NCBI GenBank assembly: GCA_030265395.1
Contig: JARFYF010000007.1
Span: 74,071,384 to 74,135,383, forward strand
Reading direction: 5' to 3'
Source of the DNA: Rhina ancylostomus
Lineage: Eukaryota
Length of the DNA: 64,000 nt
Under the pieces are notes generated by a model. That model was not told where the DNA came from. It searched no databases and saw only the letters and a list, made by a program, of their open reading frames with translations. Positions 1-64,000 of the stretch are shown one piece after another. A program made the translations under genes and the position numbers. Positions within the stretch are counted from its first letter, which is position 1, and each line of letters begins with the position of its first letter.

Positions 1-12935: not shown

Positions 12936-13459
12936 TAAGTGGGATAGAAGAATGGACCATAAGACTTCCTCATGAAATAGCGGGCTAAAGAGGGTGAGTC
13001 TNNNNNNNNNNTCTCAAATTACAAATGGTAACAAATGATCTGGGGTTTGTGACCTACCAGCAGTGTGCCACTGGAACATTAAATGGAACTGAGTGCTGAA
13101 ACATGTGAGAAAGATAAAGACCATGGGTGGCCCAGATTGAAGGGTGAAATTGGTTAGATGTGATGGGGTGGTGACATTGACGTTCCTAGTGGTCAAATGC
13201 TGTAGCCAGTGTAGTGCTGCCAATTTGAACACTTGAGTTGATCAGGGAACTGTCCATTGGGAAGCTACGCTTCACATAAGATGTCCTGGAGCAAGTTAGG
13301 GTACATTTTCTTTAAAGCAGTAGAAAAAGAAAATTAAAATTTATTTTATGTTATGGCATTAAATATCAGGACTTTGGAATGGACTGCTTTGGAAAACTAA
13401 TGGGCACAGACCGTTTTTGAAAAGTGAATCATTTTAGTTTTATGAGAAACTATAACCTT

Positions 13460-14000
13460 TCCAGTATTCATTAAGATTATGGCCGATCCAATACTTTGAG
13501 ATCACTTAACCACCTGAACCCTGTATTCCTTTATTTCACTTCGTCTCTAAAAAATCTATTGCTCCTTGTCTTGAATATACCAAACAGCAGAATGTCCACA
13601 GCATTTTGTCACAGTGATTTCCAAAGATTTGCAGTTCTTGATGGGGGTGGAATCTCATTTCAGCCATAAGTTACCATTTCCTTAACCTGAGGCAGCACAC
13701 TAGAATTCTGGATATTTCAGCCTGAGGAAACAAAGCACCTATTCAGTTAATTTCCCTAAAAGTTTTTGTGTTTTAACATCACCTCTCATTCTTCTGCACT
13801 CCAATGTATATAGGTGGCTTAATCAGACTGTGCTCATTGGTCAGTCCCCTTAACCCAGAAATCAGTCTACTGAATCTAAGATGAACTGCTTCCAAGGCAG
13901 TTTTATACTTTTGGCAAAGAGACCAAAACTGCACACCATTCTCCGAGGTACTGTAAACTGCAATATGACTTTGACTTTTTTGTACTCTATCTCCTTGCAT
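13460..14000 (-). mobile_element. Degenerate CR1 LINE fragment
   Basis: Minus ORF ENGVQFWS...ALEAVHLRFSRLISGLRGL resembles the CR1 ORF2 C-terminus. Confidence 0.7.
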
Positions 14001-15126
14001 CAAAATCAATAAAGAATACTTTGAGACTTTTTTTTTACAGGTTTTTGAGTGTTGCATCAAAAACATGTCCATTGCAAAAGACTTTGGAGACCTGAACTAG
14101 CAAACATTGTGTATGCAATAAAATGGAAGCTAAATGAAATTCCTATTTAACAATATTAAATATTTTCAATCCTTTTTGTTTGCCATGATTTATCCCATTC
14201 CTTTTGTGGCTGTTTTGTTTTGGTTTAATTTTATTTGGGTGTGGGAGGGGAGAAGAGAATAGATTATCTATCTCACATTTATTATACTATTGCTTTGCTA
14301 CAGATCAATTCCACCATCCTTAAATCAAAGTAAATGTCTGGTTGGTTGGATTTTTGTGACTTTGCAGTTTGGTCTTAAGCATGTAACTGAGGCATTTTAA
14401 CAATTTCAACTTGAATTAAAAGAACACACGCACAAATATGGCAGCTACCTTAAGTAACAAATTCATTACAATTTCTTGGCGTCTCAATTAGGACCCTCTT
14501 GATGTTTGTCTTGAGCTTTGTTGCTTGGGTTGTCTTTAATGCTGGTAGTGGAATTGGGTGCATGGATGTCATATTGTATCAGGTAAGTTGAAAATGGGCA
14601 CGGTTGGCTCCTCGTAATATGCTTTTGTTTTTAATAAAAGAATCAAAGGTATTGAGCTTTTAGGAATTAATCATGCTAAAAATTAGTTCGTTTATTGAAC
14701 TTGGCTCTGTTTCTGGGTTAATTTATTAGTTCTGGTTCCACTGGGCACAAACAAGCACAGTATAAAAAGTCTCAGCAGAATTTTTTTCTTTGTGTCCAAG
14801 ATTGCTATCTTCGAGATATTGGTTGCTTATTGAACTCGTAAAATTGTGCAATTAACTTCCGGGGAAGAAATTTATCAAGCAATTTGTTTCTGTAGCTAAT
14901 AGAGAATACTTACAATCAAAGAAGATAGCAAGGTGGGACCGATTTCTGGATTAAGATGTCAATTAATGTTTTCCTTAAAGTAGGCATTTGTGATCAAAAG
15001 TTTTTGTCAGTGGGATCAGTGATTTAAAAATCATGAAAAGATGTGAGGGGAAGTTCTGGCATATCAGATGAATTGCTCGCAAAATTGAGGATATCACCCT
15101 ATTGTCATTTATATCCAGTCTGCTGG

Positions 15127-15290
15127 GGATCAGAGTCAAGTTTATTGTCATGTGCACAAGTACACGCATATACAGGTGTAATGAAAAACTTGCTTGCAAC
15201 ATCATCACAGGAACATAGCATCATATAAGCAGCATTCACAAGAAAAACATAAATTATACACAATTTTTACAAGAAAAAACACAATTCTTG
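15127..15290 (-). mobile_element. Rex1/Babar-like 3' terminal fragment
   Basis: agagtcaagtttattgtcat...aatgaaaaacttgcttgca, similar to the element end at ~55380. Confidence 0.5.
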
Positions 15291-16305
15291 TAAGATGTTA
15301 ACATTTCAGATAGTTGCAGAGATCTGTTTTTGCTCCCTAAGCAAATTTGCTTTTTATTTCTAAGCTTGTGTATATATAAATGTTATCCTTTTTCAGTTTT
15401 CTCCTTTGTGAGCTTTTCTCTTGTGTGTTCATCCTAGCAAGTTTGTTTGCCTTAATGAAACAATAGCAACCTTATATCTTGTTAGAGTATCTTTTTTATA
15501 TACAATCATTTTGACTCATTTGCAACCTCTCTCTAACTGGAGTGACATTATTTCTCATACCCTACTAAAATATTTTCTTGCCTTTCCCTTCTAGTGAAAT
15601 GTTTCATGCAAAGTACCAACATGGCTTTTTACAGATGCTAATGGATTTGATGAATATTTCTGTCTTCATTTTTGTCTTTTTGTTATATTGGCTACAGTTA
15701 ACAAAATGTTATTTTTCTTTCACTAGGTTATAATTGTACCAATTTCAGCAAGAAACAAAATATATTTATTTTAAATACCCAGGCTAGTTCATCCTTGTAC
15801 TAATTTGATGATAGTAAATGTTTCCTCTATCACAACTGTGCTTCAGGATGCCTTTCCTAGATAGAAAAGAATCTGTCTGAGATAAGAGTTTCATTGATCT
15901 TGCAGAATTGTCTGTAAAAGTCTTTATGGTTTTGATTCTGAAAGTGATTAACAGTAACCATTGTTGAGCATTTCTTTTGGAAAACATTGCATATTTGAAC
16001 CTCATGACCAGCATATCCCTTAAGCCTTCCTTTTGACTGGAAGAATTGTACGAACTTCATTCTAGGACATCTTGATGATGCATCACGTGGTTGCATTCCA
16101 ACTTTGGGTGTTCGCGTTTATATGTTGTTAGCAAAGACAGAAGTACCCTATGAAATAAATTGCATTGTGCTTTATTGTGTGTGAATACCATTTGTTTGCT
16201 GCTTCAGTTGTAGAACCTGAACTTTCTGTTCTGCATTATAAATTTGCTTTAATAAGTTATGTGCAAATACATTTAAGTACACAAATTTACCTTTTTTATT
16301 TGTAG

Positions 16306-16530
16306 GAGCCTAAATCCATCACTGATGATTACTTCAGAGAAGTAAATTCACGTCGGTCCCATGAAGTAGTGTTGAAAGAGCAGGAAAAGATGTTCCTGCA
16401 AGGCGGACCAGGAGTATATAAGGTAGTGAAGACTGGGCCTTCAGGGCACAACATCAGGAGCTGCCCTAACCTTAGAGGTATCCCCATTGGAATGTTAGTT
16501 CTTGGGAACAGAGTCAAGGCATTAGGCGAG
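16306..16530 (+). CDS. MYCBP2: MYCBP2 exon (EPKSITDDYF...YKVVKTGPSGHNIRSCPNLRGIPIGMLVLGNRVKALGE)
   Basis: tttgtag acceptor, GAG|gtatgg donor; 225 nt, phase 0-0. Confidence 0.93.
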
Positions 16531-18184
16531 GTATGGATTCATGAAAGTGTGTTATTGCAGGTACCAATCAACACAATAGAGCAAATGCTGCAAAATTGAT
16601 GTCTTCTCAAGCTTTTGCATAGTATTATAAGAGGACATCTGGTATTGGTATAATTTCTTCATTAAAATAGGTATTGTTGCATTTGGGTGCTTAACAAATG
16701 GTGGAAGGTTTTATACCATGCTTACCAAAGTTGCTAATTTGCTGATGCTCTGAGCTTTAATTTTTTTCCGATGATTCAACATGTTCTGTTGCTTTGATTT
16801 TCTTTCATTTCTTCTAAACTTCAGAAACTAATGTTCATTATTAATTATTTCCAACATTAATCACTCTTTAAATGGCAGTTTGATTAAGATATTTGGTGAA
16901 GTATATAAATCGATGTAAACATCTCTATGTTCTCTTTTGGTTTTTCTACAATTTTAAAGCTATATATAGTAATTTAAATAATTGAGTTATAAACCAGATT
17001 TTACTGAAATTAAGAAATCTGATATTTGTGTACAATTCAGTGTGAAATTGATTCTAAAATTTAGTAGCTGCAGTAAGTGTTAAATGAAACTGTGAAAACT
17101 ATAACTCATTTCTAATGTAGTTACTCTGACCCAGTCATTGGTCTTGCAGATCCTTCTTATTTTATACCTATAGTATTTTAAAGTCCAATTAAGAATAATG
17201 CTGTTTATTGAGAAACAATTACAACAGACAACACTTTAAAACCTATTGGGCTGGAATTTGCTGAATAAAATAAGAGCATGTGAATGAGGCATGCTGTGAT
17301 TAATGGGCAAATTGTCCAGCAGTTTGGGACAAGGGTAACATCTCCCATGAATTGTGAAATGCTGCATGTTGCTGGGTAACTGAACCTGCTCCAATGTTAA
17401 CTTCACTAAAATATCTTGCACTTAACCTCCTTGTATTTTTCATGGTTGCTCTATTTACATATTAACTATCCATAAATTCAGACAAATAGTTAAATCTGGT
17501 AATTGTATGTGTGATTAGTACCTTTTCAACATAGATTAATTGCCAGTCATTAATAATTATCTGGCCCAGAAGCTGAACAACTAAAATTGTAGAATTTTGG
17601 TTCTTTAAAGTATTTCTTAAAACAGTAAATTGTACTTTTTTTCCTCTTTCCATCCCTCAAATCACTTGTTTTCCTTTCTTAATGTAACTAATCTGTAATG
17701 TCACCTTTTGTTGTCCTTTTATTTTGCATTTCTTTCATCTAATTGATTTTGCTGTACATTTGATTTTATTCTTCATCAAGTCCCAGATGCTCTTTTGCCC
17801 CTCTTGCTCTGTTGTCAGCTCACACTTCCAACAGCTTGAAGATCAAAAATATTTTGGAGTTTAAGGTTGCAGGAAAAATTCTCAACTAACCAGGCATGTG
17901 GTGAGATCCACCTGTCCAGCAAATTCTGGCCCATTGTATCTAAAATCAGAGTCCTCTTTTTAAGAGTCAAAATGACAAAGCTGCTATATCAAGATTCAGT
18001 ATTTTTATTTGCATTGCTTTTTGCAGTGTTTTTCAGGTAAAAAGGGGTCTTTCCAATCATTTATGAGCTGTAACAGCTCAGGTTTTTAAAGTTAAGCTGT
18101 AAAGCATTTAAACAATCTCAGTTCTACAAAGATCACAATTCCATTGCTAAGCATGAAACAGAATAAGTGTCATTTGTGTAATAG

Positions 18185-18317
18185 GTGACAAACCATGAGG
18201 GCTCGTGGATCCAACTTGATAAGAACAGCATGGTGGAATTCTGTGAAAGTGGTGATGGCGAGGCCTGGTCCTTGGCCAGAGACCGAGGTGGTAACCAGTA
18301 CTTAAGACATGAAGAGG
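18185..18317 (+). CDS. MYCBP2: MYCBP2 exon (VTNHEGSWIQLDKNSMVEFCESGDGEAWSLARDRGGNQYLRHEE)
   Basis: aatag acceptor, G|gtaggt donor; phase 0-1. Confidence 0.93.
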
Positions 18318-18829
18318 GTAGGTAGCTCATTCAGTTACTCTCATTGTGTGGAAAACTTCTGTCTGCAATAATATTTTCAACATCTGTTGAAAGAGAAAAC
18401 TGGGTTCTCATTTATACTTCTACATGTACAGATATGAATTGAACTTTGAGATGCCAGTTAAAATAATTTGCTTTTTTGAATAACTTATGATTCCTTCGTT
18501 TGCACTTTGTACCAAAGGGCCATTTTGCCTGTGTATTACAACTTTTTTAAAACAAGATCTGATTATAAAAGTCTGTGCATCTCATTTTCCGAACCACCAA
18601 CTTTAATCCATAAGTTTAACATTCAATATTGCCTTAAATCAACTTGCTCTTTCTGAACCATGTTATGGCCAGTATTTTCCCATGGATGATGGTTTTGAAG
18701 GATTTTAGACAGAACTTTAAACAATGTAGGTCAATTAAAGATCTAAAAAAAAGCTTAAACTGAAGTTGTATGAAATATTGATCTGTTGATTAGAGTGAAA
18801 ATAGCCAAATGCTCCTATATCTGATATTG

Positions 18830-19720
18830 ATCACGTCCTTGAGAATGTGATGTACGAGTCTCCAGAAAAAGGGAGGAAAAATGTGCCCAGCTGGCCCTCA
18901 TCCTGATGGCAACATTTGTGATTGCCTCAAGCTATGTGTAACACTTGAGTACACAAACACCAAGTGTCACTACATGCTGAGAATCTACCTGTTTTTGGTT
19001 TTGTAAGGGGTGGGCCTGGGCTCCTTGCAGCAGAACATTCCATTCAGTTGGACCATGCCACATGCCTGTCCCTCATTGAAAAGTTTCTGCTGAGAAACAT
19101 CTTGAAAGACAAGTTAATCATGCATTGGTATGTACTGAATATCACAGAGGCCACGCAAGAGAAGGAGACTGTGGACCCATTCTTATGGTTCCCCAACAAA
19201 CTGTTAAAGTGATTTGGCAGAATTCCCATCAACAGAACTTTCATACGATCACCAAGACCTTGCTTGGCTGGTGGTAAAAAGGACACAACCTGTCAGATTC
19301 TTCATTCACAGCCTGAGTCTCAATCCCACTGTGTGCTGCTCTCGAAATGACCACAGTGTGGATGATGTGGTCATCCACCTGGTGGACTGCACTTGCCAAG
19401 AATATCTGGAAAGGGGTGCAGTGGTCTTTGTCAAGGTTCATTCTGAGCAACTGTAACACAGGACTCTTGTGTTCTATGGACTGTTCCCAAGGATGCAAAC
19501 CGAGATGAGCATCAATTACATCTGGAAGATCATCCACTCATTAAAAGTCAAGGTTTAATTTGCCAGAAATTTGTGCTCTTCCACTGTTAGGAGATACCTA
19601 CAGCAGAATACTGCCAACTAGCACATTCCTAGATGTAGGAGAATGTGCCGAGAGATAAGAAGCTTGCTGCAGCCACAACGGCTCTGGTGTGGAAAGGCTG
19701 TGTCTGCCCACTACTAGACA
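18830..19720 (+). mobile_element. L1-Tx1 clade LINE ORF2 C-terminal remnant (copy 1)
   Basis: TELSYDHQDLAWLVVKRTQPVRFFIH...C...VIHLVDC resembles the Tx1 C-terminal CCHC region; frameshifted. Confidence 0.65.
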
Positions 19721-19794
19721 CTGAGGGACTGACCCTATAAAGCAATCTCGCAAGTGAAGATGCAACATTAGTGATGCTATTGATAAGGAATATA

Positions 19795-20164
19795 ATGAGA
19801 AACAGGCCTGCAGATGCTGGAATCTGAATAAAAGTCACCTGTGATGCTGGATGAACTCAGCAGGCCAGGCAGCGTCCGTGGAGAAAAGCAGACAGTAAAT
19901 GTTTCGGGTCGGGTCCCTTCTTCAGGACTGAAGATAGGAAAGGGGAAGCCCAATATATAGGAGTGATAAGCAGAGCCGTGATAAGTGAACAAAAGAGGGG
20001 AGGTGGGGTGGGCACAAGGTGGTGATAGGTAGATGCAGGTGGGTGAGAGTGGTAGGCTGGTGCAGGGGAGGAGGAGAGAGCAGATCCTCTGGGAGATGGG
20101 TGAAAAGTAAGGGGTGGGGGGGGAGAAGAGAGGGGATAGATAGGCCAGGACAGGGAAGAAAATA
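19795..20164 (-). mobile_element. Penelope-like element terminal (pLTR) fragment with a hammerhead-like motif
   Basis: Minus strand cagtcCTGAAGAagggacccgacccGAAAcatt...gctgcctggcctgctgagttcatccagca...ttccagcatctgcag. Confidence 0.7.
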
Positions 20165-20519
20165 NNNNNNNNNNNNNNNNNNNNNNNNNNNNNNNNNNNN
20201 NNNNNNNNNNNNNNNNNNNNNNNNNNNNNNNNNNNNNNNNNNNNNNNNNNNNNNNNNNNNNNNNNNNNNNNNNNNNNNNNNNNNNNNNNNNNNNNNNNNN
20301 NNNNNNNNNNNNNNNNNNNNNNNNNNNNNNNNNNNNNNNNNNNNNNNNNNNNNNNNNNNNNNNGATGCAAGTCAAGGTGACAGACAAAGCGAGAGAAACA
20401 ACGGACTGCAGATGCTGGACTCTAGATGCAAAACTCCTGCGATGCTTGAGGAAGAGATTGAACGAATGTATTGAATTGCTTGGTACTGTGAAGGTAATGA
20501 GATATCCCAAATGAATTAT

Positions 20520-22240
20520 ATATTTTGTTTGTAAAATATTTTGGAAAAATAATTAAATGGCCTACCAACTGAGATGTATTCTCCTCCGTGGGAGTGTTAT
20601 GCATCCAGCTGGCATACATTGCAATCCTTGAGGAAAGGCATCATCACCTTCATCCACAAATAGAAAGAGAAGGAAGAGATGAAAAATTGGCAACCTATTT
20701 CATTGTTAGATGTGGATGACAGGCATTCTTCCCAACGCTATGCCCAGTCAAGCTCTAAAGCGGGCAGTTCACCAGGATAGATCTACGCTGTACTAGACAG
20801 GAAAGTCTCTGACAGCCTTGTGGTACACAAGGACATCATTGCCTTCATGTAGGGCAGGAGGTGGCTGTTGCCTTGTTTTGGACCAGGATAAGCCTCTCGA
20901 CAGAAAATCATAAGCATGCATGGTCAGTGTGCAATCCAAAATGGGCTTTGAGGAAGGAATCCATAATATAATACAACTGTTCTATGCATAAGCTTATAGC
21001 GGGTGGGAAATGGAAAGCACCCTGAACAAGTCTGGAGTTGTGCTGGGCTGCCGTCTCTCCTGTTTTGTTTTTGTTCTGTGTCGAGCCTTTTGTCAAATTC
21101 ATCAGGAAGAATATGGGTAGAAGAGAGGTGCTCAGGCACTCAGGTCAAAGTCTCCCAATATATGGGCGATGTTGCTATCTGCTGTTTGAACCAACTGTCA
21201 GTTTGCAGATTGATAAGTCGCTGTGATCAGTTGGAACTGGCCTCAGATGCCAGAGGAAGTGTAACAAAGTAAGGAAGTATTCTTTGACAAGGGGTCTGCC
21301 TGATCCTCTATTCCCTTCCGCTTTGTGTCTAGTTACCTGAAAGTGGTTCAGAGGAGCAAGGTCCTGCACCAAGAATTGGGTAGAGCACACAACCAGGGTG
21401 AAATAGAGAGATGCCCCCTTTCACTTGCAGGAAAGAACCTGATTGTCATTGAGAGTTGCTTGGTGATGCAGTATGTGTGCAGATGTGGCCCATACCGTGC
21501 TCCTGAAATGGATTATGTGGCTACAGAATGTTTCATTAATTTGGTCCATGCCATACCATTTGTCCTCCTTGTGAGAAGGAGAGAGNNNNNNNNNNGATCC
21601 CGTCAGATGGTTCCCCCACAAGATTTCTGAAATCATTTGGCAGAATGTTTCTTCATTAAACTTCTAAATAAGCCTCAAGACCCTGCTTGGCTGTTGGCTC
21701 TCTGTCAGGTCCTACATGCACAACCAGAGCATCATGCTGCTCTTGAGCTGGCTGTGATGCAAGTGAGGCAGTCATCCATATGCCAAGAAAGTCTGGAAAG
21801 GGATGCAGTGATCTCTGTCAAGGTTCATCCTGAGCAGTTGGATAGTACAGGACTCCATAGTCTCTATGTTGTTCCCAGTAATACATACATGAATGTTGAC
21901 TGCTGCTGGAAGGTCATCATCTTGGTGAAAGACACTGGTCTGCCTGGAACTTAGTTGATGTTCCAGTATGAGGAGTTGTCAGTGGCCAACTACACATTTC
22001 AAGGCCCAAGACTACATGTTGAGGGATGCAATGAAACTTGGCAACTACTATAAAGACTTTAGTTTGGAGTTGTCTTGCCTCTGTACACTAAGGTGCTAAT
22101 GAAATGTTTGGGAATGAAAAGAGGGATGCCATGTTGGCATAAGGTAAATTTTGTAAGGTGCAATGATGTGTTTGGCATAGTGAATAGCCCTATACTGTGT
22201 AATTGTAAATTCTATGAATAAGGTATTTTTTTGAGAAGAA
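20520..22240 (+). mobile_element. L1-Tx1 clade LINE ORF2 remnant (copy 2; RT to C-terminus)
   Basis: QVKVSQYMGDVAICC (decayed YMDD), DQLELASDA, LSLAGKNLIV, LLNKPQDPAWLL; many frameshifts. Confidence 0.7.
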
Positions 22241-23465
22241 AAGATGGGTAGTTATTCAGTTATCATTCACAGAACTGAAGCTTCACTGTTTAGAAAGCTT
22301 CTGCCTCTTTAGTTATGCTTTAACTTATTGTGTATTAGTTGCACTCCCAATATTACTTTGAGAACCAATAACTGTCTCCAAGAGGCAATTTTATAATTTT
22401 GATTACGCTTCGGAAGCATATTTAAACAGTGTTGCAGTTTTAAAGATCCAGAAAATAGGTTAATTTTGAAATGAAACTGGGAGGAATCTGGCCATACTCA
22501 GTCATGTGGCAAGGAAATAGGTTGAACCAAGGGGACTGGAGGGACAATAAAATTCCTGTCCCAACAGAAGTCTTTCCAGGAGATAATGGTCCCTGCTGCT
22601 TTCTTAACCTTAAAGAGGTGTTGGAGAAACCATCAGATTTTTATGAATTAATTCAAATGCTGAACATCAGGCCTGTATTTCTTTGTATGTAAAGAGTGTA
22701 GAATCCATTATGCTTTGGGTGGAATAAATTTGAAGAATAATAAAGTGCTGCAGATACTGAACTTTAATAATGTTATAGTGGAGAAAGAAGCAGCAATGTT
22801 ACATTGTAGGCACTCTTGGAAAATAATTTTGTGATTCATGTGTAGAGAGCAGCTATTAACAAAGCAAAATGTATATATTATTTACCATGAAATATTTCCT
22901 TTACATGTAGATAAGCGCCTTACCAATTTTGTTTTCTAATTTTGGGAAATCTAATCGATTCAATATATGTTCTCTTTGTCTTCAGGCATGTCTTATTGAT
23001 TAATATTTCCAAGAATGCATACCAAAGATACAAAATTATCCATTGGCTTCAAATTCAGAAGTATTTTCAATGCAAACTCACCCAGCAAACAGTTAAAGCT
23101 GTTGGAAAGGCCCTTCTCAAAATGAGCTTGTCGAAAAGGTCCAAGATGCCAAAACAGGATTATTCTTGCTGCTCTGTTGTGCCCCCTCCCCTTTCACCCC
23201 TTCTCTTCCACCCCTTCTCTTCCTCCACTGGCATCCAGTTTAGAGGCATTCTAGATTGTCCTAATGCAGGCTAGAAGGAACACATTGTTAATTTGTTGTT
23301 TAACCTCAAACTTTTGCAAAAGTGTCACATTTTTTTGCAAGATTAAAAATGGAAAAAAAATCGCATTGCACCTAATTAATTTTGATCCCAAGTAAAAGTA
23401 CATTCTTACATTTATGATGAGTGCTTTTGTTTGCAAAAAAGGCTCTTAATAGTTGTCTTTGACAG

Positions 23466-23591
23466 AACAAGCACTATTGGATCAAGCACCTCAGACGCCT
23501 CCGCCCAGTCCTTTCACAGCTCCTGCTTTCAGCAGGAGTGCTGGTGGCAACAGCACTCAAGGATTTGACTACAGCCTTGCAAATACCAAAG
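23466..23591 (+). CDS. MYCBP2: MYCBP2 exon (EQALLDQAPQTPPPSPFTAPAFSRSAGGNSTQGFDYSLANTK)
   Basis: tgacag acceptor, AAG|gtgtgt donor; phase 1-1. Confidence 0.92.
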
Positions 23592-24741
23592 GTGTGTGAA
23601 ATCACTTGTGTAGTTTCTTGCAGTTAATGAATTTCTATTCCATACAGGTTAAAGCACATTCAGTTTATTTTTCTGCATGTTTCAAATTTCCCTGTGCTAA
23701 GTATTAGATACAGAGAAATTATGTTTAGAATATAATCTCTGATTATAAAATTTATGTCATTTCTGTACCAAATGTATACCAAAGAATCTGAAATGGTTTG
23801 TATTTACGTGCTTGGTACTATAAATTATTCTCTGCAATTTAAAAAAGATGATTATATGAATAAAATTTAGGAACAATGCATTTAGCATATGATAAAGTAT
23901 GGATATAAAATTTGATAAAGCATCTTTTTTAAAGATAACTCTTTACCTTTCTACTGTGAGACCTGCTGTCTGTCAATTCAGGTGTTTATTTTTCATATAT
24001 AATCTCTTCAGAGAGAAATTCTATGACCAGTTGGCTGTAGTTCGAACCAGTTATCTAAGTTTGCAGAAGTATCTGATGCTTTGCGTTCTTTTCTTGAAAA
24101 GCTCTCAGTAGCTCACCAGGCTGATGATATTTCTGCTGCTTTTCTTTTATTCAACAATTTAATTGTCAAATTTTGAGGCACTGTTTTTTATGTTTTGAAA
24201 AATTACAGCCAACAAAAAGTCAAATGATTCTTTTGAGAATTGCTTTGGAATTATTAATAAATACAAGTTCAATGGTGTTTAGATAGGTTAGATGACTGGG
24301 AAAACTAGAAACCAAACAATTGCAGATCCACCTGAGAAGGACTAGGTTTAACATCTCATCCAATAGAAGCCAGCACTTTGAACAGCAGAGGCTCCTGTGA
24401 GATTGCACACAAATTTTTAGACTAGAATTGTGTACTTGAATCACTCAAGTGGACTTAATATGCATCTAATTTACTTGGAACCATGAGTGCTTACCTTAGC
24501 TCTGGTTGATGCTGGGTATTCCTTCAGAGTGTCATTCAAAACTTACCACAGCAGTTTTCAAAGTAAATATTGAGGGCAATAGAGTATTGCTTATGTTTTG
24601 AGTTGTATAACAAGTGCACTATTTACCATTGTTTCTGAGTTACACCATTTGCTTCTGCTTTGTAGTACAGCAATTAAAATACTAGAATGATGCAGAATTA
24701 AAGTTTTATGCTAAATTTGTCACAATTTTTCATTTTTAAAG

Positions 24742-24786
24742 ATGAAGTAACTACAGACCTTGACTTGGGATCCTACACAGAACCTG
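24742..24786 (+). CDS. MYCBP2: Probable 45-nt cassette exon (DEVTTDLDLGSYTEP)
   Basis: ttttcatttttaaag acceptor, CTG|gtaagt donor; symmetric phase 1-1, no stop. Confidence 0.65.
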
Positions 24787-37623: not shown

Positions 37624-37723
37624 NNNNNNNNNNNNNNNNNNNNNNNNNNNNNNNNNNNNNNNNNNNNNNNNNNNNNNNNNNNNNNNNNNNNNNNNNNNNN
37701 NNNNNNNNNNNNNNNNNNNNNNN

Positions 37724-38116
37724 AACATCTAAAGCCTGGAACCTCAAGCAGCCATTCCTGTCCTTGTGACAGCCAAATCTCCGCAATGGCCACAACATCG
37801 TAATTCCATGTACTGATCCATGCTCGAAGTTCATCACTCTTATTTTTAACACTTTTTGCATTAAGGTAAACTCATTTCAACCCATCTAACTGATTGCATT
37901 TATGAACCATCCCCTGCCTATCCTTCCTCACCTTCTTTGTACACATCGCGCCTACTTCTATACCAACTGATCCATCTTCTAATCTAAAACTCTGGTTTCC
38001 ATCCCCCTGCCAACCTAGTTTAAACCCTTCCCAACAGCTCGAGCAAACCTGCCCGCAAGGATATTGGTCCTTCTCCAGTTCAGGTGGAACCCATCGCTTT
38101 TCTACAGGTCATACCT
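37724..38116 (-). mobile_element. CR1 LINE internal fragment (ORF1 end / ORF2 endonuclease start)
   Basis: Minus ORF AIAEIWLSQGQEWLLEVPGFRC, an APE motif (ITETWL...IPGY). Confidence 0.7.
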
Positions 38117-38667
38117 GACATATGTTGTGAAATTTGTTGTTTTGTAGCTGCAGTACAGTGCAAGATATAAAAATTACTATATGCTCCAAAAATAAATAAA
38201 TAGTATGAAAGAGAAATAATGACGTAGTGTTCATGGGTTCATGGACTGTTCAGTAATCTGATGGCAGAGGGGAAGAAGCTGTTTCTGAAATGTTGGGTGT
38301 GGGTCTTCAGGCTCCTGTACCCAATGGTAGTTATGAGAAAAGGGCATGTCCCAGATGGTGAGGGTCCTTAGAGATGGATGCCACCTTCTTGAGGCACTGC
38401 TTCTTGAAGATGTCCTTGATGTTGGGGAGGGTTGTGCCCACGATGGAGCTGGCAGAGTCTACAACCGTCTGCAGCCTCTTGAGATCCTGTGCATTGGAGC
38501 CTTCATACCAGGTTGTGATGCAATTAGTCAGAATGCTCTCCACCTTGCATCAAGAGAAATTTGTATATTTGGTGACGTATCAAATCTCCTTAAGCTCCTT
38601 GTAACAAAGTGTAGTTGCTGGTGTGCCGCCTTCATGATTGTGTCAATGTGTTGGGCCCAGGATAGAT
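38117..38667 (-). mobile_element. Rex1/Babar LINE 3' fragment
   Basis: Minus ORF ESILTNCITTWYEGSNAQDLKRLQTVVDSASSIVGTTLPNIKDIFKKQCLKKVASISKDPHHLGHALF. Confidence 0.85.
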
Positions 38668-40319
38668 CAAACAATCATCATAAACTAAACTCGCCATGAG
38701 AAAATTAAGCCTTGCCCAATTCAGTTTAGGTATACTTTTAAGCTGTGATGAGTGTTCATTAACCCTTCTATCCCACAAGAGTAAATGTTAAAAGTTTCAT
38801 TCATTCATATTGTTACGTATATTCTCCCCCTCCTCCATGTTTTTTTTCATTTCTTCAACTTCCTCTGAACCTACTCTAACATTTAATTGATCCTTCTAAA
38901 ACGCAACTTATTTTCAGTCTTTCAGCCTGATTTGTTAAGTTGCTTTCCCTGTTCATTCCAATCCCAGTTACCCTATAGAGGGTCCAGCAGCTTGGAGATT
39001 AAAGGGAAAAGGGCAAATTTAACCAACAGCAGGCAGTGTTTCTTGACCAGAAACTACAAAATTCTGAGCTGTTGTAACTGCCACATAGTAGGATTAGGAA
39101 GTGACGATGTTAGTGATATGATAGATAGGATCAGTGTTAATCTTTTGTCAGAGGTATATTCACTATTATTTAGTAGTTTGAGACTCCTAAAGTGTCAAAG
39201 AACTAACATTTAATGATGTACAATTTGCCTCGTATATGCAAATATCAATTGTAGCTTTTGTCAAAAATTAAAACACCCATTCACACATGCTAAAGATTTT
39301 ATGCCAAAAATCATTGCCAAATTAAATTAGGCTGGTGGATTTCCTTGGTGTCGAAACCAAAAAGTCATCTAAAAGCTAATAACAGAGCTAAATTTACCAA
39401 AACAAAATGTTGCAAAAGTAGTGAGACAGAAAAGGGCTATAGGATGAAATGTGAGGGAAGTGATTCAAATACATTTTGACTAGAACCCTACAAAATGGAG
39501 TAGCATAGGGTGGTGTTTATTACTTAATCATTAAGTTGGTAGTTTCAGAGTAGACTTAGGCGGTAGTTGAACAGACACATCAAACATTGATTTGCAGTGC
39601 ATCAAGAGATGGTTGGAGTGTGGGATTCAATTGGATCTTACATTCAGACATAGGCACAACAGGCTGATGAAATTAAAGCACCTTCACAATTTCCTGTCGA
39701 CATGTCTTGTTTTATTGATGTAACCGGTTCTATTAGCAACTTTCCTCTTGATTGAAAGCATCAAAGACTTGAAGCCCTTGCGTTTCCTCTTCCCAGCCAC
39801 ATTTACTGTTGAATTTAAATTGAGACTCAACACCTTATCTTGTCTTCCTATTTCTTCTTTCCAGTCCTAAGGCTTCCAACTTTGTATCATTTAGTTACTG
39901 TTTATTTACTCTTTCTTATTTTACTCAGTTTAAACCCACATTAGTCTTTTCCTCAAAGTAAGGAAAGACTGGATGATTCTGAATGTGCTACTTCTGTGCC
40001 TTATTTTTGAACGTGTCTTTAAAATGTTATCCTTCAGTACATTATGCAAACTAAGAATTTGGAATGAGTTTGGAAGCATTCATAGAAGAAATTTTTGTGG
40101 GCTGTTCATGGGTTGGAACATTTAGTTCTGATAAATTTTCCTAAACATCTGCTTGAGCTTGTAGATTTGTGAACATCTGTCTTATCTCAGTTTCCTTTTT
40201 GTGAAGTGATCACACATTCAAATCCAGTTGACATTGAAGGTTTTGGTGGGTCTTCAAGACTGTAACTGGATTTGTTTGTGTGATCCAGTAAAACCACAAT
40301 TTTTTGGTACAAAGCAAAA

Positions 40320-40440
40320 TGGTACAAATGCTGGATATCTGAAATAAAAAATAGTAAAGGTAAGAACTACTTGGGTCAGGAGCAATCTGTGGAGAGAAAA
40401 CTTAACATTCAGATCCATGTCCTATTTTAGAACTGGAAAT
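40320..40440 (-). mobile_element. Degenerate Penelope-type terminal fragment
   Basis: aaatgctggatatctgaaataaaaa...gggtcaggagcaatctgtggagagaaaacttaacattcagatc; same family as 19795-19930. Confidence 0.5.
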
Positions 40441-40986
40441 AATAGATAAAACAATAGATGCAATAAAAAAAGAGATTTCTACAGAGAAATTAACTGCTAA
40501 AAAGGATATTGGTACAAAGCAAAAAGGGGTGGTGATTGGGCAAATAAAAGACGTTGAAGAAAATGTTGGAGCTGGAAATAAAGTCACTGAAATTCTTGGA
40601 CTGTCTGAAAGACTGGCTTGTTGAAAGATGTAAGAAATTAGATGCAGAATGTATGTGTTTGGGGTCTGAGGACAGAACCCATAGAGGGAAGTTCTTCAGA
40701 GGAGGTGAGGTCATTGACAGTCTTGGAAGCAAAATGGGTGAATTGGTGGTTCTTTGGAAGGTTCAGGGCAGTGTTGGATGGTTAGAACTCAGCTTTTTCA
40801 ATTAGTTTGGTTCACCACACAACAGTAATGTCATTCTTGTCAATACATTTAATCAGAGTTTGAGCAGATAATAGCAAACTGTTGCAAGTTTAGAAAGACG
40901 TAGGTTAAAGTAAGCAGAGTTGAAAAATGTCATCGTGTTTTATTTATGTTTAAATGTTTTAGTTACTAAATTTTCTTCTCGAGTAG

Positions 40987-41186
40987 AAGTGGGGTCATCT
41001 CTCCTTCGACATCCATCTCCTGAGCTTTCTCGTCTGATCTCGGCTCATAGTTCCCTGCCCAAGGGAGAAAGAAATTTCCAGTGGCCTGTTCTNNNNNNNN
41101 NNNNNNAGCACCATGATTTAGAAGGGTTGGAAATGGCAATGAGACATGCCCTAAGGAAATCTGCTTGCAGAGTGTATGCTCTGGAG
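40987..41186 (+). CDS. MYCBP2: MYCBP2 exon (EVGSSLLRHPSPELSRLISAH...NFQWPV[gap]HHDLEGLEMAMRHALRKSACRVYALE)
   Basis: gagtag acceptor (tandem AGs), GAG|gtcagt donor; 14-N gap inside keeps frame. Confidence 0.9.
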
Positions 41187-41349
41187 GTCAGTATATTGAT
41201 CAGTTTTCCTTTTCATTATGTCATGCACTTTCTGCATTCAACAACTTGTAGTTAATGTTCTTATCAGATCTGAATTCAAAGCGATCGACTCCTATGATTA
41301 AAGACAAAAGACCAAAGCGTTAATTTTGTGACTCTTTCAATGTTAACAG

Positions 41350-41499
41350 GCCTTCAATTGGTTGTTGTGCAGTGTCATTCAGACAACTGCTCTCCACGAT
41401 ATTCTCTGGCACTTTGTGGCATCTCTGACTCCAGCTCCCTTGGAATTAGAAGATGAAGAAGTTGATGATAACAAAGTGAACAAAGAGAATGGAGAACAG
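41350..41499 (+). CDS. MYCBP2: MYCBP2 exon (AFNWLLCSVIQTTALHDILWHFVASLTPAP...KENGEQ)
   Basis: taacag acceptor, CAG|gttagt donor; phase 0-0. Confidence 0.94.
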
Positions 41500-42669
41500 G
41501 TTAGTTAAATATTGCAATGTCTGAGTGTATTTGACTGAGCCAGATGGAAATTAGAGATGCAACTCCATAGTTTACTGTCCTGGGGATTTTTGCACATTAC
41601 TTTTTGTGATGTGGAAATCCAGAAATTGATGTCAGTGATTCAGCCTCTTACAGAGGGTAGAACATCTTCAGCATCTTCTGTTTTAATCAAAGGACATTGG
41701 CTAATAAATGCTTTTGACTATACACAATCCAGTCTTGCTGCAAAACATCCTGAAAATGTTATGCTGGGATACACAAGGTTTCGATTTTTACAGATTTAGT
41801 AAACGAGCTCTTTGGCTCTTAAAAAAAAAAGCACTTTTACATGGATGGCAATTCCCTCAGTTGAATTTTTCAAAGTATGATTTATTTAATTTTTTAAGAT
41901 GTATGATATTTTATCTTTTGTCTGAATCTCTTATGTATTCCAATTATTATTTTTGCCCTCCCTATTGACTGGTTTAAAAAAATTGTTCTTTGTCTTTAGC
42001 TGAATGAGAGAATTCTTCAACATAATTGGCTGTTCAGCCATTTTAACAACATCACTATTTCCACGTGCTCAGGATGACTTTGAACTGATGCTTGTCATCA
42101 ACTGACATTGGAAAGAATGCACTTGACTGAGAATGTTTGTTTGTTTTGGACTGCTTTCTTCAAGGTCAATAGAGAGCATTGTTGCTTTGCTGCAAACCAC
42201 AAAAACTCAGGTCAATAGCTTGGCTTTCAGATGCTTTTGCATCTGGGATAAAATGGACTTTGAGATATGAGCACCGATTTGCAATGCATTAGGATTCTGC
42301 CTCATGATTAAAATTCCTTCATTTTTGATCTTCACTGGACCCCTTAGTGTGTCTGCCCAGAAATGAACAAGTGACAACCGTAGTAATTTTTACAGTCTAA
42401 GTACTGACAGATTGGGCACCAAATAAAGGATATACAAAGCAGGTGTCCTTCATTGACAAGACTGCTTTAAACGGTTCTCATAGAGGCTATCAATGTGTGG
42501 CTATTGAGAGTTCTTTTGTAAAATAAGCTTGCAATGTTTTTGTCTTGTTTTTGCTACCATTTCACCCAATAACATGACCTTCATTCATAATTTCATTATA
42601 AATGGTTCTAAAACTTAAGCAGTTATAGAGTTGTACATCTTAGAAATGGTAGAAACCAAGAAACTTAGA

Positions 42670-43470
42670 ACTGCCATTTACTGTATATGTCCTACCCTTA
42701 TTTGACTTCCCTAAATGCATCACCGTGTACTGGTCGGGATTAAATTCCATCTGCCAATGTTCCGTTTTGCCTATCAACACTAATTCTGTCTGCCAGTACT
42801 TGGTCTGTATAGCTCTATGCCTTGCCTATTCAAGTTCCTGTCTAAATGACCCAACCATCTCCTCTGATCCCCTTTAAAACTTCTCTCTCTCACCCTTAAA
42901 CCTATGCCCTCTTGTTCTTGACATTTCGACCATGGGGGGGAAGATTCTATGTACCCAATGCAAGTCTCATTATTTTGTACACCTCTATCAGGTTACCCCT
43001 CAGCCTCTTGCTCCAGGAAAAATGAGCTCTGCCTAACCAATCTCTCATTATAACTGAAGTCCTCCAATCCACACAACAACCTGGTGAATCTCCTCTGCAC
43101 CCTCTCCGCACAATCGCATCCTTCCTATGATATGATGACCAGAACTGCACACAGTACTCCATGTGTGACTTAGCAACTGTTTTGCAAAGTTGAAGCACAA
43201 TGTCCCAGCTCTTATATTGTATGCCCTGACTCAATGAAGGCAAGCATGCCATATGCTGCCTTCGGAATCCTATCTACTGGTGTTGCCACTTTCAGGAACT
43301 ATGGACTTGAATCCTAAGCTCTTACTGTGTTGACATTCCTCAGGGCTCTACCATTTACTGTATATGTCCTGCCCTATTTGACTTCCCTAAATGCACCACT
43401 GTGCACTGGTCGGGATTAAATTCCATCTGCCAATGCTCCGTCCAACTTTCCATCTGATCTTATATCCTGT
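42670..43470 (-). mobile_element. CR1 LINE ORF2 3' fragment with an internal duplication
   Basis: Minus ORF GIQYKSWDIVLQLCKTVAKSHMEYCVQFWSSYHRKD...RLRGNLIEVYKIM. Confidence 0.85.
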
Positions 43471-43591
43471 TGTACTACTAGTGCGGAGTATCTTTTCCCG
43501 AGAAGGTAAACCAAATATGAGGAATGATATTGCTAGATTTTAGAGAATTTTCTATGGTGAAGTCACTAATTGCCTTTCTTGTTACAATTAG

Positions 43592-43752
43592 GAGAAAGAT
43601 ACTGGAGTCTGTGAGCATCCATTGTCTGATATTGTGATCGCTGGGGAAGCAGCTTACCCTTTACCTCAGACTTTCCATCGCCTCCTGCAAACTATTTCAG
43701 ACTTGATGATGTCACTCCCCAGTGGCAGTTCACTGCAACAGATGGCTCTACG
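43592..43752 (+). CDS. MYCBP2: MYCBP2 exon (EKDTGVCEHPLSDIVIAGEAAYPLPQTFHRLLQTISDLMMSLPSGSSLQQMALR)
   Basis: aattag acceptor, CG|gtaggc donor; phase 0-2. Confidence 0.94.
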
Positions 43753-46042
43753 GTAGGCTTTTGCTCGTCTGTTGATATGAAGAAATTTCATTCCTCTGAA
43801 ATTTCAGGGATTGCATGCAGGAAGGGTAATAACTTGGCTTGAAATTCACTCACCAGGTCAATAATTTTAGATCTGATTACAAAATATTTTAAGTTCTCAT
43901 GAGTTCTATCAGTAGCAAATTGTAAATAATTTTAACTTGGCTTGCAAACTGATACCAAAGTAGATCTTCAGACATAATTATTTTGTGGGATACTGCAAGA
44001 TTCATGCACTTCTGGTTAAATCCTGCAATTGCCTTGCCTGCAAGAATTTGGGGGTTAACTCCCCGTAATAGAACCCCATGCTGCAGCTGTTAAGTGTATT
44101 TCATTATGCAATACCAAGTCATGAATAACAGAGGTATTTGGTTGAATTTATGGTCTTTGAGTTATGAGGCATCAGTTTGAACAGCAGTTGATGTGTTGTA
44201 ATTGGCATCAGCAATCATAGACGTTGACAGTGAAAATCAGGCAAGTTCGCTTTTCTGTTTACTGCCCAGTGAACATTACTGGGAAATGGATGAAGACAGC
44301 ATTTGGTTTGATTCTGATGTGTGGTCTTCACTTGTATTTAAAGATTGGTCGCTTGGGTGAAGTTACAATGTGTCACCTATCACCCTGCTTTAAGGATGAT
44401 GTGAGTGAGTTATTTAACTTAAAGGAACTTGGCATTTGAGTACGTACTTTAAAGCATCTTGGGGATAATTTAAGTTGCTATCTTAGGCTTGCAGTCATTG
44501 GTGTTGGATTTGGTTGGAGTTAACTAAGTAAACAAATTTAATGGATGAAATTATGCTCAATCAACGCTTGTCACCCCAATCTAGCCCTGCATTTGCACCT
44601 ACATTTTCTGAACCTTGGGCTCCTAACCACCTTGAAGTCTGTAGATTGCATGAAATGTACTAGTACAGCAGGCGCACCCACCTCTTTCTCTCCCCCGCCC
44701 ACTGAGGGGTTGAGTCCTGGGAAAACGATCTTTATCACAATTTCCCATATAACAAACCCTTAACAGAAATTAATTGACACAATTTGTTGTTTTGTATTTT
44801 GTTTTTTAGGTTTTTTCACGAATTCCATAAGAGTGATTTATTTTTTCTTTCATATCTCAAATTTTTAGGTAGACATTTGTGAATTTCAAAAGGGCAAATT
44901 TCCATAACTCAAACTGCCATAATGCTGGGGTACACTACTCATCAAACTCCTTACTTCCACAAAATATTAATTTGTTAGTCGGGCATGAATTCCTTGCACC
45001 CATGCCAATTGTTATTGTTTAATCTGTGCCTTTCAGAATGCTGCCTTATACCATTATTTAATAAATCTGGGCAATCTGATGATTCGCTTTTTAATCCTAG
45101 TGTATTTTGCCACAGGAGTTCTGTAGGGGTTACTTTTTAAAAATTTAAAGTTACAAAATTTAATAACTTCCTAATGTAAAAATGTTTTGTTTCAGCTGAT
45201 AGGCCAAAGTATATATGTCTTATAAAATAATTCAACATATTCAAACAAAATTATTCATATTTAAATATTTTGTTACCAAAGTACATATGTATGTCTTGTT
45301 CCAACTTTGAAAAACTGGAAACACAGAGGTCATTTATCATCTGCAGTGTTGACATTTTGCTATTCAAGGCAGTTTGTACTGGGGGAAAAAAGATGTGCAG
45401 ATGAATTTTCAATATGTCTTCTCCATGGATTCAGATTAGTGTATTATAAATTTGGAGCATTTTCTGTTCTTATGAACTAAGATAAGATTTGCTGTTATGA
45501 TAGCTCTTTAAACATGTATGTCTGTGCATGAATGCAATACAACTTTTAACCCACAAAAATGACTTAATTCTGTTTAATTCAATTTCCATTGGGCACAGGC
45601 AATGAATCTTCTCAGAGGCTGCAAATTGCTTATTTAATCACATCAGAGTGAGTGTGTGGCTCTGACTTCTTCACAGTTTTGCATTTGAGGACTGCTGGAT
45701 ACAGCATTCATTACTGCATTTGCTTGTGAGTTAGGAAGTGTAGGAACGCTACGATTTGCATTGTTCAGTGCCTCAGAATGCATGAAATAGACAAATAAGC
45801 AACTCTATTACATACTGCTCAGAAAATGGGCAGCCACTAAGCTCAAGTATTATTGCATCTAAAGATTGCTTCTTGTTGGGTAATTAGTGCAGACCAGATA
45901 TAATAGTCAAATCCTTGGCTCTCCAGAAAAATAAGTATTCCTGTTTTAATTTCTCTGCGCACCCATCCCTGGTCTCAGTGTGCAATTGTCGTCTTCAAAT
46001 CACAAGCATTACTCTGCTAATATTTGTTCATTTTGTATATAG

Positions 46043-46199
46043 ATGCTGGAGTCTGAAATTCAAGCAGTCTGATCATCAATTCCTTCATCAGAGCAATGTT
46101 TTTCACCACATCAATAATATTCTTTCAAAATCTGATGATGGTGATAGTGAAGAAAGCTTTAATATTAGTGTTCAATCTGGTTATGAAGCATTAAATCAG
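46043..46199 (+). CDS. MYCBP2: MYCBP2 exon (CWSLKFKQSDHQFLHQSNVFHHINNILSKSDDGDSEESF...LNQ)
   Basis: atatag acceptor, CAG|gtaaaa donor; phase 2-0. Confidence 0.94.
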
Positions 46200-46707
46200 G
46201 TAAAACTAACATTCGTGTATTTTTTTTGAACTGAACTGAACTGAATTTTGCTGTTAATAGATGTTACCACAAGATTTAGGCTAGTGGGGGTCAGATTCGT
46301 GTGGTTTTATTAACTTTGATTTGGTTGACCCAGTAAAATATTTCCCCATGATTTTCTGGTCCAAGGTATTGCTGAGTATCTGCTGTCCGGCTCCAGATAG
46401 CAGATACTCAAGCCTGTTCAAGTACTTAGCAGCCTATTCAAGTACCAGACTAATAATGGGCCTAGTACTTTCCTCACCCGGTGTACATGCCAAACTGTAT
46501 TGTAAGCAAAATGTTACTTGCCCTCCTGAAATTGCCAGTTATTATTGTATGTGGTTTGTCTATTCCAACTCTTCTATATTGTTTCAGAAAGAAATAGATG
46601 ATTTTTTTATCTGTAAGACCCAACAATGATTGTTGCTTTTGTGAAAATAGTGTCCACTTACAACCTTTTCTAAGAGAAAAATCAGATTGTTTTATGTTTC
46701 ATAGCAG

Positions 46708-46932
46708 GAGCTCTGTACAGTAACATGCTTGAAGGACCTCACAGGGATTGTAGATATTAAGACGTCCAGTAGACCAGCCATGATTGGTAGTCTGACAGAT
46801 GGATCAACAGAAACCTTCTGGGAATCGGGTGATGAAGACAAGAACAAAACAAAGAGCATAACCATAAATTGTGTGAAAGGAATTTGTGCCCGTTATGTAT
46901 CTGTGCATGTGGATAATTCTCGAGACTTGGGG
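46708..46932 (+). CDS. MYCBP2: MYCBP2 exon, DOC/APC10 domain part 1 (ELCTVTCLKDLTG...LTDGSTETFWESGDED...VHVDNSRDLG)
   Basis: tagcag tandem acceptor, GGG|gtaagg donor; LTDGSTETFWES is a DOC signature. Confidence 0.93.
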
Positions 46933-47536
46933 GTAAGGATAAGGAATATTTAAAAGTCTTTTATAATTCCAGCACACTTCCAATATCTTTTACAGCCATC
47001 CAAAAAGAATGGAGATCCATTGTCAAGCTCTCTCTTCCTCTAAGCTTGTGGTTTGTGTAGTATTCTAAGTATTTTATGAACAATAAGGCCCTGATGTTTT
47101 TTTTACACGGTATTTTTAATCTCCAAGCTGACAAAAGTCCATAAAACTTCAAACTATTCAAAATGGTAATTCTGCAATTAGTGCTTTGGATGAACATTGC
47201 TCTTATGGTGAAATTATACAACATAGTTGTAAGCTATTTGGCTCGTGCTTGTGTTGGCTTTCTGGAAAACCTATCAATCGATTTTAATCCTACTCAAATA
47301 ACCCCTCTACTTATTACCCTTTGTAAGAATAGATCCAGTTCCTTTTTGAATCTTTGTTTTGACAGTTATTTAATCTATTATATTAAAGCCAAAATATTGT
47401 TACTTTATTATCCTCAAAAATTTTAATGAAAAATTGTGGATTGAGGGATGAGCTGCTTATAATTAATTTAGCAGACACAAGCATTATTGTTTTTCAGATG
47501 TTTACAATTGAAATATGCATTTTCCTCTCAATACAG

Positions 47537-47602
47537 AACAAGGTATCTTCCATGACTTTTTATTCTGGAAAAGCAACTGAAGATCTAAGCAGAATTAAAC
47601 AA
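47537..47602 (+). CDS. MYCBP2: MYCBP2 exon, DOC domain part 2 (NKVSSMTFYSGKATEDLSRIKQ)
   Basis: atacag acceptor, CAA|gtaaga donor; phase 0-0. Confidence 0.92.
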
Positions 47603-48107
47603 GTAAGACTTTGGAAGAAATTGTTCTTCTTGGAAGCAAAGCTTATTTCATTACAGTATGTTTTATTCTCTCCCCTTCCCCCCTTGTATGAAACCTATCA
47701 TTGCAAACTATTTCTTTACTAGAAATCTTAAGCTTTGGATGTCTCATAACCATTGCTCAGTACCTTGGTTAATGCAGCCTTTGTCAAAACACAGAGACCG
47801 GCCTGTTGAGAAAAAGGAATTGTTGGTTATACAAGTATTCATAGATCACTTTAATTTGTATGAGGACAGTAATAGAGATGTACTTTGGAAGGGAGGGATT
47901 TCCTTATGAGACAGTTATGCATGGACAATGAAGGCAAACATGGTGTGGATTTATTAATATATATTTCAGACTTAACTCTTTATGCTCAGTTGACAGAAAC
48001 CCATTTCTGTTTTTTTACAATACTGAATTGCTTTGTTTAAAGAGTGGCTTTACATTTAAACAAGATTTGCTTTTAAGAGTAAACATGGGTCTTCTCTTTT
48101 ATTTAAG

Positions 48108-48347
48108 GCCGATATGGATTCCAGACATATGGGATGGGTTACCAGTGAGCTTCCAGGAGGAGATAATCATATAATTAAAATAGAACTCAAAGGCCCTGAG
48201 AACACCCTGAGAGTTCGCCAAGTCAAAGTTTTGGGGTGGAAGGATAGTGAAAGCATCAAAATTGGTGGACAAATCTCAGCAAGTGTTGCTCAGCAGAAGA
48301 ACTGTGAGGCAGAGACTCTTAGAGTTTTCCGACTTATAACATCACAG
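48108..48347 (+). CDS. MYCBP2: MYCBP2 exon, DOC domain part 3 (ADMDSRHMGWVTSELPGG...TLRVRQVKVLG...AETLRVFRLITSQ)
   Basis: atttaag acceptor, CAG|gtatgt donor; 240 nt, phase 0-0. Confidence 0.94.
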
Positions 48348-48799
48348 GTATGTTAAATAATTTATTTGTGTTCTTGTGATTCAGAATCTTTAATTCACCA
48401 CTGTTAAGTATCTCTAGTGTCGTAATGTGCAAAATGTAACTTCTGTGTCAATCCAAAGAAAAAGCTGTTATTTCTCAGAACAATGTGGTTTTATAAATAT
48501 TTTTTAACTTGCAGGAAAGTTCAACTACTTGGCGATCAGGGTTTAATTAAAAGTACATTTTATCACAAATGTGACTGCATTCAACCATCCTGGTGTTCTA
48601 CCCACAGGTCTCCATCTTATTGCCCACCACTACGATCATTCAAAATGTCCTCTGCATCTTGATTCGCGCCAATTCCTGTTCATTCAACATCCCTGCACTT
48701 GCTGGTCTACATTTTTGCCCACCAGTGCTTCGGTTTTAAAATTCTTAACCTTGTATTTAAATTCCTCCGTGGCTGCTTCTACCTCAGTCACCAACTGGC

Positions 48800-48970
48800 C
48801 CCTGTCAGACCACTCCCCCTCTCTTTATACTGGCTATCTTCCATCTTCATACTCAGTCTCAGGGTTTCGACCCAAAAACATTGACAATTCCTCCACAGAT
48901 GCTTCTGAACACGCTGAGTTTCTCCAGCAGATTGTTGCTGCAGATTCCAGCATCTGCTGTCTCTTGTGTC
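48800..48970 (+). mobile_element. Penelope-type terminal fragment (hammerhead core deleted)
   Basis: cagtctcagggtttcgacccaaaaacattgac...gctgagtttctccagcag...gattccagcatctgc. Confidence 0.6.
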
Positions 48971-49287
48971 TTCATCAATTCCCATACCCTCCTGTGATCA
49001 CTTTAAGTTCTTAGCGCCAATTCCCCAAACAAATCTTTTGACTTGCAGCATTTATCTAATCAAAATAATTATTTTAAAAAATACACTTAAATTTCCACTA
49101 AATCTTACCTGCTTCCTTGGAGCTAGTTAATCTTGTTTCACAACTTTAATTATCCATTTCGTGGTCATCTTGCTAAAAGTAGGCAATGTGCTATATAGTT
49201 TTAAAGTTCATTCTATAATTGGAGTGAAATAATCTCAATTGTCAAAGTTTCTTCTCTTGATAGAACTGGTTTTTGGTGTGTTTACAG

Positions 49288-49377
49288 GTATTTGGCAAAC
49301 TAATATGTGGCGATGCAGAACCTACACCTGAGTTAGAAGACAAAACTATTTTATCATCACCAGAGGGAGAAGAAAAG
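49288..49377 (+). CDS. MYCBP2: MYCBP2 exon (VFGKLICGDAEPTPELEDKTILSSPEGEEK)
   Basis: ttacag acceptor, AAG|gtatgg donor; phase 0-0. Confidence 0.92.
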
Positions 49378-49519
49378 GTATGGCAATGAAATTATGCATG
49401 GTGTATATTTACTGTAAATGGCTCCTCTTCCCACTGAGTCACGGTTAATGTTATTCCATACCATTTCTGTTGGTTCTGATGTGGCTAATGTGGGACCCAG
49501 AGGCTCCGCCACAGAAGGC

Positions 49520-51060
49520 AGAAGTGCTTGATGGCATGCATACATACATTAGGAGCTTGTACTCCCCTTCTGCCATTTACGGTGGGCTTGTGTGCTTCTG
49601 AGAAATTAACTCAAGGTTCTCAATGATGTATCAAATAGTCATTGAGCTGTCCATTTTGAGCTGCCATGGGCCTTCACAAGTCAGTGGGGAGTGTGTTACG
49701 TCCTTATTTCAGAGAGGCTTTGCGAAGATTGAGTTGTTTTCTCCTTCCCTCTGGTAATTTCTTGCCGTGATAAAGGTTGTAATAAAGTCTGTTTTGGGAG
49801 TCAAGTGTCGGGCACATGAGCAACGTGGTCTGGCCATCATAGTTGACTGAGTGTAATTAAGGCCTCAAATGTTGTGGATATTGACCTGAGAGGATACTGA
49901 TGTTGATTCACTTATCCTGCCAATGTATGAGGAGGATTCTGTGGGCAGAGTACTGCTGTTAGTCCATGTTTCAGGAGGAGAGGAATTGCTGCTCCCATCC
50001 CCCTTAATAGACTGTGAGCTTTGTGTTGTGTTTAAGATCTTGATCTCCAGAAACTCTTTTCCTCATGACCAATGATTATGCAGGTGTTCTAAAGACAGAG
50101 GTGAGTTTCATCATTGGTGTCTACCTTTGTTGAGAAGTCCTAATTTTCTAGGATCTCATTGTGGACATTTCTTGTTGGAGGGCAGTGTTGTACGCTGAGG
50201 TCAGTTTGGTGAAGGACCTGTTGTTTTGCAAATGTTAAATGTGTGGCCATTCTCTCGTGAACTTCAGTGATGAAGTTAACGACTTGAAGTATGACCTCCA
50301 AATGCATCCATATGCAAGTGTGAATACAGTAACTCAATGACAAAGTGGTTTTGGAGTGGAGGTGACGTGGATTTGAATAGGTTCCCACGTACTCTGTGAA
50401 TTGGCTCCACTTGAGCAGAGTGCTTGTTGGTGAGATACAACATTGTGACAAGAAAGATTGAGGTGAGTGTTGGGATTATGATGTAGCCTTGCTAACCAAT
50501 CTACACTGAGGTTGGGTCCATTGTGAACCATTTGGTTAAGGTAACAATTTGCATGCCATCATGTAATAGATGCAAGATGATAAATTTCTACAGGCAGCAA
50601 ATTTTGATAAAGATACTCCATTGTCCCCCTTAATGGACAAGAGTCAAAAGTTTCTGAGAAGTCAAAATAGGCTATGTATTGTGGTTGCTGCTCCAAATGA
50701 TTCTCCAAGTTGTTGCCTCGTGAAGATCATGTCCATTGTGCCGCTGGATGGCCAGAATCCACTGATTTAAATAACAGTTCTTCGGCCACTGGGAGAAAGC
50801 AGTTGAGGAGGACCCCTGGGAATGATGTCTCATGACATCAAGGAGGCCCCTCCGTGGTTACTGTAATTACGTCTCCTTTTTTGAAGTTAGTGATAATTAC
50901 AGTGTCTGAGGTTGTCTACTGGTTACTGAAGAACTCTCCCACGTTTTAGAACTTCGGCGGGATTACCATTTACTGTTGAGCTCCTGTTTTTCAGTTGGCA
51001 AATGGCCTTTTTGGCAGTCTGGATGGTGGCCAAATAGTTTGCTGTGAGTGCAGTCAAGGA
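49520..51060 (-). mobile_element. Degenerate RTE-clade LINE
   Basis: Minus strand yields GIPAEVL-like, HWQD..NIS.L, EALITLSQL.W.DHVA.MPDT.LPKQ remnants typical of RTE ORF2. Confidence 0.65.
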
Positions 51061-51116
51061 CAGGGTTATGGATGAGGATGCTGTTTTTAAAATGATTATT
51101 TCATGTTTTTTTGGAG

Positions 51117-51194
51117 GTATCTGATGCTGATTTAAAGGAACACATGGTCGGAATCATATTCAGCAGAAGCAAGCTAACTAATCTACAAAAACAG
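51117..51194 (+). CDS. MYCBP2: MYCBP2 exon (VSDADLKEHMVGIIFSRSKLTNLQKQ)
   Basis: Atypical ttttggag acceptor, CAG|gtttga donor; peptide matches MYCBP2; exact start slightly uncertain. Confidence 0.88.
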
Positions 51195-52049
51195 GTTTGA
51201 AGTGAATAATATTTATTTCTCATAAATGGCATTTTATGAATTTGGATTGCTATTTGCAAAATACCTCAATTTGTTCCTTCTAATAGGTTAGTTGCTCTTC
51301 AGTGATTGTTCTCAAATTGAACCTTCAGGGACACTTGTAATTCATTGAATATTTGTAGTTCTTGAAGGGTTGAGTCTTTGGAAGCATGCATTGAAAAGTT
51401 ACTGGTTCCCTCTATTAGTAATGGAAAGTTTTACAAAGATGCCATAGCCAGTGATTCAGATATTCCTCAGAGGAAAGCTACTTTCTGGAGCCAGAAACTA
51501 TTCATTTGTAGCTTATGCAGTATGCATGGTTCAAATCTAAATGCAAATAGGAATCAGCTGAGGCAAAAATAATGCAGCAAGACTACTAGCGTTGGCTAGC
51601 AACTGTATAGCTGTATTTTGCTGCTTTAACCCCCAAAAAAATTGGACATAATTGTCTAAGTTTTTAATATTGTCTTTTATAATCTGGATCCTAATTTTAA
51701 TATTTTTTTAAAGACTGAAGTTAACTTGTTAGTTTAATAGTAGAAGCAGCATCATGAACTTGTGACTGGAGCGGATCATATCCTAATGCTTAAATCATCC
51801 CAGTAATAAATTGGAAGCAGGCTCACTGTTTTGAAGTATTTCAAATTTGCCATGTTGATAACCTAATATAAAGAATACTTAGAGGATATTATAGCTGCTC
51901 CACTGATGATCAGTACTTCCCTACTAATCAGAACAGGAGTAACTGCAGGGGCTGCCTGCTCAAATTCTCAAGACCCTGCACTAGGACTGTCACAGACCCT
52001 TCTGGTTTTCCAGCAAAAATTGTTTGAATTTCTATACTATTCTCACAAT

Positions 52050-52370
52050 TCTTACAACATGAAAAGAGAGAATTTGGCCTTGCCAGCTCTTGGAGCCATC
52101 CCATCAGCAGCAACTCCCCATACTATTCTTCTGTAACCTATTCTTTTCTCACATGCCATCAACTCTTCGATTCTCCTGTAACTTGCCTGCACCAAGGATA
52201 GTTGCAGAAGACCATTAATCTGCCAGCCAGTACATCATTCAGATGTGGGAGGAAACTGGAGCACCCAGGAAAATCCACTGTCACAAGGAGAACTTACAAA
52301 CACCAAACAAGTAAGACCAGAGGTCATGGAGCTGTGCAGCAGTAGCACTACCTGTAGCACCACAGAGCCC
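52050..52370 (-). mobile_element. V-SINE (HE1-like)
   Basis: V-domain tgtgggaggaaactggagcacccaggaaaatccac...acaaggagaacttacaaac followed by a reversed tRNA-like head. Confidence 0.7.
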
Positions 52371-52913
52371 CCCCTCTTTAATGTTACTTTAATTAAAAAG
52401 TACCACTTTGGCCCCTAATCAGAATTAAGCAGACTTGCTGTGTTCAAATCTCCTCTGCAATCTGTACCCATTGAGACAATATCCCTGCTTTTGTTAAGCT
52501 ATTCTAATTCAGGGTTAAGCAATGTCTTGATTCTGAAATGATCATACTTTTAATTCCTTCCATGACCTTGCCTTCCCAATCTTTGTAATCTCCTATCTTG
52601 CTGCACTTCAAGATATCTGCTCCAGTTCTGCATTCTCGATCATCCCCTAATTTCATTCCTTTGGACTTCAGTGTTTTCAACTTTATCCCAAAATCTCTCC
52701 AACGCCCTCTATCTTTTTCTCTTGAGATGTTTCTGAAAGCCTACCCTCTGAATGAGCTTTTGTTTATTTTGTTGGCTTGGTGTCTGATTTTGCTTGGTAA
52801 GTTGTCAGTAGGTTGTGCTGTGGGATATTTTATTTATTAAAGAGGCACTGAAAGCTTGATGATATCTTCACTGGATTCCATCCTTGAAACCAGCTGATTA
52901 CCTTTCTTAACAG

Positions 52914-53180
52914 GTGTGTGCACACATAGTCCAGGCCATCCGAATGGAAGCTACACGTGTGCGAGAAGAATGGGAACATGCCATATCCAGCAAGGAAAAT
53001 GCTAATTCTCAGCCAAACGATGAGGATGCTTCTTCAGATGCATACTGTTTTGAGCTTCTGTCTATGGTGCTTGCTCTAAGTGGATCCAATGTAGGAAGAC
53101 AATATTTAGCCCAGCAGCTCACCTTATTGCAAGACCTTTTCTCCCTACTACATACAGCTTCACCCAGGGTTCAAAGACAG
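52914..53180 (+). CDS. MYCBP2: MYCBP2 exon (VCAHIVQAIRMEATRVREEWEHAISS...LHTASPRVQRQ)
   Basis: taacag acceptor, CAG|gtcagt donor; phase 0-0. Confidence 0.95.
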
Positions 53181-53356
53181 GTCAGTACAGATTTTATTGT
53201 TAATGTCATTGATGCAGACAATTATTAGTTATTCATTTTAAATTGTAATGCCTGGTTTTGTGCAAATGGTTTGTGAATAGCTGCCAAGTCTGTTTTACAT
53301 ATTTTGTGAAACAATCCATTTTAAAAAGTGTAAAACCCAAGCTCTTGTGTTTGCAG

Positions 53357-53631
53357 GTGACATCTTTGCTCCGCCGCGTTCTTCCAGAAGTAACACCTGT
53401 GCGTCTTGCTAGTATAATAGGTGTGAAATCTCTTCCTCCGGCAGACATCAGTGACATCATTCATTCCACAGAGAAAGGAGATTGGAATAAATTAGGAATT
53501 TTGGACATGTTCTTGGGATGCATTTCTAAAGCCCTCACTGTGCAGCTGAAAGCCAAAGGGAGTAGTTTTCCTGGCATGGTTGCTGGGAAAGGGGTGACTT
53601 CCATTACATTACCATCAGTCTTCAACTCTGG
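53357..53631 (+). CDS. MYCBP2: MYCBP2 exon (VTSLLRRVLPEVTPVRLASIIGVKSLPPADISD...LPSVFNSG)
   Basis: ttgcag acceptor, GG|gtaaga donor; phase 0-2. Confidence 0.95.
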
Positions 53632-54379
53632 GTAAGAGTGACTCTGTTCCAGTTAAATCCTGTTAATATTGTAGTTGATTTAACAATAGCATGATTGTAT
53701 TTTATGCTTCTCGGTGTTGCATTAGCTATATAGGGAGAATTAGTTCTTATGGAAATTTTATTCCACTCTCATATTTGATAAAATTGACAAAAAAGAAAAT
53801 AAGATTTTGTTTTGTCAGAAGTTGGCTGTTTTGTTCCTATATTTTTTTACATTGTGTTGTGGCATAATTAGCCATGATAAACTAGAAATTAAATCAAATG
53901 TACATCTTAAGGTGTGAAAAAATACAATCCATGTCTCTTTATTCACTTAAGGGATGCGAACAGCATTAACACTATTAGCATTATTAGCCTTTATAAGTTT
54001 TCTTCAGAATGTGGTGGTGGTCTAGTACTTTGAACCACTGCGTTGAAGTTTTTGTGATGAAATAATTCCCAGAGTGCTGTTAGATGGAATCTTCCTGGAT
54101 TTTTGTCTCAGAAATAGTGAACGGGTCAAGACGCAATTTTAAGTTGGATTTGTTAGTTACTGGGGGAGAATGTTGACGTGTTGGCGGTGTCATGTGTCCT
54201 CTGGTATGTTTTGTGTGAAAGGGCTCACTGATTTCAGAGGTGCTCTCAATGTGAATCTAAATGTGATGTTTATACTGGAATTATCTTGTACAGGATTAAT
54301 TTTGGAAGGAAGGCTATAAACCTCAAAAACATGCTTCTTAGTAGTTCTAGTGCACATTTGACACTCTTGGGAGCAAGTT

Positions 54380-55375
54380 CTTAGGTCGGTATGGTGCACA
54401 GATTAGACATATTGTTAATTGGATCATCAGCTCCTGCTCCTCCATAATTCAGTATATATACCAAATAGAACACAAGAAAATAGATGCATCAAGCGTGCCC
54501 TGACATTCAACATGCTCGTGGCTGATTTGCCTCCAAGCCTCATCTCTTCTGTGCCAGTTCCTCACAGCTCTCAATTCCCCAAGCTTTCAAAACTTTATCT
54601 ACCTCTAGTGGTCTAGCCTCCACAACCCTCTGCGATAGAGAATTCCAGAAACCCCAAGTTCCATGAGAAGAAATCCCTACAGACCTCAGTTTGAAATGAC
54701 TGCCCCCTTACTTCCTAACAACATACAAGACTCTCCCACTATTGGAAACCTCTCAACATCTACCGTGTTGTGTGCCTTTAGGATCTCGTATGTTTTGATA
54801 TGGTCACCCATTATTTTTTCTAAACTCCAAAGGACATGGGTCTAATTCAGCTGTTTGTGATAGGGCAACCTGCTCGTCCCAGGAATTAGCTGACTTAATC
54901 TCTTCTGGATTGTCTCCCTGTGCTAGCACATCCTTAAATTAGAGGACCAAAACAGTACTTCAGGTGCAGCCTCACCAATAACCTGTATAATTGTAACAAT
55001 ATTTCTCCATTTTTAAGCTCCAGCGTCCTAGCAGTAAAGGCCAGTATGCCATATGCTACCTTAATTACTGGCTGTACCTACATGCTAATTTATTTCATGT
55101 GCAAGAACCACTTGATCCTGCAGTATTCCAGTCATTTGCAGACTCTGCATTTAGATAAGCTGCCTTTTGATTCCTTCTATCATTGCATGATCCTAGCTCT
55201 TTCCTATATTAAACTCCATTTACCAGATCTTTACCTACTCTCTCAACCTGCCTATATCCTGATGCAGAGTCCAAGTTATCCCTCACAGCATGCCGTCCCA
55301 CCTATTTTTGTATCATCAGCAAACTTCGATATCTTGCACTCTGCCCCCTCCTCCAAGTCATTGATTGTAGCTAAT
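54380..55375 (-). mobile_element. CR1 LINE ORF2 3' fragment
   Basis: Reverse of gatatcgaagtttgctgatgatacaaaaatagg (KFADDTKIG, RT motif) at ~55300-55330, followed by downstream CR1 sequence. Confidence 0.8.
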
Positions 55376-55377
55376 TA

Positions 55378-56200
55378 ATTGGTCATTGGTTTATTATTGT
55401 CACATGTAGCAAGAGGTAGTGAAAAGTTTTTGTTTGCGTGCCATCAACAGATCCATCCATACTTAAATATGTTGAAGTAATACAAAAGTGGAAAAAATTT
55501 AGAATGCAGAATATATTGTTACAATTACAGGGAAAATGCAGTGCAAGTAGTCAAAGTGCAAGGACCATGATGAGGTAGATTGAAGATCAAGAGTTTATCT
55601 CTAGCGTATAAAAGATCAGTTCAAGAGTCTGATAGCAGTGGGATAGAAGCTGTCCTTGAGCCTAGTTTTGTGTTCTGAAGCTTTTGTATCTTATGCCCGA
55701 TGGGAGGAGGGAGAANNNNNNNNNNNNNNNNNNNNNNNNNNNNNNNNNNNNNNNNNNNNNNNNNNNNNNNNNNNNNNNNNNNNNNNNNNNNNNNNNNNNN
55801 NNNNNNNNNNNNNNNNNNNNNNNNNNNNNNNNNNNNNNNCAACTCTCTGCAACTTCTTGTAGTCTTGGGCAGAGCAGTTGCCAAACCAAGCTGTGATGCA
55901 TTTGGATAGGATGCTTTCAATGGTGCTTTTTTTTAATTGGTCAGGGTCATCCGGGACATGCCAAATTTCCTTAGCTTTTTGAGGAAGTAGAGGTGCTGGT
56001 ATGCTTTCTTAATTAAAGCATCCATGTGGTTGGACCAGGACAAATTGTTGGTGATGTTTATACTGAGAAACTTGTAGCTCTCAACCATCTCCACCTCAGC
56101 GATGTTGATAAAGACAGGAGCTTGTACTCTGCCCTGCTTCCTGAAGTCAATGAACAGCTCTTTTGTTTTGTTGACATTGAAAGAGAGGGTTAACACCATT
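55378..56200 (-). mobile_element. Rex1/Babar LINE 3' portion
   Basis: Minus ORF LSFNVNKTKELFIDFRKQ...VEMVESYKFLSINITNNLSWSNHMDALIKKAYQHLYFLKKLRKFGM. Confidence 0.85.
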
Positions 56201-56639
56201 TCACCAGGCTCACTGTCTCTTTCCTGTACTCTGTTGTTTAAATAATGATGGGCCAAGGACTGATCCTTGGGACATTTAACCAATTTCACCATTCCATTCT
56301 GAAAATGACCTTTTTATTCTGATTATCTTTCTTCAATGTGATAACTAATCTTCAATCCATATTAACACACTTAACNNNNNNNNNNNNNNNNNNNNNNNNN
56401 NNNNNNNNNNNNNNNNNNNNNNNNNNNNNNNNNNNNNNNNNNNNNNNNNNNNNNNNNNNNNNNNNNNNNNNNNNNNNNNNNNNNNNNNNNNNNNNNNNNN
56501 NNNNNNNNNNNNNNNNNNNNNNNNNNNNNNNNNNNNNNNNNNNNNNNNNNNNNNNNNNNNNNNNNNNNNNNNNNCCTCCAGCATTTTGTCTGTGTGTGTG
56601 TGGCTTTAGGTTCCAGCATCTGCAGAATCTCTTGTGTCA

Positions 56640-57090
56640 AAAGTTTATATTGTGTCCCTGACCTTTAGTTCTAGACTGTTCAGCCAGATGAAACATCCTC
56701 CTTGTTTACATACTTTTTAAACAAAAAAAAAGCCCTGTTGAGCCCTCTAGGATTTTACATTTCAATGTCACCCTTTATTCTTCTAAACTCTCAAGGCCAA
56801 GCCTGCTTACTCTTTCATCATATGATAGTCCTGCCATACCAGGAACCAGTATACTGATTTTTTGTTTCTGCACTCCCTCTAAGTATATCCTTTTAGATAA
56901 GGGGATGAAAATTGCATAGAGTACTCTGTGTTTCCTCACTAAAACCCTATATAACATTGTAAGGCACATTTGCTCGTAGTTGAATCTTCTGGTAATAAAG
57001 ACCAACTTAGCATTTGCCTTCCCAACTACCTGCTGCACCTGCATGTTACCTTTTCAGTGATTTGCCTACAAGGACACCCAGGTCATTTTA
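56640..57090 (-). mobile_element. CR1 LINE fragment
   Basis: Minus ORF QVQQVVGKANAKLVFITR...LYRVLVR...GMAGLSYDERVSRLGLESLE. Confidence 0.8.
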
Positions 57091-57236
57091 GTCCACTTTT
57101 CACTCAAATCATGGTTGGTATTGTCAGTTTCATCATTGGAAAGAGATGAAATAATTTGTTTATATGTTTGCTTTAAAACCTAGCTAGAATTGCTTCCAAA
57201 TAACATGAAGTGGTTTTTCTCATGGTCTTTCCACAG

Positions 57237-57333
57237 CTCCATTCGGCGAGGTGAAAGTCACTGGTGGATGAAAGGTTCCACACCTCCACAAATTTCTGAA
57301 ATAATAATTAAACTAATAAAGGATATGGCAGCA
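57237..57333 (+). CDS. MYCBP2: MYCBP2 exon (SIRRGESHWWMKGSTPPQISEIIIKLIKDMAA)
   Basis: ccacag acceptor, GCA|gtaagt donor; phase 2-0. Confidence 0.94.
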
Positions 57334-57861
57334 GTAAGTTGAAATTATCTGAGTATTTTGCTTCAGTAAAACAGGCTTCAATGAAAAATGAATCTTTAAT
57401 AGAACAATTTTGTCCACATAGTAAAATGACCAATCAAAGTGCCTTAAATATAGAAATATCATATTGAATCTAACTTCATGTTTGCTCTCTGGGAGTTTAC
57501 ACATGCTAATTGTGTAAAAGTTTCTTTTTGTTTACAAATTAAGAATTTTACTCTCTCTCAATCTAGAATAAATAAAGCTTTAGCTTTCAGAGTGATTTGC
57601 ATATTGGTCTCACACCAAGCGAATAGAAGACTTAGTCCTGATTTTTCTATTTTTGTTTTATAATATCTTGTTGATCTCATTAAGAATGCATACAAAATAT
57701 TCCTCTCATGATGAAAGTTGGATTGCAAATGTAAAGGGGCACAGCATCAAGTTGTGCAATACCAGGTTTTGCAAAGTGCAATTATGAGGACAGTAATTCC
57801 TCATTTGACTTTGTAAATCTCTTCAAGTCAAGTCAGTGAACTAGAAGAGACTGGAGCAAAG

Positions 57862-58860
57862 TATTAACATTTCAGATCAGTGTCCCTTCATCAGAATGGG
57901 AAAAGTGAGAACGAGGATGTTTAAGTTGCTTTTGACTTGTGTATCTGCTGGAAAAGCACATACTAATTGGAAATCAAAAATCTGCAAATGTTGGAAATTT
58001 GAAATTAAAACGAGGGCTGGAAACAAGCTCTTTGAATCCAGTGAATTGCATTCAATGCCAGAAATTCAATGAGATTCCACTGCCCCTCTCTGTGTTTTGA
58101 AGAGACCTATCATTTTGCAATTCCCTGATTCACTGTGTTCCATCTCCTTTAACCACTCCCTTCCTCGTGGCACTTCCCAGTGCAACTGCAGGAGACGCAA
58201 CAGCTACCCTTTTTCACCATGGAGGGACCCAAAGTGAAACAATTAATTTGCACTTCCAATCTTTTGCATTGTGTTGGTGATCTTTATAATGGTGAAACAA
58301 AACTCAAATTGGGTGACTACTTTGCAGGACACCACCATTCAGACCTCAAGGGTGACCTTGAGCTCCCATTCTCCAGTCATTTTAATTCTCAATCCCATTC
58401 CCACTTGGACCTTCTATTACTGTTCCAACGAAGTCCAATACAAGTTTGAGGAACAGCACCTCATCTTCCATGTAGGTACATTGCAGGCTGCCATACTCTA
58501 CTGAATTCAAGAAGTTGTGATCACTAGCCTTCCCTGCTTGTGTCAGGCCTAGCCAGTTCTGATGTATGGTCCATCCACCTGTAACACTTAATTTTTCTCT
58601 TTCCACTCATTTGCCCAATTTGTTAGATATTTCTAGCATTTTTTTTTGTTTTCTCCACTTCTCTAAATGCCCTCCTTCATGTGTTAATGAGATAGTGCTG
58701 GCAACATCCTGTTATCTGGATAACTTCTTGGTGTCCACTCAGTCACATATGGTCCCTTTGTTCTCTCCACTCTCTCCCTCCCTCACCCCCATGTAACTTG
58801 AATACCCTTGTATTCTCACTTTTCCTGTTCTGATGAAGGGACTCTGACCTGAAATGTTGC
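57862..58860 (+). mobile_element. Penelope-like retroelement remnant: GIY-YIG endonuclease C-terminus flanked by inverted terminal repeats
   Basis: ICTSNLLHCVGDLYNGETKLKLGDYFAGHH...LPFSSHFNSQSHS and KFEEQHLIFHVGTLQ match PLE GIY-YIG motifs; ~48-bp inverted repeats at 57864-57911 and 58813-58860. Confidence 0.8.
57864..57898 (-). ncRNA. Minimal type I hammerhead-ribozyme-like motif (PLE-associated, inverted copy)
   Basis: Minus strand att-CTGATGA-AGG gacactga TCT-GAAA-TGT-T-aat; stem I att/aat. Confidence 0.55.
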
Positions 58861-58862
58861 TA
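58826..58862 (+). ncRNA. Minimal type I hammerhead-ribozyme-like motif (PLE-associated)
   Basis: tgtt-CTGATGA-AGG gactctga CCT-GAAA-TGTT: conserved core boxes and a 3-bp stem II; stem III palindrome AACGTT decayed to AATGTT. Confidence 0.55.
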
Positions 58863-59404
58863 AATATTTACATTTTTAAAAATTTAAGCAAACAGAAAAG
58901 TTTGCCACTGCAGGACACAATTTGAATTGCAATGTAAAGACAATTCTACATGTTTTCAGAGAGAGGCAACACTTCATTGAAATTTGATTCCATCTCTTCT
59001 ATTGTGGTTGATAAATGTGGGGGCTACTGGAATTCTGTAACCAATCATTAGATTTTGTTATGGAACTTCAGCTGATATTTCAGGGTAGAACCAGTACATT
59101 TTTTGGGAATAAATGTCCAAATCATCAAGAGGTATAGTGGAAAATGTGACGACATAAAATGCATGCACACAGACACATCATCCTGGATCAAGACTTATTA
59201 GATTTGTTTAATTTCAGTAAAGATCATCTTGGTCAAGTTTTCATGAATATCTGGAGAGGTTGCAAGTCCTTCTGAAAGTAGTTCTGTTAGGAGGGGAAGA
59301 AAGCTAATTCACATATTAAAGCAAAGACTTCCAGTTTGAAGAATTTTGATAGCCAGTAAGAAATGAACCAATAATGTTTGAATAAAATAATTTAACTTTT
59401 TCAG

Positions 59405-59524
59405 GGGCACCTGTCAGAAGCCTGGTCCCGTGTAACAAAGAATGCTATTGCTGAAACAATAATTGCCCTAACAAAGATGGAAGAAGAATACAGGGTTCCT
59501 GTTCAGTGCACTACAACAACCAGG
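59405..59524 (+). CDS. MYCBP2: MYCBP2 exon (GHLSEAWSRVTKNAIAETIIALTKMEEEYRVPVQCTTTTR)
   Basis: tttttcag acceptor, AGG|gtaata donor; phase 0-0. Confidence 0.94.
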
Positions 59525-59634
59525 GTAATACTTATTTGCTGTGTAAATAAAGTATATAAGAAACAGGAAAAAAAAGCATTTAGCAAAAGTAAATGTACCT
59601 GGCAATTGCACTCAAACTGTCATTTGCTTCACAG

Positions 59635-59736
59635 TTATGGTTGGCTCTTGCTTCACTGTGTGTGCTGGATCAAGACCATGTTGATAGGCTTTCCTCTGGC
59701 AGATGGATGGGGAAGGATGGCCAACAAAAACAAATG
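59635..59736 (+). CDS. MYCBP2: MYCBP2 exon (LWLALASLCVLDQDHVDRLSSGRWMGKDGQQKQM)
   Basis: tcacag acceptor, ATG|gtaagg donor; phase 0-0. Confidence 0.95.
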
Positions 59737-61300
59737 GTAAGGAAAAGGGGGTTTTCATACATTTGGATCACTATTGATTGATTCTTGTCCAAATGAGCTG
59801 GATTCAAACTCAATGCAAGGAGTAGTATTTGACATTGACCCAAACAGGAAGGCCCATTAATAGATCTAAGGAAGAATCTGAAACTGTAGAGTGGCTTGCA
59901 GAAAATAAATATTATAGTGTGAGGGGAGGTGGGTGAAAATGGCAGGTGAAACTTAATGTAAGCACCTGCAGGGTACTGAATATAGTAAAATAAGCAAAGT
60001 GTATGCCTAATTTCATAATTCCTTGCACAATAGAAGGAAGTCATGCAACCCATCGAATCTGTGCTGGCTCTGAGAGCAAGCTCATCAATCCCATCTGGTG
60101 CTGAAATTAAAGATAATATTTAGGAGTCTTGGTAGAGTTCACATATGTCTAGGAATGCTGAAGAACTGCCAACAAAGCTAACTGAAAATTGAACATAGCC
60201 AAGCTAAATAAATGTTGGCCAGAGAAGATGTGATTCACCTTGCTATCTCGCTCTTGATGATTGGAAACTTATGTTATTTTGTTATTGCTTCTTGCTTTGT
60301 TAATAACTGCCTCTCAATTACAGAGTTATTTTTAACTATATACACTACATCACTGTTGATGCAAGAAATCATATGCACAAAAATTAGGATCAGTGAGGAA
60401 GTTAGCTGTCCACTTGTGGGATATTGTGTGGGCAAAATGTGAATATTGGGTTATGCAAATAGCAAGGTAAAAGGAATGTAAAGTTGCTAGGAAATCTAAA
60501 TGGACAAATTAACAATTCGCCTTACTAATTGCATGATTCTTCAGCCATTTATTGCTTCAGAATAGTGTAAGAGTGATCATTACCAGTATAGAATAATATC
60601 ATTATATCTCCATAAAGTTGGCGAAAAATCTGATATCTTAATTTCCTATACGCCTTGCTTTCTTCCCCCTTCCAAAGAAACTTTCCCCTCTTAGCCATAT
60701 CTTTATTGCTGTCCAAGCTGATCTTGAAGTAATTTCTTTCTGCTGTGATGTCTTTGTATGCAGAGCCAGATTTTTTGCATCAACTCCCTAACAGATAGAA
60801 ATTCGTAGTTGACTGGTTGGAATGAACAAATACTTCATTGATATTCACTAGCTTAGGGCAACTGCATAGTTGAAAGCATTCTGTATCTTCCTTATGAGGG
60901 TTTATAATGGCTTAGTTATATACTCATGGGTGATCTGGTCCCTCTAGTTAAAATCGAGATAAAAATTAACAGCATTTTGAAAAAATTAAGAGTTCAAATA
61001 AACATTCTTATCTGAACTCCAGTTTAAAGCAGATCATATATTGCAATTAAGAATGAAATGTATTGCTTGGCCAAATCTCATTGTTGGTATAACATAAATA
61101 ATTTAGATCCTGTAATTTCTTATTGCAAAGATTAAGCAATTTATCTTGCCAAAGGATATTCACAGATGTACAACTGAATGTAACATTCATCATTTGCGCT
61201 TTCTTTGAACTAACAGCAGAATGCACTTAATCAAAAGTATTATCTTTTGCATTATTTATTTTAATTGACTAAAATGACAATCAAGTTATCTTATTCGTAG

Positions 61301-61429
61301 CCAATGTGTGACAACCATGATGATGGTGAGACTCCAGCAATTATCCACTGCAACGTGTGTGGGAATCTTTGCACAGACTGTGACCGGTTTCTCCATCTTC
61401 ACAGAAGGACGAGATCTCATCAAAGACAG
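61301..61429 (+). CDS. MYCBP2: MYCBP2 exon, B-box-like zinc finger (PMCDNHDDGETPAIIHCNVCGNLCTDCDRFLHLHRRTRSHQRQ)
   Basis: tcgtag acceptor; non-canonical CAG|gcaaga (GC) donor needed for frame and homology. Confidence 0.92.
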
Positions 61430-62027
61430 GCAAGAATTAAATTCAAAGCATTCACATAGGGTATTAAAAGACGATCAAGGATTTTGAAATATTTTCGCAT
61501 GCTATTAACTAATATTAGGGTAGCTTTGCAGCAATATTTTGCACTCTTGTAGAAGACTTAATGACTTGAGCTTTGGGCCCCCAAATGACTTGAAACANNN
61601 NNNNNNNNNNNNNNNNNNNNNNNNNNNNNNNNNNNNNNNNNNNNNNNNNNNNNNNNNNNNNNNNNNNNNNNNNNNNNNNNNNNNNNNNNNNNNNNNNNNN
61701 NNNNNNNNNNNNNNNNNNNNNNNNNNNNNNNNNNNNNNNNNNNNNNNNNNNNNNNNNNNNNNNNNNNNNNNNNNNNNNNNNNNNNNNNNNNNNNNNNNNN
61801 NNNNNNNNNNNNNNNNNNNNNNNNNNNNNNNNNNNNNNNNNNNNNNNNNNNNNNNCTATTTTGTAAACTGGACATGTTAAGATAACTCACACGTGACCGT
61901 ATAACCAATTCTCATTATTCTGAAAGGTGCTGTCAAAAGCATTGTTAACTTTCTAAAGCAAAATTTTACCAAATGACTAATTTGCTTGATTATTCCCATT
62001 TGAATTAATCTAGCTTTCAAATTATAG

Positions 62028-62160
62028 GTGTTCAAAGAGGAGGAGGAAGCAATTAAAGTGGATCTTCACGAAGGCTGTGGAAGAACCAAGCTGTTCTGGC
62101 TTATGGCACTTGCAGACTCAAAAACCATGAAAGCAATGGTAGAGTTTAGAGAACACACAG
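62028..62160 (+). CDS. MYCBP2: MYCBP2 exon (VFKEEEEAIKVDLHEGCGRTKLFWLMALADSKTMKAMVEFREHT)
   Basis: ttatag acceptor, CAG|gtcaga donor; phase 0-1. Confidence 0.95.
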
Positions 62161-63920
62161 GTCAGAATTGAAGACCCAACTTTTACACCCTTAGGTCTAC
62201 ATTTCTTACAAAAGCTGACTTTTATAGCTTTTATCTCTGTCTGTGGTCCTTTGCACATCTGAATTGCACATTGTCAACCTTAAGCTTTACAAAATTATTT
62301 GCATCACTTTTCTAATTGTGGAGCACGTTCTTTTAAAGAAAATGCTGGTTTCATGTCTGCTGTTCCTGTTTAACCTAATCTTCATGCATCAAGGGCTGAA
62401 AGGTTGATTCCCCAAAACTAAGCAGACACGTTTGATCCAAAAGTTCCAAAGATCTGTCTTGTCTTTGTATGTGTGTGTANNNNNNNNNNAGAAATAGAGT
62501 TAGTGCTTCTTTATGACCTAGTTGCTCCAAGCTCTTTCTCTGGCCTTGCGCATAAGGGATACTATGCTTAGCATCTGCCAACTTCGAACCAAATATGGAA
62601 ATCACAATTTTTAGAGGCTTCCTGTATCTCCAGACCATAACATTAAATGAATATACTCCTGGAGCAACATAATAATGATCAAGAATGCTACTGCAGTACA
62701 CAATATCCAAATGAAGGAGGACATGGGATGTAACTGAATTGTTAGATCAACATCTCAGACTTTTAATATGTTCAGGCAAATCAATAGAACATTTCTCTGG
62801 AATGAAGTTTGTTGCAGCAATTGGGTAAGAATACATTCAGCACAGATGCTCAAGGTTTCCTCGGATTACCGAGCAAGTACAGACTGTCCACCTTGCCAGG
62901 GGAAAGCTATCGGGAATTGTTTGCTGTCGTTCATAATTACAAACAACAGCATCACTTGCAATCCCTGGCTTAATTCCCAGAAATTTTTGCAGGCAATGTT
63001 CTTTCCAAAAAAACAAATATCAAGTCAGAACCTTCAAAAATGCAAAGTTGGATATTGAGCAAGTGAGCCAATTCTACAAAACAGAAGGATACAAAGAGAA
63101 ATCTCCTGCACCATCTCCCTCACTTTACAGCAGTTTTGAGAGAGGAAAGATCCGTTGTTTTCACTCTTGTTAAAATTGGGTTTGTCTTTTCTCGTTTGAC
63201 ATTTGTAGCTGGATTACTCAGTTCCTCTAGTTTCATCAAATCATTTTATGTTTGTATTTCTGGGATTCACCAGCCGTATTACATTACTTATCATTTTATT
63301 TCTTATTGCACATACAGTGTAATCTCCACGCACAGTTCCTGCCTCTCCACTTATTTTTATGACCTATTGCACTGAACTGTTCGAGAACTTAAGAATTTAG
63401 GTATTGTTTTTGTCTCCTCTACTGAAAGAGCATTGTATTTCTACACATGTTAAAATGGGAAGGGAGTTATTCAAACTGTGTGCAGAAACAGAGGTTTCAA
63501 CACATTTATGGATTTATTTATGGAGATAAAACAGCATCTGAAGAGCTAGGAAGATTACATCTTGGTAATTTTGCAGGGATAATGTTATTTTTCCTGATAT
63601 CCCAAACTGTAAATCATGGGGAAAGAAGGCCCAGTCATATATGTGTTAATTATTCCTTTTATGTAGGGTTGACTGGTAAGCTGACTAGTCAATGAATTTG
63701 ATATATGTAGGTTTTCATCTGGGAAAGAAATCAATTATGGAAATGGTGCTTTTGTGATCGTGGTCATCAACTGAAGCTGCTGCTTGTGATCTCCTCAGTT
63801 AATGACACATGCCTGTGTGGACAGTATACTATTAATGTTGTGCATAAATATATAGTGTGCTTTAGTTGACAACTTATTAAGCTGCAACTGAATTTAAAAT
63901 GATTCTTTCTTTCTTTACAG

Positions 63921-64000
63921 GTAAACCTGCATCAAGCAGTTCAGAAACATGTCGATTCTGTGGGTCAAGAAATGGAACAGAACTGTCTGCAGTAGGCAGC
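63921..64000 (+). CDS. MYCBP2: MYCBP2 exon, truncated by the window end (GKPASSSSETCRFCGSRNGTELSAVGS)
   Basis: ttctttacag acceptor; CRFC motif. Confidence 0.92.

Follow-up and report, generated by a model that had tools for sequence, protein, structure and literature searches.

A decayed Penelope-like insertion with an inverted terminal copy and probably dead hammerhead motifs in a MYCBP2 intron of Rhina ancylostomus

We conclude that the insert found in a MYCBP2 intron, within the 64,000 nucleotides of Rhina ancylostomus DNA analysed here (the window), is probably an old, 5'-truncated, endonuclease-bearing Penelope-like element (PLE) insertion with an inverted terminal copy, whose hammerhead motifs are likely dead relics and which has no function for the host. 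The host gene lies on the + strand, with 23 of 29 protein candidates matching the flanking exon and several of them named MYCBP2, while a cluster-atlas search with the MYCBP2 exon returned unnamed clusters only. The host intron (57334-59404, + strand, phase 0, 2071 nt, GT...AG as read from its splice dinucleotides) is preceded by an exon at 57237-57333 (+ strand), an open frame reading SIRRGESHWW...KDMAA that ends at GTAAGT and takes its gene name from the next exon, and is followed by an exon at 59405-59524 (+ strand) with 85-90% identity to proteins named MYCBP2. Since the gene is on the + strand, the plus-strand hammerhead has the sense orientation that the earlier note had given it.

Its sequence marks the insert as Penelope-like (Neptune-like), truncated at the 5' end and carrying an inverted pLTR. 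A family profile built from 37 endonuclease-bearing segments matched it across 58051-58861 with 454 bits (E 2e-139), and the frameshifted 3' end of the PLE ORF, placed at 58050-58520 (+ strand) by the profile and by BLASTP, retains remnants of a CxxRxxC linker motif and of a GIY-YIG endonuclease. The inner segment matched the endonuclease region of the family member L236 with 37% identity over 102 aa (E 5e-13) and 61% over 23 aa (E 2e-8), and the Penelope origin proposed in the earlier note is upheld by this match together with that of the profile. None of the 3 window endonuclease pieces matched Pfam; the proposed GIY-YIG nature of the segment holds through L236 and through a better preserved family piece, L062, which matches GIY-YIG PF01541 at E 6.6e-4, below the curated cut-off. 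The truncated window copy has no RT left; at L227, a related locus, RT motifs lie upstream of the endonuclease in its reading frame and match RVT_1 weakly (E 0.049 and 0.0011). No intact ORF was found among 13 candidate loci read, the 12 long-frame loci all being broken, and an apparent 1441-aa frame at C51 was rejected as an intact element because it is an N gap. For the extra zinc-finger motif that the Neptune/Nematis clade has in its RT-EN linker, the family profile shows CNCRRCNTC and the window CNCRRRNSY; the Neptune-like clade label, which relies on the linker motif described in bioRxiv 2021.04.23.441226, is tentative.

The insert is composed, in order, of an inverted piece (57866-57927 plus 57965-58023), the ORF end (58050-58520), a first hammerhead-derived repeat that we call repeat A (58553-58650) and a second, repeat B, which runs up to 58858. 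The inverted piece is a 5'-truncated copy on the minus strand (57866-58023) at the 5' end of the insert, and its inner part, 57965-58023 (minus strand), corresponds by profile matches to the tail end of repeat A. An inverted terminal copy had therefore been correctly recognised from the sequence, but the left piece reaches farther than first described, to about 58023.

The arms form an inverted repeat of 46 nt (57866-57911 / 58813-58858; 91% complementary, spacing 901 nt), the longest inverted pair in the region searched (55000-62000), which can be extended to 64 nt at 84% (E 3e-13). CTGATGA...GAAA-TG-TT is present in both arms, and both hold the core boxes CUGANGA and GAAA, U16.1-H17 and the bulge before stem II, a set that is incomplete in repeat A. 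The layout claimed at the outset, inverted repeats with hammerhead cores flanking a decayed GIY-YIG segment, is thus borne out; both of the repeats then listed were found, but a third, degenerate one had been missed. The left arm (57866-57927, minus strand) is an inverted pLTR arm with a minimal hammerhead whose core starts at 57894 and whose predicted cleavage nucleotide H17 is at 57866; it is antisense to MYCBP2 and hence no ribozyme in the pre-mRNA. The right arm (58795-58858, + strand) belongs to repeat B and carries the sense minimal hammerhead, with the core at 58830-58836, GAAA at 58851-58854 and the predicted H17 at 58858. The third repeat, repeat A (58553-58650, + strand; identified as a direct repeat, by the family profile and with a covariance-model score of 14.8 bits), has a dead core with A9 and A13 replaced, as also seen in the family majority, so that the only same-sense dimer partner of the sense hammerhead is dead. 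Two tandem hammerhead-derived repeats, 270-340 nt apart, are present at the 3' end of the family (window 58553-58858, L008, L011 and L018). Since the core of the first is dead in most of the copies read, the subfamily would have spread with no intact partner in the same unit.

Both motifs are damaged. Stem I is broken in the sense copy, where 1 of 4 inner Watson-Crick pairs is left, whereas the antisense copy keeps 3 of 4; 3-4 such pairs are kept in 44 of 76 family copies. For stem II, the register in PMC4209133 (a bulge, then G10.1-C11.1) leads to an A-bulge followed by GGGWC/GAYCY, which replaces the AGG/CCT register of the earlier note. In this register each arm shows G-U at 10.1-11.1 and a mismatched A-A at 10.4 (the left stem reads G-U, G-U, A-A), so the G10.1-C11.1 pair and an intact stem II are missing from both. 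An A at 10.4 occurs in 1 of 76 family copies, yet it is shared by both arms, which are therefore probably of one source. Stem III (15.2-16.2) is UG in both arms and can form wobble pairs only, meaning that the dimer-forming palindrome is lost. The change from CG to TG in stem III, previously read as a sign of weakened activity, is real, but it is ordinary CpG decay and the main lesion is elsewhere, because the sense copy is without stem I.

An Rfam scan returned no hammerhead family among its 2 matches at E up to 10. A covariance model was then derived from 48 family copies chosen by pattern; it is pattern-biased and scores mainly sequence, and it placed the two arms first and third in the window, at 42.7 bits (rough E 3e-8 over 64 kb) and 40.5 bits (1e-7). 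The hammerhead model search proposed earlier thus failed with Rfam and succeeded with the family-built model, whose scores, together with the core boxes in both arms, argue for the minimal type I identity assigned to them. Stems I and II were paired in 83.5% of the cells of the 48 pattern-picked family rows, versus 18-44% in slid controls; covariation was not above shuffles (115/500), and the monomer folds of the two motifs were not more stable than shuffles (z -0.86 and -0.45). Elsewhere in the window, a family hammerhead at 19887-19935 (minus strand, antisense to MYCBP2; 42.2 bits) retains C11.1 and most of stem I, and further family tail fragments lie at 1782-1853, 33559-33621, 34909-35011, 40308-40400, 48861-48976 and 56576-56640 (the last by eye). 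The minus strand holds 6 of the 8 profile matches in the window.

The family is abundant and decayed. Of 1,515 candidates from a DNA search of the animal's genome, 40 were scored, yielding about 40 other places of 68-80% identity, and three motif patterns were found 195 (intact CG), 2,067 and 4,543 times, with 0 control matches each. Among the first 30 of the 2,067 places, stem III was CA in 14, TG in 5, CG in 5 and other in 6, and position 11.1 was T in 23; G-U at 10.1-11.1 dominates the decayed family (36/48). From these base counts, the changes in stem III and at 11.1 read as ordinary CpG decay, and the window copy carries in addition several deletions of at least 12 nt. Inverted partners were read by eye at about 6 of 19 endonuclease loci. 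Many copies among L021-L096 begin no more than about 10 nt upstream of the core (profile starts 53-80, core 71), a pattern that the selection may partly cause. At L055, L118 and L145 an older copy is interrupted 1-2 nt past its H17 by an inverted family copy, and in L149 and L158 the same post-H17 site holds other repeats; this position may be a favoured insertion target. Another inverted repeat of 46 nt and 91%, which encloses a family fragment (L012, 1179-1224 / 2070-2115), was rejected as unrelated to the hammerhead, its left arm being itself a long palindrome.

In four other organisms (B, C, D and F), contigs span the insert together with the flanking exons in colinear order; 4 of 18 listed sequencing runs were aligned in a first round and 4, one of them new, in a second. 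The sequence past GAAA is changed in organism C and is about 7 nt shorter, and the alignment of organism F ends within the core, at 58833, with at least 139 nt of unaligned extra sequence before 58900. The left junction of organism F is colinear without gaps and is therefore old. These alignments mark the insert as old, being common to five organisms, and the sense hammerhead as not conserved, being altered in C and broken in the alignment of F.

The preferred explanation supposes a single insertion event before the five sampled organisms diverged, as suggested by the rare A at 10.4 shared by both arms. Both target strands would have been primed at insertion, consistent with the two-strand cleavage and extension described for a Poseidon element in vitro (PMC11167929), and neutral decay through CpG loss and deletions would have followed. 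What remains to be explained is how the arms end. Family copies usually run 60-110 nt beyond H17, their profile ends clustering near +60-80 and +95-110, whereas both window arms end within 0-2 nt of H17; apart from them, L033 is the only one of 146 core-covering profile hits to stop at H17 to H17+4. We consider it rather likely that normal tails of 60-110 nt were lost later. The ends could instead have been fixed at insertion, if the ribozyme had cut the transposon RNA at H17 and the element's protein had used the cut 3' end for the priming of both target strands, leaving a 10-bp target-site duplication (TSD) around an element that is dead today; we regard this as unlikely, and each of the two readings requires one coincidence. 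An origin at insertion draws its appeal from the junctions: both arms end at H17, and a possible TSD, with its left copy (GCAAAGTATT) at 57856-57865 and its right copy (GCTAAATATT) at 58859-58868 (both + strand), abuts both at zero offset. The copies agree at 8 of 10 positions at the exact junctions, which may be chance: random junction pairs do equally well in 0.4-0.5% of cases (p about 0.005). The length fits the TSDs of the family, which measure 10-14 bp (a score of at least 7 at 12 of 76 loci, versus 7.5% in the null); the old left junction of organism F also favours ends fixed at insertion, and PLE insertions with inverted pLTRs have TSDs of 8-10 bp (PMC3846280). In addition, in vitro work on the Anolis PLE showed its protein to cut both strands, to extend them and to aid cleavage by the hammerhead (PMC11167929), although the main in vitro substrate there was uncut RNA and no reads were found to end at the cut site.

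The right flank (58859-58888, + strand) can be read either as the right TSD copy plus host DNA or as the family tail resuming after a 36-nt deletion. In favour of the tail, and against ends fixed at insertion, 11 of the 14 letters of 58859-58872 agree with the family tail at offset +36 (p 0.0125), and organism B has 4 extra bases behind 58872, of which 3 match the next family-tail letters by eye; local and anchored tests of this likeness were not significant (p 0.17-0.70), and landing in an older family tail might also explain it. The left flank is weakly tail-like (anchored p 0.047; score 5 versus a family median of 55), and neither flank gave a significant match to any fetched family locus. 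The extra sequence on the right side of organism F likewise speaks against ends that date from insertion, and so does the family as a whole. A search for stops at H17/+1 gave 61 places, all read, of which 16 were without a tail match and 7-8 were true stops by eye, or about 0.3% per position when corrected for an estimated pass rate of 0.28 and for 4,543 cores. The control at +4/+5 gave 52 places, 30 of them read, with 10 lacking a tail match and 3-4 true stops by eye, a rate of about 0.3-0.4% per position whose denominator is estimated, not counted. Family ends therefore show no peak at H17 relative to this control, and in a younger subfamily 0 of 30 copies read (of 53) stop there. A partner arm at H17 with a TSD of 8/10 or better was seen in 0 of 8 other H17-stopping copies, siblings with both arms at H17 and a TSD were found neither among 15 head-to-head pairs nor at L267, and at least 4 of 7 other H17 stops arose by later insertion of other repeats. 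Deletions starting at H17+1 occur in other copies (L238 and others), within sets enriched for such stops.

The remaining explanation concerns the present: the inverted pair would be retained by the host for use as a regulatory hairpin or as an ADAR substrate, either masking an intronic ribozyme or adjusting the splicing of MYCBP2. In a fold of 57820-58900 the arms pair in both the minimum-energy and the centroid structures, with a predicted duplex energy of -94.6 kcal/mol, and the sense core bases are paired to the left arm with p 0.97-1.0. As a folding prediction this supports the geometry put forward in the earlier note, in which the arms could pair and mask the core, and a predicted duplex of about 60 bp with two non-wobble mismatches in the 46-nt core (one of them A-C at 57876/58848), in an insert that persists in five organisms, might be taken as a sign of use. 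Arm pairing is, however, not special to the window locus, because adjacent head-to-head partners occur at 15 of 76 motif loci and opposite-strand pairs are described in PMC4209133; such pairs are common by-products of PLE insertion. Moreover, both arms lie more than 500 nt from either splice site, and the motif to be masked is structurally broken, altered in organism C and interrupted by the end of the alignment in F, for which reasons we set aside a special or regulatory role as very improbable. Under the preferred explanation, a decayed insertion, the right motif alone is sense in the MYCBP2 pre-mRNA and is predicted to pair with the left arm and not to cleave: it has neither stem I nor the stem III palindrome, it lacks an intact partner, and the duplex of the arms would compete with it.

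Importance of the insert for host regulation is unlikely, as it is one decayed copy among thousands. It is doubtful that the insert preserves in the genome a trace of hammerhead cleavage in vivo, with both strands primed at the cut end and the arms stopping at H17 inside a 10-bp TSD. If it did, PLE hammerheads would cut in animals and the cut RNA would be retrotransposable by a rare second route. Insertions with both arms ending at H17 inside a TSD would form a DNA record of cleavage that can be counted in any genome; the count was negative at the family level here, and this locus is therefore only a candidate for such a record.

The inverted-pLTR layout of the insert is already published: PMC3846280, PMC4209133 and bioRxiv 2021.04.23.441226 describe it together with dual opposite-strand motifs, PMC4209133 giving pairs 100-700 bp apart. 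In PMC4209133, single minimal hammerheads showed no cleavage in vitro, and the function of PLE hammerheads is called unclear in bioRxiv 2021.04.23.441226. One chondrichthyan was sampled, and retrozymes were depleted from introns in Xenopus, according to bioRxiv 10.64898/2026.07.22.740005. In the main texts of the open literature, no paper was found on the window PLE family, which the supplements of PMC4209133 may list, and none that lists insertions ending at the hammerhead cut site.

RECK HH9 is among the conserved intronic hammerheads of amniotes, canonical and deeply conserved. The window motif shares with it the sense orientation in a vertebrate intron but is minimal, broken and not conserved. 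The insert is closer to the Neptune-like EN+ PLEs, as described in PMC3846280 and bioRxiv 2021.04.23.441226, in its C-terminal GIY-YIG, its pLTR hammerhead, its inverted 5'-truncated copy and its heavy 5' truncation, and its candidate TSD has a length within the 8-14 bp range. It differs from them in that the window copy is without RT, its arms stop at the cut site and not 60-110 nt beyond, and its family's 3' end has two tandem hammerhead-derived repeats with the first core dead. The motifs resemble the minimal type I PLE hammerheads of PMC4209133 in having CUGANGA and GAAA, one bulged base before stem II, a short stem I and a two-base stem III; unlike those, the window copies have G-U at 10.1-11.1, A-A in stem II and a non-palindromic UG, and the sense copy is without stem I. 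Finally, the Anolis Poseidon element PAc, as described in PMC11167929, shares with the window family a pLTR hammerhead and two positions past it at which copies usually end, but the PAc ends are internal RT start sites and not the ribozyme cut site, and the window copy is a fossil.
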